Assembly: GCA_963663865.1 (NCBI GenBank)
Contig: OY760686.1
Coordinates: 2,240,001 to 2,304,000, forward strand
From: Spirochaetota bacterium
GTDB taxonomy: Bacteria; Spirochaetota; UBA4802; UBA5550
Reading direction: 5' to 3'
DNA length: 64,000 bases
Shown here: positions 1-64,000 of the stretch, piece after piece
Layout: every line of letters begins with the position of its first letter
Numbering within the stretch: the first letter of the stretch is position 1
Program-made: the position numbers and the translations under genes
Notes under the pieces: model-generated
The model's input: the letters and a program-made list of their open reading frames with translations, nothing else
Databases searched by the model: none
Told to the model about the DNA's origin: nothing

Positions 1-285
1 TTTTTTCATGGAGCCTAATTCTTTCTTTAATTCTCTGATTCCCATTATTAGTTTCCTGTCCCGTTTTTTCCGTCTTTCTTTTCAAGCAATTTCTTTTAGA
101 TTTCCAGTTCCTTTAAGTCCTCTTCATCGGCCTTTTTTGCTTCGTTATTTTTCCTCTTTCTATCGAATTAATCGTATCAGACTTCATCAATATCTGGGAC
201 CACTTCCACTTGAAGTGAACCTACCCCGAAAAAGTGGACACGAAGTTAAGCGAATTTAACGATAATAAACTTAACGGAGAAACCC

Positions 286-588
286 ATGACTAACAGAAGA
301 ACGTATGATCGTCAATTCAAAATTGATGCAGTAAAATTACTGAAAGAGAGCGGCAAAACAGCTTCTGCGGTCGCCGATAATCTGGGGATTAAATCTGATC
401 TCTTGTCACGCTGGAAAAAGGAATTTGCCAATGAAACCAAAAAAGTTTTTCCAGGGAAAGGAAATCCGCGAGATGAAGAAATAACACGTTTGAAAAAAGA
501 GAACGCAGATCTTCGTATGGAGCGTGATATATTAAAAAAAGCAATGGCCATCTTTTCACAACCCGAAAGGAGAAATTCGAATTCATGA
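286..588 (+). CDS. IS3 transposase OrfA (HTH)
   Basis: RRTYDRQFKIDAVKL HTH start and LKKENADLRMERDILKKA zipper typical of IS3 OrfA. Confidence 0.92.
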   Translation: MTNRRTYDRQFKIDAVKLLKESGKTASAVADNLGIKSDLLSRWKKEFANETKKVFPGKGNPRDEEITRLKKENADLRMERDILKKAMAIFSQPERRNSNS

Positions 589-1412
589 AAAACAATGAAT
601 CGATTTATCCGGTGAAGAAGATGGCTGAAACATTTAGAATACCCAGAAGTCAATATTACAAATGGCTGAATTCAAAACCTTGCTCTCGTGAGCTTCGAGA
701 TCAGGAATTACTTGTTATAATCAAAAAGAGTCATGAAGAAAGCAGAGAAACATACGGCAGCCCCAGGGTCTTTAAAGATATTAAGAAGAAGGGAATCAAA
801 ACCTCAAAGAAACGAGTAGCTCGACTCATGCAAAGGAACGATCTTAAAGGTGCACAAAAACGCAAATTTAAGGTTACTACCAATTCAGATCATGAATATC
901 CAGTGGCACCAAACCTTCTCAATAGGCAGTTTGATGTGCAGCAACCCAACACCTATTGGGTAAGCGATATCACCTATATATGGACGATGGAAGGATGGCT
1001 GTATCTATCTGTTATAATTGACCTGTTCTCTCGAATGATTGTCGGATGGGCAATGGAGTCTCATATGCGGGCAGAGTTGGTAATTGATTCATTAAATATG
1101 GCTGTCACTCATCGCAATCCTGATGATGGATTAATATTCCATTCTGATCGGGGAACTCAATATGCCTGTGATGATTTTCGAACAGCACTTAAAGGATACG
1201 AGATGATTCAAAGCATGAGCCGGAAAGGTAACTGCTGGGACAATGCATGTGCTGAAAGCTTTTTTGCAACATTAAAGACTGAAGAAGTTTATCGTAGAAA
1301 ATATAAAACCAGAGAGGAAGCAAGGTCTTACATATTTGAATATATAGCTGTTTTTTATAACAGAAAAAGACAGCATTATTTTCTTGACTGTTTAAATCCT
1401 GTGGAATATTAA
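585..1412 (+). CDS. IS3 transposase OrfB (DDE integrase core), possibly a few residues short at the C-terminus
   Basis: WVSDITY, HSDRGTQY and SRKGNCWDNACAESFF motifs; ATGA overlap with orfA. Confidence 0.92.
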   Translation: MKNNESIYPVKKMAETFRIPRSQYYKWLNSKPCSRELRDQELLVIIKKSHEESRETYGSPRVFKDIKKKGIKTSKKRVARLMQRNDLKGAQKRKFKVTTNSDHEYPVAPNLLNRQFDVQQPNTYWVSDITYIWTMEGWLYLSVIIDLFSRMIVGWAMESHMRAELVIDSLNMAVTHRNPDDGLIFHSDRGTQYACDDFRTALKGYEMIQSMSRKGNCWDNACAESFFATLKTEEVYRRKYKTREEARSYIFEYIAVFYNRKRQHYFLDCLNPVEY

Positions 1413-1475
1413 ATAAATATGCTCAAACTTAAAAATGTTGTTTAACTATCTGTCCTATAAATCGGGGGAGCTTCA

Positions 1476-1514
1476 ATCCCAGGCCGAAAGCACAGCATAT
1501 AAATCCTGTTAGGT
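1476..1514 (-). repeat. Truncated attC-like site (R'' ACCTAAC), cut by the IS3
   Basis: Minus strand reads ACCTAAC-aggatttatatgctgtgctttCGGCCTgggat, then the IS3 end. The CGGCCT motif is shared with the other attC-like sites. It lies just 3' of cassette ORF 2874-3215 once IS256 is removed. Confidence 0.6.
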
Positions 1515-1527
1515 GTAGTGTTTGAAT

Positions 1528-2851
1528 GAGAGTGTAAAAAGATTTGTGTAAATAGCTATATTATTACTCAATAGATAAGGAGAAAAAATATGGCTATGGA
1601 CAAAGATGCAATAATTAATGAATTGCTGGAAGATGTGGATTTTAAAGCACTGACACCTGAACAGATTACCGGGAAAGACGGCCTTATTCAGCAATTAACC
1701 AAGAGGATTATCGAAACAGCGATGAATGCTGAGATGACAGAACATCTTGGCTACGACAAAAATGAAAGATCAGCAGGTAAAAGCACCAACGCTCGTAATG
1801 GTCGAAGTAGCAAGAAGGTGCTAACAAACAATGGAGAAGTCCTAATTGATATTCCCCGAGATCGTAATGCTGAATTCGAACCCAGAATAGTAAAGAAGCA
1901 TCAAAAACGATTTGAGCTCTTTGACGAGAAAATCATATCGATGTACGGGTTGGGGATGACAACCAGAGATATTCAGGGCCATCTTGAAGATATCTATGGA
2001 GTAGAGGTTTCGCCTGACCTGATCAGCACCGTTACCAATGAGATAATAAAAGATGTTCTGGAATGGCAATCCCGCCCACTTGATCCTGTGTACCCTATAG
2101 TGTATTTTGACGCTATCGTGGTCAAAGGCCGAACTGACGGCAAAGTATCAAATAAATCAGTGTATACGGCTATTGGGGTCAATATGCAGGGCAAAAAAGA
2201 AGTTCTAGGCTTATGGATTGGCGATTCAGAAGGAGCTAAATTTTGGCTTCAGGTTGTAAATGAACTTAAAAATCGAGGAATCGAAGATGTCTTCATCGCT
2301 TGCATGGATGGACTGAAAGGGTTTCCAGATGCGGTTAATGCCGTATTCCCAGAGACCAGGATTCAGCTGTGCATAGTTCATATGATACGCAATTCAATAA
2401 AATATGTATCATGGAAAGAACGAAAGGCGATATGTACCGATCTGAAAAGCATATATTCTGCCCCTTCCGAAAAGGCTGGTTTGGCTTCGCTTGATGAATT
2501 TTCTAAAAAGTGGGATGGTAAATATCCGATGATTTCAAAGTCATGGCGAGCCAATTGGGAAAACCTCAACGAATTTTTCGCTTATCCGGCAGATATTCGA
2601 AAAGCAATTTATACTACCAACGCAATTGAATCCTTGAATTCAAGCCTACGGAAAGTAACCCAGAAAAGAGCGGCATTTCCTACAGATGATTCAATCTTTA
2701 AGGTGCTGTATTTGGCATTGACGAAAGCCGAGAAAAAATGGACTATGCCAATCAGAGATTGGGGTGCTGCTATCAACCAGTTCGCAGTATATTTTGGAGA
2801 CAGAGTACCATTATAATCAAAGGCTATTTACACAAAAGATCTGATACTCTC
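1528..2851 (+). mobile_element. IS256-family insertion sequence with 8-bp target duplication
   Basis: IRs GAGAGTGTAAAAAGATTTGTGTAAATAGC and GCTATTTACACAAAAGATCTGATACTCTC; direct repeat GTTTGAAT at 1520-1527 and 2852-2859. Confidence 0.95.
1590..2816 (+). CDS. IS256 (mutator-type) transposase
   Basis: YPIVYFDAI, DGLKGFPDA, QLCIVHMIRNS and YTTNAIESLN motifs. Confidence 0.95.
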   Translation: MAMDKDAIINELLEDVDFKALTPEQITGKDGLIQQLTKRIIETAMNAEMTEHLGYDKNERSAGKSTNARNGRSSKKVLTNNGEVLIDIPRDRNAEFEPRIVKKHQKRFELFDEKIISMYGLGMTTRDIQGHLEDIYGVEVSPDLISTVTNEIIKDVLEWQSRPLDPVYPIVYFDAIVVKGRTDGKVSNKSVYTAIGVNMQGKKEVLGLWIGDSEGAKFWLQVVNELKNRGIEDVFIACMDGLKGFPDAVNAVFPETRIQLCIVHMIRNSIKYVSWKERKAICTDLKSIYSAPSEKAGLASLDEFSKKWDGKYPMISKSWRANWENLNEFFAYPADIRKAIYTTNAIESLNSSLRKVTQKRAAFPTDDSIFKVLYLALTKAEKKWTMPIRDWGAAINQFAVYFGDRVPL

Positions 2852-2873
2852 GTTTGAATAGCTGATGGCCATG

Positions 2874-3215
2874 TTAAACATCTTCATCTACTATTTCTGT
2901 TCCAACCAAATCTTCAATTACAGTATGACATTCAACATCAAACCATTCCATAAAAAGCTTATAGGTTCTGGGCTTAGGCCATGCGCTTTCGTCTTGGTAC
3001 CAATCGTTTAATTCATTTTCAAAAAAAATATCATAATTTTTCTTTAGCATTTGATCCAGATTTTCGGCAGAATTCTCATCAATCAAATATACCGTTCTTT
3101 CTTCGTTTGTCATTTCTTCTAAAGTAACAATACTATTATCAGATGAGTCGGTACTATTAATCCAATCGATCATTGGTTGTTTATATTTTAATAATAAAGC
3201 TGCACGATTAATCAT
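2874..3215 (-). CDS. Hypothetical protein, gene cassette
   Basis: 113-aa ORF with GGAGGG RBS, bounded by attC-like sites. Confidence 0.75.
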   Translation of the reverse strand: MINRAALLLKYKQPMIDWINSTDSSDNSIVTLEEMTNEERTVYLIDENSAENLDQMLKKNYDIFFENELNDWYQDESAWPKPRTYKLFMEWFDVECHTVIEDLVGTEIVDEDV

Positions 3216-3248
3216 AAACCCTCCCTAAAATAATGCTTCAAACATTAC

Positions 3249-3346
3249 AGACAACGTTTTGCTTATGTGACGTCGCGCGGCCTTTTGCGCGATGTGGCGT
3301 AGCCCGAACGAACGACAGCGAGTGAAGCGCATATGCTTTGTTGTCT
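3249..3346 (-). repeat. attC-like recombination site
   Basis: Minus strand AGACAAC...GTTGTCT; internal sequence nearly identical to the site at 46693-46790. Confidence 0.9.
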
Positions 3347-3363
3347 GCCGTCAAAACCGCATC

Positions 3364-3639
3364 TTACAGAATTTTTATTGATAAATTTTTTCCTAATGCT
3401 TTTGTTACTTTTAATAATGTCGAAAGCTTGATGTCTTCTGAATGATTTTCAATTCTCGAAATTGCACTCTTTGTTGTTTTAATTTTTTTTGCTAATTCTT
3501 CTTGAGTTAAACCGCTTTTTTCTCTTTCTTGTCTTAGGATTAAACCTATCTTGAATTCTTCGAAACCTTCATCGTATCTTTGTGCGAACTCAGGGTCTTT
3601 CGCTTTTCTTTTGGTTATGTATTTTTTCAGATCACTCAT
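3364..3639 (-). CDS. HigA-like XRE HTH antitoxin
   Basis: REKSGLTQEELAKKIKTTKSAISRIEN HTH_3 motif; directly downstream of a RelE-like toxin. Confidence 0.88.
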   Translation of the reverse strand: MSDLKKYITKRKAKDPEFAQRYDEGFEEFKIGLILRQEREKSGLTQEELAKKIKTTKSAISRIENHSEDIKLSTLLKVTKALGKNLSIKIL

Positions 3640-3986
3640 GATTTCCTCCAGTTTAAATAATCATTTCTATAATCTTCTGCTCGTTTAATTTCTGCAGTAG
3701 ATATCTTTTGTGTTTTTTTAATAAGTCCATGTTTAAGAATTATTATAAAACCTTTTTCGAAGAAACAAAATATTCGGTAAATGTTTGAACCTTGTTGAAT
3801 TCGACATTCACAAATGTCCGTATTCACGAGCTTCTTAAAATAAGTTGATTGAAGCATCCCTTAATTTTCTAATAATTCAAGCATCCATGTAATTTTTTGA
3901 ACAACCTTTCCGGGAAGCGAATCAAGAAATTCTTCTACTGGACAGCTTCCATCTTTTGTTTTATAGAATATGATATTTCTTTTCAT
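3636..3986 (-). pseudogene. RelE/HigB (Gp49-like) toxin with in-frame nonsense codon
   Basis: ATG at 3986 gives MKRNIIFYKTKDGSCPVEEFLDSL..., TAA at 3861-3863 (codon 42), then the same frame continues to 3636 (YRIFCFF...HGLIKKTQK). Confidence 0.85.
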
Positions 3987-3992
3987 ACATTC

Positions 3993-4021
3993 ATGTTAGC
4001 ATGCAGGTGAACATTTGTCAA
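3993..4021 (-). promoter_or_regulatory. sigma70-type promoter of the TA cassette with overlapping inverted-repeat operator
   Basis: TTGACA-17 bp-TAACAT on the minus strand; ATGTT...AACAT inverted repeat across the spacer and -10. Confidence 0.65.
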
Positions 4022-4054
4022 TCATTTTCTATGAAAAAATAATGCGGTTCTTAT

Positions 4055-4080
4055 GGCAGACGACTAAAATTATCTGCATT
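4055..4080 (-). other. attI-like site heading the left cassette array
   Basis: Minus strand TGCAGATAATTTTAGTCGTCTGCC versus TGCAGACAATGATAGTTGTGCGCA at the intact integron (13/16 over TGCAGA..TAGT). Confidence 0.55.
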
Positions 4081-4550
4081 GCGTAATTTTATGCATAATC
4101 ACATATTAAAGTGAAGCAGATTTTCCCAAGTAACTAAAAAATTTTGGCATTATGCGCATCTTCTCCGTTTTAACTAAAACAAACTGTTTTCAATTGTTTT
4201 TATAATAGAGGTCACTGACATGAAAAACACTGGCCTTAAAAAGATGCTGTTAAGATACGCCGCCGGCAAAAATCCTAAATTCATTTCAAATAATCAATCA
4301 GAGTTTCCTCACTCATTTTCTTATATAAAGGAAAGTGGTTAAAAGAAATCTACCGCCAATGTTCCGGCCTTCGGCTTCCCGACTCATCTTGTCTTCCGCG
4401 GGGCGCTCGTAACTCGCCTGCCTTACGGCAGACTCAAACAGACGCAGCGCCTTCTCCCGCGGCCGACTGCGAGGAGTCCGACAAACAGGATGTTTTAGTG
4501 CCGATGGCCGCCAGGACGGCGAAAATGCCATCGGCTGCCTGGAACATAAT

Positions 4551-4701
4551 GGCGGAATTAAGAAACTGCAGGCACACTACTTCAACAACTCATCCAGCGC
4601 GATTTGCATGAATGCAAATCGCTCGGGCGCCGTTTCATCAGGATGATGATAACGGCGCTGCAACAGTCGAGTAACTGCAAAAGCCAAGCCCTTCCGGCGC
4701 C
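4551..4701 (+). repeat. ~150-bp direct repeat, copy 1
   Basis: GGCGGAATTAAGA...CAGGATGATGATAACGGCGCTGCAACAGTCGAGTAACTGCAAAAGCCAAGCCCTTCCGGCGCC, repeated at 6240-6388. Confidence 0.9.
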
Positions 4702-4840
4702 AAAAAAATATTGGTCGAAAAGCAGGATGCTTAAGTGTCGACGGCCGACAGGAGGTCGAAAAAGCCGACCACTTTCGCCCGGACGAAAGTGACGAAGAAA
4801 AAGGTCTCACGCTCCCAGTGTGAAATAGACGGCAGGCTCC

Positions 4841-4864
4841 TGTCAACACCGATTAGATTTTGCC
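4841..4864 (+). repeat. Truncated IS21-like end (24 bp)
   Basis: TGTCAACACCGATTAGATTTTGCC, identical to 35900-35923. Confidence 0.7.
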
Positions 4865-5059
4865 TCTGTCACTGTCACAAGCCTTGAAAGTCTTCCTCGT
4901 ATATCATATGTGTATTCGGTCTCTGTATTGTGAGCATGACTATACCAGTTTTCTTATGGCACCGGCTGCTCACAACTTACAATCAACACGCATCATGTGG
5001 AGCCTTAGCAGAATAATACCGGCTTATAGGGAAGGGCTCGGAGATAAAGCTCTGAAGTG

Positions 5060-5350
5060 CTAACTCATCTTCTTAATGTTTATTTGGTATCCAAGGACTG
5101 CTGCAATACCACTTAATGTTTTCAGCGTGACATTCGAGCTTTTACCTGTACGGATATTCTGTATCACGGCAGGTGACACCCCGGCTTTTTCTGCAAGCTT
5201 TCTCACTGAAATATGGTTCTCTTCCATCGCCTCAAGAAGAAATTCATTAAGAAGAAATTCATTGTATCCTTTATAAAACCGCTCTTTCCTTTTCAGGTCT
5301 TTCAATATCCGGTCAAAAGTAGTTTGTTGTTTTTTTGCTTTTTCATTCAT
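5060..5350 (-). CDS. XRE HTH antitoxin
   Basis: ISVRKLAEKAGVSPAVIQNIRTG HTH; overlaps the toxin stop. Confidence 0.85.
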   Translation of the reverse strand: MNEKAKKQQTTFDRILKDLKRKERFYKGYNEFLLNEFLLEAMEENHISVRKLAEKAGVSPAVIQNIRTGKSSNVTLKTLSGIAAVLGYQINIKKMS

Positions 5351-5723
5351 AATAGGTACCATCCTTCAATCGTCTTTCGTAGTCATCACGGCAGGAGAGT
5401 GCTTTTTCTTTTTCATTCCTGGGCAGTTTATCGGTCTTCTTTCTGAATGCGTTGGTTACGATAATCTTTCTTTCCTTCACAAAGAAACACAGAAAACGGT
5501 CAGTTTGAGGCTTAAAGGCGAAGATATCGTCCCCCTCGTATCTGAATTGTGTCTTGTTATTGATTTTACCAAAATCTCCCATACGCTTAAAAAGATAAAA
5601 AAGCCTATCCTGCTGGGTTTCACTTAATTCTTCAAAATATTCTAAGGCCTGGCAATATCCACAGCCTGAACAATACCATTCAATAATAAACTGTTCCCCG
5701 CAATAAGCTATGTATTCTTTCAC
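5343..5723 (-). CDS. RelE/HigB (Gp49-like) toxin
   Basis: IFAFKPQTDRFLCFF and IIVTNAFRKKTDKLP motifs; toxin-first order. Confidence 0.85.
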   Translation of the reverse strand: MKEYIAYCGEQFIIEWYCSGCGYCQALEYFEELSETQQDRLFYLFKRMGDFGKINNKTQFRYEGDDIFAFKPQTDRFLCFFVKERKIIVTNAFRKKTDKLPRNEKEKALSCRDDYERRLKDGTYYE

Positions 5724-5733
5724 CTATCCACCA

Positions 5734-5762
5734 AGTGTACCATTATTTTAGCACATCGTCAA
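5734..5762 (-). promoter_or_regulatory. sigma70-type promoter of the second TA operon
   Basis: TTGACG-17 bp-TACACT on the minus strand, just upstream of the GTG start. Confidence 0.6.
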
Positions 5763-6239
5763 ATCTTTTTTCTTTTACTATTTTATAAAACTTCTTCCCA
5801 AAACACCTCCGAACTTCAGCAATAAAATGTATAATACCGCATTCGCTCTTCTCATGCGACCCTCGCTCGCTTCGCACCCTCGGCGAAGATAATTTATCAT
5901 ATCCTAAGCGCCTACATGGCCAGGATTCTACTGTGTCAACGAGCAGGGCCTCGTTAATGTGGAATTTTTTTCAGCGCTCGTTCGAAACCGTGGGAATAAT
6001 ACGTTTTTCTTTTCAACTACACTAAAATGACAGAGCATGAACGATAAAAAAACAAGACTGAAATATGATAGAAGCAAAGAGATTGCAAACTAACAGTTTT
6101 ATGCAGAAGTAAATTGGCAGCATGCCTGGAGGTAGAGACGCTAATAAGGGAGACGCTGCATCATCTTGTCAGATGTGGAGGCTTGTTTTCTCTCGCAAAG
6201 TCCGCAAAGTACGCAAAGTCCCTGATCTGTAACTTCATT

Positions 6240-6388
6240 GGCGGAATTAAGAGACTGCAGGCACCCTGTTTCAACAACTAAACCAGTGCGATTTTCACGG
6301 ATGAAAATCGCCCAGCGCCGACGTTCAGGATGATGATAACGGCGCTGCAACAGTCGAGTAACTGCAAAAGCCAAGCCCTTCCGGCGCC
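6240..6388 (+). repeat. ~150-bp direct repeat, copy 2
   Basis: Matches 4551-4701; the 3' ~63 bp are identical. Confidence 0.9.
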
Positions 6389-6640
6389 TGAAGAACGGCT
6401 TTTTCCCGCCGCTTTTTGGCCGGTCAAAAAGCGGCAAAAGAGGTACCACGCTTTCAGCGTGAAAAATGACAGACAGGATCCCTGCCAAAAATGCGTTTCG
6501 CACAACACAGCAGAATAAATGAGAGCGGCATCACAAATATATCTTAACATTTTTCTGCTCCTGAACCCTAATCTTACTGGTTAAAAAAACTTCTGTGCTT
6601 ATTATTTGCTTTACAAACCAAACAGATAATGGAGGGCAAT

Positions 6641-7702
6641 ATGAAAGCCCACGAAAAAGCGATATACGATAAATCAGACAGTGTTAACTGTCATCACGAA
6701 ACCGGTCTTAAGGAGATCTACCTTGCGGGAGGCTGCTTCTGGGGCATTCAGGAATACTTCTCAAGAATGCCCGGAGTCGTTTACACCCAGGTGGGATATG
6801 CCAACGGGAAAACGTCAAATCCATCCTACTACGATGTATGCAGCGGAGACACAGAACACGCCGAAGCTGTTCATCTGCGCTACAATCCGGAGATTATCAC
6901 ACTCCGCGAGATTCTCATTGAGTTTTTCTCTGTTGTTGACCCCACATCTCTGAACCGTCAGGGCAACGACTCGGGAACACAGTACAGAAGCGGAATATAC
7001 TTCAGCGATCCTGAGGATGAGCCGACAATTTCATCGGTTATCTCAGAGATAAGCAAAATGCACACAAAACCGGTAATTACGGAATCAGAAAAGCTCAAAT
7101 GCTTCTTTGTCGCTGAGGACTACCACCAGGACTATCTCAAAAAAAATCCCGGGGGATACTGCCATGTCCCGCTGAAGCGCTCCGACCGGATAAGCGGCAA
7201 AAAAGATACTGCTCCTGTCATAGATCCGGGGCTCTATCCGGTGCCTGATTCAGTAGAGCTCTCTTCAAGGCTCAACGACATTCAGTTGGCAGTCACACAG
7301 CACTCAGCGACAGAAACACCGTTCACAGGCAAATACAATGAGCACTTTGCACCCGGCATCTACGTTGACATTGTCACCGGAGAACCGCTTTTCAGCTCCA
7401 CTGACAAATTTGAATCCGCCTGCGGATGGCCTGCCTTCAGCAGGCCAATTTCCCCTGAGGTCATCAGTGAAAAGATTGACACATCACACGGCATGAGAAG
7501 AACTGAAATCCGAAGCCGCTCCGGAGGGTCACACCTTGGGCACGTCTTTGAAGACGGGCCGCCCGACAGGGGCGGGCTCAGATACTGCGTCAACTCGGCA
7601 GCATTGGATTTTATCCCCCTGAATGAGATGGAGTCAAGAGGATACGGCAGTCTGAAAGAGCATGTCTTGACGGCCTTCAGTAAGAACGGCCGTATGAAAT
7701 AA
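6641..7702 (+). CDS. msrAB: Bifunctional methionine sulfoxide reductase MsrA/MsrB
   Basis: GGCFWG (MsrA) plus CGWPAF, HLGHVF and RYCVNS (MsrB); ATG after GGAGGG. Confidence 0.95.
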
Positions 7703-7726
7703 CCAGTTGCACAGGATCGAATCAAA

Positions 7727-7984
7727 GTGGACAAGAACCCATTTCAGTGCTCGATGTGCGGCGCCTGCTGCATTGAGCTGTCGATAAGCAGCCCGATTCC
7801 GGGGCTTCCGGACGGGAAACCGGCCGGGGTGTGCTGTATTCACCTTACTGCAGACAACCGTTGCGCCGTGTACAGCGCGAGGCCTGAGGTATGCAGAAAT
7901 TGGAGGCCCGACGCTGAACTCTGCGGCAGCGGATTCGAGGAAGCCTCCCGCTCGCTTGCTCTATTGGAAGAGGCAACACGATGA
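7727..7984 (+). CDS. YkgJ-family cysteine-cluster protein
   Basis: CSMCGACC, GKPAGVCCIHL and RPEVC motifs. Confidence 0.85.
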   Translation: MDKNPFQCSMCGACCIELSISSPIPGLPDGKPAGVCCIHLTADNRCAVYSARPEVCRNWRPDAELCGSGFEEASRSLALLEEATR

Positions 7985-8481
7985 AAAACATCATACTCAT
8001 AGGAATGCCCGGCGCGGGCAAAAGCACCGTGGGAGTCCTGCTTGCCAAGGCGTTAGGAACCGACTTCATCGACACTGACATTCTTCTGCAGAAAAAAAGC
8101 GGAATGCTTCTGCCTGACATTATCAGGCTTGAGGGACTTTCGTCCTTCACTAAAAGGGAAAATGATGTCCTCAGAACTATTAAGCCCACCGGCAGCATCA
8201 TATCAACCGGTGGAAGCGCTGTTCTGTGTGCCGAGGGCATGAATCACCTGAAGAGAACCGGCTCCGCATTCTACCTTAAAATAGCACTCAACACTATTGT
8301 GTCTCGAATAAGCAACATAAGCACGCGCGGCATAGTCATGGAAGGCTCGCAGACACTGGCTGACATTTACGCAGTCAGAACCCCGCTCTACGAAAATTAC
8401 GCGGACAGCACAATTGACTGCGAAGGACTCAGCCCCGAAGAAACGGTCTGCCGAATAATGGGACTTCTCGAAAATGGCTGA
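7981..8481 (+). CDS. aroK: Shikimate kinase
   Basis: GMPGAGKST P-loop, FIDTD, STGGS and RTPLYE motifs. Confidence 0.9.
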   Translation: MKNIILIGMPGAGKSTVGVLLAKALGTDFIDTDILLQKKSGMLLPDIIRLEGLSSFTKRENDVLRTIKPTGSIISTGGSAVLCAEGMNHLKRTGSAFYLKIALNTIVSRISNISTRGIVMEGSQTLADIYAVRTPLYENYADSTIDCEGLSPEETVCRIMGLLENG

Positions 8482-8523
8482 TAGTGGCCGATCCCCTTTT
8501 GTGTAGCAGCCTGAATGCAGCGG

Positions 8524-9342
8524 CTACTCCTCCTTCGGCGCAAAATGCACTGTCCTCTGTGGAAAAGGTATAACAATTCCGGCCTCTCTGAAACGGTCGA
8601 AAATTCTTATTCTTAGTTCACTTTTAATAAATTCAATATCAAAAACCTGGTCCGAATAAAATAGCAGTGAAAAGTCGACCGACGAGCTCCCGAAGTCAGT
8701 AAGCCTGACAATGCTCTCGGGTTCCTTGAGGACGAGAGGGTTGCCTTCAGCTACTTCCTTTATAATGCGGATTACCTGGTGAATGTCTGAGCCGTAATCT
8801 ACTCCCACCTTAACTTCAAATCGCGAAGTAATTTCATTATGGGTCCAGTTGGTAAACTCATTGTTCGTCAGATAAGAATTCGGAAAAATTATAGTTACAT
8901 CGTCTCTGGTCTGTACTGTCGTTGTGCGGATATTAATTGAGGTCACCCTTGCGATTGTGTCGTTGACTTCGATAATATCACCCACTTTGACTGAGCCGTC
9001 AAACAGAATAATAATTCCGGATATAAAATCAGTAAAAAGGCTCTGAAGTCCGAGACCGATACCAACCAGCAGGGCGGCTGAACCCGCGATCAGAACAGTG
9101 ACATCCATTCCGATTATCTCTAGAATTACGCTTACAACAATAATAAGGATAAAATATCTTATAATCTGAAATACCGCGTAGGCAGTGCCCGCGTCAAAGC
9201 GTTTGGAGGTATTCAGGGCCTTACGTATCAGCTTCAACACAAGCCAGCTCCCGGCAATCAGCAGGGTAATCATTATGAGATGATAAATAGTTAAATCAAA
9301 CTTGCCAGTATCGATAAGCTTGTAATTTATAAAGTTCTTCAT
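8524..9342 (-). CDS. mscS: Small-conductance mechanosensitive channel
   Basis: Three TM helices, VGIGLGLQ, and C-terminal IPFPQR. Confidence 0.9.
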   Translation of the reverse strand: MKNFINYKLIDTGKFDLTIYHLIMITLLIAGSWLVLKLIRKALNTSKRFDAGTAYAVFQIIRYFILIIVVSVILEIIGMDVTVLIAGSAALLVGIGLGLQSLFTDFISGIIILFDGSVKVGDIIEVNDTIARVTSINIRTTTVQTRDDVTIIFPNSYLTNNEFTNWTHNEITSRFEVKVGVDYGSDIHQVIRIIKEVAEGNPLVLKEPESIVRLTDFGSSSVDFSLLFYSDQVFDIEFIKSELRIRIFDRFREAGIVIPFPQRTVHFAPKEE

Positions 9343-9586
9343 TTTTCAATCCATCATTTTGTCAGGGTGTTCGTTCCACTCTTTTTTGAGAAATCATATT
9401 TCCCGCTCCACAAGATGGCAACAATTTTTTATCTGGCAGATGCTTCCTCCATTTCCCGCTAAAATCGTTTGACTGAAATATCCTTTTTGTATTTATTATA
9501 CTCTGACGGCATGCTGATTTTCCGCATCCGCCCTGCCGGCCGCTTTCGGCAGGAATCATATGTTGAATATCATAAGGAGTAACATA

Positions 9587-10468
9587 ATGTTTAAAAGGGT
9601 AGGACTCTTCCTTCTCACAAACCTGCTTATTGTGGTGACAGTAGGCGTAATCATGAACGTTGTTCTTCCGCTCTTCGGAATTCAGGTCAAGGGTTGGATG
9701 GGGCTCGCGGTGTTTTGCGGGGTCTTCGGCATGGGCGGTGCCTTCATTTCCCTGTCAATAAGCAGATGGATGGCAAAGAGGGCTTACGGAATCAGGCTGA
9801 TTTCTCCGAACGAGCAGAGCTATGAGCTCAGGGAAATTTACCAGATGACGGCCAGGCTTTCGAAACAGGCCGGCCTTCCGGCGGTTCCGGAAGTTGGCGT
9901 ATACGAGTCATCCGAGCCTAACGCCTTCGCTACCGGCCCATCAAAGGGCAAAGCTCTTGTCGCCTTCTCTACGGGACTTTTGAACTCAATGCAGAAACAT
10001 GAGGTCGAAGCGGTTGCCGCACACGAGATATCCCACATTGCTAACGGCGATATGGTGACAATGACGCTCCTTACCGGAATCGCCAACGCCCTCGTCATGT
10101 TCCTGTCAAGGGCGATCGCTCACATCATTGATAATTTCCTGAGAAGCGATGACGGAGAGGGAGGCCTTGGATTTATTGCGTACATTGTTGTAGTAATGGT
10201 CCTCGACACTGTGTTTATGATGCTGGCTTCAATTCCAATCGCTGCCTTCTCACGGTTCAGAGAGTACAGGGCCGATGCCGGTTCCGCTAAGCTGACATCC
10301 TCATCTGCGATGGCTGACGCTCTGACAGCTCTTTCAAAGGCAACAGGCGTTGAGACCAAAAAGGACTCGTACGCTATCGCCAAGATCAGCTCAAACCGAA
10401 GGACTTCAATCTGGTCAACACATCCGTCGCTGGAATCGAGAATAGAACGATTAAGAAAAATGGCATAA
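9587..10468 (+). CDS. htpX: Membrane zinc protease HtpX
   Basis: PNAFATG, HEISH, FSRFREYRAD and STHP motifs; AGGAG RBS before 9587. Confidence 0.93.
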   Translation: MFKRVGLFLLTNLLIVVTVGVIMNVVLPLFGIQVKGWMGLAVFCGVFGMGGAFISLSISRWMAKRAYGIRLISPNEQSYELREIYQMTARLSKQAGLPAVPEVGVYESSEPNAFATGPSKGKALVAFSTGLLNSMQKHEVEAVAAHEISHIANGDMVTMTLLTGIANALVMFLSRAIAHIIDNFLRSDDGEGGLGFIAYIVVVMVLDTVFMMLASIPIAAFSRFREYRADAGSAKLTSSSAMADALTALSKATGVETKKDSYAIAKISSNRRTSIWSTHPSLESRIERLRKMA

Positions 10469-10475
10469 AGATCAT

Positions 10476-10499
10476 AGCCCCCGATTAAAAGGGGGCTTT
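10476..10499. terminator. Intrinsic terminator between convergent genes
   Basis: AGCCCCC-gattaaaa-GGGGGCT hairpin followed by T residues. Confidence 0.7.
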
Positions 10500-10518
10500 C
10501 ACAAAAATTCGGCAAAGA

Positions 10519-11277
10519 TTACCTCTGCCAGCCCTCAATAATAAAGTTCTTCTCAATCAGCTTACGCTCCGAACCAGAGTGAGGTTTATACCAGATCTCA
10601 AAACGGGCCGCATAGGGCTTGCCCCAGTCTCCCTCATAAATCGTAAAATCACCATTGGATTGAAAGCGTCTAATCTCTTCAGTGTTATTCTCAACTTTCA
10701 TGCTGCTACGGGAGGACAGCCTTCCTGCAGAGAGCCTGAGGTTTTTGGTAATCTCATATGCCTTCAGATAAACAGTTCCGGGTTCGACTTTCCCCAGCCA
10801 GACATCATATTCATAAAGACCGGGCTGCAAGGAGTTGTAAAGCTGAAAATCAGGCCCTTTTCTCTTTTTGTTGACAATAGCTCCAGGTCTTATGGTACCG
10901 TAACCGTCACCAGCAGGCTTTGCAAGCTCTACATTCTCAGGAATTTTCAGGTTATCAGCAAACCGGTCTTCGGTTGTCATGGAAATGAAAACCTGGCCTA
11001 AAATGTAAAAGAAAACAGCCAATACAACAATACCCAGTACACCGCCGGAAATAAACGCCGAAAGCGACTTTCTATTAATGAGCTGATATAAAATAGCGAC
11101 AAAGAGCAACAGGGTTGCCGGGAAGAGTATATAATAAACACTAACAAGAATTTGCGGTTTATTAAAAACTGCAGCAATAATGAAAATAAGGACTATCATC
11201 ATAAAAGGTATTAATGGTCTGTACCATTTATCAAAATACCACCTGGCAAGCTTTCTAATATTAAACTTCAATTTCAC
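10519..11277 (-). CDS. Hypothetical membrane protein
   Basis: Three N-terminal TM segments and a conserved-looking C-terminus (IYEGDWGKPYAARFEIW...EGWQR). Confidence 0.75.
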   Translation of the reverse strand: MKLKFNIRKLARWYFDKWYRPLIPFMMIVLIFIIAAVFNKPQILVSVYYILFPATLLLFVAILYQLINRKSLSAFISGGVLGIVVLAVFFYILGQVFISMTTEDRFADNLKIPENVELAKPAGDGYGTIRPGAIVNKKRKGPDFQLYNSLQPGLYEYDVWLGKVEPGTVYLKAYEITKNLRLSAGRLSSRSSMKVENNTEEIRRFQSNGDFTIYEGDWGKPYAARFEIWYKPHSGSERKLIEKNFIIEGWQR

Positions 11278-12046
11278 CTCTCATAAATACAACAGCATTG
11301 CCTGATATTTCAACACGATCACCTGCCAGACTGCATTTCAACAGGCCTCTTCGCTTTGACAGCTGTATGGCGTTAAACTTCGACTTGCCCGCAACTTCCG
11401 CCCAGTAAGGGACAAGGGTTGTACAGGCCGAGCCGGTAACCGGGTCTTCATCTACACCGACTCCAGGCGCAAAGAACCTGTAAACAAAATCACTATGACG
11501 ACCTCGTGATGTTGTAATAAACCCGCGTATCGCAAGATTTATTAAAGCATTGCGGTTAAATTCAAGTGAGCTTATCTCTTCTTCATTTTCAAACACGAGC
11601 ATATAGTCGGTTTTACCTTTGTATGCCTCAGCAGGAAAATGATTAAAGCAGCTTTTAAAGACATCAAGCTTATCAATACGACTGATATCATCCACGGGAA
11701 AATCAAGCCTTATGCTTTCACCGTCCTTCTCTGCCCTCAGGACTCCGCTGCGTGAATCAAACTCAACTATGCTTCCTGAGTATCCTTCTATATTAAAAAG
11801 TACATACGCGGATGCCAGAGTCGCGTGACCGCAGAGGTCGACTTCTACTGCCGGAGTAAACCACCTTATATGGTAGCGGTTATTCTTAATGATATAAAAG
11901 GCCGTTTCAGACAGATTGTTTTCTGCTGCAATTTTCTGCATCAGTGAATCATCTATCCACTCACTGCCCAGAGAACAGACACCTGCCGGATTTCCCGCAA
12001 AAAGGCTGTCGGTAAAGGTATCAAGATGATAGAAGGTTATTTTCAT
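11261..12046 (-). CDS. PhzF-family isomerase
   Basis: FAGNPAGV, NLSETAF, EVDLCGHATLA and EDPVTGSA motifs. Confidence 0.92.
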   Translation of the reverse strand: MKITFYHLDTFTDSLFAGNPAGVCSLGSEWIDDSLMQKIAAENNLSETAFYIIKNNRYHIRWFTPAVEVDLCGHATLASAYVLFNIEGYSGSIVEFDSRSGVLRAEKDGESIRLDFPVDDISRIDKLDVFKSCFNHFPAEAYKGKTDYMLVFENEEEISSLEFNRNALINLAIRGFITTSRGRHSDFVYRFFAPGVGVDEDPVTGSACTTLVPYWAEVAGKSKFNAIQLSKRRGLLKCSLAGDRVEISGNAVVFMRGEIEV

Positions 12047-12359
12047 AATATCTGCTCCTTGAATCAAAATAATTGTAATGCTATTCCATATAATTCAATA
12101 TCTGAATCAATTATAAAACGCATCTTATGTAAACCTTACCGGAACCTGCCCATAATAATCCATCCAAAATATTAAAAGGAATCGAAAAAGGATTGTTATT
12201 TTTTAACTCTGGTATACTATCGAACAGGATTATCAGGAAGCATTCTAAATATTTTTCATTTTTGAACGCTGCCCCTTACCTGTTGTAATAATTTATTGAC
12301 AGTATGCAGGCAGATAAAATTATTACAGCAATAATAAGTAAATCCGTAACGAGGTAATA

Positions 12360-14066
12360 ATGAGCTTAAAACAAACCCTGATTAAAATGGAAAACAACAA
12401 TTCCATATTTGAAAACGCGATCCGTTCGCTTGATATTCCGACATGTTCAGTATTCGGTAAAGGTGACAATCTCAGCCCGGTCGGTTTTTCCGAAGCCGCG
12501 GACACCATTTCCACCAAAGACAGCGGAAAGGTGTCTGAATCGTTTCCTCAGACAAGCGCCGCTTCAAAAAACAAGGTGCTTAGCGCTTCGGGCGCAAACC
12601 CTTCTCCGCTGAGCGGAAAAAGAGTCGCTGTACTATTCTCCGGCGGCCCCGCCGCGGGCGGTCACAATGTTGTTTACGGACTCAAGAAGATTCTCGGGAA
12701 GAGCAACACCCTTCTCGGCGTCAAAGCCGGCCCAAAAGGTCTTCTTGAAGGAAAACTCTTTGAAATCACAGATGAAGCTGTCGCCAAGATTAAAAACACC
12801 GGTGGATTTGACTTCCTCGGAAGCGACAGGACCAAGATCAAGACTGACGAGCAGTTTGCCCGAGTCAAAAAGACATGTGTCGACAACAACCTTGACGCTA
12901 TCGTTATAATCGGCGGCGACGACTCCAACACGAACGCGGCTGTTCTCGCCGAAATCCTGTTCAGCGGAATCAAGCCTGACGGAAGCGGCGTGCAGGTTAT
13001 CGGCTGCCCTAAGACAATAGATGGGGACCTCCAGATTGGCGACATCCTCCCAATTTCCTTCGGATTTGACACCGCCACCAAGATATATGCCGAGCTTGCC
13101 GGCAACATTCTTCAGGACACACCCTCTTCAAGAAAGTACTGGCACTTTATCAAGCTTATGGGCCGTTCAGCCTCCCACGTGGCTCTTGAGGTCGCGATGC
13201 AGGTTAACCCGCCGGTGGCACTTGTCTCAGAAGAGGTTGCCGAGAAAAAGATGTCCCTTGCTAAAATTGTAGACGATATCGCGAAGGTTGTCATCTTGAG
13301 ATCAAAGAAGGGCATGAACTACGGCGCTGTTCTGATTCCGGAGGGTATTATCGAGTTCATTCCCGAGATGAATACCCTTATCGCGGAACTCAATGACAAG
13401 TTAGCCGGTGTTGACTCTGAAACCTCTGACATGACACAGGACCAGAAACGCGTCTATATAATAGGCAAACTTTCTGAAAACCACCAGGACCTTATGAACT
13501 CCCTTCCTGTTTATATTGTGGATATGCTTCTTGCTGACAGGGATTCTCACGGGAATCTTCAGGTTTCCCTTATCCCTACAGAAAAGCTCTTCATCGACAT
13601 GGTAGCCATCCGCGTTAAGGAACTCGACCCGTCTGTACCTTTCAGCACCCTCAACCACTTCTTCGGCTATGAGGGCCGCTGCGGGGCGCCGACCCTTTTC
13701 GACGCGGCTTACTGCTACAACCTGGGCCTGACTGCCGGCTCTCTGATTCTCGCCGGAAAAACAGGTTACATAGCGAGCGTCTCCGAGTTGGATAAGGGCG
13801 GCAAACCGCTTGGAATTCCGCTTACCGGACTGCTCAACATAGAAAGGCGTCACGGCAAAGATGAGTTTGTTATCGAGAAAGCCCTCGTCAAGACCGACTC
13901 TGAGGCCTTCAAATACTTTGCTGAAAGAAGAACAGAGTGGGCGGATGATGACATATTCTCCTCTTCCGGCCCTCGCCAGCTCTGGGGACCTGCCGCCAGG
14001 CAGATTCCTGTTACCGTTGCTCTCAACAGAAAGTACAGCGGACTCGGCTTCAACTTCGGCAAATAA
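12360..14066 (+). CDS. pfp: Pyrophosphate-dependent phosphofructokinase (long type)
   Basis: SGGPAAGGHNV, GGDDSNTNA (Asp diagnostic of PPi use), PKTIDGD and MGRSASH motifs. Confidence 0.93.
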   Translation: MSLKQTLIKMENNNSIFENAIRSLDIPTCSVFGKGDNLSPVGFSEAADTISTKDSGKVSESFPQTSAASKNKVLSASGANPSPLSGKRVAVLFSGGPAAGGHNVVYGLKKILGKSNTLLGVKAGPKGLLEGKLFEITDEAVAKIKNTGGFDFLGSDRTKIKTDEQFARVKKTCVDNNLDAIVIIGGDDSNTNAAVLAEILFSGIKPDGSGVQVIGCPKTIDGDLQIGDILPISFGFDTATKIYAELAGNILQDTPSSRKYWHFIKLMGRSASHVALEVAMQVNPPVALVSEEVAEKKMSLAKIVDDIAKVVILRSKKGMNYGAVLIPEGIIEFIPEMNTLIAELNDKLAGVDSETSDMTQDQKRVYIIGKLSENHQDLMNSLPVYIVDMLLADRDSHGNLQVSLIPTEKLFIDMVAIRVKELDPSVPFSTLNHFFGYEGRCGAPTLFDAAYCYNLGLTAGSLILAGKTGYIASVSELDKGGKPLGIPLTGLLNIERRHGKDEFVIEKALVKTDSEAFKYFAERRTEWADDDIFSSSGPRQLWGPAARQIPVTVALNRKYSGLGFNFGK

Positions 14067-14083
14067 TCAATTTGATAATACAA

Positions 14084-14108
14084 GGCCCCGCGAAAGCGGG
14101 GCTTTTTT
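14084..14108 (+). terminator. Intrinsic terminator
   Basis: GCCCCGC-gaaa-GCGGGGC followed by TTTTTT. Confidence 0.85.
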
Positions 14109-14167
14109 AGCTTAATTCATTCCCAGCTAAGTATTTCAACTTCGGGATATTTCCCGTACTTTTATAC

Positions 14168-15772
14168 TCATTCCCCAAAACAGATAAAATCGACTCTGTT
14201 ACGCCCATTTTGCTTTGCGTCATAAAGGGCCCGGTCAGCGAGTTCAACAACTCCAGCCGGGGTAAGCCCGTCCGCGTTATAAAGAGTAACCGCCCCGATG
14301 CTAACGGTTATCCTCCCGAATAAAGCCGATTTTTCATGATTAATGCACAGTTCCTCAACGTCGCTTCTTATTTTTTCCGCAATACGCCCGGCCCCTTCCC
14401 TGCCGGTTTCCGGCAGTACAAGCATGAACTCCTCGCCTCCGTAACGGGCAGCTACATCGTAGAGCCTGGTAACCGCATTTTTTAAAACACCGCTCACACT
14501 TCTTATGCACTCATCTCCCGCGGGATGTCCGTAAGAATCATTGTACTCTTTGAAATGGTCAATATCGAGAATAATAACCGAAAGGGGTTCGCCAGACCTC
14601 TTCATTCTGTTAAACTCTGTCCTGAGCGCGTCGTCAAGATGACGCCGGTTGGAAAGCCCCGTAAGCTTGTCCGTGATAGCGTTAAGCTGAGCTTCACGCT
14701 TCTCGGCTTCAAGCTGCTGCACGAGCTGCTCTATCTTCTTCTCGGCGGCTTTTCTCTCTGTAATATCAATAACAACGCTTATTATATGCTCTTCATCCTT
14801 AATGTATATGTTCCTTGAGGATATGAGTCCAATGAGGCATTCCCCTCCCTTCACGCGGAATGGGTACTCTCTGTTCTCAAGATGTCCGCTTTCCCTGAGT
14901 TCCCTGAAAAAACTCTTTCGGTCATCATCCGAAAACCACAAAAGCTCAGATGCCTTACTGCTGCCGATAATCTCTTCACGCGTATAGCCAGTCTTTCTTA
15001 TAAATCCGTCATTAACATCTATAAAAACCCCGTCTGAAAGCCTGGACAGTATCTTAACATCAGGGCTCATGCTGAAAAGAAGCTGAAGGTTTTCACGTTC
15101 CTTATCAATCTCAGAGTTAAGCCGCTGATTCATCATTATTATGTAGCCGAAAGTCCACATTACGCTTGAGACAAGAGGGAAAATGAAGACCGCCGCCCTG
15201 TACGGTAGATCGTAGAAATTCTCGTAGCTCTCGAGTTTCGGCATGATAATGTTTATTATTGAAGCAGTGAAAAGAAGGCTTCCGAAGCACGCAAATATTG
15301 CAGCAGTAAAAAGTGCAGATGAAGAAAAACCGGAATTCCTGCCCCTGATCAGATCGGAAGATGTCATTGCAGCCACGATGGAAGTAAGAAAATAGACAAT
15401 AAAAGAACGCATCGAAATGCTTTCTGAAGCGAACAGGAAGTAATAGTACAGTGATAGAAAAACAAGAAACGCTGCCGTCAGGAGCCTTTTTCTCACCGGG
15501 AAGCCGAGAAAAGTCCGAACTGAAGCGTTGAGAAACAGCATACCGGCAAATATTATCGGGTTTGCCAGGGCCGAAAGCACCCTCCAACGCGGAAAGAAAT
15601 ACGCCATCATGATTGTAAAGCCCAGCCCCTGTAATACAGCGCCGGTCAACCATAGCCCGGAACCTGCATAGGCCTTGTTTACCCTGTGCTGTACAAATAC
15701 CGCGAATATTTGCAGCACGTAAAGAACAGCGCCTACTCCGGCAATGGTAAAAACATCCAGCCTCATCCCCAA
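14168..15772 (-). CDS. Membrane PAS-GGDEF diguanylate cyclase
   Basis: About 7 TM segments, a PAS domain and ARYGGEEF. Confidence 0.9.
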   Translation of the reverse strand: MGMRLDVFTIAGVGAVLYVLQIFAVFVQHRVNKAYAGSGLWLTGAVLQGLGFTIMMAYFFPRWRVLSALANPIIFAGMLFLNASVRTFLGFPVRKRLLTAAFLVFLSLYYYFLFASESISMRSFIVYFLTSIVAAMTSSDLIRGRNSGFSSSALFTAAIFACFGSLLFTASIINIIMPKLESYENFYDLPYRAAVFIFPLVSSVMWTFGYIIMMNQRLNSEIDKERENLQLLFSMSPDVKILSRLSDGVFIDVNDGFIRKTGYTREEIIGSSKASELLWFSDDDRKSFFRELRESGHLENREYPFRVKGGECLIGLISSRNIYIKDEEHIISVVIDITERKAAEKKIEQLVQQLEAEKREAQLNAITDKLTGLSNRRHLDDALRTEFNRMKRSGEPLSVIILDIDHFKEYNDSYGHPAGDECIRSVSGVLKNAVTRLYDVAARYGGEEFMLVLPETGREGAGRIAEKIRSDVEELCINHEKSALFGRITVSIGAVTLYNADGLTPAGVVELADRALYDAKQNGRNRVDFICFGE

Positions 15773-16017
15773 ACCATCCTGTGACTCTTAAACGGCAACC
15801 CGCCCGGGTTTGTTGTTATAAAAATTTTAACTTACATCACTTGTCAATGATTTAAAGCGCCCGGATTGTTATCTCAACTTTTACTCTCCGTTAGATATTG
15901 GGGCATCTAAAGATTATCTGTATAAAAATCTAATTGACAAGTCACTTATTGATGTTATAGCTATAACATAGCGTATCTTCCCAAAAAATATAAATAACAT
16001 TAACATGAAGAGAAAAA

Positions 16018-17127
16018 ATGCAGCCATTTATAAAAATGATATTTTTTTTATTAATCCTAACTGTTTTTTCTTCAATCAACAGCTCGTACGCCACTCAAAA
16101 AAAATTCAGAATCTCTGCTTTCGTTCTTAAAGCTCCCAAAGGATCAGGTATTTTCTGGGACAAATTTAATTTTTTTTTAGAAAAGGCAGTTAATGACCTG
16201 GGTATGGAAATATTAGTTTACGATTTCCCCTTACATCAGGAAAAAATGACTAAAACTGCTATAGAATTAATTGAGATACAAAAACCGGATTGTATATTAA
16301 TAATAGCAGCTGATGATTTTGGACTACAACTTCTTGAAAAATCCGAAGAATTAAAAATTCCCTGTATTGTCGTTAATACAGGTTTTCGAAAAGAGTTAAA
16401 CGTTGGGCTTCCAAGAGAAAAATATAAATACTGGATTGGTGAAATCCTTCCAAATGATGAAGAGGCAGGCTACATCCTTGCTAAAAAGTTATTTCAAGAA
16501 GCAAAATTAAAAAGAAAGGGCATGGTCAATATGGTGGCTTTTTCAACCCACCACGGTGTGATGTCATTATGGGAAAGAGAAAAAGGTCTCTACAGGGCAC
16601 TTAATGAATATCCTGAGATAAACTTCTTACAGCTTTTTAACGCACACAACCAGGTCAGCGTAGCTAAAGATAAATTCAAATTATTAAAAACAGTACGCTA
16701 TCCTGAGACTTTTGTTGTATGGTGTACAATGGACCGCCTTGCAATAGGTATAATTGATGTATGCAGAGATATGGGTATTCGCCCAGGAAAAGATATCCTG
16801 CTTGGAGGTATTAACTGGAGCACTGAAGGACTCAATGCAGTTGAAAGCGGCGAACTTGTTGCAACAGTGGGAGGACATTACCTGGATGGAGCATGGGCCG
16901 CTGTACTTGCATATGACTATCTAAATGGAAAGGATTTTGCATCAGAAAACACCCGTTTCAGAACCAGGATGTTACTTATTTCAAAAGATAATCTTTACAA
17001 ATATAAAGATAAATTATCCAGAAATATCTGGAATAAAGTAAATTTTCTTAATTTCACAAAAACGCACACGAATTCAATAAAAGAATATAACTTCTCTGTT
17101 AAAAAACTTTTAGAGCAATTACAATGA
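16018..17127 (+). CDS. Periplasmic solute-binding protein (sugar-binding fold)
   Basis: Signal peptide; PREKYKYWIGEILPNDEEAGY and TVGGHY motifs. Confidence 0.8.
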   Translation: MQPFIKMIFFLLILTVFSSINSSYATQKKFRISAFVLKAPKGSGIFWDKFNFFLEKAVNDLGMEILVYDFPLHQEKMTKTAIELIEIQKPDCILIIAADDFGLQLLEKSEELKIPCIVVNTGFRKELNVGLPREKYKYWIGEILPNDEEAGYILAKKLFQEAKLKRKGMVNMVAFSTHHGVMSLWEREKGLYRALNEYPEINFLQLFNAHNQVSVAKDKFKLLKTVRYPETFVVWCTMDRLAIGIIDVCRDMGIRPGKDILLGGINWSTEGLNAVESGELVATVGGHYLDGAWAAVLAYDYLNGKDFASENTRFRTRMLLISKDNLYKYKDKLSRNIWNKVNFLNFTKTHTNSIKEYNFSVKKLLEQLQ

Positions 17128-18098
17128 AGCTGCATACTATCTTATACACATTACAAACTTTAACTACAACAGTTCTTGCTGATGCAAGAAAAAATAGAAA
17201 ACGTTCAACAATCATTATTATAGCTTTTTTCAGCCTGATCCTTCTCCTAAGTATAATTCAGAATTATCATTATAATACCTTTTTTAAAAAAGAAATGCAA
17301 AAAAGTGCTAATCAGATCGTACAATCAAGCGCTCCATTACTATGGAGTTATGACCTTACACTTGTTGAAAATAAAATAGCCTCGTTCTTAAAAAACCGCA
17401 ATATCCAAAGAATAAAAATTATGGAAAAAGGCGGACATGTTCTAATTGATTTGAATAAGGAAAATAAATCAATCGATGTAACCAAAAATAACATCTTCAC
17501 AATAACGAGCAAAGATATAGAGTATATGAAAACCAATTTTATATTATCTCTCACCTATACAACTCTTTATAAAAATAAGACCCAATCAATATTTACTTTA
17601 AGCTTCATAATTATTTCTTTTCTTTTTTGTATCTTTATGCTCAAACAGATATTGACGAAAAATAATAATAATGATAAAATTGATACCGAAGAACGATCTA
17701 GTTTTATATCGATAAAAACACAAGAAAAAGACAATATATCGTATTCTCAAAATGAACCCAGAAAACTCACTGAAGAAACAAGAGAAAAAATTGAAAAAGC
17801 TATTGAGTTTATACACGAAAATTACAAATACAATATATCAAGAGAAGGACTTGCAGCAAATCTTGATATAAATCCAGACAACCTGGGAAGATTTTTTAAA
17901 AAATATACCGGGGAAAAAATTAATGACCGGATCAATCGATTGCGAATAGAGGAAGCTGTTCGTCTTATCCAGGAAAGTGATAAAAGCATTACCGAGATCT
18001 CATATTTTGTAGGATTTGATAATGCCAGCACCTTTTATCGTTCATTTATGAAACATATGAATTTATCCCCAACTGATTTTAAAGAAAATAAAAAATAA
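17124..18098 (+). CDS. Membrane-anchored AraC-family regulator
   Basis: Two TM segments around an extracytoplasmic region; C-terminal AraC HTH (SITEISYFVGFDNASTFYRSF). Confidence 0.85.
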   Translation: MKLHTILYTLQTLTTTVLADARKNRKRSTIIIIAFFSLILLLSIIQNYHYNTFFKKEMQKSANQIVQSSAPLLWSYDLTLVENKIASFLKNRNIQRIKIMEKGGHVLIDLNKENKSIDVTKNNIFTITSKDIEYMKTNFILSLTYTTLYKNKTQSIFTLSFIIISFLFCIFMLKQILTKNNNNDKIDTEERSSFISIKTQEKDNISYSQNEPRKLTEETREKIEKAIEFIHENYKYNISREGLAANLDINPDNLGRFFKKYTGEKINDRINRLRIEEAVRLIQESDKSITEISYFVGFDNASTFYRSFMKHMNLSPTDFKENKK

Positions 18099-18104
18099 TA
18101 CTTT

Positions 18105-19799
18105 TTATAAAGTAAATCTATCAATACTTCTACCAAGTTTTTCTGTGGTACTTTTTAAGACATCAGCAGTGGCTGATTCTTCTTCAGAGGCAGCCAGCTG
18201 TTCTTCTGTCGATGCGCTGGCGTCGCTGCTTCTATCAGATATCTGTTCTGACAAATCATAGAGTATCTGCATTCCTTCATTTAGCTCTTTAAGTTTGAAA
18301 CTTATATGATGAACACTTTGAATTATTCCATCAAACACTCCGACTATCTTTAGATTACTTTCGCTGATAATGTCAATGGAAGATACAGATTCTTCCGCAA
18401 GTTTCCAGCTTTTTTCTAGAATCATGGATGACTTAGTAATTCTTTTTTCAATTTCAGCAGTATTCGATTGCATTGCTTCAATTTTTTTTCTTATTAACGT
18501 AGTCGCTTCTCCGGACTTTGTTGCCAGATTTCCAATTTCATCTGCTACTACAGCAAAACCTGTTCCAGATTTCCCTGCCCTTGCAGCTTCAATAGCAGCA
18601 TTTAAAGCAAGAATTTGTGTCTGTTCAGAAATATCTGTTATTGTTTTTAACGTATTACTGACTTCACAAGTTTGTTTATTCATTAATTGATTTTCTTCAA
18701 TAAAATCAATTAATTCATTATTTAAAATTGAATTATGATCAATTAACTGGTGTATAACTCTTTGGCTTTCCTGCAGATCAAAAGATGTATGCTGAACAAA
18801 ACTTGAAGTTTCCTTAACCTCCTGAATGATGTTTTCATTCATCTCAACAAACGAATCAACAAGAACCCCAAGATGCTTTAAAACATCTAACTGTTTATCT
18901 GATATTTCATTTAGTCTAACAGCTGTCTCAGCTATATTTGCAGCAGCCTTCTGACTTTCAGCTGTTGTGTAGAATAAAACATCTGAAGATTTTGCAATCT
19001 CAAGTATATTATTTTTTACTGTTATTATATGTTGCGATATATTTTTTTGCATAGTCATAAATGTTAAAATCAAATCATGAATTTCCAATTCGACTTCTCC
19101 GTCAAATCTCATTGGCCGGAGATCACCGCTGGCCATTTTGTCTGCTTCTTTCTTAATTATTTCCATTCTGTTCTTTATAAGCCTTAGAATTATGAAAGCT
19201 ATAAACATACTCAAAAGAAAAAGAATGACAATTGAAGAAGTAATAACAACTATAGTAAAAAAGAACATATTCTTCAATTCAGCACTTCTAAAAAACAACG
19301 CACTTAATTCTTCCTTAATAACAATAACAGTAAATTTATTAAAATATTTTAATGAAGAAATCATTTCTTTCATTATCAGTGAAGCTGATGAATACTTATC
19401 TTCCCGAATACTGATATCAAAAGCAACTGATTCATTTACAAATTTTTTATAGATATTATTTAAACACTCCATGTATCGTTCATCAATTCGGCCTTGATTA
19501 CTTTTCTTAATAATATGAATACCTTTTTCCATTTCTTTCATATTTTCATCATTAGAAATAGATATCCAACCTTTTTCAGATTTGTTTGATAAAAGCTTTT
19601 TCTTTTCTGCGACAATCCTTGAAGCAATATTTATCAACTCAAGTTCAATCATTATGTTATTAGTAGAATTTTTAAATACTGTGAAATTTCCGGAATATCT
19701 TGATAGAGAAAATATGCTGGTAATAATCATTCCTGAAATTATAATCAAAAATCCTAATAATACTTTAAACCTTAATGTATTAATCTTTATAAGCTTCAC
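18105..19799 (-). CDS. Methyl-accepting chemotaxis protein
   Basis: [30 protein letters not shown] signalling hairpin; two TM segments plus HAMP. Confidence 0.93.
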
Positions 19800-20824
19800 A
19801 TCCCCACCTTTTCCGATAAAGCTTCTGCAGTAATAATCTCGCCCCGAACATTATTGACGGAATTTGGCACTTTTTTTGAAATTATTTTATATAATACTTC
19901 ATAAGTTTTCTCTGCAAGTAGTGCCTGTGGTTGACGTACCGTTGCAATCATCTGACCATTCTTAATTGATTCCAGTGTTTTTGGTACAGCATCAAATCCC
20001 ACAACCTTAACCTGTTCACTCATCTTTTTTAACTCTAAATATTCCATAACGCCAAATGCCATAGTATCATTTCCACAAATTATCAGTCCTGTTCTGTTAA
20101 GATGTGGAAATTTTGAAATAATTTCATAAGCACTTTGAGCAGACCAGTCTCCATTTCTAATATCGATAATAAATAAATTGTTTGAATCGTTGACTGCATT
20201 TTTTGCCGCATTGAGTCTTAATATGGCTGCATCAGACATAATGTTTCCTGAAATAATTAGCACACCAGCTTGTTTTCTGATTTTTTTTGCTGCATAACAT
20301 ATTGATTCATATGTTGATTTATAATTATCGATTGTGACAAGAGGGACAGGTTTTAAACCTATTGAACTGGCTTTTTCTACATCAATTTTATTATAGAGCA
20401 ACACAATTGGAATGGAGGCCTCCTGGACTTGTTTTATACTTTCAAGAAGACCCTCTTTGGAAACCGGAACCAGTATTATTGCATCAATACCGGATTTTGT
20501 ATAAGCACGTAACATATCATTTTGTTCAGATAAAGCCTGTTTCTCATTAGAGGGAGATTCAATAAATAGCAAATCACCTTCTTTAATTGATTTTTTTTTA
20601 AAAGCATCTATTATACTTTCCATAAAAGGATCGCCGACAATTTTATTAATAAATACAAATGAACGTCCGCTGGAATCTGCTATTTGATGTTTTATGTTTA
20701 ATAATCTTTTATGAAGAAATAAATCAGCTTCTGTTTCACTAATACATGAAAGAGGAATCACCACGTTTATAAAAAGTAATAATACGAAATATAGTTTAAA
20801 AATATTTTTTACTCTCAAAATCAA
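19796..20824 (-). CDS. RbsB-like sugar-binding lipoprotein
   Basis: [18 protein letters not shown] and VVGFDA motifs. Confidence 0.85.
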
Positions 20825-21033
20825 TCATTCTCCTTGAATTCTTTATGTCTTATCAAAAAAATTGCAGGGTAAAAATTCTGATATAATTTTAACCCTGCAT
20901 AAAAACATTATTATTAGGAGGAGGTTTTGAGAACCATGCTAAAATTCCAAAACCCAATGTTAAATATAATTTAGCACAAGAGAGATTTAGAGACATCTGA
21001 ATAACTGACATGTCTGATTAATCTATAACTCAA

Positions 21034-21050
21034 ATTCTGACTGTCAGGAT
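21034..21050. promoter_or_regulatory. Palindromic operator candidate (TCTGACTGTCAG)
   Basis: ATTCTGACTGTCAGGAT shares its core with 24223-24243. Confidence 0.5.
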
Positions 21051-21152
21051 TTGAGTGACTTATTAAGAAGTTATCTTAGTAATCTTATCTATTATTATAG
21101 AATAATAAATAATTATCAATTCTCATCGTCTTTAAATAGAAATAATCACTAT

Positions 21153-21192
21153 TTAATTCCCTTCATAAAGTATTATCAATAAAGGGAATTAA
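21153..21192 (-). terminator. Hairpin after the TRAP operon
   Basis: TTAATTCCCTT...AAGGGAATTAA inverted repeat. Confidence 0.5.
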
Positions 21193-21203
21193 GAGTTAAT
21201 ACA

Positions 21204-22502
21204 TTAAAAACCGAATAAGCGAGGTATCCATAGACTGATTCCAGGAACGTAGGTAATAATCATCAAGGCGATAATCATGGTTATAAATAACGGCATGAGA
21301 GGTTTGATAACCTTATTAATTGATGTATTTGCGATACTGCAACCTACAAATAAAACACTTCCAACAGGCGGGGTGCAGATACCAATTGATAAATTTAAAA
21401 CCATAATAATCCCAAAGTGAACAGGATCAATCCCCAATTGAACTACTACTGGTAAAAATATAGGAGTAAAAATCAAAACCGCAGGAGTCATATCCATAAA
21501 AGTACCAACGACAAGGAGAATCAGATTTATTATCAGAAGAATAAGCACCGGATTATGAAAATATGTTAATAGGCCATGTGTTATATTTTGAGGTATATTA
21601 GCATAAGCCATAATCCAGGACATCCCCATAGACGTTCCGATTAAAAACATTACAATACTTGTAGTTGAAGCACTTTCCAGCAATATTTGTGGAATCTTCT
21701 TCAAAGGTATTTCTCGATATATTATTACAGAGAGAATAAAAGCGTAAAAAACCATGATAGCAGAAGCTTCAGTAGCCGTAAACACTCCTCCAACAATACC
21801 ACCGATAACGATAACTATCAAGAAAAGACTTGGCAATGCACGAAAAAATATTGCTACAGCATCTTTAACCGAACCTCTTTTCCCAAAAGGGTACCTCTGG
21901 TAATGAGCATAAAAGGCAATAACCATCATTAATAATACACCAACGAGCATACCCGGCAGGTATCCCGCGAGGAAAAGAGATGCTATAGATACTCCTCCAC
22001 TGGCCAGGGAATAAATAATCAGAATATTACTTGGAGGAATAATTAATCCAGTTGTAGAGGAAACAATATTAACTGCAGCGCTAAAATCTTTATCAAATCC
22101 TTCTTCTTCCATTATCGGGCCTAATGTTCCGCCGATTGCAGACGCAGCGGCAACCGCTGATCCTGAAATAGCACCAAAAAACATTGAAGAAAGAACATTA
22201 ACAATAGCAAGACCTCCCGGCAAGCGTCCAACAAGCAATTTAGCTAAATCTATAAGACGTCGGGCAAGACCTCCATGGTTCATAAACTGCCCACCCAGAA
22301 TAAAAAGTGGTATAGCCAATAAAGCAAAGCTATCCAAACCTGTAGCTATTCTTTGAGTTACTGTCGACATTGCGGGGATTAAATCAATACTGAAGAGCAT
22401 TGTTAATACAGTCGAAATTCCCATACAGAAGGAAATTGGAACACCTAAAGCGAGCAAAGAAAAAAATGAAATTACTAAAATTATCAATTCAAACAAATCC
22501 AT
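21204..22502 (-). CDS. dctM: TRAP transporter large permease
   Basis: SFALLAIPLF, IIPPSNILIIY and TPPVG motifs. Confidence 0.93.
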   Translation of the reverse strand: MDLFELIILVISFFSLLALGVPISFCMGISTVLTMLFSIDLIPAMSTVTQRIATGLDSFALLAIPLFILGGQFMNHGGLARRLIDLAKLLVGRLPGGLAIVNVLSSMFFGAISGSAVAAASAIGGTLGPIMEEEGFDKDFSAAVNIVSSTTGLIIPPSNILIIYSLASGGVSIASLFLAGYLPGMLVGVLLMMVIAFYAHYQRYPFGKRGSVKDAVAIFFRALPSLFLIVIVIGGIVGGVFTATEASAIMVFYAFILSVIIYREIPLKKIPQILLESASTTSIVMFLIGTSMGMSWIMAYANIPQNITHGLLTYFHNPVLILLIINLILLVVGTFMDMTPAVLIFTPIFLPVVVQLGIDPVHFGIIMVLNLSIGICTPPVGSVLFVGCSIANTSINKVIKPLMPLFITMIIALMIITYVPGISLWIPRLFGF

Positions 22503-22556
22503 AACAACTCCTTAAATTGTCTGTTTATAAAGCTGACTATCCTGCACATTGAAACG

Positions 22557-23036
22557 TCATTCATTACGCCTTTGCAGAGCCTGTTCATAGGCAAGCAGCA
22601 CAACATATAAACAGATCAATAAACCGCTAATGGGTACAACGATATAAACATAACCAAGTTGAATCCCTAAAGCAGCGGATGTTTGTTTCAGAGAGAGAGT
22701 AATATAAACCAGATTCCCACCACCACCGATTAGTACAAAAGCTGAAAACAAAAAAATAAAAATATATATAGCGTTATTTATTATTTTATTCATTTTACTT
22801 CCACAATTTTGTAAAATAATATCAATGGCAAGATGTCCTTTCTGCCCAGTCACATATGATGCACCTAAAAGTCCAACCCATATCAAAACAAAACGGGCCA
22901 ATTCCTCAGTAAATGTACTTGGATCGTTAAAAAGGTAGCGAGATATAACTTGCCAGATTACATTAATTACCATTGTGATCATTAGAAATACCAATGTTAC
23001 TTTTAATATCATATCAATTTTTTCTTTAAATATCAT
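22557..23036 (-). CDS. dctQ: TRAP transporter small permease
   Basis: QVISRYLF, TEELAR and HLAID motifs; four TM segments. Confidence 0.9.
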   Translation of the reverse strand: MIFKEKIDMILKVTLVFLMITMVINVIWQVISRYLFNDPSTFTEELARFVLIWVGLLGASYVTGQKGHLAIDIILQNCGSKMNKIINNAIYIFIFLFSAFVLIGGGGNLVYITLSLKQTSAALGIQLGYVYIVVPISGLLICLYVVLLAYEQALQRRNE

Positions 23037-23040
23037 TAGT

Positions 23041-24033
23041 CTATTTCACCCCTTTTATCTGAAGGAGCAATGATCCTCCTCTTTTTTTAATATAGCTTTT
23101 ATAAATTGGTTCAATTTTTTTTATAAATGCTGCTTTGTCAGGATAAATTATCTTAACACCACTATCTTGAATTTTTTTTAATGCAAACTTAGTTTCATCT
23201 TGCCATATTTCTTTCTGATACTTAACAGAGGCATCAACTGCATCCTGAATTATTTTTTTTTCAATCTTACTCAATTTCTCCCATATTAAATGGGAAATCA
23301 AAATAACATCAGGAATTGAGGTGTGTTCATCCATTGATAAATACTTACAAACTTCATAATGTCGAGATGTATACAGTGAAGGTAAATTGTTTTCTGCGCC
23401 ATCAACAACTCCCTGTTGCAGAGATGTATAGAGTTCACCCCATGAAATTGGTGTAGCTGCTCCGCCAAGAGTGTTTACCAGAGCAATTGCCATAGCGCTT
23501 TCCTGAGTCCTTAATTTCAACCCAGTCATATCTTCTGGCGTTTGAATTAATCTTGATCGTGTATAAAAACTTCTGTTACCTGCATCATAATAACCAAGAC
23601 CCATAAGTCTGTATTTAACCAATCCATGGAGTAGATCGCGCCCAATTTCCCCTTCATAAACCTTAAATCGATGATCATCATTTCTAAAAAGATAAGGAAG
23701 AGCAAATATTTCAAACTCCGGTGCAAAGGACTCAAGTACACTTGATGAAACTTTCGTCATTCCCAGACTTCCCAACTGGAGAAGTTCCAGACATTCCCTC
23801 TGGCTGCCCAGTTGTTGGCTGGAGTAAATATCAATTTTAATTCGGCCTGTTGATTGTTTTTCAATCCTTTCAGCCATAAACACCATTGCCTTGTGAACAG
23901 GATGATTAGTATCTAAACCATGACCCAATTTGATTCGTTTTATTTTATTTGTCTCGTTGCAGTTCATAGACATCAACAATATCAATATGACAAATAATAG
24001 TATTTTAGGACTTTTAAAAATTATGCCGTTCAC
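23041..24033 (-). CDS. dctP: TRAP substrate-binding protein
   Basis: GLKLRT and ELYTSLQQGVVDGAEN motifs. Confidence 0.92.
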   Translation of the reverse strand: MNGIIFKSPKILLFVILILLMSMNCNETNKIKRIKLGHGLDTNHPVHKAMVFMAERIEKQSTGRIKIDIYSSQQLGSQRECLELLQLGSLGMTKVSSSVLESFAPEFEIFALPYLFRNDDHRFKVYEGEIGRDLLHGLVKYRLMGLGYYDAGNRSFYTRSRLIQTPEDMTGLKLRTQESAMAIALVNTLGGAATPISWGELYTSLQQGVVDGAENNLPSLYTSRHYEVCKYLSMDEHTSIPDVILISHLIWEKLSKIEKKIIQDAVDASVKYQKEIWQDETKFALKKIQDSGVKIIYPDKAAFIKKIEPIYKSYIKKRGGSLLLQIKGVK

Positions 24034-24222
24034 TGTTTTACCTCAATAATTTCAGTGATTAAACTTAACAAAATAAACTTTTTAATTTTTATATTATTAA
24101 TCTATGTTCATTTGACTCATCACGCTTAACCACATTGTATTTTTTTATAATTGCGATTAAGCTAACATATAAATTGCTGCAATCCTTCCCAATCTTTGGC
24201 AGGCCAGTTAATGAAACCTTGA

Positions 24223-24243
24223 AATATCTGACTGTCAGATATT
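24223..24243. promoter_or_regulatory. Perfect 10-1-10 palindrome, operator candidate
   Basis: AATATCTGAC-T-GTCAGATATT between the divergent TRAP and uxu operons. Confidence 0.6.
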
Positions 24244-24544
24244 GCAGTTGATTAGTGCAACGGACGTATATATAATATTTCAAGTGCTACATCATCATTT
24301 CTGAAAATGCTCAATACTATTTCACTGTTATTGTTTTTTCAGGCGATAGAAGTATTACTTATCAGTTTCTTTCTGAATTATTTCCAACGAAGTATTATTG
24401 GATAGTTATTGATATGTTAAAACAACTTCAACTGTCAGTAAGCTCTTACAGTTTTTAGAATTTGAACTGAATAGTAATCATATCTGAATGTTGTTGTGCA
24501 TGATAACAGATGCATCAATTAATATTACTTTAACGAGGTTGCTA

Positions 24545-25366
24545 ATGCAATATGTAGAAAAAATGTTCGGGTACCAGGGCAAAACAGTAGTGATTACAGG
24601 AGGAGCCGGCCTTATCGCTCAGCATGTAGCTGAAGGATTTCTCCAGGCTGGGGCTTCAGTTAGTCTCTGGGATATTGGCGAAGATTCTTTGCAGAAAACA
24701 CGAGAAGCTATCATTAAAAGACTGAATATCGCAGATACAAAAATTACAATTGAGTCAGTGGATTGTGGCAACAAATCAAACCTTGAAAAGGCTTTTCAGA
24801 AAACCAGAGATGCTCTGGGGGTACCAGATGTGCTGATAAACGGTGTTGGAGGCAATCGCGGATCAGTACCATTTGTTGAACAAGACATTGATCTCTTTCA
24901 AAAAGTTTTATATCTGAATCTTGTAGCGGGAATGTTAATGCCCACTCAGGTATTTGCCTCTTACTGGATAAGAACAGAACACAAAGGTGCCATAATTAAT
25001 TTCACATCTATGACAGCCTATTCTGCATGGAGCGGAGTCTGGGCCTATGGAGCAGCAAAAGCAGGTGTAATGAACCTTACAAAAGGAGCTGCCCTTGAAT
25101 TTGCGCACCAGGGAATTCGTGTAAATTCAGTTTCACCAGGGGTATTTGTGGGAAAACAGAACCATGATCTTCTTATTGTAGAAGACGAACCTCTGAAGTT
25201 AACACCCCGGGGTGAAAAAATCATATCCCGAACACCGATGGGTCGCTTTGGAGATTATAAAGAGCTTCAGGGAGCAATGCTGTACTTAGGCAGTAATAAA
25301 GCAGCCAATTTTGTTACTGGCATAGATATTCCCGTCGACGGCGGATTCCTTGTAGACAATATTTAG
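24545..25366 (+). CDS. SDR oxidoreductase, likely D-mannonate oxidoreductase (UxuB-like)
   Basis: TGGAGLIA, NGVGGN, YGAAK and RTPMGRFG motifs; immediately upstream of uxuA. Confidence 0.8.
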   Translation: MQYVEKMFGYQGKTVVITGGAGLIAQHVAEGFLQAGASVSLWDIGEDSLQKTREAIIKRLNIADTKITIESVDCGNKSNLEKAFQKTRDALGVPDVLINGVGGNRGSVPFVEQDIDLFQKVLYLNLVAGMLMPTQVFASYWIRTEHKGAIINFTSMTAYSAWSGVWAYGAAKAGVMNLTKGAALEFAHQGIRVNSVSPGVFVGKQNHDLLIVEDEPLKLTPRGEKIISRTPMGRFGDYKELQGAMLYLGSNKAANFVTGIDIPVDGGFLVDNI

Positions 25367-25375
25367 GAGAAATTA

Positions 25376-26419
25376 ATGAAAACAACATTTAGATGGTTTG
25401 GCCCCGATGATCCGGTTACACTCAAAGATATCCGACAGATTCCTGGTGTAACTGGCATTATTACATCAGCTTTTGATATTCCCGCTGATGAAGTAATACC
25501 TGTAGAACGTTTTAAAGAATTACAGCAACTCTGTGCAGCTGAAGGCTTTACTCTGGATGCTATTGAAAGTATCCCGGTACATGAGGACATCAAGCTTGGA
25601 CGAGATAACCGTGATGAGCTTATAGATGTTTTTATCAAAAGCCTGAAAAATGCCGCAAGTGCAGGAATCCCTGTTATCTGTTATAACTTTATGCTGGCCT
25701 TTGACTGGCTTCGGACTGACCTGGCCATGAAGCTTCCTGACGGATCAACAGCACTTAGTTATGATGAAAATGATCTGGCAGGTTTTGATCTTACCCAGGA
25801 GCTGCCGGCCTGGAGTACGACTTACACTCCGGAAACACTTGAGGCCATGCTCAATTCCAGCAGAAGCCTTTCAGAAAACGATCTATGGGAAAATCTGCGA
25901 TATTTTCTTGAAAGAGTAATACCTGCAGCTGAAGAGTCTGGTATTTTATTGGCCATACATCCGGATGATCCACCATGGTCTATTCTCGGAATTCCAAGAA
26001 TCATAACCTCAGAAAGCAATATTAATAAATTTCTGCGTCTGGTTGATAAAAAAGCCAATGGTCTTGCACTCTGTTCCGGGTCGCTTGGAGCTAATCCGGA
26101 GAACAATATCCCTCAAATAGTCAGGCGATTCGGAAGCGAAGGCCGTATTCATTTCGCACATATCCGTAATATTAAATTTACCGGCAACAAAAAATTTCAT
26201 GAATCGGCCCACCTTTCAAGTGACGGCAGTCTCGATCTTTTTGATATTGTTAAAGCATATCATGATACAGGATTTACCGGACCAATGCGTCCTGACCATG
26301 GACGGAATATCTGGAATGATAAGGGGAAACCCGGCTACGGGCTGTATGACCGCGCCATTGGTGCAGTATACATTCAGGCCCTCTGGGAAGCTATTGAAAA
26401 AATGAAACGGGAGGCATAA
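25376..26419 (+). CDS. uxuA: Mannonate dehydratase
   Basis: FRWFGPDDPV, CYNFM, HPDDPPW, RPDHG and PGYGLYDRAIG motifs. Confidence 0.95.
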   Translation: MKTTFRWFGPDDPVTLKDIRQIPGVTGIITSAFDIPADEVIPVERFKELQQLCAAEGFTLDAIESIPVHEDIKLGRDNRDELIDVFIKSLKNAASAGIPVICYNFMLAFDWLRTDLAMKLPDGSTALSYDENDLAGFDLTQELPAWSTTYTPETLEAMLNSSRSLSENDLWENLRYFLERVIPAAEESGILLAIHPDDPPWSILGIPRIITSESNINKFLRLVDKKANGLALCSGSLGANPENNIPQIVRRFGSEGRIHFAHIRNIKFTGNKKFHESAHLSSDGSLDLFDIVKAYHDTGFTGPMRPDHGRNIWNDKGKPGYGLYDRAIGAVYIQALWEAIEKMKREA

Positions 26420-26422
26420 AAA

Positions 26423-27088
26423 ATGGCTCAAAATAAAAAACATGAGACACTGCAGGCAATACGCCAGCATCGTCTTGTAGGTCTTTTTCACGATTATGAC
26501 ATTGACTCAGCGTTAAACACTTTAAAATGCTGCGCTGATGGAGGACTTAGAATTGTTGAATTCGTAAACAGGGGTGTTTTTGCTTTAGATATATTCACTC
26601 AACTTTCTAAGGCAGTAAAAAAATCATACCCCGACATAGTCTTGGGGGCTGGTTCTGTTGTAGACCGCGGAACTGCTGCACAATTCATAAACAACGGAGC
26701 TGATTTTATAGTTTCTCCCTGCATCTGCGAAGATGTGGCACAAACATGTAACAGCAGAAAAATACCCTATCTACCGGGATGTGGTACAGCAACAGAAATA
26801 ATGCAGGCACACCTTCTCGGAGTGGATATCTGCAAACTGTTCCCAGGGGATGCGTCCGGCGGTCCGGGATTTATAAAAGGAGTTATGGGACCAATGCCCT
26901 TTGCGGAAATAATGCCGACAGGTGGTGTTGAACCAACAACAGAAAGTTGCAGCTCCTGGCTTAATGCTGGTGCGGTATGTGTAGGGATGGGATCAAAACT
27001 ATTAGACTCTAAACTTATAAAAGACGGCAGTTTTGATCAACTAACAGAAAAAATACACAATGCGGTTATGCTGATACAATCTATATAA
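26423..27088 (+). CDS. eda: KDPG/KHG aldolase
   Basis: GAGSV, FIVSP, KLFPG and MPTGGV motifs. Confidence 0.9.
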   Translation: MAQNKKHETLQAIRQHRLVGLFHDYDIDSALNTLKCCADGGLRIVEFVNRGVFALDIFTQLSKAVKKSYPDIVLGAGSVVDRGTAAQFINNGADFIVSPCICEDVAQTCNSRKIPYLPGCGTATEIMQAHLLGVDICKLFPGDASGGPGFIKGVMGPMPFAEIMPTGGVEPTTESCSSWLNAGAVCVGMGSKLLDSKLIKDGSFDQLTEKIHNAVMLIQSI

Positions 27089-27095
27089 ACAAGGA

Positions 27096-28169
27096 GTGAA
27101 GATGTCGATTATATTTGATAAAATGCAGCATGCATCAACTGGGATCTATGCTGCAATGGGAGAAATGATGCTTCGCCTTGCCGCTCCAGGATATGAAAGG
27201 CTATTACAGTCTCCAGAGCTGAAAGCTACTTTCGGTGGTGGGGAATCCAATGTAATGGTAAGCTGTGCCAATATGGGACTTCCTGCACGATTCATATCAG
27301 CTTTTCCAGACAATTATCTCGGGCAGCAGGCTATAAGAACATTAAAGGGATTTGATGTAGATGTATCTCCCGTTGTAATAAAAAATAATTCCCGAATGGG
27401 AATCTACTTCCTTGAAAAAGGAGCAAATCAACGTCCCTCTACGGTTATATATGACCGTGCTGATAGCGCTTTCAGCACAATGGGACCCGATGATATTAAT
27501 TGGGAATTCGCACTGAAAGACGTTTCCTGGTTTCACATAACCGGGATCACGCCTGCACTTTCGAAAAGTGCACTTGAACTCAGCATAAAAGGGATGGAAG
27601 AAGCGAAAAAACATGGAGCCGTTACCTCAATTGACCTCAATTTCAGGGCAAAACTCTGGAATTACGGTAAAAAAGCAAGCGAGGTAATGCCACATCTTGC
27701 GGCATTGACTGATGTTATAATAGCCAACGAAGAAGATGTACAAAAATCCCTGGGTATTGGTACAGATCTTGATCCAACCCACGGTGAAATTAACCGGGAC
27801 CGATACGCTCAACTGGCAGCTCAAGTTTTTAAAGACTATAAGGATCTGTCTCTTCTGGCAATCACGCTCCGGGAATCAGTATCAGCTTCGCATAACCGCT
27901 GGAGCGCCTGTCTCAGCAATGGCGATGAAACCGTTTTTTCCAGAACATACGATATTACTAATATCGTAGACCGTGTTGGCGGTGGAGACAGTTTCGCTGC
28001 TGGGCTGATCTATGGTCTATCAAGGCTTGAAACCGGAGAAGAAGCAGTAAATTTCGCAGTCGCCGCTTCCTGTCTTAATCATTCCATTGAAGGAGATATA
28101 AACCTTTCTTCACTCTCTGACATAATGAATCTCTATCAGGGAGACTCTTCTGGACGTATAAGCCGCTAA
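27096..28169 (+). CDS. kdgK: 2-keto-3-deoxygluconate kinase (PfkB family)
   Basis: GEMMLRL, GITPALS and DRVGGGDSF motifs; pathway context. Confidence 0.9.
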   Translation: MKMSIIFDKMQHASTGIYAAMGEMMLRLAAPGYERLLQSPELKATFGGGESNVMVSCANMGLPARFISAFPDNYLGQQAIRTLKGFDVDVSPVVIKNNSRMGIYFLEKGANQRPSTVIYDRADSAFSTMGPDDINWEFALKDVSWFHITGITPALSKSALELSIKGMEEAKKHGAVTSIDLNFRAKLWNYGKKASEVMPHLAALTDVIIANEEDVQKSLGIGTDLDPTHGEINRDRYAQLAAQVFKDYKDLSLLAITLRESVSASHNRWSACLSNGDETVFSRTYDITNIVDRVGGGDSFAAGLIYGLSRLETGEEAVNFAVAASCLNHSIEGDINLSSLSDIMNLYQGDSSGRISR

Positions 28170-28215
28170 AAAGAAATTGAATCATTTTATATACACAACC
28201 GTGTACTTATCAATG

Positions 28216-28260
28216 CAATATAAAGAGACTCCAGAACTATTTATGGGTCTCTTTATATTG
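28216..28260. terminator. Intergenic hairpin between kdgK and uxaC
   Basis: CAATATAAAGAGAC...GTCTCTTTATATTG, a 14-bp inverted repeat. Confidence 0.5.
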
Positions 28261-28282
28261 ACACAATAAATGAGGATGAAAT

Positions 28283-29695
28283 ATGAAAAACTTTATCCAT
28301 GATAATTTTACTCTTGAGACGGATGCAGCGTCGCGACTCTATCATGATTATGCCTCCACAATGCCCATCATAGACTATCACAATCATCTTTCACCTTCAG
28401 TTCTATCCAACAATGATCATTTTAATGACATTGTTGATATCTGGCTGAAGGAAGATCATTACAAATGGCGTGCCATGCGTGCCAACGGGATTCCGGAGGA
28501 AAAAATAACCGGGAATGCACCTCCCAGAGAAAAATTCCGCTCCTGGGCTAATACCGTACAGGCTTCTATTCGGAACCCTCTGTACCACTGGGCACATATA
28601 GAAATGACACGCTATTTCGGAATAAACGATTTACTCCTTGGATCTGAAACAGCTGATGAAATCTATGACCTCTGCAATGAAGTCCTTGCTGACAAAAATT
28701 TTTCCGCTTGGGAAATAATAAAAAAAATGAATGTTGAGATACTCTGCACAACAGATGACCCTGTTGATAATCTGGAATTTCACGTAGCACTGGCAAAGAA
28801 AAAAGATGTTTCTTTCAGAATGTATCCCGCATGGAGACCTGACAGGGCTTTTAAAGCAGACGATCCTGTTGCTTTTAATAAATGGATTAGCGAACTTGAG
28901 TCTGCATCCAACCTCGAAATAAAAAATCTGGATGACCTCAAAGAAGCATTAAAAAAAAGACACGACTTTTTCCATCATTGCGGTTGCCGGATATCAGATT
29001 ACGGCATGACCACAATCCCGGCTGAAGATTATACTGATAAAGAAATTGCGAAATATTTTGACACTATACGTAGAGGAGAAAGTCTGAAAGGTTTAGAACT
29101 TGATTCATACAGGTCCGCAATGTTGCATTTCCTGATTGAACTTGATGCAAAGAAAGAATGGTCAATACAGATCCATATGGGTGTTTTACGAAACAACAAT
29201 TCCCGTATGTTTAAACAACTTGGTCCTGATGCTGGTTTTGATAGTATAGGAGATTTCAGTCATGCAGCACCCCTGATAAAGCTTTTAGATTATTTGAATA
29301 AAAATAACTCTCTTCCCAGAACAATACTCTATCCTATAAATCCTTCTGATAACGCTATGATTGCCACCATGATCGGCAATTTTCAGGACGGGACTGTTCC
29401 AGGAAAAATTCAATTTGGTCCCGCCTGGTGGTTTCTGGATCAAAAAACAGGCATGGAAGAACAGATGAGCGCCTTATCTGCAATGGGACTTTTATCCCGA
29501 TTCATAGGCATGACCACTGACTCCAGAAGCCTTCTTTCGTTTTCACGCCATGAGTATTTCAGAAGAATTCTCTGCAACCTGTTTGGTAATGATATGGAAA
29601 AAGGTCTTGTTCCAATAGATTTTAAGCTTATTGGAGGCATTATACAGGATATTGCCTGCAATAATGCAAAGCAGTATTTCAAATTTCCTGCGTGA
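28283..29695 (+). CDS. uxaC: Glucuronate isomerase
   Basis: PIIDYHNHL, DHYKWRAMR, TTDDP, WWFLDQ and RHEYFRRILC motifs. Confidence 0.95.
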   Translation: MKNFIHDNFTLETDAASRLYHDYASTMPIIDYHNHLSPSVLSNNDHFNDIVDIWLKEDHYKWRAMRANGIPEEKITGNAPPREKFRSWANTVQASIRNPLYHWAHIEMTRYFGINDLLLGSETADEIYDLCNEVLADKNFSAWEIIKKMNVEILCTTDDPVDNLEFHVALAKKKDVSFRMYPAWRPDRAFKADDPVAFNKWISELESASNLEIKNLDDLKEALKKRHDFFHHCGCRISDYGMTTIPAEDYTDKEIAKYFDTIRRGESLKGLELDSYRSAMLHFLIELDAKKEWSIQIHMGVLRNNNSRMFKQLGPDAGFDSIGDFSHAAPLIKLLDYLNKNNSLPRTILYPINPSDNAMIATMIGNFQDGTVPGKIQFGPAWWFLDQKTGMEEQMSALSAMGLLSRFIGMTTDSRSLLSFSRHEYFRRILCNLFGNDMEKGLVPIDFKLIGGIIQDIACNNAKQYFKFPA

Positions 29696-29989
29696 TTGTA
29701 ATATATAATACAGACTGCTTACAGAGTTTTCGTTAGATTTAACTGTAGCAGTCTGTCCTTCCTTATTGTACTTCATCCTTTCTCAAACAATTTTGCAAAA
29801 TCTGGCAGCCAGTTTTTGACATCGCCCCATTTCTGACATGCCAGCAACTCAGAGGAAAAGACTCATCTAATACGTTAGATTTCACATCAAGCTCATACCA
29901 TTGATTCCGTTTATCAAACTGATGCAACGAAATAATTTATGTATCACATGGTTAAGGCAATTCTATTTCTACAGGAGGCAGTACTTTTA

Positions 29990-32215
29990 ATGAAATCCTC
30001 ACTTTTTAGATGTTCAATCAAACCAAAGATAACATTCAAACTGCAATTTTTTCTATTTTCAGTTCTGACTGTTATCGCATTTACATCCTGCAGTAAATCA
30101 TCAACTAACGGTGGTGACTCGATTGATGATGAAGTGGAGGCTTTTCTTGGATCAATGACAATTCAGGAAAAAATCCAACAAATGCAGGGCGGGGACTATG
30201 CATGGGGTGACCACTTCAATTTCAAAACTCCTAACAATGAGCGTTTGCAAATTCCTGGTTTTATGATGTGCAACGGAACACGGGGCATGTCCGCACGATA
30301 TGCGACAGAAAACGCCACTACCTTCCCTGTCGCCATGGCAAGGGCCGCGACGTGGGATCCGGAAATAGAATCCCAAGTTGCTCAAATTGTTGCAGTTGAA
30401 GCCAAGGCCTGGGGTTACAACATGGTCTTCGCACCAACAATTAATCAACTTACCCACCCACGATGGGGCCGTGCACAGGAAACATACGGAGAGGATGTAT
30501 GCCTTTTAAGCAAATTTGGTGTTGCCTACATCAACTCTGTTCAATCACAACCTGAGGACGGATCGAATCCTATTATATCAGTAGTTAAGCATTTCGCTGC
30601 CAATAACATTGAAAACACTCGTTTCTCAGTGAACGCCAGGCTGGACGAACGGACACTTCGCGAAGTATACCTGCCTCACTTTAAAAAAGCAGTGGATGAA
30701 GCCAATGTCGCAGTGATGATGACCGCTTATAATAAAGTTAACGGCTATTACGCGTCTCAGAATCACCACATGGTCCGTGAAATTCTCAAAGGTGAATGGG
30801 GCTTTCAGGGAATGGTCCTTTCTGATTTCGGAGCAGTTCACGCAACAGTTGATTCAGTTGAGGCCGGACTTGATCTGGAACACCCTTTCAGTTTGGGAGA
30901 AAATCCCTATAAAGAATTTGTCGAAGGATATTTTTACGGCGATGAGCTGGTCAGCTCTGTTAATGATGGTGATGTTCCAATAGATTTAATTGATGATGCT
31001 GTACGAAGAATACTGAAAACAAAGCTTCAATATAAGCTCGATTACTATGATCTGATTGGTGGTGAAAATCCTCCCAGAGACCAGTCGCTTCTTGAAACAG
31101 ATGAACATGTTGCTAAAGCACTTGAAGTGGCTGAAAAAAGCATCGTTCTTCTCGAAAATAAAAACAATACACTTCCTCTAAACAGATCTGCAGTATCAAA
31201 TATTGTTGTTGTTGGCGAATTCGCTAACAAGGTTCGCACCGGTGACCAGGGAAGCAGCGAATCTGTTTCATCTTCGGGAGTAAGCCCATATATGGGAATC
31301 TCATCAATTGCGGGTGAAGGTGTAACCGTAACGACCCAGGTAACTGTTGAAGAAAACACGGCCGCTGTTGCAGCAGCAGATTATGTAATAGTTATCGGGG
31401 CGTATAGTCATAGAGAAGAAGGGGAAGGAAAACCCTTTGCCAACGATAGAGTCAGTATGGCGCTTCCTTCTGATGAAGTTACGGCTATAAAATCCGCCTT
31501 GGCCAACAATTCCAACGTAATTGTCATTCTGGAATCCGCAGGAGCTGTCGACATGAAAGCCTGGGCTGATGATGACGCCAACTCCGAAAACCTCAAAGCA
31601 GTAATTATGGCATGGTATCCCGGGATGAGAGGTGGTACTGCCATTGGAGAAATCCTCTTTGGAGATGTAAATCCTTCCGGAAAACTTCCACAGGCCTTTC
31701 CTGTACAGGAAAGTGACTACCCGGTCTTTGACACTACATCATATGAAGTAAAATATGATTATTACCATGGATACAGATATCTGGACAAACATAACATTGC
31801 TCCCCGTTACCACTTCGGTTACGGTCTGAGCTATACAACGTACAACTACTCCGATCTTCAAGTGCAGGAGGACACAGTGACTGAAGATGACACTGTTACT
31901 GTAACTGTGGATGTTACAAATACAGGCACAATCGCTGGTGATGAGATAGTCCAGCTCTATGTAGGTTTTCTTAATAGTACTGTGGCCGATTCAATAGGCC
32001 GTCCTGTTAAGGAACTTAAGGATTTCAAAAGAATCTCACTGGAGCCTAATGAAACAAAAACTGTTGAGCTTCAGTTTGCAGTAAAAGACCTGGGCTATTA
32101 CGACACTGATTCCAGTTCATGGATATACGAAAAAATGGAGTACCAGGTCTTTGTAGGCCCATCTTCAGACATCTCTGACACAAACATGAAGACAGGTTCG
32201 TTTGCAGTTCAGTGA
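29990..32215 (+). CDS. GH3 beta-glucosidase-like lipoprotein
   Basis: PRWGRAQETYGED, KHF, SDF nucleophile region and C-terminal Fn3-like domain; FTSC lipobox-like sequence. Confidence 0.9.
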   Translation: MKSSLFRCSIKPKITFKLQFFLFSVLTVIAFTSCSKSSTNGGDSIDDEVEAFLGSMTIQEKIQQMQGGDYAWGDHFNFKTPNNERLQIPGFMMCNGTRGMSARYATENATTFPVAMARAATWDPEIESQVAQIVAVEAKAWGYNMVFAPTINQLTHPRWGRAQETYGEDVCLLSKFGVAYINSVQSQPEDGSNPIISVVKHFAANNIENTRFSVNARLDERTLREVYLPHFKKAVDEANVAVMMTAYNKVNGYYASQNHHMVREILKGEWGFQGMVLSDFGAVHATVDSVEAGLDLEHPFSLGENPYKEFVEGYFYGDELVSSVNDGDVPIDLIDDAVRRILKTKLQYKLDYYDLIGGENPPRDQSLLETDEHVAKALEVAEKSIVLLENKNNTLPLNRSAVSNIVVVGEFANKVRTGDQGSSESVSSSGVSPYMGISSIAGEGVTVTTQVTVEENTAAVAAADYVIVIGAYSHREEGEGKPFANDRVSMALPSDEVTAIKSALANNSNVIVILESAGAVDMKAWADDDANSENLKAVIMAWYPGMRGGTAIGEILFGDVNPSGKLPQAFPVQESDYPVFDTTSYEVKYDYYHGYRYLDKHNIAPRYHFGYGLSYTTYNYSDLQVQEDTVTEDDTVTVTVDVTNTGTIAGDEIVQLYVGFLNSTVADSIGRPVKELKDFKRISLEPNETKTVELQFAVKDLGYYDTDSSSWIYEKMEYQVFVGPSSDISDTNMKTGSFAVQ

Positions 32216-32302
32216 AATTCAAAATGCATGTCCTGAAATAAACAGAATTCAGTTAATTCAGGACACGCCATAAATAATTTACACCAAGGTTGGTTAAACA
32301 CT

Positions 32303-33400
32303 ATGAATCCAAAAGTTAACCTTTTATTGCTTTTATTTACTGCAGTATTATTAAATGCAACTTCGGCATTCGCAATTGACAGAACAACACCTCCGGGCGT
32401 TGAGCCACAATATTCAGATTCCCCTGTAAAAATCTCCGGTTTTATGTGGATTGATACCAGTTATCAGCAAAAGAACAATGAAACTGAAGATAATGAGACA
32501 TTACAGACAATGGAAGGCAGGTTTAACTTACATGCTTCTGTGGAGCAAAAGATAGGCGAATATATAATTTCTGCACACGCTGAGTTTCTTGCCCATGTTG
32601 ATGAATCAGACTCCTACAAAGTAGACACTGATGATGTCTATATGAAATTCGGTACAAAATTCTGGGATCTCCAGTTGGGACGTTTTCTTCCATGGAAAAT
32701 ATATGAAAAAGGTCAGGGCCTTGAACTGTACACCGCTGAAGACGAAGGTGCCGCAAAGGGAGCTAACATATATGAAGTTGATTACGCCTGGGGACGTTTT
32801 AATGAAGTCGGTCAGTTTGCTTTTCACCTCTTCCCTTTAAACAAACTCGGCCTGGAACTTTCAGGTCTTTACGGCCAGGAGAGAAATGAAAACTATCTGG
32901 GGGCACGTCTTGCTTTGGATTATTCCATTTCAAATTTTCAGATTATCGCTGGTGGCGAATATGTAAATATCGAACCAGACAGTGAAGTATCCCAAAAGAC
33001 CGCGGATAAATTCGGTTTTGGGGGAAGGATACAATACAACAGCAGAATATTCACAATGGGTATCAATTATGCTCGCGGAGATGTTGATTCAACGACAACT
33101 CTTGGCAAACCTGACACCGGGGCCAGCGTTGTAGTACAGAGTGTTGGCGGTTTTATTGATATTGATTTCTGGAAAAACTCTATTGGACTGGGTTTCAATC
33201 ACACCAGCATTGAATCTGACAATAAAGACAAACTCAAACATATTCAACCATATATATCTTACCTGTACAGACTTCCTGCACCAAACGCAAGCATCAAGGT
33301 AGTCGCTGCCTATGCAAAAGCTGATAATGATTACCGAACAGATGTAGATTGCAAAAACGATATGTACAGCATCCGCGTACGAACACGATATAACTTTTAA
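32303..33400 (+). CDS. Putative outer-membrane beta-barrel / porin
   Basis: Signal peptide, alternating beta-strand pattern, C-terminal Phe (RYNF). Confidence 0.6.
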   Translation: MNPKVNLLLLLFTAVLLNATSAFAIDRTTPPGVEPQYSDSPVKISGFMWIDTSYQQKNNETEDNETLQTMEGRFNLHASVEQKIGEYIISAHAEFLAHVDESDSYKVDTDDVYMKFGTKFWDLQLGRFLPWKIYEKGQGLELYTAEDEGAAKGANIYEVDYAWGRFNEVGQFAFHLFPLNKLGLELSGLYGQERNENYLGARLALDYSISNFQIIAGGEYVNIEPDSEVSQKTADKFGFGGRIQYNSRIFTMGINYARGDVDSTTTLGKPDTGASVVVQSVGGFIDIDFWKNSIGLGFNHTSIESDNKDKLKHIQPYISYLYRLPAPNASIKVVAAYAKADNDYRTDVDCKNDMYSIRVRTRYNF

Positions 33401-33552
33401 GGATATTTACACGGGTATATCAATGTAAGTTTGGAAACACTTATTAATACAAGCAGCCGTACTTATTTAAAATAAGTAACCGTATAAAAACAAAACGTTT
33501 TTTTACGGTGCTCCACGGAGCAAATAATTTAATTTTTCGGAGGTCATTTTCA

Positions 33553-35766
33553 ATGAAAGAGAAGTTTATTAAACTCTTTTCAGTAATGGCTCTATTTTGT
33601 CTTGCTATTACAGTCACGGTATCATGCGGGAGTGATGATAGTAAAACAAAATATGTTCAGCCTGAACTGGGGGCCCGTCACAAGGCAATAATTACAAGTG
33701 ATGACTACCAGTTTATTGATCTTAACTCCAATGGCACTGTTGATCCCTATGAAGACTGGAGATTACAACCAGAAGAGAGAGCAGCAAATCTTATTTCTCT
33801 TATGAGTATTGAGCAAAAAGCCGGACTTATGGTAACAGCATCATCTCCAAGTATGGATGATGATGGCAATGTGTCTGTTAGAGACAAGGATGGTGATGGC
33901 GATTCTGATGCTGATGATGTTGATTACTGGATTAATACGTTACACATTCGTATGTCTAACAATCGTGAAAGCAGTAGAATGCCCTCTGTAAAAGCCACCT
34001 GGGCGAACAATGTTCAGGAACTTACTGAAAAATCAAGTCTGGGTATCCCTTACTGGTTTTCTGCAAACGGACTATCAATCGGTTTGAGCGGAACCCGTGC
34101 CGGTCATACTCCGATGCCATATGGACCAGGTGTCGCAGCTTCAGTGAAAAACGGTTCTGACACAGAAGGTCTTGAGCTTATAAGGAAATGGGGGGAAATA
34201 GCAGCAAAAGAATACCGCGCAGTTGGTCTGCATATGCCTCTGTGGCCCCAGCTTGACCTTGCCACCGAACCACGTTGGTACAGAATTTATGAAATCTTAG
34301 GTGAAGACAGTGATAAAGCTGTAGCGATTGTACAGTCCCTTGTAAGCGGAATTCTTCCTGACGGTGAAATCACAAGTGACACTATTACTCCTTGCGTTAA
34401 ACACTGGCCGGGAAGCGGTACAGTTCGTCAGGGTAAAGACAGTCATAATGAATGGGGCAGATGGAGTATTTATCCGGGAAATAATTTCGATTATCACCAA
34501 AGAGTATTTAAGGCCGCCTTCGATGCCGGTGTAAAATCTCTTATGCCCTGCTACAGTATTTATGCAGGCCCCATTGATGTTGATGGTGATGGAACTGTTG
34601 ATGAAACATACGATTGGACTTTTGAAAATCTTTACAGTACATCCATGGAACCAGTAGGAACAGGTTTTAGTTCTGAACTCCTAACAGGTCTTTTACGGGA
34701 CGTCCAGGGCTTTGATGGTGTAACCTACTCTGACACCGGCATTCTTGGTGACAGACCTTGGGGTTGTGAAGACCTGGACGTGATTACTCAAATAGGAAAA
34801 TCAGTCATGGCTGGCATGGACATCAGCGCATACGACAACCCCACCGATATTGTAACTGCATATAATGAAGGGAAAATTACAGAAGAGCGTATGAACGAAG
34901 CCTGTATGAGAGTCATTGTATTACAGATGAAACTTGGTCTTTATGAAAACAGGTACGTTGACCCATCAGTCGCCGATACAATTTGTGCTTCAAATGAAAG
35001 TATGCAGATCAGTCAAGAGATAATGAAACGTTCTGTTGTTGTACTTAAAAACAAAGACGACTTTCTCCCAATTCAGGAACGAATTGCCTATACTGATAAT
35101 GTTGGGAAAAAAGTGTACGCGCCTGATTTTGAAGAAAATGTTCTTTCTCCATATGTTTTCGATAAAGAACCTCTGGCAACCATAGACGGTGCTGAAGTAG
35201 TTATTCTCAAGATTGATGGTCCTACTACACCAGATCCTCAATTTACTGGTTTTGGAACCTATTCACCAAGACTGGATTATGATGACGGAGACTGGACCGA
35301 GTCTGTAGATGGCAATAACAATGGCGTACTTGAAGATTTTGTTCTTATTACTGATGAAGTATGCTCTGGATGGGGTGGATGTACAACATACACACGTTCT
35401 GAAGTTGAGTGGGAAGCCTCTGATGGAGATACTCTTGAAGAACTACTAAAAATCCAGACTACTATTGACGAAATGACAACTAAAGCGGCTGACGGTGCAA
35501 GACTGATTGTTGTTGTAAATATGGACCGTCCAGCAATACTTACACAGTTTATTGATGCTGTAGATTCCGTTATAGTAGATTTTGATGTAACGGATGAAGC
35601 ACTGTTAAAAGTTATTTTCAACCAGACAAAACCTGTTGGAACACTTCCTTTTGAACTGCCATCAACACAGGCTGCAGTTGAAAATCAGCTGGAAGACATG
35701 CCTTATGACAGTGCAGCCCCACTGTTTGAATATGGCTTTGGTTTAACATGGGAGTTGAGAAAGTAA
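33553..35766 (+). CDS. GH3 glycoside hydrolase lipoprotein
   Basis: DLATEPRWYR, KHWPG and PVGTLPFELP motifs; VSC lipobox-like sequence. Confidence 0.88.
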   Translation: MKEKFIKLFSVMALFCLAITVTVSCGSDDSKTKYVQPELGARHKAIITSDDYQFIDLNSNGTVDPYEDWRLQPEERAANLISLMSIEQKAGLMVTASSPSMDDDGNVSVRDKDGDGDSDADDVDYWINTLHIRMSNNRESSRMPSVKATWANNVQELTEKSSLGIPYWFSANGLSIGLSGTRAGHTPMPYGPGVAASVKNGSDTEGLELIRKWGEIAAKEYRAVGLHMPLWPQLDLATEPRWYRIYEILGEDSDKAVAIVQSLVSGILPDGEITSDTITPCVKHWPGSGTVRQGKDSHNEWGRWSIYPGNNFDYHQRVFKAAFDAGVKSLMPCYSIYAGPIDVDGDGTVDETYDWTFENLYSTSMEPVGTGFSSELLTGLLRDVQGFDGVTYSDTGILGDRPWGCEDLDVITQIGKSVMAGMDISAYDNPTDIVTAYNEGKITEERMNEACMRVIVLQMKLGLYENRYVDPSVADTICASNESMQISQEIMKRSVVVLKNKDDFLPIQERIAYTDNVGKKVYAPDFEENVLSPYVFDKEPLATIDGAEVVILKIDGPTTPDPQFTGFGTYSPRLDYDDGDWTESVDGNNNGVLEDFVLITDEVCSGWGGCTTYTRSEVEWEASDGDTLEELLKIQTTIDEMTTKAADGARLIVVVNMDRPAILTQFIDAVDSVIVDFDVTDEALLKVIFNQTKPVGTLPFELPSTQAAVENQLEDMPYDSAAPLFEYGFGLTWELRK

Positions 35767-35838
35767 CCTTTCTAAATTAAGTCATGGTTTTATTAGTTTA
35801 TTTTCTATAACATTTTCTAAATGCTATGATTTAATTCC

Positions 35839-35874
35839 AAATAAGGGACTTCATTTATATGTAGTCCCTTATTT
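35839..35874 (+). terminator. Intrinsic terminator
   Basis: AAATAAGGGACT...AGTCCCTTATTT hairpin. Confidence 0.6.
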
Positions 35875-35899
35875 ATTTACGAATTGGAATCAATATTAA

Positions 35900-35954
35900 T
35901 GTCAACACCGATTAGATTTTGCCACTTTTAACCGATTTTAACTTGCCGGTTTTG
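35900..35954 (+). mobile_element. IS21-like terminal repeat (left)
   Basis: TGTCAACACCGATTAGATTTTGCCACTTTTAACCGATTTTAACTTGCCGGTTTTG: TG start with internal tandem CCGAT..TGCC units. Confidence 0.65.
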
Positions 35955-36266
35955 TGCAAAATAAATCAGTCAAAGCTTACAGATCCAGCTTTTAAGCTGT
36001 CCTTCATCCAGTATCTCCGGGTGCTCATACTCTTTCTAAATATAAAATTTATCTCTTCGTTGATACAATCGAAACACCTTCGGAATCCTCATAGTCAGGC
36101 AGATCATACATCTCAGCAACACAAGCCACTCCAAAATCTCTTCATGAAATTCCTGAACAAACCATTTTCCCCAGTTATGCATTTAATTGCTTCCTAACAT
36201 CTCTTCTAACTTTAACGATCTCATCCTGTAAATTATTTGATTAGAACTTAACAAACAGTAGCCTTC

Positions 36267-38564
36267 CTAATTCTCAATCCTGTCGACCGGTCTCCCAATC
36301 AGCCAGCCCTGCGCATAATCAACATCAAGAAGATTCACTTCATGTTGAAGTTGTTCGGAATCTATATACTCAGCTATAGTTTTAATTTTCGAGTATTTTG
36401 CAAAATTAACTATGGACTTCAACAGTTCTTTCGCCCGCACATCCTGCAGAATATTTTGAGTTATTGTCCTGTCAATTTTGATAAATGCCGGATTTAATTT
36501 CAGCAAATAATCAAAGTTTGAATAACCTGATCCGAAATCATCTATTGCGATTCTAAGTCCAGTTGAAGACAGTGTTGAAAGGACTCTCGTAATTTTCTCG
36601 TAATCTTCAAGCTCTTCTGATTCAACTATTTCAATTATTAACCTGTTTAAAACATTTTTATTTTGAGCTTCAGAAATGAGATATGAAATAGTATCTCTAT
36701 TCATTATGTCTTCCAAAGTCAAATTAATGGAAAAATCATATTCCTTATCTTTAAAATAATTAATGGACTTCTCAATCATACGCAAAGTCATCTTGGGATA
36801 CAAATTTGTTTTCTTGCTGATTTCCAAAAATTCATTAGGCATTATAAGATTCTCATTTTCATCACGCAGACGCATAAGGCATTCATACTTCGTAACTTTA
36901 CCTGTTTTCAAATCAATTATTGGCTGGAATGCCGGATATATACGGTCATTTTTTAATGCATAATTTATTCTTCTAAAAATATCAAGATTATCGCATTCAT
37001 CATTAATAATATTATTTGAATCGGGGGAATAAATAAATATTTGCTTTCTAAATTTTTTTGCTTTCTTTAATGCAATATCAGCGTACGCAAAAGAATTGCT
37101 GCCGCTGCATGAAGCGCCAACATTTACAATAATTGGTATAGGAGAAGCACCCTCGTCAATTTGAATCATCATGTTGCTCATACAATCGACAAAGCTGTCG
37201 GCAAAATCAGCAAAATCCGTCTCTATGACACAACTTCCAAGAATTGCGTACGTATCGGCATAGACACGATATACGTTCATGCCTGTCTTTGTAGCCTGCT
37301 GTAATAATATAATACCGACTTTTTTTAGGACTTTATCGCCATTGCAGTTTCCAAATGCCTGATTAATTAAAGCGAAGTTTTTTATATCAATCAATATAAC
37401 TGAAGCGTTGTCAGTTTTTTCAATATCCTTAAGCAGCTTAATTCTGTTCCCAAGCCCGGTCAGAGAATCCGTGTTAAATGCGTTTTCCAACTCTCTGCGT
37501 TTTTCTACAATTTCAGTTATATCCTGGCACGATGATAAAAATTCAGTTATTTTATTGTTTTCATTTTTAAGAGGAGCAATAACTGTTTTTTTTATATAAC
37601 TTGAACCATCAGCTTTACGGTTCTTGATTATCCCCCGCCAGACACTCCCGGCAACAATTGTTGTCCACAATGATTTGAATGTTTCGAGCGGTGTATCAGG
37701 ATGTCTTTCAATATTATGCTTCTTCCCTATTACCGTTTCACGTTTAAACCCGGTAGTCTCACAGTACTTATCGTTAACATAAGTTATTATACCATTCACA
37801 TCAGTTCTTGAAACCATAGAGCTTTCATCAAGAATTTCCTTGTATTGCCTGAGGTTTAAAATTTGAATAATATAATAATTTTCAATATATTTTATTTTTT
37901 TATTGAATATATAAATAATTACAAACGATATTATACCAATTATCAGTATTATTACTATCAGATTTTTTTTATATTTATTGAAGAGTCTGTTGGTTATCAC
38001 TGAATAATAGCTGAATTTTTGTTCCAAATCAGAATTATAATAACCTGATATGATAATCCAGGAAAATTCCGGAAGCTTCAAAGCGTAAGAGGTTTTACAA
38101 TCCACATTCCCTGTTTTAGAATTTTCGCACAAATATTCAAAAAAGCCTGCATCTGAATCTTTAATCCGCTTCATAATAATATCTGATTCCATTGTCCCAT
38201 CAGGAAAATTTGCCGGAAGTGGACTATAAATTACATTTTTTTTATAATCTATAATACAGGTAGATGTTAGATAATCAGAATCGCCCAGCGCGCGTTGAAG
38301 CTGCCTTAATAAAATACCATTTATTATATTTTTATCTATATTAAGATCCTCAAGTGAAACATTCAGGCAGAGAATATCATTCCTGACCACCTCGGCAGTC
38401 TGCTTGATAATTTCATTTTGTACCTCCTGGTAATAGTTTTTATAAATTATATTCTGTTTTACAACCAGATCAGGAAGAATATATTCGATTATAAGAATTG
38501 CTGTTATAAAAAATATAAATAATATAGCTGTATCTTTTAAAATCGTAAAGAATGAAAGCTTCAT
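36267..38564 (-). CDS. Membrane PAS, degenerate GGDEF and EAL c-di-GMP phosphodiesterase
   Basis: PAS (WRGIIKNRKADG), YADTY in place of GGDEF, ECLMR and DDFGSGYSN. Confidence 0.9.
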   Translation of the reverse strand: MKLSFFTILKDTAILFIFFITAILIIEYILPDLVVKQNIIYKNYYQEVQNEIIKQTAEVVRNDILCLNVSLEDLNIDKNIINGILLRQLQRALGDSDYLTSTCIIDYKKNVIYSPLPANFPDGTMESDIIMKRIKDSDAGFFEYLCENSKTGNVDCKTSYALKLPEFSWIIISGYYNSDLEQKFSYYSVITNRLFNKYKKNLIVIILIIGIISFVIIYIFNKKIKYIENYYIIQILNLRQYKEILDESSMVSRTDVNGIITYVNDKYCETTGFKRETVIGKKHNIERHPDTPLETFKSLWTTIVAGSVWRGIIKNRKADGSSYIKKTVIAPLKNENNKITEFLSSCQDITEIVEKRRELENAFNTDSLTGLGNRIKLLKDIEKTDNASVILIDIKNFALINQAFGNCNGDKVLKKVGIILLQQATKTGMNVYRVYADTYAILGSCVIETDFADFADSFVDCMSNMMIQIDEGASPIPIIVNVGASCSGSNSFAYADIALKKAKKFRKQIFIYSPDSNNIINDECDNLDIFRRINYALKNDRIYPAFQPIIDLKTGKVTKYECLMRLRDENENLIMPNEFLEISKKTNLYPKMTLRMIEKSINYFKDKEYDFSINLTLEDIMNRDTISYLISEAQNKNVLNRLIIEIVESEELEDYEKITRVLSTLSSTGLRIAIDDFGSGYSNFDYLLKLNPAFIKIDRTITQNILQDVRAKELLKSIVNFAKYSKIKTIAEYIDSEQLQHEVNLLDVDYAQGWLIGRPVDRIEN

Positions 38565-39389
38565 CGGTCAAATTCCTTCTAGCACTGGATACATGCAATT
38601 AACAGTTTACTGTTCACACCTGTTATTTACACTATTCATTTTATTTCAAAAAGTATGCCAATCCAACGCTGCAACAATTACAAACATCCTGTGCAGCATT
38701 CTTCCACAGGAGAGGCTTTTAAAATTTTTTCACCACCTTATCCACGTATCACATAATTGGGCAATTGCCCATGATGTAGAATTCGGTATTCGTATATATA
38801 ATCTTTAATTAATATTATCTTCTCATTGATTAATTAATTTTTATTAATCATATCAAGTATATATGTATTTTTTAATATTAATTATTATTCAATTGATTAA
38901 TTATTATTTATTAATTACTTTATTATTTATTGACTATATAATTTGAATACATTTCAGCGTTTAATAAACCGATAGAAGTTAGAGCAAGAGGGGGGGGATG
39001 AAATGTATCCATCGCCAAAGCGACTTAGCAGATAATCTCTGTATAAAAAGTTTTCGGTCTCATAAAGGTTGCAATTAGAAATTTATATAAATATACGCTG
39101 ATTGAATTCTCGATATCAACAATGATACTGGACACTTGATGTGATTATTGTTACTATGAAGATGAATAAGCAATCCTAATTTAAATGCCTTGAATGCAAT
39201 ATGTCAATAACTCTGGCTGGTGATGAGGATGAGACTGTGTTCTATAGAGTGTTGGTTGTAGACTTGGTGATGCGCTGTCATTCGGCTAAGCATGCTGAGA
39301 GGCTCATAGGTATTGGCGTTAGTAACACCCTCGAAAATATGACCTTGTCATAACATATATTTTACTATTATAAATGGGTGTATTGATAA

Positions 39390-41102
39390 ATGAATAAAGC
39401 TTATAATTTCTCAATTGTGCTGTCTGGAGAGGCTGGTCAGGGCATACAAATGCTTGAGCATTTAATTGTTCAAATATTTAAAAAAAACGGTGCTCATGTA
39501 TATTCATACAGTGAGTTTATGTCCAGAATACGTGGTGGGAATAACTCAACTGAAATACGGATTTCCTCAAATAAAGTTGGAGCATTTGTTGAAAAAATAG
39601 ATCTTTTTATTCCATTTAATTCAAATGCCATGGATCGGTTCAGTGATAGAATTGATGACAATACAATAATTATAGGCGACAGCTCATTTATTAATCAAAA
39701 ATACAAAAACGGTTCTTACACAGTTGTTGAAATACCTGTATTGGAGATGATGAAAGAGATCGGCAGCACAAAATCATTAAACATTATAGTTTTCGGACTT
39801 TTGTCAAAACTATTTAGGTTCAATGAAATAATAGTCAAAGAACTACTTGTTTCAGCTTTTCAGAATTATAAACCTGCTGTATTGGATATAAATGTTACTG
39901 CTGTGACTTTTGGAATTAGAGCGGCTGAAGATATAATAAATGCAAAGAAAATTAATTTACCTTCTATAGAAATGTCAGATGCAAATAATGATATTTTAAT
40001 GGATGGTTCTGAATCGATTACACTTGGTGGAATCGCAGGAGGCTGCAATTTTATTTCTTCATACCCTATGTCGCCTGGAACAGGGGTCCTTGTTAATTTT
40101 GCGAAATACTCCAAGGATTTTAGAATAATTGTTGAACAGGCAGAGGATGAAATCTGTGCCATAAATATGGCAATTGCATCATGGTACGCAGGAGGGAGGG
40201 CTATGGTTACCACTTCTGGTGGAGGATTTGCTCTGATGGCTGAAGGCTTGAGTTTAGCTGGTGCAACAGAGTCCCCAGTAGTCATTCATGTGGGCCAACG
40301 TCCAGGACCTGCAACCGGATTACCAACAAAAACTGAACAGGGGGATCTTCTTTTTTCTCTATTTGCCGGTCATGGTGAATTTCCCAGAGTTATTTTTGCA
40401 CCAGGAGATATTTCTCAGGGTTTTTCAATAACCCAAAGAGCATTTTACATTGCCGATAAATACCAGGTCCCCGCAATCATACTTTCAGATCAATTTTTTC
40501 TTGATTCCGTACAGACAGCACCAGATTTTAACTTTTATGATGATTTTGCACATAATCATATAGTTGAATCTGATGAAAGCTATAAAAGATACAAAATTAC
40601 AGACAAGGTAATTTCTCCCCGTGCTATTCCAGGAAATGGTAAAGGAATTGTATGTGTTGATAGTGATGAACATGATGAAGGTGGATATATTTCAGAGAAT
40701 GATATTGTAAGAGTGGATCAGTCAAATAAAAGAATGTCAAAGCACGATCTTCTTATTGATGAAGCTTTGGCTCCGGAATTATACGGTCCTGACGATTACA
40801 AGCATTTACTTGTTTCATGGGGATCTAATCTTCATTGCATTCGAGAAGCAATTAATTTATCTGATAGAAATGATGTTGCCCATTTGCATTTTTCACAGAT
40901 ATACCCACTTCATAGAGAAACAATTAATTTTCTGAATAAATCAGAGACGTCTGTGATTATAGAAAATAATTATACTTCACAATTTAGTATGTTAATTCAA
41001 ATTCAAACTGGATATACTTTTGACCATAAACAATTAAAATATAATGGCATGCCTTTCAGTGTTGAAGAAATATCTAAAGTTATTAAAAGTTTGCCAGGGT
41101 GA
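39390..41102 (+). CDS. 2-oxoacid:ferredoxin oxidoreductase alpha (gamma-alpha fusion)
   Basis: GEAGQG, YPMSP, QAEDEI and [10 protein letters not shown] motifs. Confidence 0.92.
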
Positions 41103-41971
41103 GTGATATGAATACAGAATTCGATTTCAATAAAAAGCCTGATGTAGCCTGGTGCCCGGGTTGTGGTAATTTTAGTATATTAACATCACTGAAGAATGCA
41201 CTGGTAAAATCAAAATTTGAAAGAGAAAAAGTAGTAATAGTATCTGGAATTGGTCAAGCAGCTAAAACGCCGCAATATGTTAACGCCAGCTTTTTTAACG
41301 GACTCCATGGAAGGTCTCTTCCTGCAGCAACTGCTATTAAGGCAACAAATCCAGAATTAATTGTAATTGCAGAGAGCGGAGATGGCTGTACTTATGGGGA
41401 AGGCGGTAATCATTTTCTTGCTACAATCCGGCGAAATCCCGATATTACAAATATTGTTCATGATAATATGGTCTATGGCTTAACAAAGGGACAGGCCTCT
41501 CCTACCAGCAGTAAAGGCTTTAAAACACCTGTCCAGGTTTCCGGAGTTATCATGGAGCCTTTCAATCCAGTGGCCGTTGCAATCACAATGAACGCCTCAT
41601 TTGTAGCTCGTGCCTTTTCTGGTGATATTGAACAGACTACAGAAATTATCATGAAAGCGATGGCTCATAAGGGTTATGCCCTTGTAGATATATTTCAGCC
41701 ATGTGTTTCTTTTAATAAAATAAATAATTATCAGTGGTATCGTGATCATACATATTATCTGAATGATGAATATGATCCAACTGATAAAGATCAGGCTCTT
41801 GCAAAGGCCTTTGAAACTGACAAGTACCCATTGGGTATTATATATAAAGAAAATAATAATCCCACATTTGAAGAAAACATTCAAGTTTATAAAGAGAATA
41901 AAGCCCCACTTTTCATGACATCTTTAGAAAAGGAGAAGTTAGAACGCATAATTGAATCAAAAAGGGCTTAA
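41099..41971 (+). CDS. 2-oxoacid:ferredoxin oxidoreductase beta
   Basis: WCPGCG, GDG and [14 protein letters not shown]-binding motifs. Confidence 0.92.
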
Positions 41972-42142
41972 TCGTTAATTTAGTTTTAAAACCGCCCGCA
42001 TACAAATACTCGGGCAACTGGAAGAACGGCATCTGGTTATCGAAGACACTGAATGGACATTTGACAAAGACGGGAATCTCTAAGCACGAAAACAGGCTAG
42101 TGGAAAGTCACTGACTTACATAAAGCCGGTAACTAAGGTTAA

Positions 42143-43117
42143 TTATGGCCTCAGCGCCGCGATGACCTCCCGAGCGACACGCTCACTGTAGCAGCCCGAG
42201 TTCCACCTGCCGGGGCTCCATCCCTTAAGAAATCTGTGGAAGTCCGCCCATGCAACACGGTACATACCCCTCCACTCCCCTTCAAGGGCATCCGCGTCGA
42301 TATCCCTTTTCCGCCGCGCAAGCTGATTTCTCAACTCATCAAAATAGAAGTTGAGGATATCGGCCTCCATTGCTTCGCACTCATCTTCCTGCAGACAGCT
42401 TCCGGCAAAGTATGCGAGGTCCTTCATGCCGCAGCCTCCTCCGGTGTACTGGAAATCAACCGCAGCAGCTTTCAGCCCGTCCTCCGAAAAGCAGAAGTTT
42501 TCAAGCTTCGCGTCTCCGTGCAGCACTGTTTTGAACCGGCAGCTCTGAAGCCTGCTGTCGATCGCGCGGGCCGCGTTTTTCAGCGGGCCGTCCGAAAGCG
42601 CCCTCAGCTCATCGGGCCTTGTATCGAGATGCCAATAGGTCCCGACGCTCCAGAGGCCCTCAGGCTTCCTGCCCATGAAGCAGGCGTGAAACGCAGCCAG
42701 CCATGAGATACAGGCCTTCATCTCCTTCCAGTTTACACTTCCCCGGCGCAGGGTATACCCGGCCTCGTTGAGGTCTTCAAGCACCATTATGAACTCATCG
42801 CCCTGCCAGTCCGAGGCGTAACAGGCGGGTACCCGGCACGCATCATCGCATGAGGACGCCCATTCACGGTAAAAGGCCATCTCAACCCTGTAGGATTTGA
42901 CTTTACGCTGATGTGAAAGTCCGGAACCACCGGAGGTTCTGCCCATTCCGGAAGGAAGCTGAACGTGTTTGACTATTACTGATTTTTGTTCAGAGCCGGT
43001 CAGGCCGCATCGAAAAATCCGGCCATAGCCGCCCCATAGCTCCTGGATTTCATCGATTTCAAAGAGGTCTTCTGGCCCTGTTGACTTTAGCAGAAGAGTG
43101 CGGAAGTGTTTGTTCAT
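42143..43117 (-). CDS. Choline/ecdysteroid kinase-like phosphotransferase
   Basis: HGDAKLENF and VDFQY catalytic motifs. Confidence 0.8.
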
Positions 43118-43202
43118 AAGGTTATCCTGATATTTGTTCTTACTAAAAAAATGATCCTCAAAACGAACAAGATGTGTAAAGAGAATTCTTAACTGTCACA
43201 AT

Positions 43203-44294
43203 CTACAAAGGACTCCTTATATTATTAAGTGAAGGATTTTTACAATGCGTATAGATTGACGTAGTAGAAAGGTTCTTGTGGCCTAACAGCACCTGGATAT
43301 ATCGAATATCAATACCGTTTTCAAGAAGATGTGTAGCAAAACTATGCCTAAGGCTATGGCATGAGGCCTTTTTTTTGACTCCAGACCTGTAAAGGGCCAT
43401 CCTGAAAACCTGCTGGATTGTTCGCACAGTTAATTTCTTTTTATCATCAGAATGAAAGTTTGAAACAAACAGATAATCCATGGGCCCTTTGTGTTCAATG
43501 TATTCTTGAAGCTGTGATTTAAGAGATTCAGAAAAGATAGTTAACCTGTCTTTTTTCCCTTTTCCCTGATTTATCCTGATATTCAGGTTTTCCAGATTGA
43601 TGTCACCTGCCCTTAGATTCACAACCTCGGAAACTCTAAGCCCGGCAGAATATAATAGAGAAATCATTAGCCTGTGTTTTAGATTATTAATTGATTTAAT
43701 AATCTTCAGGACCTCGTTTCTTGTTAATATCTGCGGCAATCCCTTCTCTTTCTTTATCCCATTCATGAAAGAGATATCAATATCTCTGTGCAAGACTTCA
43801 CGAAAATAGAAGAGAAGCGCAAAGCGGTAAATTCTAATCGATGACACAGACACTTTTCTTGTATCAGTCAGATAAAGAAAATATTTATACATATCTGCAG
43901 AGGTAACAGATTCAATTGAAAGATTACATTGAGAATGAAAAAATCCGGCTATCTGAACAAGAGCACCGGAATAATTCTTTAGCGTTTTTGGACTATATCG
44001 TTTCAGCTTCATAAGCTCACAGAATCTGTCATAACCAGAAATCAGATTAGTTACCTGTCGGCGGTCAGGTATACCGGACGTTTTTGTAATGCCTATATCT
44101 TCCAGCATTTTATTGAAAATATAACGGCTTACATTATGGGAATTATAGTAATCCCGAATTAGTTCGATAAACCGGGTATTTTGAGTAATACTTTTACTCA
44201 CAAAAAAGCTGTAAATTTCGCTATTACTGATATACCTGAATGATTTATTGTATTCCCTTTCCATTTCAGTCAGCAGTTTCAAATATTCGTCCAT
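43203..44294 (-). CDS. Integron-associated tyrosine recombinase lacking the IntI-specific insertion
   Basis: SAM-like YSPKTLKNY, GLRVSE, GKGKKDR, HSLRHSFATHLLE, LGH, IYTH and IntI-like C-terminal RSPL; transcribed away from the cassette array. Confidence 0.9.
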   Translation of the reverse strand: MDEYLKLLTEMEREYNKSFRYISNSEIYSFFVSKSITQNTRFIELIRDYYNSHNVSRYIFNKMLEDIGITKTSGIPDRRQVTNLISGYDRFCELMKLKRYSPKTLKNYSGALVQIAGFFHSQCNLSIESVTSADMYKYFLYLTDTRKVSVSSIRIYRFALLFYFREVLHRDIDISFMNGIKKEKGLPQILTRNEVLKIIKSINNLKHRLMISLLYSAGLRVSEVVNLRAGDINLENLNIRINQGKGKKDRLTIFSESLKSQLQEYIEHKGPMDYLFVSNFHSDDKKKLTVRTIQQVFRMALYRSGVKKKASCHSLRHSFATHLLENGIDIRYIQVLLGHKNLSTTSIYTHCKNPSLNNIRSPL

Positions 44295-44417
44295 ATCTTA
44301 TCCTCCAACTTAAGCTTAACCGAATATTTTATGCAGTTTGTCTTACTTTTTTGAATTATTTACGAATATTAATTGATTTTTATATATTTTTAAGCTGAGA
44401 ATGTTAAATGAAATTTT

Positions 44418-44443
44418 TGTGCAGACAATGATAGTTGTGCGCA
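44418..44443 (+). other. attI-like site; core GTTGTGC at 44434
   Basis: First cassette starts GTTGTGCGCA, the reverse complement of its end TGCGCACAAC (45858-45867). No attC stem upstream; 140 bp from the integrase start. Confidence 0.75.
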
Positions 44444-44469
44444 ATTTTTAAAATAATATCAGGTGTACT

Positions 44470-45354
44470 ATGAGCAGAAAACCAGGAAGATATTATGTAC
44501 ATAGAGTTTCTAAAATTGGTGATGTACCTGTTGAAAAAATATTAGATTCTATTATTAATTCAACATACATTCACTATAATAGCTACAAGTTTGCTTTTAC
44601 GGGTACTATATTAGAAGAAGATTATATTTTTTCATTCTTAACTAAATATTATCCTGAAGATGAAGTAACTATCGTTGACGAGTCAACATCACATATTGAA
44701 CAGAAAAAACAAGAAATTAAAAATTTGGTTAAAGCTGTTTGTCCATTTATTTTTATACCGAAAAAATCAATAATTGCTCATTTACATGTATGGAATGAAA
44801 TTACACCAGAAAATTTTGCCAAAATATTTCCAGTGCTACATGATGTTAAGCATAACACTATGTTCAGTGAAATAGTCATTGAACCTATTGCTGATTTAGA
44901 AGCATTTCTTAATAAACTTACAAAGATGACAGAAATTTCAAAAATAAAATCACGAATATATCCGTCAAATCCTCATTATAGTAAATATTGGAAGCTCCTT
45001 GATGAGTATTTAAAAAAGAGAAATGTCCAAGAAATGAATCTTTCTGAAGAATCAAAACTGGGTGGTTTAAAAACCCCGTTAGTTGAGGCAACGCAAAAAA
45101 TTCTAGATAATGAAGACATCCATGACATAGAAGACCTAAATTTAATTGAAATAAGTGTAATCATGGCTACAGATGGGTATGGCAATTCTGAAATACAAGG
45201 AAAGATCGATGGAGTTGAAGAAGCTATTTTTACAAACAAGAGTAATTTTACCTTTTTATTTGAGAAAGAACCATCTCATGAATTATTATACAAGAAAGTC
45301 GAAAAAATAGTAAAAAGAATTGAAAAGGAAAGGGGACTTCTCAGTGATGAATAA
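44470..45354 (+). CDS. Cassette 1 gene A, DUF4747-like hypothetical protein
   Basis: 294 aa; PSNP and DGYG motifs recalled from DUF4747-like proteins (not verified). Confidence 0.55.
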   Translation: MSRKPGRYYVHRVSKIGDVPVEKILDSIINSTYIHYNSYKFAFTGTILEEDYIFSFLTKYYPEDEVTIVDESTSHIEQKKQEIKNLVKAVCPFIFIPKKSIIAHLHVWNEITPENFAKIFPVLHDVKHNTMFSEIVIEPIADLEAFLNKLTKMTEISKIKSRIYPSNPHYSKYWKLLDEYLKKRNVQEMNLSEESKLGGLKTPLVEATQKILDNEDIHDIEDLNLIEISVIMATDGYGNSEIQGKIDGVEEAIFTNKSNFTFLFEKEPSHELLYKKVEKIVKRIEKERGLLSDE

Positions 45355-45841
45355 TAAATTAATCCTCTTTTTTAGAGAATTTTTTTTATCATTTGATTTT
45401 ATTGTTTTTTTGATTTCGATGCTTGTTGTTATAATTAACAAATTAGACATTGAGTTTTTTGAAATATTTTACAGATTTATACTAACAGACAATAAAATAC
45501 TCTCAATTTCAATAATTGTTGTCTTCCATGTCTCAATATTATTTTATTGCATAAAGGCATACAATATGATTTTATTTCCCGATGATAAATTTAATAAGAT
45601 ATTAATTGAATTTGAGTTTTACGATGAATTAAAAATTACAGCATTGGTTTCTATACTAGAACCAGTGATTGCAATATTGATTATGCTTTATTTGCTGATT
45701 TTTGATCTTCAAACAATTATAACAAATAAAGCTATTTTGATCCTTGGGTTAGTATTTTATTCTTTGGTAGACTCAATTACTACTTTTTTTGCACAAAATA
45801 AAATTAAAGAATCACTTTATAAATTTGATCCATATGAATAA
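45347..45841 (+). CDS. Cassette 1 gene B, 4-TM membrane protein
   Basis: Four hydrophobic segments; ATGAATAA overlap with gene A. Confidence 0.75.
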   Translation: MNNKLILFFREFFLSFDFIVFLISMLVVIINKLDIEFFEIFYRFILTDNKILSISIIVVFHVSILFYCIKAYNMILFPDDKFNKILIEFEFYDELKITALVSILEPVIAILIMLYLLIFDLQTIITNKAILILGLVFYSLVDSITTFFAQNKIKESLYKFDPYE

Positions 45842-45860
45842 CATAACTTTTAAAAACTGC

Positions 45861-46021
45861 GCACAACAAATCGTAACAGCTCCGGTCCTCAAGCAGCAGA
45901 GCTGCTTTCCGGTCCTCGGCCTGACGGCACATTGCATTTTGTCACGGATTTGTGCGTTCGCACAAACCGCGCCAACTGGCTAAAGCCAGACATGCAACGT
46001 CAGTTACGATAAACGTTATAT
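45861..46021 (+). repeat. attC-like site 1 (161 bp)
   Basis: GCACAAC...ATCGTAAC/GTTACGAT...GTTATAT. Confidence 0.88.
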
Positions 46022-46045
46022 GAAAGACGGGCTAAATTTATTAAG

Positions 46046-46669
46046 GTGTACACAATGAATGATGGTATAAAAGCATTCTATGATGCAACTGCGAAATTTA
46101 CAGCAGATGAATGGTATCCTAACGATTTATTATTGCCAACCATTGCTGATTTTATTTCTGTATTAACAAAAAAACCGTTGGTGCTTGATCTTGGATGTGG
46201 TCCTGGACATGAAAGTAAAAGATTATCAAAGGCTGGTGCAATTGTCACAGGAATAGATTTTAGTGAAGAATGTATTGATATAGCGAAGCAGAGAAGCCCA
46301 GAGTGTAATTTTGTAGTAGGGGATATCAGATCTCTGACTAAAGATATTGGAATTTTTGATGGGATATTTGCTTGTGCATCATTGATACATTTTCCTATGG
46401 ACGAATTATCATTCGTTTTTAAAAGCATTAATGCTATTCTTAAATATAATGGTTATTTAAACATAATAATATTAGATGGTGAAGGAGTAAGTAAAAAGTA
46501 TAGTAATTTAGAATTTGAAGGTAAAAAATATAATAGAACCGTATATCTTTATAGTAAAGATTTTATTATAAATGAGGCTGTGCAACAAGGTTTTTCATTT
46601 GTTCGTGAAGGATTTCTTGAAGAAGAATTGAAGGAATATGACTGGAGAAATTATTTATTTAAAAAATAA
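46046..46669 (+). CDS. Cassette 2, class I SAM-dependent methyltransferase
   Basis: VLDLGCGPG and FDGIFACASLIH motifs. Confidence 0.9.
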   Translation: MYTMNDGIKAFYDATAKFTADEWYPNDLLLPTIADFISVLTKKPLVLDLGCGPGHESKRLSKAGAIVTGIDFSEECIDIAKQRSPECNFVVGDIRSLTKDIGIFDGIFACASLIHFPMDELSFVFKSINAILKYNGYLNIIILDGEGVSKKYSNLEFEGKKYNRTVYLYSKDFIINEAVQQGFSFVREGFLEEELKEYDWRNYLFKK

Positions 46670-46692
46670 TTTATTCTATTAGCCCGTCCTTC

Positions 46693-46790
46693 ATATAACA
46701 AAGCTTATGCGCTTCACTCGCTTTCGCTCGTTCGGGCTTCGCCAAATCGCGCAAAAGGCCGCGCAACGTCGTTTAGCCAAGACGTTAGGC
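46693..46790 (+). repeat. attC-like site 2 (98 bp)
   Basis: ATATAAC...GTTAGGC; near-identical to 3249-3346 in the opposite orientation. Confidence 0.9.
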
Positions 46791-46818
46791 GACATGACGC
46801 ACTTTAATTATTGGAGGT

Positions 46819-47748
46819 ATGAACTTGTCACTTTTAAGGGATATTCAAGATGCAGCAATAAATTCTGGAATTGAAATTTCAACTGTTTTGCGCAAGTGTA
46901 AAGTTCTATCTGCCCGACTTGGCAATAGTGAATTTAAAAGATGGGTTGATCAAGAATTGAATGGTTACGAAAGTATCGATGATTTACCAAGTTATCGTAT
47001 TTTAACTGTCCAATCAAAAGGACATTTCTCAGGCCCCTTTGGTAGTGGCATAAAGAATGGTGATATACCCTTAATCTGCTTACCTAAAGAATTAAGAGAA
47101 TCTTTAAGCAAAGCTTATTGTACTCAACCAATTTCAGCCTATGAAGCATTAATAAAATCATCAAAAGGCGATAATTTTCAAGAACAATGGCCACCCGATT
47201 TAGTTGCATTATATGGTGGTGAAATTTATCAGAACATGAGCTGCATGACAGCATGGAAAACAATTCCTTATGGATTAATAGTTGCATTAATTGATACTGT
47301 TAGAAATCGAGTTTTGAATTTTGTAATAGAACTAGAATCTGAATCACCTGATGCAGGTGAATCACCAATCAATAAACCATCAATATCACGGGATAAAATT
47401 GCACATGTTTTCAATACTACCATATATGGAAATGTCGGAAATATTGCAGATGGAAGCTCAAATATAAATCAAACTGCAACATTAAATGTTCACAAAGATG
47501 ATCTTTCAAGTTTAAGGACAGAACTAGGAAAACTTGGGATACCTCAAGCAGAACTTGATGAATTAGAAATATCAATCAAAGCTGATGATAAAAAAGAAGT
47601 AATAAAAAATAAAAATCTTGGTTTACAAGTTACTAATTGGCTTGGTGGATTATTTACTAAATCGGCCAAAGGAGTTATTCCTGTACTTCAGGGACTAACT
47701 GCAAATATGATTACAAAAGCTTTATTTTTATATTATGGAATTGAATGA
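46819..47748 (+). CDS. Cassette 3, AbiTii-like domain protein
   Basis: N-terminal LLRDIQDAAI..ISTVLRKCKVLSARL...WVDQELNGY..LPSYR matches the AbiTii-like pattern. Confidence 0.75.
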   Translation: MNLSLLRDIQDAAINSGIEISTVLRKCKVLSARLGNSEFKRWVDQELNGYESIDDLPSYRILTVQSKGHFSGPFGSGIKNGDIPLICLPKELRESLSKAYCTQPISAYEALIKSSKGDNFQEQWPPDLVALYGGEIYQNMSCMTAWKTIPYGLIVALIDTVRNRVLNFVIELESESPDAGESPINKPSISRDKIAHVFNTTIYGNVGNIADGSSNINQTATLNVHKDDLSSLRTELGKLGIPQAELDELEISIKADDKKEVIKNKNLGLQVTNWLGGLFTKSAKGVIPVLQGLTANMITKALFLYYGIE

Positions 47749-47761
47749 AGTGCGTCACGTC

Positions 47762-47905
47762 GCCTAACACGGCGTCATGCGCTTCGTCGCTGCGCTCCTC
47801 GGCCTCCTCGGCCTCCGCGCCCAAGATATGAAGACGGGCGCTCCGGCACATTTTCACCTCCGCTGCGCTAAGGTGAAAACGTCGTATACGCCGGTGGCGT
47901 TATAT
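47762..47905 (+). repeat. attC-like site 3 (144 bp)
   Basis: GCCTAAC, CGGCGT(C)ATGCG/CGTATACGCCG stem with a bulged C, GTTATAT. Confidence 0.9.
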
Positions 47906-47987
47906 GAAATGCGGCTTAACAGATTTTAAAGATCCGGCCATCCATGGCCGGTTATAAATAAATCAACTCTATATTTAGAGGAAAATT

Positions 47988-48572
47988 ATGTCAAAAAATG
48001 AAATAATTATTAAGCTGTTATCAATGTTATTCGAAAGAAATGAAGCATATCACGATCAAAAAGAAAAAATGATTCATGCTGGAGTTTTAATCGAAATTGG
48101 TTTATTAACTGGAATCACATCCTTAAATAAACTTCCATTTGACTGTATTAGTTTAAATATTATAATATTTATTTTATTATGGCTTATCATTTATTCTTTC
48201 ATTCGATTCCATTCTCTTTATAAAAGAACTGCTGCAGTTTATCGTATAGCATATGAACGAGCTCTATGGTTGTGTTATAATGATTCACCAAAAAATAATA
48301 ATACTAAACTTAACAAGAAAAAAAATGAAAGTAAATTATCAAAGACAAAAATAATTCTATCGTTTCTATTCCCATTCTATAATGATAATTTGTTTTTAGA
48401 TTCAGATGTAACAAAAGCAGAACGTAATAATGCATATTATTCAAATTTCTTTTATGAAATTTTAGATAAATCAAGAAATGAACATGTTGGAGCAACTAAT
48501 TATGAAGTTATAATTTCCATAGGAAGTATAATAATTTTAATTATAGGAATAATAAAAATTGTATTATTTTAA
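47988..48572 (+). CDS. Cassette 4, hypothetical membrane protein
   Basis: GAGG RBS; two N-terminal and one C-terminal TM segments. Confidence 0.7.
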   Translation: MSKNEIIIKLLSMLFERNEAYHDQKEKMIHAGVLIEIGLLTGITSLNKLPFDCISLNIIIFILLWLIIYSFIRFHSLYKRTAAVYRIAYERALWLCYNDSPKNNNTKLNKKKNESKLSKTKIILSFLFPFYNDNLFLDSDVTKAERNNAYYSNFFYEILDKSRNEHVGATNYEVIISIGSIIILIIGIIKIVLF

Positions 48573-48642
48573 AATATTTTTCTTTAATATTAGCTCGTAC
48601 ATCCGTGTACTCGCTAACTATGTGCTACAAGCGCCGCACTTC

Positions 48643-48776
48643 ATATAACACGGCGTCATGCGCTTCGTCGCTGCGCTCCTCGGCCTCCGCGCCCACAATA
48701 TGAAGACGGGCGCTCTGGCACATTTTCACCTTCGCTGCGCTGCGGTGAAAACGTCGCATACGCCGGAACGTTATGC
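48643..48776 (+). repeat. attC-like site 4 (134 bp)
   Basis: ATATAAC...GTTATGC; near-identical to site 3. Confidence 0.9.
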
Positions 48777-48815
48777 GAAAGAGCCCGTTGAACTTTTTTA
48801 TAAAAGGAGACTAAT

Positions 48816-49439
48816 TTGAGTCAATATATAATTGTTGGGAATACAAGGTATTTTTGTGAGAAAACAATTGATTGCTACGAAAATCTTCTCCGCCTTGATA
48901 AACAGTTACATGAAGAAAAAGAACGAAAATCTCGCGATGACGCAATTTATGATGATTTCGAATTAAGTTTTAAGGAGGGACGATTAGCAAAGGATTTATT
49001 AAAAGAAAAGATGTCTATGATCGTTTTTGCTTCGTTTACGATTGAATCATATATTAACGGATACGCAATATACAGTCTAGGAAATAAATATTTTGAAGAT
49101 CATTTAGAAAAAATAAATATTAAAAATAAATGGATTGTATTTCCAAAACTAATTTGTGGTTCAGATTTTCCAAAAGACAAGAAAAGCTGGAATTTACTTG
49201 ATAAATTAATTGATAACAGAAATAAATTAGCACATGATAAACCAAAACGAATTAAGGTTGATGAAATTGATTCATTAAAAAGGAATACTAAAGTAAAACA
49301 TATTTCACCAAGTGAAATTATTGATGCTTTTTATGAACTACAGAAAGATTTAATCTCAATCGATGAAAGCATATCTGAATATTTAATGATTGATGGGTAT
49401 AATAATAAAAGGATTGAAAAATTAAAAAAATCTTCTTAA
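48816..49439 (+). CDS. Cassette 5, HEPN-like protein
   Basis: IESYIN helix and RNKLAH (RxxxxH) motif; AGGAG RBS with TTG start. Confidence 0.6.
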   Translation: MSQYIIVGNTRYFCEKTIDCYENLLRLDKQLHEEKERKSRDDAIYDDFELSFKEGRLAKDLLKEKMSMIVFASFTIESYINGYAIYSLGNKYFEDHLEKINIKNKWIVFPKLICGSDFPKDKKSWNLLDKLIDNRNKLAHDKPKRIKVDEIDSLKRNTKVKHISPSEIIDAFYELQKDLISIDESISEYLMIDGYNNKRIEKLKKSS

Positions 49440-49456
49440 TAATTACGGGCTCCATC

Positions 49457-49575
49457 GGACAACAAAGCTTACACGCTGCGTCGCTATCGGTCCTTGGCAC
49501 TCGCCTTGAGAAGCATGCTCGGCAAATTGGCTTCCCTTACGCTTCGCCGACTTCGTGTAGCCGCGGGCGTTAGGC
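49457..49575 (+). repeat. attC-like site 5 (119 bp)
   Basis: GGACAAC, GCT(T)ACACG/CGTGTAGC stem with a bulged T, GTTAGGC. Confidence 0.85.
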
Positions 49576-49596
49576 GCAATATCAATTGGAGAAGAA

Positions 49597-50097
49597 ATGA
49601 TTCGAGAAGCAATATTATCTGACTCAAATGTAATAGCTGAAATAATTGTAGAGACTTGGCAAAAATCGTTTATTAATATAATTGATCAGAATTACATAGA
49701 GAGCATGGATGTACAACGGTTTGTCAACATAATGAAGGATAATATACAATTGAATAAAGAAATTATATTTGTGTATGAGGAAAATGAAATAATTAAAGGT
49801 TTTATCTCAGGTAAAATCACAGAATATTCTGACCACCAGTGTGAAATAGTTGGTTTTTATATTTTGCCCAAGTATCAACGAATGGGGATTGGCAAAATAT
49901 TATTTCAACAAATTATAGAATATTTTTCTAGGCATAATTATAAAAAAATGATTCTTTGGACTTTGAATAGTGCAAAAAATAATTCATTCTATAAGAATAA
50001 TGGTGGAGAAATTACTGATAAAAAAATATTGGAGATTGGTGGTAAGACGTACGATGGAATAGGATTTTCATTTAATCTTCCCCCTATTTCCAATTGA
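49597..50097 (+). CDS. Cassette 6, GNAT acetyltransferase
   Basis: YILPKYQRMGIGKILF acetyl-CoA motif and FYKNNGG. Confidence 0.9.
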   Translation: MIREAILSDSNVIAEIIVETWQKSFINIIDQNYIESMDVQRFVNIMKDNIQLNKEIIFVYEENEIIKGFISGKITEYSDHQCEIVGFYILPKYQRMGIGKILFQQIIEYFSRHNYKKMILWTLNSAKNNSFYKNNGGEITDKKILEIGGKTYDGIGFSFNLPPISN

Positions 50098-50103
50098 TAC
50101 AGC

Positions 50104-50183
50104 GCCTAACAGAGAATAGGCGTTTCCGCTTCGCTTAACCCAAATTGGCCTGTGGCCAACTTCGTTTAGCCAGGACGTTATAC
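50104..50183 (+). repeat. attC-like site 6 (80 bp)
   Basis: GCCTAAC...TTGGCC hairpin...CGTTTAGCCAGGAC-GTTATAC; 3' part matches site 2. Confidence 0.8.
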
Positions 50184-50234
50184 GAAATCCGGCAAAACTT
50201 AATTGTGGCACTTTTAACAGAAAAAGGGAACTAA

Positions 50235-50843
50235 ATGAAAGCAAGTGTAATTTTAGCACATCCATACTCTCAGAGCTTCAATCATGCAATATATCAGGCA
50301 GTATGCTCAAAACTTGAGAGTCTGAATATTGAAGTATTTAAACATGATCTATATCAGGAACAATTTAGTCCTATACTTACCGTTGAAGAATTAGGATCGG
50401 ATACTTCAACCGATATTCTTGTAAATCAATATGCATCAGAATTAATGGAATCAACCTTTATTTTTTTTATTCATCCAAATTGGTGGGGACAACCTCCTGC
50501 AATTTTAAAAGGCTATATTGACCGCGTAATTCGTCCACCATATTCATATGATTTCCCAACCGGAGATTCCGGAGGTGGTCTTCCTGTCGGAAAATTGAAA
50601 GGGAAATATGGTATTGTTTTAAATACATCTAATACTGAAGAGGAAAGAGAAAATAATTACTTTAACGATCCGTTGGAAAATATATGGAAACAATGTGTTT
50701 TTGGGTTCTGCGGAATAGAAAAATATTATAGAAAAATGCTTCGAATTATAGCTGATAGCACTTTGGAACAAAGAAATAAATGGATTATAGAAATTAAAGA
50801 AGTAGTTGAAAATGTTATCGGTAATTCGCTGGACATCGCATAA
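50235..50843 (+). CDS. Cassette 7, NAD(P)H dehydrogenase (quinone), flavodoxin-like
   Basis: LAHPYSQSFNHAI and HPNWWGQPPAILKGYIDRV motifs; stop codon lies within R''. Confidence 0.88.
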   Translation: MKASVILAHPYSQSFNHAIYQAVCSKLESLNIEVFKHDLYQEQFSPILTVEELGSDTSTDILVNQYASELMESTFIFFIHPNWWGQPPAILKGYIDRVIRPPYSYDFPTGDSGGGLPVGKLKGKYGIVLNTSNTEEERENNYFNDPLENIWKQCVFGFCGIEKYYRKMLRIIADSTLEQRNKWIIEIKEVVENVIGNSLDIA

Positions 50844-50915
50844 CTAGGGATATATTCGACGGCTTCGCCACATTTTTGTGTTGCAAAAACTGATCATATA
50901 CCTGAAACTTTATAG
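50838..50915 (+). repeat. Degenerate attC-like site 7
   Basis: GCATAAC...GGCTTCGCCACATT...AAAC-TTTATAG (GTT core apparently mutated to TTT). Confidence 0.6.
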
Positions 50916-51108
50916 TCAAATGCCCAGCCCCCGTCGGAATGAAATATATTGAAAAACAACTGTCATTCATGCCAGTTGAAACTTAAAGTATTGTTCAGAT
51001 TAAAGAAAGTGACGTTTAAGTGAATATATTAACCTTATTGTGGAATGAATTTTTAATAATTTGTTGATCAACGGCAATGAAAATGCAATTTTATAAAGGA
51101 GGAAAGGT

Positions 51109-51588
51109 ATGTTGAAAATAATCGCTATGGTCGCTTTGCTAATCATGATTTCGGGGCTTTTGATTGCTGGAGATACCGTTGTTAAGGATAACGGCAAGCA
51201 GCCATGGGTGGTCGACATCGAAGATCTGACAGAAAAAAATGAAAATTTCCGTACCTCTCAGTGGACAGGTCGGAACCTTCAGATGACCGTCATGTCGCTT
51301 AAGCCGGGTGAGGAAATAGGATTAGAAAAGCATGACAAGAACGATCAGTTCATCCGTGTTGAAAAAGGGAATGCCCGTGTTGTTATGGGCGTGTCGAAAG
51401 ATAAAATGACTTTCGACAAAAGAGTTTCAGATGACTGGGCTATTTTTATCCCAAGCGGTTTCTGGCACAATATTACCAACGAAGGTGATAAACCGCTCAA
51501 GGTTTACGTTATTTACGCTCCACCAGAGCACCCCGCTGGAACATTGCACAAGACTTTCAAGGAATCGGAAGCTGCTCATGGTCATTGA
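51109..51588 (+). CDS. Cupin-domain protein with signal peptide
   Basis: MSLKPGEEIGLEKH..DQFIRVEKG, WHNITN and YAPPEHP motifs. Confidence 0.88.
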   Translation: MLKIIAMVALLIMISGLLIAGDTVVKDNGKQPWVVDIEDLTEKNENFRTSQWTGRNLQMTVMSLKPGEEIGLEKHDKNDQFIRVEKGNARVVMGVSKDKMTFDKRVSDDWAIFIPSGFWHNITNEGDKPLKVYVIYAPPEHPAGTLHKTFKESEAAHGH

Positions 51589-51681
51589 CCGTGGAGGAGT
51601 GAACAGCCATTGACAAAGGACTGCAAGTGATAAAAAAACGTTGCCCAATAAGGCTTTGTCGAGATTTTTGCGAAGGCAGAA

Positions 51682-51738
51682 TACCAACCAATCGACTACT
51701 CTGACCGCCCAACTCCGTATAGTCGTGAAATGTTGGAA
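51682..51738 (+). repeat. Short attC-like site candidate
   Basis: TACCAAC-caat-CGACTA...TAGTCG-tgaaat-GTTGGAA. Confidence 0.45.
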
Positions 51739-51842
51739 ATAGTCGCCAATGTTTTTTTGGGTAAGAAGAATCCTATACCGTGTCAGATAAAGAAAGAAAT
51801 ACTGCCATTTTTATGCTATAACAAACAATGATGTTGGTATAA

Positions 51843-52187
51843 ATGAAGATTCTCAATAAAGCCCCCTTTCAAAATATAATAGATTTTATTGATGTAACCG
51901 TGGACTCTGAAGATTTGATGAACTGGCTCGTTAAATTAGAATATTTACCCAATAATCTCCGCCATGATCATATTATCCGAATGAGACAACGAATGATAGA
52001 AAATGGAGAAGCGGAAATTTTGATTGATATTCTAAATTTGATTAATAATCGAGATATCTTATCCGCTATTAATCTTGTAGTGAAAGATGTTTATCATTCT
52101 TGTATTCGCAACGATCACACCAGCTTAATGGTCTTTTGTAAAAGATATGGGAAAAATGATCCGTTTTTAAATAATAGAGTAATTTAA
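51843..52187 (+). CDS. Hypothetical protein (possibly decayed cassette)
   Basis: ORF between attC-like remnants. Confidence 0.5.
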   Translation: MKILNKAPFQNIIDFIDVTVDSEDLMNWLVKLEYLPNNLRHDHIIRMRQRMIENGEAEILIDILNLINNRDILSAINLVVKDVYHSCIRNDHTSLMVFCKRYGKNDPFLNNRVI

Positions 52188-52225
52188 TGGTCATAGTGAA
52201 ATAATATAATAAGATCAATATCTTC

Positions 52226-52323
52226 GCACAACAAAGGTTGGCTGCTCCATCCTGGCGTTGTCGCAAAGCCGCATTGCGTCTTCGGCCTGAGTTTGCCACT
52301 CTTTTTTGAACACACAGTTAAGC
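52226..52323 (+). repeat. Degenerate attC-like site
   Basis: GCACAAC...TTCGGCCTGA...GTTAAGC with weak inner pairing. Confidence 0.45.
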
Positions 52324-52350
52324 AATAATTATTGGAAGAGTTAATAAGTT

Positions 52351-52542
52351 ATGGACGGTAGAAATCGCAGCAACATAAACCAGGGCAAAAAAGTATCCAT
52401 AGTCTTGAAAAAGGATCAGCGGAACGGGAAATTAACCGAAGGTACTGTAAAAGACATTTTAACAAACGCAGCAACACATCCACATGGCATAAAGGTGAGA
52501 CTCGAATCGGGAGATGTTGGAAGAGTAAAGATTATCCATTAA
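52351..52542 (+). CDS. YwbE-family small protein
   Basis: IVLKKDQRNGKLTEGTVKDILT..HPHGIKVRL..GDVGRV. Confidence 0.88.
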   Translation: MDGRNRSNINQGKKVSIVLKKDQRNGKLTEGTVKDILTNAATHPHGIKVRLESGDVGRVKIIH

Positions 52543-52685
52543 TAAATTTTCACATGTTAATGAAAGTTACAGATAAATTGGTATTACTGCTATTAAAAAT
52601 ATTTTGCAGTTGCTATAAATGCTTTTTTCAGGGGAAATACACCTTTTCGAACCATCCGCCCTGATGACGTTTGTCGCATTCTTTC

Positions 52686-55355
52686 TCATCTACTCTTCGT
52701 TCCTATATTTTCGTTGATCATTGCTACAAGCTCCGCTTTCCAGAATGGCTTGCAAATACTTGCAGAAAAACCGTAGTCCTTCGGATTTGACATGACCGGG
52801 TCATCCGCATAACCGCTTACAACAAACACAGGTGTTTTCAAACATATTTTTCGTATTTCACCTATGGCTTCCCTTCCACCCATTCCACCGGGAATCGTGA
52901 GGTCGAAAATCATCCCCGCAACTGTGCGCTTGGCCTTGGTTTCTTCATCAAACCATGCGACCGCATCTTCTCCATTCTCTTTGAGTATAACGCTATATCC
53001 AATTGACTCAAGCATACCGCCGATAGTCTCACGCATTACCTTTTCATCATCCATGACCAGAAATGTTCCGGAACTTTTAAATTTACGTGTTGATTTTTTT
53101 TCTGCATCAGAAACGGATACTGGAGAAGCTGGCAGATACATATGGAATGTGCTGCCTTTGCCCGGCTCCGATTCAGCCTCTATACATCCGCCATGACGGT
53201 TGACAATAGAATAAGTGGTAGCAAGACCAAGTCCGTGCCCCGACGGTTTTGTCGTAAAAAACGGATCGAAAATGTGGGAAAGATATTCCTTTGGTATGCC
53301 GATGCCATGATCTGCAATCGAAATTTTGACATAATTCCCAGGCTCCAGAGCATTTGTTTGCTTTTCGGCAAAGGTAATATTTTTAGCGGAAAATTCAATT
53401 TCACCTCCACCGGGCATGGCTTGCTGGGCGTTAATAACAAGGTTGTCAATAACCTGCCCAATCTGGTTTTTGTCAATATCGCATGGCCAGAGGTTTTCCT
53501 GTATCTGGAAGCTGCTGAAAACAGTTGATCCGCTCAGCGCGAATTTAGCCGTTTCCTGTACAAAGGGAAACAAAGGTTCAATTTTTTTGATTGGTGCTCC
53601 GCCTTTGTCAAATGTCAGCAATTGCTGAGTTAGAGCGCGGACCCTGTCAATAGTGCCTAGCGCCTTTGCAAGATAGCTTGAAAGCTCAGGGTCCCTTGAT
53701 AATCCTATTGCCAGATCAATGTATCCGAATACACCGCCCATAAGATTGTTAAAATCGTGTGCTATGCCGCCTGCGAGAATCCCGAGAGATTCGAGTTTCT
53801 GCGAATTCAGTGTGATTTCAAGAAGTTTATCCTTTTCAGTTGTATCACGAAAAACTAGAACGACACCTATGGTATTTGCATTGTTGTCCAGAATTGGCGC
53901 AGCCGAATCAGCAATCATCCGCTCGGTTCCGTCACGCGAAACCAGGATGGTGTGATTTGCCAGTTCAAACATTTTACTGGTCGAAAGCACTTTTTTTACC
54001 GGGTTTTCGTAAGGTTGTCGCGTAGATTTATTTATTATTTTGAATACGGTAGTAAGGCTTTCCCCCCGCGCTTTTTCCTGTTTCCAGCCAGTAAGATCTT
54101 CCGCAACTTTGTTCATGAGGACAATATTACCATCAATGTCGGTGGTAATTACGCCGTCACCAATACTGCGCAGGGTTACCGCAAGTCGTTCTTTTTCAGC
54201 GGAAAGGGAGAGTTCTGCCTTTTTGCGTTCGGCAAGCAATCTGCTTTTTTCGATCGCACTATAACTTAGTGTCGAAATGATTCCTGCCAGCTTTGCATAG
54301 AATTGCATGCCGTTATTCACCTCTTCTTTGGTGAAACGTGGCACTCGCTCGAACGCTGAAAGATATTCACTCTCATCGAATCCATATTTTCTGGCTTGCG
54401 TACGAAACAACTCCACGTCTGGAATCTCGTCTTTATATAAAAATTGGCCAATAAAGACATTACCAACGTGTCTTCCTCCTACAATTATGGGTGTTACTAT
54501 GTCCCACATATTGTTCTTACACCGATAGGCCTTAAATATTCCAGCTGGGACACCAGTGGTGAGGATAGTGTCACTTTCATGGCACTTTTTGAGCGTGTCA
54601 GGATTGCACCTGTGAAATTTGGTACATATATCTTGCCAACCAACTGCAACCAGAACTTTACCTGATATATCGAGTATGGCACCCAGCATTCCGGTAAGCT
54701 TGTAAAAATTTTCCATCATGGATTGTAGAACTGTTGTATCAATAATGTCGGAAAGTTCCAGCTTGCCAATATCGCCTTCGGGTTCTGTAATGGTTTTGAG
54801 CTTGTCCCTGACGACAGTTTTACTTACTCTCAGCTCTTCTTCAATTTGTCTATAGGCTTCATCTTGCCATTTCATCTCTCCAACTAATCCCAACATTGTA
54901 ATATCCATTTCAATCATATCGCGGAGTTGAAGCATTAATTTCCTGTGTAAAGGCGAAAATGAATTCTCTTTACTGTCAAGGACACATAAAGCTCCAAAAG
55001 GATGTTTGTCAGGAAAGTTTATTGGGAATCCAAGGTACGCAACCATACCTACTTTAATATCACAGTTTATGTTCCAGCGCGGATCAGACATTACATTAGG
55101 AATTAACAGCTCTTTTTGCGTTTTGATAACTGTTTGGCAGTACAATCCGAGCCATTTCTCTTTATCACCCGGATGGTATGGATTGTTGTCGGTTTTACTC
55201 GAAACAAGAACTTCCATACACTCAATTTCATTTAACATAATCAATGCAGCAGGAACAGAAATGATTTCAGCAAGTAGATCGGCAATTTCTTGCCACTTTG
55301 CGAATAAATCACTATCAATATTTGCAACAAAAGGTATTAGAGGTTTTCCTGTCAT
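52686..55355 (-). CDS. Hybrid sensor histidine kinase (GAF-PocR-PAS-HisKA-HATPase-REC)
   Basis: WQDICTKFHR (PocR), AHDFNN, FFTTKPSGHGLGL and a C-terminal receiver domain. Confidence 0.9.
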   Translation of the reverse strand: MTGKPLIPFVANIDSDLFAKWQEIADLLAEIISVPAALIMLNEIECMEVLVSSKTDNNPYHPGDKEKWLGLYCQTVIKTQKELLIPNVMSDPRWNINCDIKVGMVAYLGFPINFPDKHPFGALCVLDSKENSFSPLHRKLMLQLRDMIEMDITMLGLVGEMKWQDEAYRQIEEELRVSKTVVRDKLKTITEPEGDIGKLELSDIIDTTVLQSMMENFYKLTGMLGAILDISGKVLVAVGWQDICTKFHRCNPDTLKKCHESDTILTTGVPAGIFKAYRCKNNMWDIVTPIIVGGRHVGNVFIGQFLYKDEIPDVELFRTQARKYGFDESEYLSAFERVPRFTKEEVNNGMQFYAKLAGIISTLSYSAIEKSRLLAERKKAELSLSAEKERLAVTLRSIGDGVITTDIDGNIVLMNKVAEDLTGWKQEKARGESLTTVFKIINKSTRQPYENPVKKVLSTSKMFELANHTILVSRDGTERMIADSAAPILDNNANTIGVVLVFRDTTEKDKLLEITLNSQKLESLGILAGGIAHDFNNLMGGVFGYIDLAIGLSRDPELSSYLAKALGTIDRVRALTQQLLTFDKGGAPIKKIEPLFPFVQETAKFALSGSTVFSSFQIQENLWPCDIDKNQIGQVIDNLVINAQQAMPGGGEIEFSAKNITFAEKQTNALEPGNYVKISIADHGIGIPKEYLSHIFDPFFTTKPSGHGLGLATTYSIVNRHGGCIEAESEPGKGSTFHMYLPASPVSVSDAEKKSTRKFKSSGTFLVMDDEKVMRETIGGMLESIGYSVILKENGEDAVAWFDEETKAKRTVAGMIFDLTIPGGMGGREAIGEIRKICLKTPVFVVSGYADDPVMSNPKDYGFSASICKPFWKAELVAMINENIGTKSR

Positions 55356-55812
55356 TCTGCCTCATGGTTTTATCTGCTTTAGATGGGCAAATATTTTTTG
55401 CTCCGGCTTTCTTATCTATCAGACATTACCCGGCTGGGAAACCTGTCCGAAATTTTGACAACATGTTTAAGTTTCATTATTTTCCTTCAAAATGCGAATA
55501 TTCTTTCCAGAGTAAATACCCTGTAAATATGGATCAATTATAACACAGGAGCGCAGGTAAGTAAATTTTTTTTCGGGGGGATTACTCGGCGATCGTTCTT
55601 GCCTGAGCTGAATTAATTGTTAAGGGCTTTTCACAAAATATATTTTAACTATATGTTAATGTTTCACAAATATTTTCATAATGAGAATTGTGTGTTGTGA
55701 AAATATAGACAATTTCCGTATCCGACATTTTTCAAGCTCCTGACAAAAACCCCGGCAATACGGCCGCATCTAATGACACCCCATTTTAATGACATAGAAT
55801 ACTTTTCTCTCA

Positions 55813-57456
55813 TTAAGAAGATTTTGAGCGTTTGCCCCATATTGGAATCATCCTTATAAAATTAGATTGGCAAATTAAAACAAATAACAGAGGTAATCCA
55901 ACTATGTATCTGTACCAGAGACATTTTGGAGACTTTATTAGTCTCCATAACCATTCAAAACCAATTTTTCTGATAAAAACCAATCTTTCGGGAAGTCTAC
56001 TTTCCTTAAATGCAAGAAATTCAAAAAAGGCGCCTACGCAATAAAATGTTATTTCAGGGAAGTTCGGTCTATTTATGTTTATCCACTTTTCCTGTACAGG
56101 TTGACTCATTCCGATAAATGCAATTTGAGGCTTGTAATACTCCAACTTACCGTTAAGTTCCTGTTTATCAGTTTCATTCTTGAAATAACCCGTATTAACA
56201 AATGCTATTTCGATTGTCGGCTCAATGTTCTTCAACTCGACAGCAGCCTTCTCAGCTAACCCCTCTATTCCACCAATTAAAGCTATTTTGATTTTCTGGT
56301 TTGCTATCTCCTGAAACAGCTTCCTGTAATAGCTGTGAAGTGTAACCTTTTTCATAAACCTGAACTTCGTTAATATAGCAGTAATTACTACGCCCATACC
56401 ATCAGAAGCACAGATATCCGAAGTTTCTATGATACGTCGAAATTCCTGATCTTTCCTTGAGATAATCAGCGACCAGGCAGTAAGATATGTTATAAACAAT
56501 CCCTTCTTCTGGCTAATATTCGAAAACATTTTTGCAAGAAGTTTATCTTCATCGATGTCATGGACTTTTGTTGACAGGATTTGAATTTCGACATTACTAC
56601 TGATTTTCATTCTCGAAATAAATCTGCCTGAAGCTTCAAAGAAATACGCCATAAGCACAAAGAAAAAGTCCACTACACTGAGTTCGACGTCCTGACATAA
56701 CCTTCTCATTCTTTTTAATAATTCGAATTTATCAGAGGTATTCATGAAAGGTCTATCTTTGGGAAGAAAGCTTGCCCTGGCTGAAATATTATAATAACCG
56801 ATTCGAAAATGCTTTATAATATACCTAACCATGTTCATGGATGGAGAATGAACAGCTAATGCCTTCTCCAAATATAATGGAATCCTGTCACTCTTCAATA
56901 ATCGGCCAAGCAAATCAGTATCTTCTCCCCGCACGAGTTCCGTATTAAAAAAACCAATCTCTGAAAATATATCTTTCTTTATTGCGAAGGCAGATGTATT
57001 AAGATATTTGATATGACCACTATCAAGGGTTAAGTATTCCATAGTTGGCACTAATCTTAGAAATTCCAGCTTTCCCACTCCGCTTTTCAAATCACCAATC
57101 ACCTTAAATTGAAATGACGACTCATCCGGGTGCATTTCATATGATTTGATGAAATATTCGAACGCATCTTTTGCCAAAAAGCAATCGGAATCTATAAAAA
57201 TAATACACTCGCCCCTTGCCGCTGCAATACCTCTATTTCTTGCGACGGCAATGCCAAGTGGGACTTGTTTTATATAGTTTACCGAACATACTTTTCCCCA
57301 TTCTTCGATTAAATCATGAAAATCACATTTACTGCCATCATCAATGATTACTAATTCAAAATTACTTGAGTCAATTTGCGGTAAAATGAGTTCCACACAG
57401 GTCTTTAATTCATTCTTCCGGTCTTTTATTGGTATGACTACTGTGAATAGAACCAT
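55813..57456 (-). CDS. GT2 glycosyltransferase fused to a WecB/TagA/CpsF domain
   Basis: N-terminal IIDDGS, ARNRG and FIDSD; C-terminal SDGMGV, IGMSQPVQEKW, VGAFF and EWLWRL. Confidence 0.85.
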   Translation of the reverse strand: MVLFTVVIPIKDRKNELKTCVELILPQIDSSNFELVIIDDGSKCDFHDLIEEWGKVCSVNYIKQVPLGIAVARNRGIAAARGECIIFIDSDCFLAKDAFEYFIKSYEMHPDESSFQFKVIGDLKSGVGKLEFLRLVPTMEYLTLDSGHIKYLNTSAFAIKKDIFSEIGFFNTELVRGEDTDLLGRLLKSDRIPLYLEKALAVHSPSMNMVRYIIKHFRIGYYNISARASFLPKDRPFMNTSDKFELLKRMRRLCQDVELSVVDFFFVLMAYFFEASGRFISRMKISSNVEIQILSTKVHDIDEDKLLAKMFSNISQKKGLFITYLTAWSLIISRKDQEFRRIIETSDICASDGMGVVITAILTKFRFMKKVTLHSYYRKLFQEIANQKIKIALIGGIEGLAEKAAVELKNIEPTIEIAFVNTGYFKNETDKQELNGKLEYYKPQIAFIGMSQPVQEKWININRPNFPEITFYCVGAFFEFLAFKESRLPERLVFIRKIGFEWLWRLIKSPKCLWYRYIVGLPLLFVLICQSNFIRMIPIWGKRSKSS

Positions 57457-57665
57457 TATTACTCACCTGACAAAGTAATCTATATGACTTCCCTCAGAAA
57501 AGTGTATACTTCAATTAGGGAAAATTTCCTGAAAAAATCAAAAAATAATTATGCAGATGACAGATATAAAAAGAAAAAGAATTATCGAACAGCTGATTGC
57601 GACATAATCCTATTGACATGAAGAATAACTTGCCCGATCATTGACCCATCAACAGGGAGGAATCA

Positions 57666-58568
57666 ATGGATAGAATTACAATAACAGAAGATTTATCCTT
57701 CTCAAAAATTATACATGGTTGGTGGAGAGCTGAAAATTGGAATATGACTGTAGATGAAAGAGCAGCTTTTATTTCACGATGCGTAGATAAAGGGATAACG
57801 ACTTTTGATCACGCTGATATATACAGTGGCGGAATCTGCGAAGAACTTTTTGGTGAAGCTTTGGAATTAAAACCGGAATTAAGAAATAAAATCGAAATCA
57901 TAACAAAATGTGGAATCAGATTTATTCATCCGAATATGCCTGAAAATAATGGTCATTACTATGATACAAGTTATGAACATATAATTTATACTGTTGATAA
58001 ATCCTTAAACGGTCTAAAAACAGATTATGTTGATATTCTGCTTATACACAGGCCGGACATGTTTATGAATCCGAAGGAGGTGGCAAAAGCATTTAAAAGA
58101 TTAAAGGAGAACGGAAAAGTAAAATATTTTGGTGTATCTAATTTTCTTCCAGAACAATTTGATATGCTGCAATCATATCTAGATTTTCCTTTAGTTATAA
58201 ATCAACTGGAATTATCTGTGGCATGCTATGAGAATTTTGAAAATGGTGCTGTCGACAATGCATTAAAGAACAGGGTAAAACTTATGGCCTGGTCTCCGCT
58301 TTCCGGAGGAGATTTGTTTGCCTCTCAAGATATTAAATATGTTAGACTTCGCAAGGCATTAGAGGAAATAAAAAATGAAGTTGGAGCGCAAGGGATAGAT
58401 GAAATTGCATATTCATGGTTAATGGCTCACCCCGCTGAAATAGCCCCTATAGTTGGTTCGGGAAAATTTGATAGAGTTGAATCAGCTATCAGAGCTGTTG
58501 ATATTTCACTTACAAGAAAACAATGGTTTAAAATACTGGATGCTTCCAGAGGTCATGAAGTTGCTTAG
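57666..58568 (+). CDS. Aldo/keto reductase (YdhF-like)
   Basis: TTFDHADIY, LLIHRPD, GVSNF and AWSPL motifs. Confidence 0.92.
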   Translation: MDRITITEDLSFSKIIHGWWRAENWNMTVDERAAFISRCVDKGITTFDHADIYSGGICEELFGEALELKPELRNKIEIITKCGIRFIHPNMPENNGHYYDTSYEHIIYTVDKSLNGLKTDYVDILLIHRPDMFMNPKEVAKAFKRLKENGKVKYFGVSNFLPEQFDMLQSYLDFPLVINQLELSVACYENFENGAVDNALKNRVKLMAWSPLSGGDLFASQDIKYVRLRKALEEIKNEVGAQGIDEIAYSWLMAHPAEIAPIVGSGKFDRVESAIRAVDISLTRKQWFKILDASRGHEVA

Positions 58569-58641
58569 TGAAGAAACCGGAGTGAACCACTGAAGAATGG
58601 CCACTCCGATGGGGAGTCAGGAAGTTTTGCCTGGTTTTTCT

Positions 58642-58696
58642 CAAAACCGGCAAATTTATATCGGAGTAAAGTGGCATAATCCAATCGGTATTAACA
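58642..58696 (-). mobile_element. IS21-like terminal repeat (right, inverted)
   Basis: Reverse complement matches 35900-35954 at 45/55 positions; ends in CA. Confidence 0.65.
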
Positions 58697-58739
58697 ATCC
58701 TGAAATTTTAATAGAGTTTTAATAACTATTTCGGCTTTT

Positions 58740-59513
58740 TTAATAATTCCTCCTGTAGTTAATGATATCTTCAATCCATAACTGTTTACCCTTCAGAATG
58801 ACTTTCATATCAAAAGAAGCCGATCCTTCCTGCATGCCAACCTTTACTGGAATATGAATATAATCTCCGATTACACTTACCAGACCCGAAAACCCTTCAG
58901 AAAATCCCATATTTCCGACAAATCTGAAGATACCAGAACTGTCAGGATTTAGACTTCTGTGTTTGATCTTTTTGTATACTGAATTAGACACATGGAGAAT
59001 GTGGATGCTTCCCCTGGATACTTCGTACAATGCCGGTATAATGAAAACATCATCATCTGGAGCATCATCATAGACGGCTTTTTCGTTGAATGCAGCTAAC
59101 TGATAATTTGTTCCTTTGTAACTGAATCTACCTGTTCCGGCATTGAAAAGCCCCTGATTGAACAGATAAAGAAACTGCCCATATATCCATCCCTTTAAAC
59201 CATCATGGCATTTAATCTTATACCAGTAGTAGGAAAAAGTCCCTTTTTGTGCCAGCTTTACCGGCTTTTCAGACTTCGCAAGGACTCTGACTACAGTCCC
59301 GGTATTCAGCACACCTACTATATCCGAAGAAAGTTTATCCCCTGAACGAAGCCGAACTTTCATACCCACAACAAGCGCAATTGATTGGTCAGGTTTCTGA
59401 TCTACTTCGGCACGTAATGCAGAGAAAGCTGTAAATATCATTATCACATAAACTGACATACATATTTTTTTCAAAATAAATCTCTCTGTCTTAAATTCTA
59501 TAACATAATACAC
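58740..59513 (-). CDS. SH3-domain exported protein
   Basis: VRLRSG..IVGVLNTG and WYKIK...GWIYG motifs; true start may be more internal. Confidence 0.7.
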   Translation of the reverse strand: MYYVIEFKTERFILKKICMSVYVIMIFTAFSALRAEVDQKPDQSIALVVGMKVRLRSGDKLSSDIVGVLNTGTVVRVLAKSEKPVKLAQKGTFSYYWYKIKCHDGLKGWIYGQFLYLFNQGLFNAGTGRFSYKGTNYQLAAFNEKAVYDDAPDDDVFIIPALYEVSRGSIHILHVSNSVYKKIKHRSLNPDSSGIFRFVGNMGFSEGFSGLVSVIGDYIHIPVKVGMQEGSASFDMKVILKGKQLWIEDIINYRRNY

Positions 59514-59621
59514 TATTCCTGTTATACCAACATGATATCAAGTCAATAACTTAACAGGTGAATCCGGCACTCCAAATAATGGGGCTTGAGCCGCTGATGA
59601 ACAAGATTATTTCAGCCATGC

Positions 59622-59649
59622 AAAAAAAACCCCGCGTCAGCGGGGCTTT
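59622..59649 (-). terminator. Intrinsic terminator of the esterase gene
   Basis: CCCCGC...GCGGGG hairpin followed by a T-tract on the minus strand. Confidence 0.75.
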
Positions 59650-59659
59650 AAACAACTCA

Positions 59660-61327
59660 CTACTGCCACAGTCCAAGTTGAGGCCCCAGATAGGCCTTCC
59701 AGAAATCAAACTGAGCGTCAGTAAGGGAAGGAAGAGGCTGAACTTCATCACCGAGCTCCATGAAGTCATAGGTCCCATCAGTGAAGGCATTCCACTGTGC
59801 CAGTCCCGTTCCGTTAGGATTACCGCTCCTGGCAAAATTTGCAAGATACGACGACATTTTGTCACCGAGGTCATAGTCGACCTGTTCCCACGGACGTGTT
59901 TCAGGATCATCGTAAAAATAGTTCAGGAAGTATGGAACATCAGCGGTGTGGAAAGCTCCGGCGGCAGCCACATCGCCCGCTGCCGGCATCTCCCGTGTAA
60001 AGTGATAGAGATATGTACTACCGGTGCCCTTCAGAGATCTTGCCTTTGCGAGACAGTAGAGCTGCATGTTCATTCTGTCAATGGGAACAACATTTGCGTT
60101 GAGGTCATTGGCCTCATCATCTGTGGCAGCCGGATATGCTGCAAGAAACTCGTCGGAGAGGTCTCCGTAAGCTGTTACAGCATTGGCCTGGAACTCGGCG
60201 AGAGTCACTGCCGCGGGTGGTCCAAACATGCTGGCGTCGCCAGTAACCGCCCCTGTCATCATCTCAACATCATTCTGAGTGCCGGCCTTGTAGGCATCTA
60301 TAGGACTATTTGTGAACACATGGTTGTCAAGGGTAACGCTGGAAGAGTATCCTCCGAACATTCCGCCTCCGCCGTAGGCGTTGGAGTAAGTTAAAAGGTC
60401 CTGTGCCGGAATGGCCCTGAGGTCGGCAAGGCTGCTTCCTGTACTGTAGTCCTCGTCAAACGATGAAGCTACCGCGAGTCCGATGGTCTCCTTGTCGGCA
60501 AGTGTAGACATGGTCGTAGTTATAGCATTCCCGCTCTCAGGTACAGCCCTGTGAAACAGCCCCTTCGCGAGTGGCGAGATACATAACATGTTTACGTTGC
60601 TTCCTCCAGCTGACTGACCCATTATTGTTACGTTCGAAGGATCTCCTCCAAACTGAGCAATATTGTTTTTAATCCACTTCAACGCGGCAATCTGGTCAAG
60701 AATCGCATAGTTGCCTGAAACACCGTCAGCTGATTCAGCTGAAAGATCGGGATGCACAAAAAATCCGAATATGCCTACTCTGTAATTGACTGATACATAA
60801 ACAACTCCCTTCCTGGCGATCTCGTCTCCCCAGTAAACCTCGCATGATGATCCCCCGCTTGTGTTGGCTCCGCCGTGTATATACATTATTACAGGCCTCT
60901 TGCCGTCCGTAGAGTTTCCATCTGTCCAGACGTTAAGAGACAGGCAGTCTTCACTGTAAGTCTTGTTGCTGATTATAAACTCGGTTGACCACATCATGAA
61001 TGGTTCCTGGGCATTCTGCACAGCGCTGCTTCCAAACTCTGTGCACGCCTTCACTCCCGTCCATGACTCAACCGGCTGGGGGACCTTCCATCTGAGATCG
61101 CCTACCGGCGGTGCAGCAAATGGTATTCCCTTAAATGCCATGACGGTAGACCCTTCGACCTCAACACCTGAGACCAAACCGCTGTTGAGTTCAACCTCTT
61201 CAGCGAGAACAAAGTCCTGATTATCGGGCAGATTGTCCTCTGGGTCATCATCCGAGTCCGAACATCCGATTGCCAGACCAAGAACGAGAATCTGCAATGG
61301 AACAAGTAACATTTTAAACCTGTTCAT
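59660..61327 (-). CDS. Type-B carboxylesterase lipoprotein
   Basis: FKGIPFAAPPVGDLRW, SEDCL, FGGDPSNVTIMGQSAG and AFHTAD motifs; IGC lipobox-like sequence. Confidence 0.93.
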   Translation of the reverse strand: MNRFKMLLVPLQILVLGLAIGCSDSDDDPEDNLPDNQDFVLAEEVELNSGLVSGVEVEGSTVMAFKGIPFAAPPVGDLRWKVPQPVESWTGVKACTEFGSSAVQNAQEPFMMWSTEFIISNKTYSEDCLSLNVWTDGNSTDGKRPVIMYIHGGANTSGGSSCEVYWGDEIARKGVVYVSVNYRVGIFGFFVHPDLSAESADGVSGNYAILDQIAALKWIKNNIAQFGGDPSNVTIMGQSAGGSNVNMLCISPLAKGLFHRAVPESGNAITTTMSTLADKETIGLAVASSFDEDYSTGSSLADLRAIPAQDLLTYSNAYGGGGMFGGYSSSVTLDNHVFTNSPIDAYKAGTQNDVEMMTGAVTGDASMFGPPAAVTLAEFQANAVTAYGDLSDEFLAAYPAATDDEANDLNANVVPIDRMNMQLYCLAKARSLKGTGSTYLYHFTREMPAAGDVAAAGAFHTADVPYFLNYFYDDPETRPWEQVDYDLGDKMSSYLANFARSGNPNGTGLAQWNAFTDGTYDFMELGDEVQPLPSLTDAQFDFWKAYLGPQLGLWQ

Positions 61328-61855
61328 AGTATAAACCTCCTAAAATTTTGAGCATATTTTGAGCATATATATTACAAATTATGCTTACAACACCGGGTGT
61401 ATTAATATGAGTAATTTGCACAATACAACGTGCCTGGTTATCAGGATTTAATACGCTCAAAATTTTGATTCCAGATCTGACGGAATTTGAGAAAATTATG
61501 CTAATTTATTCCGGCATGTCTCATGATTCCTTGATATCCGATAAAAACTTAATTGAGAATTCCTGATATCAATGATTTCTTTTTTCTGTTTTCCGAAATA
61601 TAATATGCATTATTCTTATTCTTTGATATGGAACTCGAAAAAGAAACCTCATAACCATGAATATTTCTTAAAGATAGCTTGACTGTTTTTCATATACAGC
61701 ATCATGTTAAAGTGACCTGTTTCACAATCTATGGTGCGTTCCAGACCAGAGGCTGCGGCCCAGAGATTGCTTCATTCTGCAAAAATATCAGATGTAGAAC
61801 CTGAAGAGGGTCAGACTTGTCAGCATGATTTTAACAACCAAAAGGTACCACTGGT

Positions 61856-62875
61856 ATGAGATGCTTTTTAACAGGGGGGATGATGGCTCTCCTGCTGACG
61901 GTTCTATCTGCTTTCAACAGCACGCATGCATTCGCGCAGTCTGCCGGTACAAAAGAGGAAAGCTCCAACATTGTATCATATACTGACAGGCTCATCGTCC
62001 GTCCAATATTGATATTCCCCACCCTTGAACTCAGAATAGTCAGCAAAAACGATCCCGAAAAAGAAGATGACTCAAGCGGAATTTCCTACAATCCGCAGCC
62101 AAGGCTCAGCGCAGGGGCCGGGCTTTCATGGAAGGGATGGGGATTTTCTATCAGTGAAAGCTTAATCCCGCTTAATGCCAGTGACGGCTCTCAGGAGGGC
62201 AAAACTCAGGCACTTGACTTACAGTTTTTCAGCTATTTCAGAAAGTTTCATCTCGATGTATACTACCAGCATTACAGCGGCTACTACGCAACAACCAACA
62301 ATGTGGAGAAGTTCCGCTCAGACCTGAGCCTTACCAGTGCAGGAATAAATCTAATCTACGTCTTTTCGGACAGATTTTCCTTCAGATCATCGTTCAACCA
62401 GACTGAGCGTCAGATTGAGTCCTCAGGTTCATGGCTGGCAATGGCATCTTGCAGCTTTCTGAATATCTCAAGCGGCTACTCACTGATCCCGCCTGAGCAG
62501 GAAGAAATGTTCGGGACGGACAGCGGATACAGAGGAGGAAAATACAAAAGCATTTCCCTGCTCGGCGGCTACTCATATACCTTCATATTCTTTAAGCGCT
62601 GGTACACTACCCTCGCACTTCTTGTCGGGGGAGGATGGATGTATCAGGACTATACTGTCGCTGCTGGAAACGTCGAGGCCCATTCTCTTTCGAGCAAGTA
62701 CAACGGAAGGCTTGCCTTCGGATATTCTGGAGAAAAATACTTCGCCGGCATTCTGTCTATCATAGACATACACTCAACAGAGCCATTTTTAGGTTTATAC
62801 CGAAGAAAGGGTGAAGTAGTTACAGTTACCCGCATGACCGTTTACGGCGAAGCCTTCGCGGGAATTAGATTTTGA
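61856..62875 (+). CDS. DUF4421-like outer-membrane protein
   Basis: Signal peptide, YYQHYSGYY, SFNQTERQIESSGS and C-terminal GIRF. Confidence 0.65.
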   Translation: MRCFLTGGMMALLLTVLSAFNSTHAFAQSAGTKEESSNIVSYTDRLIVRPILIFPTLELRIVSKNDPEKEDDSSGISYNPQPRLSAGAGLSWKGWGFSISESLIPLNASDGSQEGKTQALDLQFFSYFRKFHLDVYYQHYSGYYATTNNVEKFRSDLSLTSAGINLIYVFSDRFSFRSSFNQTERQIESSGSWLAMASCSFLNISSGYSLIPPEQEEMFGTDSGYRGGKYKSISLLGGYSYTFIFFKRWYTTLALLVGGGWMYQDYTVAAGNVEAHSLSSKYNGRLAFGYSGEKYFAGILSIIDIHSTEPFLGLYRRKGEVVTVTRMTVYGEAFAGIRF

Positions 62876-63515
62876 CACACGTTTCATATTCTGAGAAATC
62901 TTTAATAATTGGATAATTGAACAGGCTATAATCTTCGTTATTTGAGTTTACAATAATTATCTCCCCGGCTTTTGCTGCAATAGCCGAGTTAATCCCTGCC
63001 ACAGAGTCTTCAAAAATGACCACATCCTCCGGGCTCATATTTAATTTATGTATCGCAATATTAAAAATCTCCGGATCGGGCTTGCTCTTTATTGTTCCAT
63101 CATTGTAGATGATTAAGTCAATATCAAACCATTTCAGCAGATTAAATCTATTGATGTAGAAATCAACATTCTCTTTACCGGCTGAAGTAGCGATTGCAAA
63201 AGGTATTCTATTATGCTTACAGTATTCGAATAATTCTATAGCTCCATCGGCCAGCTTAACATCCGCTTCCAGGCATAATTTGCGGTAAATCGACTCCTTC
63301 TCTTCCGACAACTGAGTCATGGCCAGTGAATCGAACTTTTTATTGAACAAACTCGTGAATATGTCCTGATTGGTTTTACCATGAATAACATGGTTTTTTT
63401 CCTCATCAGATAAATTTATATTATACTGTTTAAGAAAATCATCCCAGGCCCTGTTGTGCAGATGAGTGTCCCATAGCAAAGTACCATTAAAGTCAAAAAT
63501 CACGGCTTTCTTCAT
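62865..63515 (-). CDS. HAD-family phosphatase
   Basis: IFDFNGTL, KPDPEIF and FEDSVAG motifs. Confidence 0.9.
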   Translation of the reverse strand: MKKAVIFDFNGTLLWDTHLHNRAWDDFLKQYNINLSDEEKNHVIHGKTNQDIFTSLFNKKFDSLAMTQLSEEKESIYRKLCLEADVKLADGAIELFEYCKHNRIPFAIATSAGKENVDFYINRFNLLKWFDIDLIIYNDGTIKSKPDPEIFNIAIHKLNMSPEDVVIFEDSVAGINSAIAAKAGEIIIVNSNNEDYSLFNYPIIKDFSEYETCVKI

Positions 63516-63810
63516 CAGAAATACCCCCATTATTAAAACAACCCACCTGCCTATGACCACCATCATGATACTTATATTTCAGAACAAAGGCCTTCAACGA
63601 TCAAATATAATAATTACAAAATATCTGTCAATCATAGTATTGTTCGAATTATTGCAAAAGGGAAACAAGGACTGCAAGCTATTTGTGAATGTTAAGCGCT
63701 CGGATTATTTCCGGCAATCTGGCATAGTCCGGATACAACACGCCACCCTGTTAAGCCAGCAATAATCCCGGCTCAACAGGGTGAATGACGGTAATATCCT
63801 CAATATTGTT

Positions 63811-63999
63811 CTATTTCTTAATATTTTTAAACGCTTGATCAAGTATGCCTTGAGAAGGCGGTCTGGAAAAAAACGTAACGGCAACCGCAGTAAGTGCTGA
63901 CACAGGCAGCGCCAGTATAAGCGGATCGAGATTCTGTAAAGCAGGTACAAGTGTATCAGTTCCGAACAGCATTCTGCACAGCCCCAGCGGTTTTGACTC
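63811..63999 (-). CDS. 3' end of a membrane protein running off the window, possibly a sodium:solute symporter
   Basis: Open frame ESKPLGLCRMLFG...DPLILALPVSALTAVAVTFFSRPP...KK* ending at TAG 63811-63813. Confidence 0.5.
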   Translation of the reverse strand, partial: ESKPLGLCRMLFGTDTLVPALQNLDPLILALPVSALTAVAVTFFSRPPSQGILDQAFKNIKK

Positions 64000-64000
64000 C

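What the first reader, a model, noticed from the sequence alone, without database searches (positions are those of the whole stretch)
43203..52542. Non-canonical integron: cassette array driven by a recombinase lacking the IntI signature insertion
Seen: classic integron layout, with a divergent recombinase, an attI-like core and at least 7 same-strand cassettes separated by AAC...GTT imperfect palindromes. Established: canonical IntI has a ~35-aa insertion (helix I2) between patches II and III that is needed for single-stranded attC synapsis. Here GKGKKDR leads to DYLF in only about 21 residues (LTIFSESLKSQLQEYIEHKGPM), as in Xer-like enzymes, and there is an extra ~85-aa N-terminal extension. 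Inference: a distinct integron-like class that IntI-specific HMMs would miss and that may recognise sites differently.
Basis: partly seen in the sequence, partly recalled or inferred. Interest (0 to 1): 0.9.

Follow-up and report, generated by a model that had tools for sequence, protein, structure and literature searches.

The report
Integron whose integrase lacks I2
This is a real gene-cassette integron whose recombinase lacks the inserted helix thought to define and enable integron integrases, and relatives of it sit beside similar cassette arrays in many other genomes, which bears on how integrons arose.

Summary
Window 43203-44294 (-) encodes a 363-aa tyrosine recombinase. It is transcribed divergently from an attI site (crossover G at 44434) and from six complete attC-bounded cassettes, followed by a seventh with a truncated attC. 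The enzyme has the catalytic residues and an IntI-like C-terminal ..SPL. It has 24 residues where VchIntIA has 63, so helix I2 is absent. It scores below the IntI models. The complete 3.16-Mb genome holds no canonical IntI.

The arrangement is not a one-off. Full-length homologues occur in 29 of 401 genomes of the phylum, and attC arrays flank them in 17 of 28 relatives. In a careful tree this I2-less clade is sister to canonical IntI (support 92/94).

The attC sites are structured. Eight of nine L-box pairs covary, and AAC/GTT is invariant. They differ from canonical attCs in three ways:
- Most have no extrahelical base (44 of 60).
- The R arm extends to about 20 bp across cassette ends.
- There is an invariant A.C (top strand) or G.T (bottom strand) at position 11.

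The bottom strand folds more stably in 28 of 28 sites.

A second I2-less type, co-oriented with its array, exists in the same bacterial family. My open-access literature searches found no description of this class. Activity is inferred, not tested.

The parts
43203..44294 (-). I2-less integron integrase, 363 aa. Inferred catalytic residues are R220, K248, H313, R316, H339 and Y348. The C-terminus reads ..IRSPL.
44034..44294 (-). N-terminal extension (residues 1-87). It is predicted as four helices, carries the conserved motif PKYISNxEI, and has no known function.
   Evidence: no Pfam hit before residue 88; conserved in 20 of 20 aligned homologues; pLDDT 82-92 over residues 1-60; no Atlas lead at 0.9 or above.
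44422..44445 (+). attI core: an R''-like arm (CAGACAAT), a 4-nt spacer, then the R' arm starting with GTT. The crossover G is at 44434, 140 nt upstream of the integrase start.
   Evidence: The start of cassette 1 is complementary to the flank of attC1 at 19 of 20 positions. The same CAGACAAT-N4-GTT motif is present in L116 and L122.
44435..46015 (+). Cassette 1. It holds two ORFs with no Pfam family (44470-45354 and 45320-45841) and attC1 (45865-46017).
46016..46784 (+). Cassette 2. It holds a SAM-dependent methyltransferase (46046-46669) and attC2 (46697-46786).
46785..47899 (+). Cassette 3. It holds an AbiTii abortive-infection protein (46819-47748) and attC3 (47766-47901).
47900..48770 (+). 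Cassette 4. It holds a 194-aa ORF with no Pfam family (47988-48572) and attC4 (48647-48772).
48771..49569 (+). Cassette 5. It holds a 207-aa ORF with weak HEPN-like matches below the Pfam cut-off (48816-49439) and attC5 (49461-49571).
49570..50177 (+). Cassette 6. It holds a GNAT acetyltransferase (49597-50097) and attC6 (50108-50179). attC6 is atypical, with a long '' side loop.
50178..50870 (+). Cassette 7. It holds a flavodoxin-like oxidoreductase (50235-50843). Its attC is truncated: only the R'' half survives, at 50834-50844.
   Evidence: The flank matches the cassette start at 15 of 20 positions, and no L'/R' half was found.
52222..52297 (+). Degenerate attC-like stretch. It has the R'' consensus C..C....AAC followed by AA, but no matching 3' half.
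   Evidence: It was not hit by model R1.

Best explanation
This is a sedentary chromosomal integron whose integrase belongs to a distinct clade that never had, or no longer has, the IntI-specific I2 helix.

Shown:
- The gene order is int(-), attI, then seven same-strand cassettes.
- The ends of each cassette are swapped exactly at G|TT, as in canonical integrons.
- The attC sites are covarying hairpins.
- The same integrase-plus-array pairing is conserved in related genomes that lack canonical IntI.

Inferred mechanism:
1. The enzyme binds a 12-nt R-arm consensus (GTTRTNYGMMAT).
2. At attI this arm is present as two inverted arms around a 6-bp crossover region.
3. At attC it forms when the bottom strand folds.
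4. The folded bottom strand offers a near-perfect duplex: an R arm, an asymmetric central loop (2 nt against 4-6 nt) and a 10-bp L arm.
5. So it can be held like an ordinary Xer-type core site, without I2-to-extrahelical-base contacts.
6. Strand choice is set by the loop asymmetry and by an invariant G.T wobble (A.C on the top strand) 11 nt out from the crossover.
7. By analogy with IntI, and with XerCD acting on folded CTX-phage DNA (recalled, not from a call), one strand exchange followed by replication would resolve the product.
For: Integrase.
- I2 is absent: 24 residues against 63 in VchIntIA, and K-to-H spacing of 65 against 103.
- The AF2 model has mean pLDDT 85.8 and shows no helix between H256-266 and H290.
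- The best solved fold is still VchIntIA 2a3v (E 6.5e-16).
- No TIGR02249 match over the cut-off exists anywhere in the one-contig genome.

Array.
- Six attCs score 60-126 bits.
- Cassette ends are complementary at 15-19 of 20 positions in 6 of 6 window cassettes, and at 16 or more of 20 in 35 of 36 cassettes of relatives.

attC structure, on 60 aligned attCs.
- 96.1% of cells are paired, against at most 38.6% when the partner is slid.
- 8 of 9 L-box pairs show compensatory changes.
- There are 145 double changes against 39 in shuffles (0 of 500 shuffles reach it).
- AAC/GTT is present in 59 of 59.
- C at -11 occurs in 60 of 60, and A at +11 in 59 of 59.
- The L box is a continuous duplex in 44 of 60.
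- The bottom strand folds more stably in 28 of 28 reconstituted sites, by a mean of 6.1 kcal/mol.

Conservation.
- The integrase family is found in 29 of 401 genomes of the phylum, one copy each.
- attC hits lie on the expected side and strand in 17 of 28 relatives.
- In 16 of 28 the contig ends within 1.5 kb of the integrase 5' end.
- Canonical IntI is found in only 2 of 39 genomes sampled from the window's bacterial family.
- Within that family, attC hits occur in 34 of 48 genomes with an I2-less integrase and in 4 of 13 without.
- Four lone attCs elsewhere in the genome point to off-site insertions.

Phylogeny. Canonical IntI is supported at 100/100, the I2-less clade at 99/92, and the two as sisters at 92/94.
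Against: - No recombination has been observed. Contigs of public runs break at the attCs but cannot show excision.
- Model R1 was built from this window's own attCs, and alignment A3 is fitted to that model. The pair counts therefore lean towards the structure.
- In this window 4 of 6 attCs (attC2 to attC5) do carry a single extra T in the L box. The 'no extrahelical base' statement holds for the family, not strictly for this window.
- NF040815 (archaeal XerA) is passed marginally, at 221.3 against a cut-off of 220.
- 14 of 48 integrase-bearing family genomes gave no attC hit, and 4 of 13 genomes without an integrase did. Most of these are fragmented or 68-73% complete.
- The sister grouping fell to SH-aLRT 82 in one quick tree.
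- The sequences for the trees were sampled by similarity to the query.
- Promoter-like sites near attI are no more frequent than chance: 3 found against 2.0 +/- 1.3 expected.
Confidence: 0.82

Rival explanations
1. The array is a CALIN (a cluster of attCs lacking an integrase). The neighbouring recombinase would then be an unrelated Xer or phage-type integrase, and the cassettes would be moved in trans by a canonical IntI.
For: Cury et al. 2016 reached this conclusion for tyrosine recombinases that lack intI_Cterm and lie near attC sites (PMC4889954, passages read). The protein passes the XerA model NF040815 by 1.3 bits.
Against: - No canonical IntI exists in the complete genome.
- None was found in 26 of the 28 relatives that carry the homologue.
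- The integrase, attI and array are in conserved synteny, and an attI crossover lies 140-203 nt from the integrase start in 6 loci.
- The host has separate Xer-like genes that lack the ..SPL end.
Confidence: 0.05
2. The integrase is a decayed IntI that lost I2, and the array is a fossil that is no longer mobile.
For: Activity has not been tested. The distal attCs are truncated or degenerate. The identical array appears in contigs from three studies.
Against: - The frames are intact and the catalytic residues are invariant in 20 of 20 aligned homologues at 38-53% identity.
- Canonical IntI is monophyletic at 100/100 to the exclusion of this clade.
- Arrays differ in content and length between relatives, from 2 to 35 hits.
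- A duplicated 402-nt cassette occurs in L119.
- Lone cassettes sit at secondary sites.
- Complementarity of about 20 nt is kept in 35 of 36 cassettes.
Confidence: 0.08
3. The enzyme is active but recombines double-stranded sites by two ordinary strand exchanges. The hairpin potential of the attCs would then serve something else, such as transcription termination or cassette genesis.
For: Xer-type enzymes without I2 normally act on duplex DNA. attI looks like a classical duplex core site, with inverted arms and a 6-bp crossover region.
Against: - L' and R' are not inverted repeats of each other, so a duplex attC offers no symmetrical core.
- The stems covary in structure rather than in sequence.
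- The invariant position-11 asymmetry and the 28 of 28 bottom-strand bias exist only in folded single strands.
Confidence: 0.15

Closest known systems
Canonical integrons and IntI (IntI1; VchIntIA, PDB 2a3v)
   Same: It shares the divergent int-attI-cassette layout, the crossover at G|TT and attCs with R''-L''...L'-R' boxes. The AAC/GTT triplets are invariant, the bottom strand folds more stably, and cassettes typically hold one ORF (methyltransferase, GNAT, Abi, toxin-antitoxin). The protein ends in ..SPL, and VchIntIA is its best structural match.
   Different: - There is no I2 or patch-III insertion, a deficit of about 39 residues.
- It scores below the IntI model cut-offs.
- Most attCs lack an extrahelical base.
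- Cassette ends are complementary over about 17-22 nt, against 7-8 nt in the 2 canonical cassettes I examined (L147) and the 7-nt core sites recalled from the literature.
- There is an invariant A.C/G.T at position 11.
- The central loop is 2 nt against 4-6 nt.
- It carries an extra 85-aa N-terminal helical domain.
Treponema-type 'reverse' integrons
   Same: They occur in the same phylum. A second I2-less type found here (G307, L020, L017, L014) also has the integrase co-oriented with its cassettes.
   Different: Integrases of genomes in the phylum that score over the TIGR02249 cut-off have the 103-residue K-to-H spacing, so they carry I2. The window's integrase is divergent from its array and lacks I2. 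Linking family f21 to Treponema is my assumption; it comes from no call.
Xer recombinases (XerA, XerC/D), and XerCD acting on folded single-stranded CTX-phage attP (recalled)
   Same: It has the same domain set and the same K-to-H spacing (61-68). It matches XerA structures and marginally passes NF040815. XerCD/CTX-phage is a precedent for an I2-less enzyme exchanging one strand of a folded single strand.
   Different: It is not housekeeping: it was found in 48 of 61 family genomes, counting both I2-less types. It sits beside a cassette array, and the host has other Xer-like genes. No dif-like role was tested.
CALINs, and the 'intermediate' integrases of Cury et al. 2016
   Same: IntegronFinder logic (PF00589 plus intI_Cterm) would probably label this array a CALIN. 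Four integrases lying between IntI and Xer near attCs were reported there.
   Different: Those four had fewer than 3 attCs each and were dismissed as not being IntI. Here arrays of 6 to 35 attCs recur with the integrase across genomes. Their supplementary figure S1 could not be opened, so overlap with this family is unknown.

Membership tests
Integron (the system) | A tyrosine recombinase gene lies next to the cassette array. | tested here: met
   The integrase ends 140 nt from the attI crossover.
Integron (the system) | There is an attI site at which the first cassette is joined at G|TT. | tested here: met
   The start of cassette 1 at 44434 is complementary to the flank of its own attC (19 of 20). 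Homologous positions were found in 6 loci. Its function as attI is inferred.
Integron (the system) | attC sites are imperfect palindromes with R''/L''/L'/R' boxes and conserved AAC...GTT. | tested here: met
   AAC/GTT is present in 59 of 59, and 8 of 9 L-box pairs covary.
Integron (the system) | Cassettes lie on the same strand, mostly hold one ORF, and exchange ends at the crossover. | tested here: met
Integron (the system) | A Pc promoter drives the array. | tested here: inconclusive
   Three sigma-70-like sites were found against 2.0 +/- 1.3 in shuffles.
Integron integrase IntI (TIGR02249; intI_Cterm) | The IntI-specific additional domain (helix I2) near patch III. | tested here: not met
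   There are 24 residues against 63, K-to-H spacing is 65 against 103, and the model shows no helix there.
Integron integrase IntI (TIGR02249; intI_Cterm) | The score reaches the curated family cut-off. | tested here: not met
   TIGR02249 scores 204.1 against 265, and NF011946 scores 143.5 against 435. intI_Cterm itself is not available here.
Integron integrase IntI (TIGR02249; intI_Cterm) | The catalytic RKHRHY residues of tyrosine recombinases. | tested here: met
   R220, K248, R316, H339 and Y348 are invariant, and H313 is present in at least 90% of 20 sequences.
Integron integrase IntI (TIGR02249; intI_Cterm) | The protein falls inside the monophyletic IntI clade. | tested here: not met
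   It is sister to the IntI clade (92/94) and excluded from it (100/100).
XerA-type chromosome-dimer resolvase (NF040815) | The score reaches the cut-off. | tested here: met
   It scores 221.3 against 220, a marginal pass.
XerA-type chromosome-dimer resolvase (NF040815) | A housekeeping role at a dif site, with near-universal presence. | tested here: inconclusive
   The distribution is patchy: 29 of 401 genomes of the phylum, and 48 of 61 family genomes counting both I2-less types. No dif site was sought.

The most novel reading that the evidence does not exclude
Cassette capture at folded attC sites is older than helix I2. I2-less integrases form the sister group of IntI (the window's type, plus relatives in CPR bacteria, DPANN archaea and a Firmicutes MAG). 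A second, more distant I2-less group with a co-oriented array also exists. Both serve attC arrays with a long R arm and a position-11 wobble in place of extrahelical bases.

If so, they are the 'functional intermediary forms' that the I2/attC chicken-and-egg problem calls for. Many arrays now filed as integrase-less CALINs would in fact be complete integrons.
Probability: 0.45. Interest if true: 0.92.

Novelty: new variant of a known kind. Interest (0 to 1): 0.85.

Why it matters
The additional domain (I2) is treated as the defining feature of integron integrases and as necessary for their activity. Messier and Roy 2001 is the source, as cited in the passages read. IntegronFinder requires it, and Cury et al. 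[quoted passage not shown] Escudero et al. 2016 state a chicken-and-egg paradox between I2 and attC and ask for intermediary forms.

A conserved, apparently functional I2-less integron clade sister to IntI would have four consequences:
- It makes that question testable at the bench.
- It suggests an alternative way of recognising folded DNA.
- It implies that surveys of integrons undercount complete integrons in Spirochaetota, and probably in CPR bacteria and other poorly sampled groups.
- It widens the set of structure-specific recombinases available as tools.

Tried and rejected
- Canonical IntI with I2 present: rejected.
- A canonical IntI elsewhere in the genome: none found.
- MFE folds of whole attCs were inconsistent for the long sites, so I used box-level alignment and a covariance model instead.
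- R1 on 80 loci around other Xer/IntI-like genes gave almost nothing. This works as a specificity control. It says nothing about arrays of other attC types there.
- Direct repeats upstream of the DPANN relatives (L019, L050) and of L016 showed no attC-like family, and my motif scan found none. Association in DPANN therefore remains open.
- The N-terminal extension has no Pfam match. The Atlas feature search gave only leads of 0.87 or below.
- The promoter scan near attI was not above chance.
- Public runs: no RNA holder is listed. The four runs laid were contigs only, so they can show neither excision nor expression. One contig of a related strain (12 differences) ends at 44432, two bases before the inferred crossover. 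That is suggestive only. Parts of the stretch without cover in X6 and X8 are not interpreted.
- I first read the L011 attCs as co-oriented with the integrase. The family's asymmetric consensus shows they are divergent from it.
- Literature searches found no description of I2-less integrons in the open-access library. Subscription papers and supplements were not visible. In particular, supplementary figure S1 and the tables of PMC4889954 may list relatives.

Full report
WHAT IS THERE.

ORF 43203..44294 (-) encodes a 363-aa tyrosine recombinase. Its Pfam domains are Phage_int_SAM_4 (residues 88-173) and Phage_integrase (189-351). It is transcribed divergently from a run of same-strand ORFs separated by G+C-rich intergenic stretches (0.45-0.54 G+C, against about 0.30 in the ORFs). 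Each stretch begins with ..AAC and ends with GTT...

Six of these stretches are complete attC sites. A covariance model built from them (R1) scores them at 60-126 bits. The G of each terminal GTT lies at 46015, 46784, 47899, 48770, 49569 and 50177.

The 20 nt after the GTT of one site are complementary to the 20 nt before the AAC of the next site, at 15-19 of 20 positions in 6 of 6 cassettes. This is the footprint expected if cassettes are circles opened at G|TT.

The same test locates attI. The sequence at 44434 matches the flank of attC1 at 19 of 20 positions. It lies 140 nt upstream of the integrase start.

A seventh cassette (flavodoxin-like gene) keeps only the 5' half of an attC at 50834-50844. 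A degenerate site lies at 52222.

Cassette genes are typical of chromosomal integrons: a methyltransferase, AbiTii, a weak HEPN-like protein, a GNAT, a flavodoxin-like oxidoreductase and three ORFs without a family.

THE INTEGRASE LACKS I2.

Against VchIntIA (2a3v) the HMMER alignment breaks in two. It leaves 24 query residues opposite 63 of IntI4, exactly between the beta-hairpin lysine and HxxR.

I measured the lysine-to-histidine distance on 126 related sequences. It falls into two classes with nothing between: 103-104 residues (39 sequences, the canonical IntIs) and 61-68 residues (87 sequences). The window protein has 65.

The AlphaFold model (mean pLDDT 85.8) shows no helix in that interval. 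It predicts a confident four-helix N-terminal extension.

The protein misses the IntI cut-offs: TIGR02249 scores 204.1 against 265, and NF011946 scores 143.5 against 435. It passes the archaeal XerA model by 1.3 bits. Even so, its best solved structural neighbour is VchIntIA. It also ends in ..SPL, as IntIs do and as the host's own Xer-like proteins do not.

The genome is a single 3.16-Mb contig, 98% complete. It has no TIGR02249 match over the cut-off.

IT IS A CONSERVED SYSTEM, NOT AN ACCIDENT.

Full-length homologues (38-54% identity, N-terminal extension included) are common in metagenomes. Where a source names them, it is as recombinases of Spirochaetota or Leptospiraceae MAGs.

In a sample of 401 genomes of the phylum, 29 carry one copy at E of 1e-60 or better. 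That includes 22 of 39 genomes of the window's bacterial family. In 16 of 28 relatives the contig ends within 1.5 kb of the integrase 5' end. That is what repeated or variable arrays do to short-read assemblies.

R1 found attCs on the expected side and strand next to the homologue in 17 of 28 relatives, with up to 14 hits in L119 and 16 in L124. As a control, 1.03 Mb around 80 other Xer/IntI-like genes gave 3 hits at E of 1 or better.

Canonical IntI over the cut-off occurs in 42 of 401 genomes of the phylum. In the window's family it occurs in only 2 of 39, and both of those also carry the I2-less gene.

In 61 family genomes, an I2-less integrase of either type described below is present in 48. 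attC hits were found in 34 of those 48 and in 4 of the 13 without one. Three of those four are 68-73% complete. Related genomes are not independent, so I give no test.

The window's genome also has four lone attCs away from the array. One is at window 3243-3352 (-), behind a Gp49/HTH toxin-antitoxin pair.

A SECOND I2-LESS TYPE.

Family genomes without the window-type integrase often have large arrays. G307, a single contig, has 35 hits over 96 kb. Next to that array lies a 356-aa I2-less integrase (39% identical to the window protein over the core), co-oriented with the cassettes. The first cassette starts 71 nt after its stop codon.

L020, L017 and L014 show the same layout.

THE attC SITES DIFFER FROM CANONICAL ONES.

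These figures come from 60 aligned attCs in 19 sources.
- AAC/GTT is invariant (59 of 59).
- 8 of 9 L-box pairs show compensatory changes.
- 96.1% of cells pair, against at most 38.6% when the partner is slid.
- Double-sided changes number 145 against 39 in shuffles, with 0 of 500 shuffles reaching it. The alignment is fitted to the model, which favours the structure.
- The L box is a continuous duplex in 44 of 60. A single extra base occurs in about 11, including attC2 to attC5 of this window. An extrahelical base is therefore not a conserved feature.
- The central loop is 2 nt on the '' side in 60 of 60, and 4-6 nt on the ' side in 58 of 60.
- The R arm is long and partly sequence-specific: C at -8 (60 of 60), G at +8 (58 of 59), C at -11 (60 of 60) and A at +11 (59 of 59).

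Across cassettes of nine relatives' loci, the two ends match at 16 or more of 20 positions in 35 of 36. By eye, position 11 is A against G in all 36. That gives an A.C mismatch in a folded top strand and a G.T wobble in a folded bottom strand.

In line with this, the bottom strand is predicted more stable in 28 of 28 reconstituted sites (mean 6.1 kcal/mol) and in 27 of 28 in-array sites.

In a canonical array of the same phylum (L147), the two cassettes I could pair matched over only 7-8 nt (read by eye).

attI in the window, L116 and L122 reads CAGACAAT-N4-GTT... That is two inverted R-type arms around a 6-bp interval between the symmetric cut positions, which makes it a classical duplex core site.

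PHYLOGENY.

The I2 columns were excluded automatically, because they are filled in fewer than 50% of rows. Trees were rooted on the host's two Xer-like proteins.

The 112-row quick tree joins canonical IntI (SH-aLRT 100) with a clade holding the window family, five CPR-type sequences, two DPANN sequences and one Firmicutes MAG. The joint clade has SH-aLRT 96. A 74-row quick tree gave 82 for that clade.

The careful tree gave these supports:
- canonical IntI: 100/100;
- the window family: 100/98;
- the I2-less clade: 99/92;
- the two as sisters: 92/94.

The co-oriented I2-less type lies outside this pair, and the deeper nodes are weak. With I2-less outgroups, one gain of I2 on the IntI stem is the most parsimonious reading. 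Sampling was by similarity to the query, so this needs an independent data set.

Outside Spirochaetota:
- L011 (Firmicutes MAG) has five attCs of the same architecture, divergent from its integrase.
- L047 has one at the contig end.
- L012 has the R'-arm consensus about 125 nt upstream of its integrase.
- Several CPR contigs stop at or just after a GTT.

HOW IT PROBABLY WORKS.

The layout, the crossover point, the structured attCs and the conservation are shown. The rest is inferred.

I propose that the enzyme recognises the 12-nt R arm as duplex. It would hold a folded bottom-strand attC as if it were an ordinary Xer-type core site, because these hairpins are nearly perfect duplexes. It would tell the strands apart by the loop asymmetry and the position-11 wobble, rather than by I2 contacts to extrahelical bases.

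The role of the N-terminal extension is unknown. It is confined to the spirochaete-type family.

PRIOR WORK.

- Cury et al. 2016 (passages) found 50 PF00589-only recombinases near attCs. Four were intermediate between IntI and Xer, with fewer than three attCs each. The authors concluded that such proteins are not IntI.
- Escudero et al. 2016 (passages) describe I2 and extrahelical bases as co-evolved, and pose the chicken-and-egg paradox.
- Ghaly et al. 2022 (passages) define archaeal IntIs by the additional domain.
- Wu et al. 2013 (abstract in the listing) state that Treponema is the only spirochaete clade with integrons.
- Eight searches found no description of I2-less integrons. Supplements and subscription journals were not visible.

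VERDICT.

This is a new variant of a known kind, and it is of high interest to the integron and site-specific recombination fields. Function remains to be demonstrated.

Noticed in passing
window 3243-4062 (-): A lone attC (53.6 bits, very like attC2) follows a Gp49-like toxin gene and an HTH_3 antitoxin gene. Upstream there is an imperfect match to the expected cassette start. It looks like a single cassette inserted away from attI. Three more lone attCs lie elsewhere in the genome, at C1:640212, C1:981335 and C1:1702367.
   Followed up: partly
window 1590-2816 (+): A Mutator-family (IS256-like) transposase gene lies next to the lone cassette (Pfam Transposase_mut, E 1.6e-123).
   Followed up: partly
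window 42143-43117 (-): A 324-aa EcKL/APH-type kinase gene has 0.55 G+C, while its neighbours have 0.30-0.37. It lies directly downstream of the integrase and may have been acquired horizontally. No attC was found beside it.
   Followed up: partly
L149 (G307:C1:4412000-4430000); array G307:C1:4328799-4424949: A second I2-less integrase type (356 aa) is co-oriented with an array of about 96 kb holding at least 35 attCs of the same architecture. The first cassette starts 71 nt after the integrase stop codon. Repeated ~250-nt ORF-less cassettes are also present.
   Followed up: partly
L011:1-5200: A Firmicutes MAG carries five attCs about 1 kb apart. They have the same extended-arm design, but with two mismatches (positions 10-11) instead of one.
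   Followed up: partly
L119 (rc coordinates 2483-3286): Two identical 402-nt cassettes stand in tandem in a relative's array, which suggests a recent duplication by recombination.
   Followed up: no
window 47777-47929 and 48658-48819 (+): attC3 and attC4 are near-copies of each other. Each contains a ~50-aa ORF beginning MRFVAALLGL. This is probably a by-product of the repeat rather than a gene.
   Followed up: no
window 52351-52542 (+): A 63-aa DUF2196 gene lies just past the degenerate attC-like site. It is not shown to be a cassette.
   Followed up: partly

What the first reader, a model, noticed from the sequence alone, without database searches (positions are those of the whole stretch)
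44434..50844. Every cassette has its own ~20-bp terminal inverted repeat, well beyond the 7-bp core
Seen (start versus end): cassette 1 GTTGTGCGCAATTTTTAAAA / TTTTAAAAACTGCGCACAAC 19/20; cassette 2 GTTATATGAAAGACGGGCTAA / TTAGCCCGTCCTTCATATAAC 20/21; cassette 3 GTTAGGCGACATGACGCACTT / AAGTGCGTCACGTCGCCTAAC 20/21; cassette 4 16/17; cassette 5 15/19; cassette 6 20/22; cassette 7 weaker. The sequences differ between cassettes, and the mismatches cluster about 11-12 nt from the G. Inference: in the excised circle the attC stem extends about 13 bp past the R box with a positioned mismatch. This could be a second recombinase-binding arm compensating for the missing I2, or a trace of how cassettes are made.
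Basis: partly seen in the sequence, partly recalled or inferred. Interest (0 to 1): 0.8.

Follow-up and report, generated by a model that had tools for sequence, protein, structure and literature searches.

The report
Long wobble-marked ends of integron-like cassettes
Each mobile gene cassette in this spirochaete's integron-like array carries matching inverted ends of about 20 bases with one fixed odd base pair, roughly twice the end-pairing of classical integron cassettes, and the recombinase next to the array lacks the domain that defines integron integrases.

Summary
Confirmed. All 7 cassettes (44434-50844) have start/end complementarity over 17-22 nt. Beyond position 11 the cognate ends match 6-10 of 10, against a mean of 2.9 for non-cognate ends.

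Positions 1-10 are ordinary. Classical cassettes pair over 9-11 nt (Bouvier 2009), and I measured runs of 8-14 beside IntI genes.

Two things are unusual:
- There are 6-11 further pairs beyond position 11.
- Position 11 is always mismatched, with A at the start and G opposite, in 31 of 31 cassettes compiled. That is A.C on the top strand and a G.T wobble on the bottom strand.

This signature occurred 0 times in 804 kb around 61 IntI genes. It occurred 19 times beside recombinases that lack the IntI insertion. The local recombinase lacks that insertion and lies outside the IntI clade.

Best reading: the ends are the two halves of an extended outer (R) arm of the cassette's own attC. They rejoin only in the excised circle, where they stabilise the hairpin and mark the bottom strand. 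The 'second binding arm' and 'trace of cassette genesis' ideas remain untested.

This scan noted similar features earlier on other DNA (Bacteroidota, phages, CPR). My searches found no description in print.

The parts
43203..44294 (-). Tyrosine recombinase, 363 aa. It is Xer/IntI-like, lacks the IntI-specific insertion (I2), carries an extra N-terminal 4-helix domain, and ends in SPL.
44320..44433 (+). attI-like leader ending at the first GTT. It is homologous to the leaders of two recombinase-less arrays elsewhere in the genome.
44434..45867 (+). Cassette 1 body (two overlapping ORFs). Arms 44434-44453 and 45848-45867, 19 of 20 matches, A/G at position 11.
45868..46014 (+). Inner part of attC 1 (GC-rich, with L-box pairing).
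46015..46699 (+). Cassette 2 body (SAM methyltransferase). Arms 46015-46035 and 46679-46699, 20 of 21 matches.
46700..46783 (+). Inner part of attC 2 (weak L box).
46784..47768 (+). Cassette 3 body (AbiTii). Arms 46784-46804 and 47748-47768, 20 of 21 matches.
47769..47898 (+). Inner part of attC 3, a near-copy of attC 4.
   Evidence: (I2).
47899..48649 (+). Cassette 4 body. Arms 47899-47915 and 48633-48649, 16 of 17 matches.
48650..48769 (+). Inner part of attC 4.
48770..49463 (+). Cassette 5 body (HEPN-like). Arms 48770-48788 and 49445-49463, 15 of 19 matches.
49464..49568 (+). Inner part of attC 5.
49569..50110 (+). Cassette 6 body (GNAT). Arms 49569-49590 and 50089-50110, 20 of 22 matches. 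The arms overlap the ribosome-binding site and the last two codons plus the stop codon.
50111..50176 (+). Inner part of attC 6 (no clear L box).
50177..50844 (+). Cassette 7 body (flavodoxin-like NAD(P)H oxidoreductase). Arms 50177-50196 and 50825-50844, 15 of 20 matches. The end arm lies inside the ORF, and the stop codon lies in the AAC box.
50845..52316 (+). Decayed tail of the array. It holds a truncated attC (35 nt), a possible eighth cassette (50880-52232; cupin ORF plus one more ORF) with a start arm shortened by small deletions, and a last attC-like site (52233-52316) followed by GTT at 52317.
   Evidence: Boundaries inferred.

Best explanation
The array is an integron-like cassette store served by a tyrosine recombinase that never had, or lost, the IntI-specific I2 insertion.

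Each cassette's two ends are the two halves of the outer arm of its own attC hairpin, cut apart when the circle was inserted by a crossover at or next to G|TT.
- Positions 1-10 correspond to the ordinary R-box pairing of integron cassettes.
- Position 11 is a fixed T.G wobble on the bottom strand, which reads as an A.C mismatch on the top strand. It lies one helical turn from the crossover.
- Positions 12 to about 21 add a second helical turn of cassette-specific pairs.

In the array each attC is closed only by GTT/AAC plus 0-2 further contiguous pairs. In the excised (probably single-stranded) circle the full helix of about 21 bp forms.

Inferred function: the extension makes the free cassette's site fold reliably around a large, poorly paired inner part. 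The wobble marks which strand is the substrate and in which register. This is a role that extrahelical bases read by I2 play in classical integrons.

Shown: the anatomy, its specificity, its conservation and its link to I2-less recombinases. Inferred: the crossover point, use of the bottom strand, and any protein contact.
For: 1. Cognate-only pairing. Positions 12-21 match 6-10 of 10 for cognate ends versus a mean of 2.9 for the 42 non-cognate pairs. In array context the pairing run is only 3-5 nt.

2. Folding of circle versus array context with DNA parameters. In 8 of 8 validly computed sites the circle form is more stable, by 2.9-19.3 kcal/mol (4.6-19.3 for the six window sites). The bottom strand is more stable than the top in 7 of 8. 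In array context 4 of 6 window attCs do not close at the R box in the minimum-energy fold.

3. Position 11 is A/G in 31 of 31 compiled cassettes. Other transition mismatches are 14 bottom-strand wobbles versus 5 top-strand.

4. The same architecture occurs in arrays beside orthologous recombinases (41-51% identity) of six other genomes of the family. It also occurs in a Marispirochaeta record, a Nomurabacteria record and one MAG labelled Gammaproteobacteria, always on the strand running away from the recombinase gene.

5. Signature hits by group:
- 0 in 61 loci (804 kb) around IntI genes that have the insertion.
- 13 in 4 of 36 I2-less loci.
- 6 in 4 of 6 own-family loci.
Chained cassette pairs beside IntI genes never exceed 6 of 10 matches at positions 12-21 (91 pairs; 172 pairs in Treponema-like arrays).

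6. Covariation. Two paralogous cassettes in G008 (87% identical overall) have different cores at positions 4-10 on both arms while keeping the pairing and the same extension.

7. The recombinase lacks the insertion. It keeps the catalytic R, K, H, R, H, Y columns and lies outside the single I2-bearing clade (quick tree).
Against: - No experiment or read evidence of excision or circles. Contigs of four public runs show the array unchanged and no joints at cassette borders.
- The crossover point is inferred only from where cassette-specific sequence begins.
- Two cassettes (first of array B, second of array A) have start cores that do not match their own ends. This does not fit a strict G|TT exchange with co-travelling arms.
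- c4 and c7 have weak extensions (6 and 7 of 10).
- Outside the window, 24 of the 31 compiled cassettes were found by scans that require long pairing. Their stem lengths are therefore biased upward, although no scan required the position-11 mismatch.
- Only 4 of 36 I2-less loci show the signature. I did not establish whether the other 32 hold arrays in the fetched flanks.
- MAG labels may be wrong.
- Energies are from nearest-neighbour models of naked DNA.
Confidence: 0.55

Rival explanations
1. Pure thermodynamic clamp. The extension only stabilises or insulates the hairpin of a free single-stranded circle against the AT-rich cargo. Neither it nor the wobble is read by the recombinase.
For: - Extension sequences are unrelated between cassettes.
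- There is a large energy gain in circle context.
- The inner parts are long and weakly paired.
Against: - A clamp gains nothing from an invariant non-Watson-Crick pair at one position, always with the same polarity (31 of 31).
- Positions 8 and 10-12 are sequence-conserved.
Confidence: 0.2
2. By-product of how complementarity is generated. Either the arms are made when a cassette is born, or they grow by templated correction of quasi-palindromes in the circle. In both cases they have no function of their own.
For: - Complementarity is perfect and runs into a ribosome-binding site and into the last codons of c6.
- Unmatched 'swapped' cores in two cassettes look like intermediates, and the G008 paralogues look like completed corrections.
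Against: - Templated correction should erase the position-11 mismatch, which is never erased.
- Stems end within 16-26 nt.
- The signature is absent from IntI arrays, where the same processes should act.
Confidence: 0.1
3. First reader's version. The extension is a second recombinase-binding arm that replaces what I2 or the L box does.
For: - The recombinase lacks I2 and has an extra N-terminal helical domain that is confidently modelled.
- The extension spans about one further helical turn.
Against: - L-box pairing is present in 8 of 10 attCs.
- Extension sequences are not conserved.
- The Marispirochaeta recombinase has no N-terminal domain, yet six cassettes there carry the signature.
Confidence: 0.1
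4. The system exchanges both strands on duplex DNA like Xer. The conserved core right of the G is an overlap region, and the arms flank it.
For: - Start cores differ only at positions 5-9 (arrays A and B) or 4-10 (G008) between copies of one cassette, as heteroduplex segregation might give.
- The recombinase is Xer-like.
Against: - In 5 of 7 window cassettes and most relatives, positions 4-10 travel with the cassette and match its own end.
- A 9-nt overlap would be unusually long.
- The one-strand wobble points to a folded single strand.
Confidence: 0.04
5. The repeats are transposon or MITE ends, or act in RNA.
For: Terminal inverted repeats flank each gene.
Against: - There is no transposase and there are no target duplications.
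- All repeats begin at GTT and end at AAC, abutting attC-like sites in a one-directional array beside a recombinase.
- In sense RNA the fixed position would be an A.C mismatch, not a wobble.
Confidence: 0.01

Closest known systems
R-box pairing of classical integron cassettes (class 1 resistance cassettes, chromosomal IntI arrays)
   Same: - The start and end of one cassette are complementary from GTT/AAC outward.
- The pairing is cassette-specific and exists only in the circle.
- Pairing totals 9-11 nt in print (PMC2727003, passage). I measured 8-13 in 10 class 1 pairs and 9-14 in 64 pairs beside diverse IntI genes.
   Different: - Here the helix continues to 16-26 nt.
- It carries an invariant A/G mismatch at position 11.
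- Neither feature was seen beside any I2-bearing IntI examined.
Integrons (IntI, attI, attC arrays)
   Same: - The recombinase is divergent from the array and there is an attI-like leader.
- The array holds one-directional promoterless cassettes.
- The sites are GC-rich imperfect palindromes bounded by AAC and GTT, with inner L pairing and an unpaired spacer.
- The cargo is defence-type and accessory.
   Different: - The recombinase scores below the TIGR02249 cut-off (204 versus 265 bits), lacks about 39 residues where VchIntIA has the I2 region, and lies outside the I2-bearing clade.
- The spacer is longer on the L'-R' side (4-7 nt versus 1-3 nt), the opposite side to classical extrahelical bases (PMC2727003 passage).
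rAID-1 clusters of gut Bacteroidales
   Same: [quoted passage not shown]
   Different: - There the recombinase is 5' of the genes and co-directional with them, the hosts are Bacteroidales and the cargo is immunity genes.
- No site structure, end pairing or wobble is described in the passages I saw.
- Homology of the recombinases was not tested here.
Xer/dif and Xer-dependent modules
   Same: The recombinase is Xer-like in length and domain order. The best PDB match is an archaeal XerC-like protein.
   Different: - Xer/dif uses a single duplex site per replicon, with no cassette array and no hairpin.
- A resemblance of cassette positions 2-12 to the XerD arm of dif is only recalled. A motif search gave one candidate dif site near the skew extremum but no test.
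Earlier notes of this scan on other DNA (Bacteroidota, their phages, CPR)
   Same: Long cassette end pairing and fixed one-strand G.T pairs beside Xer-like recombinases.
   Different: These are AI notes, not publications and not independent evidence. They concern other lineages, other wobble positions and sometimes the opposite strand.

Membership tests
Integron (sensu IntegronFinder: IntI + attC array) | Integrase with the IntI-specific additional domain (I2 helix) | tested here: not met
   - Alignment to VchIntIA (2a3v) leaves 24 query residues against 63 in the chain.
- The distance between two motifs is about 69 residues, as in the 64-73 class and unlike the 104-117 class.
- The model has no helix at residues 267-289.
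Integron (sensu IntegronFinder: IntI + attC array) | Integrase reaches the curated TIGR02249 cut-off | tested here: not met
   204.1 bits against a cut-off of 265. No match in the whole genome is over the cut-off.
Integron (sensu IntegronFinder: IntI + attC array) | Integrase lies inside the IntI clade | tested here: not met
   Quick ML tree of 78 rows. The 38 I2-bearing rows form one clade (support 100). The window protein lies in a 9-row Spirochaetota clade (support 99) outside it. The careful search did not finish.
Integron (sensu IntegronFinder: IntI + attC array) | Array of attC sites bounded by RYYYAAC and GTTRRRY, imperfectly palindromic | tested here: met
   Six full sites in the window plus four elsewhere in the genome. 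The published attC covariance model was not available.
Integron (sensu IntegronFinder: IntI + attC array) | L boxes, unpaired central spacer and extrahelical bases on the R''-L'' arm | tested here: inconclusive
   - L pairing is present in 8 of 10 sites.
- A spacer is present, but it is longer on the L'-R' side in 10 of 10.
- Single bulged bases on the L'' side were seen in some sites by eye only.
Integron (sensu IntegronFinder: IntI + attC array) | Crossover between G and TT; bottom strand recombined | not testable with these tools
   Indirect only. Cassette-specific sequence starts by position 4 in most cassettes, and the wobble polarity favours the bottom strand. No joints were found in public contigs.
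Classical cassette end pairing | Self-pairing of 9-11 consecutive nt in total | tested here: not met
   Here the pattern is 9-10 pairs, then the fixed mismatch, then 6-15 more pairs, giving stems of 16-26 nt.
rAID-1 | XerD-like recombinase 5' of and co-directional with the array, at least 44% identical to the B. fragilis protein | tested here: not met
   The orientation here is divergent. Identity was not tested because no reference sequence was in hand.
Transposon or MITE | Terminal inverted repeats with target-site duplications and a transposase | tested here: not met
   No duplications at the borders and no transposase in the array. The ends abut attC sites.

The most novel reading that the evidence does not exclude
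A lineage of I2-less recombinases that branches between Xer and the integron integrases solves strand and register choice differently from integrons. Instead of bulged bases read by I2, it uses a long helix of about two turns, split by integration, with one invariant bottom-strand G.T wobble exactly one turn from the crossover.

The paired core plus wobble (positions 2-12) would then be a dif-like half-site presented as a hairpin. That would make these arrays living intermediates in the origin of integrons from Xer/dif.

The split helix would also be a built-in switch that makes free cassettes far better substrates than integrated ones.
Probability: 0.3. Interest if true: 0.85.

Novelty: new variant of a known kind. 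Interest (0 to 1): 0.68.

Why it matters
How integron integrases came to recombine folded single strands, and how cassettes are recognised without sequence conservation, are open questions. Published work ties strand choice to extrahelical bases and the I2 helix.

This natural system has the integron layout but no I2, and it has a different, very regular structural mark. It would therefore give a direct experimental handle on two things:
- alternative ways of recognising hairpin DNA;
- the Xer-to-IntI transition.

The signature is also a practical search key for cassette arrays that current integron finders, which require the I2 domain, would report only as integrase-less attC clusters or miss.

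Tried and rejected
1. attC detection by minimum-energy folding, with or without forced GTT/AAC pairing. It was too noisy and picked wrong borders in the window itself, so it was not used for counts. One search returned no answer.

2. Chains of cassettes defined by 8-9 contiguous matching end bases. These were used, but they contain false pairs, especially in AT-rich Treponema-like DNA. That dilutes both groups equally.

3. Fetching the divergent side of Treponema-like IntI genes gave no arrays. The arrays lie on the other side.

4. Public runs. Six runs from three studies hold the array. The contigs of the four runs I laid (all three studies) show it unchanged, break at the repeated attC 3/4, and show no joint at a cassette border. 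The listed joints have short sides and lie inside genes. 'No circles seen' is not evidence of absence.

5. N-terminal domain as reader of the extension. Dropped, because signature-bearing arrays exist beside a recombinase without it. I did not fold or search that domain alone.

6. Idea that a cassette's own ends pair in the integrated state and borrow the L halves of the two neighbouring attCs. Rejected by eye, because the neighbouring L halves are complementary only where attC 3 and 4 are near-copies.

7. dif search with a recalled short motif. It gave one plausible site near the skew extremum and no real test of the dif-arm resemblance. The paper consulted (PMC3025954, passages) gave no consensus in the text I saw.

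8. Rfam on the leaders of arrays A and B: no match.

No paper in the library combines attC with wobble. I found none describing end pairing longer than 9-11 nt or I2-less arrays in Spirochaetota. Supplements were closed and may hold attC alignments that bear on this.

10. In one search the two rows for array A used a start coordinate one base off, so I dropped them from all counts.

Full report
WHAT IS THERE

The region is an integron-like array.

A 363-aa tyrosine recombinase gene (43203-44294, minus strand) is divergent from seven co-directional AT-rich cassettes (44434-50844). The cassettes are separated by GC-rich, imperfectly palindromic sites that begin after AAC and end before GTT.

Identifiable cargo:
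- a methyltransferase;
- AbiTii;
- a HEPN-like protein;
- a GNAT acetyltransferase;
- a flavodoxin-like oxidoreductase.

A decayed eighth unit and a last attC-like site follow, up to 52317.

The genome is a complete 3.16-Mb chromosome. It belongs to Spirochaetota. I infer this because a family-mate's contig has the same length (20,643 bases, its node number matching the contig number) as a public record titled Spirochaetota bacterium, which was also the top match (43% identity).

- Cognate ends match 9, 10, 10, 6, 8, 10 and 7 of 10 at positions 12-21.
- The 42 non-cognate pairs average 2.9, with a maximum of 7.
- Genome-wide, such pairs are essentially confined to cassettes.
- Position 11, counting the G as 1, is mismatched in all seven cassettes. 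It is always A at the start and G in the reverse-complemented end.

That mismatch is an A.C on the top strand and a T.G wobble on the bottom strand.

WHAT IS ORDINARY AND WHAT IS NOT

Bouvier et al. 2009 state that for most cassettes self-pairing extends beyond the 7-nt boxes to 9-11 nt in total (PMC2727003, passage). Ghaly et al. 2021 say the same in general terms (PMC8352920, passage).

My own measurements agree with this:
- Class 1 cassettes on four plasmids give contiguous runs of 8-13 (10 chained pairs).
- Arrays beside 17 diverse IntI genes give 9-14 (64 pairs).
- Same-phylum IntI arrays give 8-12.

In none of these pairs do positions 12-21 match more than 6 of 10. This covers 91 pairs and 172 pairs. 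Both sets include false pairs.

So positions 1-10 here are the usual R pairing. The fixed mismatch and the further 6-15 pairs are the unusual part.

THE SIGNATURE FOLLOWS A KIND OF RECOMBINASE

The local protein aligns to VchIntIA in two blocks. It lacks about 39 residues where the IntI-specific insertion lies. It scores below the integron-integrase cut-off. Its model has no helix there, but it has a confident extra N-terminal four-helix domain.

Among 80 related loci from public genomes, the distance between two catalytic-domain motifs is bimodal: 64-73 or 104-117 residues.

In a quick tree the 38 insertion-bearing proteins form one clade (support 100). The window protein lies outside that clade, in a Spirochaetota clade with support 99. 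The careful search did not finish.

The end signature requires at least 8 of 9 matches at positions 1-9, a mismatch at position 11, and at least 8 of 9 matches at positions 12-20. With A/G polarity it gave these counts:
- 0 hits in 61 loci (804 kb, both strands) around insertion-bearing IntI genes.
- 13 hits in 4 of 36 insertion-less loci.
- 6 hits in 4 of 6 loci from the window's own family.

Two of the own-family hits are the same contig as one of the four insertion-less loci. One hit pairs two paralogous cassettes.

All hits lie on the strand leading away from the recombinase gene.

I compiled 31 cassettes:
- 10 from this genome;
- 9 from six genomes of the family;
- 12 from a Marispirochaeta record, a Nomurabacteria record and a MAG labelled Gammaproteobacteria.

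In this set position 11 is A/G in 31 of 31, position 10 is A/T in 10 of 31, and stems are 16-26 nt.

One caveat applies. The 24 cassettes from outside the window were found by scans that demand long pairing, so their lengths are biased. The scans did not demand the mismatch.

HOW IT MOST LIKELY WORKS

In the array, the end of cassette n and the start of cassette n+1 pair over a run of only 3-5 nt. Four of six window attCs do not close at the R box in the minimum-energy fold.

I joined each cassette's end, its attC and its own start in silico.
- The result is a hairpin closed by the full helix.
- It is more stable than the array form in 8 of 8 valid sites, by 2.9-19.3 kcal/mol.
- The bottom strand is favoured in 7 of 8. 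Two rows with a coordinate slip were dropped.

The helix therefore exists only in the free cassette. If excision works as in integrons, the free cassette is a circle. That it may be single-stranded is my recollection of the replicative model, not a result obtained here.

The wobble sits 10 bp, one helical turn, from the presumed cleavage site. Positions 8 and 10-12 are also sequence-conserved.

I read positions 2-12 as the recombinase's R arm, with a strand-specific mark. I read positions 12 to about 21 as a structural extension that secures folding around long, weakly paired inner parts.

Two paralogous cassettes in one relative differ throughout positions 4-10 on both arms, yet keep the pairing and share the extension. 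This shows that complementarity is maintained.

WHAT DOES NOT FIT OR IS OPEN

- The same cassette sits in two recombinase-less arrays of this genome. The bodies are identical from position 10 onward, but the starts differ at positions 5-9.
- One of these copies, and the first cassette of the other array, carry a core that does not match their own ends. That core resembles the junction after the last attC of the window array. This may be a native attI core retained by a shifted exchange point. The sample is too small to decide.
- The spacer between the R and L boxes is longer on the L'-R' side in all ten attCs of this genome. That is the opposite side to classical extrahelical bases.
- L pairing is present in 8 of 10 sites, so nothing needs 'replacing'.
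- The N-terminal domain is absent from the Marispirochaeta recombinase, whose array carries the signature.
- Public contigs show no excision products.

COMPARISON AND NOVELTY

The system works like an integron but fails the defining integrase tests. Its sites are attC-like with a different asymmetry.

The nearest published non-IntI analogue I could find is rAID-1 of Bacteroidales. It has a XerD-family recombinase with integron-like intergenic repeats (preprint 10.1101/471110, passages). Its layout is co-directional, and no site anatomy appears in what I read.

Smyshlyaev et al. note that the insertion is 'not fully conserved' in their integron-like recombinase subgroup (PMC8138268, passage).

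Six searches found no description of long, wobble-marked cassette ends. Supplements were closed.

Earlier notes of this scan report related features in Bacteroidota, their phages and CPR. They agree with this reading but are not independent evidence.

VERDICT

- The feature is a new variant of a known kind.
- Interest is 0.68.

Noticed in passing
Genome 979660-982230 (L168) and 638765-641100 (L169), outside the window: Two further short cassette arrays have attI-like leaders homologous to window 44320-44433 but no recombinase gene. Upstream of both lies a shared element of about 170 nt next to IS3/rve-like ORFs, so an insertion sequence may have replaced the recombinase gene. There was no Rfam match.
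   Followed up: partly
Genome 981437 and 640309 (second cassettes of those arrays); window 52317: One cassette is present in both arrays with identical body and end, but positions 5-9 of the start differ. The core GTTAAGT recurs at unmatched starts, and a similar core follows the last attC of the window array.
   Followed up: partly
Window 43203-44294, residues 1-66 of the recombinase: An extra N-terminal four-helix domain is modelled with pLDDT 81-89. It is conserved in ten family orthologues and has no Pfam match. It is not required for the end signature elsewhere.
   Followed up: partly
Window 47769-47898 and 48650-48769: The inner parts of attC 3 and attC 4 are near-copies attached to unrelated cassettes with unrelated arms. 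Public assemblies break exactly there.
   Followed up: no
Window 43707-44432 (run X4): A more abundant variant contig (depth 53 versus about 7, 12 differences) covers the recombinase 5' end and leader, and ends 2 nt before the attI G. This would be expected if strains differ in their first cassette. It is only a contig end and therefore weak.
   Followed up: no
L072:117-143 (G096, beside a canonical IntI): A 27-nt unit lies between two attC inner parts and consists only of a GTT start arm and an AAC end arm that pair with each other. It could be an 'empty cassette' or a nested site.
   Followed up: no
Genome about 1902869 (minus strand): A candidate dif site lies about 30 kb from the cumulative GC-skew extremum. 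It was found with a recalled short motif. Its right arm resembles the first 11 nt after the G of some cassette starts.
   Followed up: no
Window 42143-43117 (minus strand): An EcKL/APH-type kinase-like gene lies directly behind the recombinase gene.
   Followed up: no
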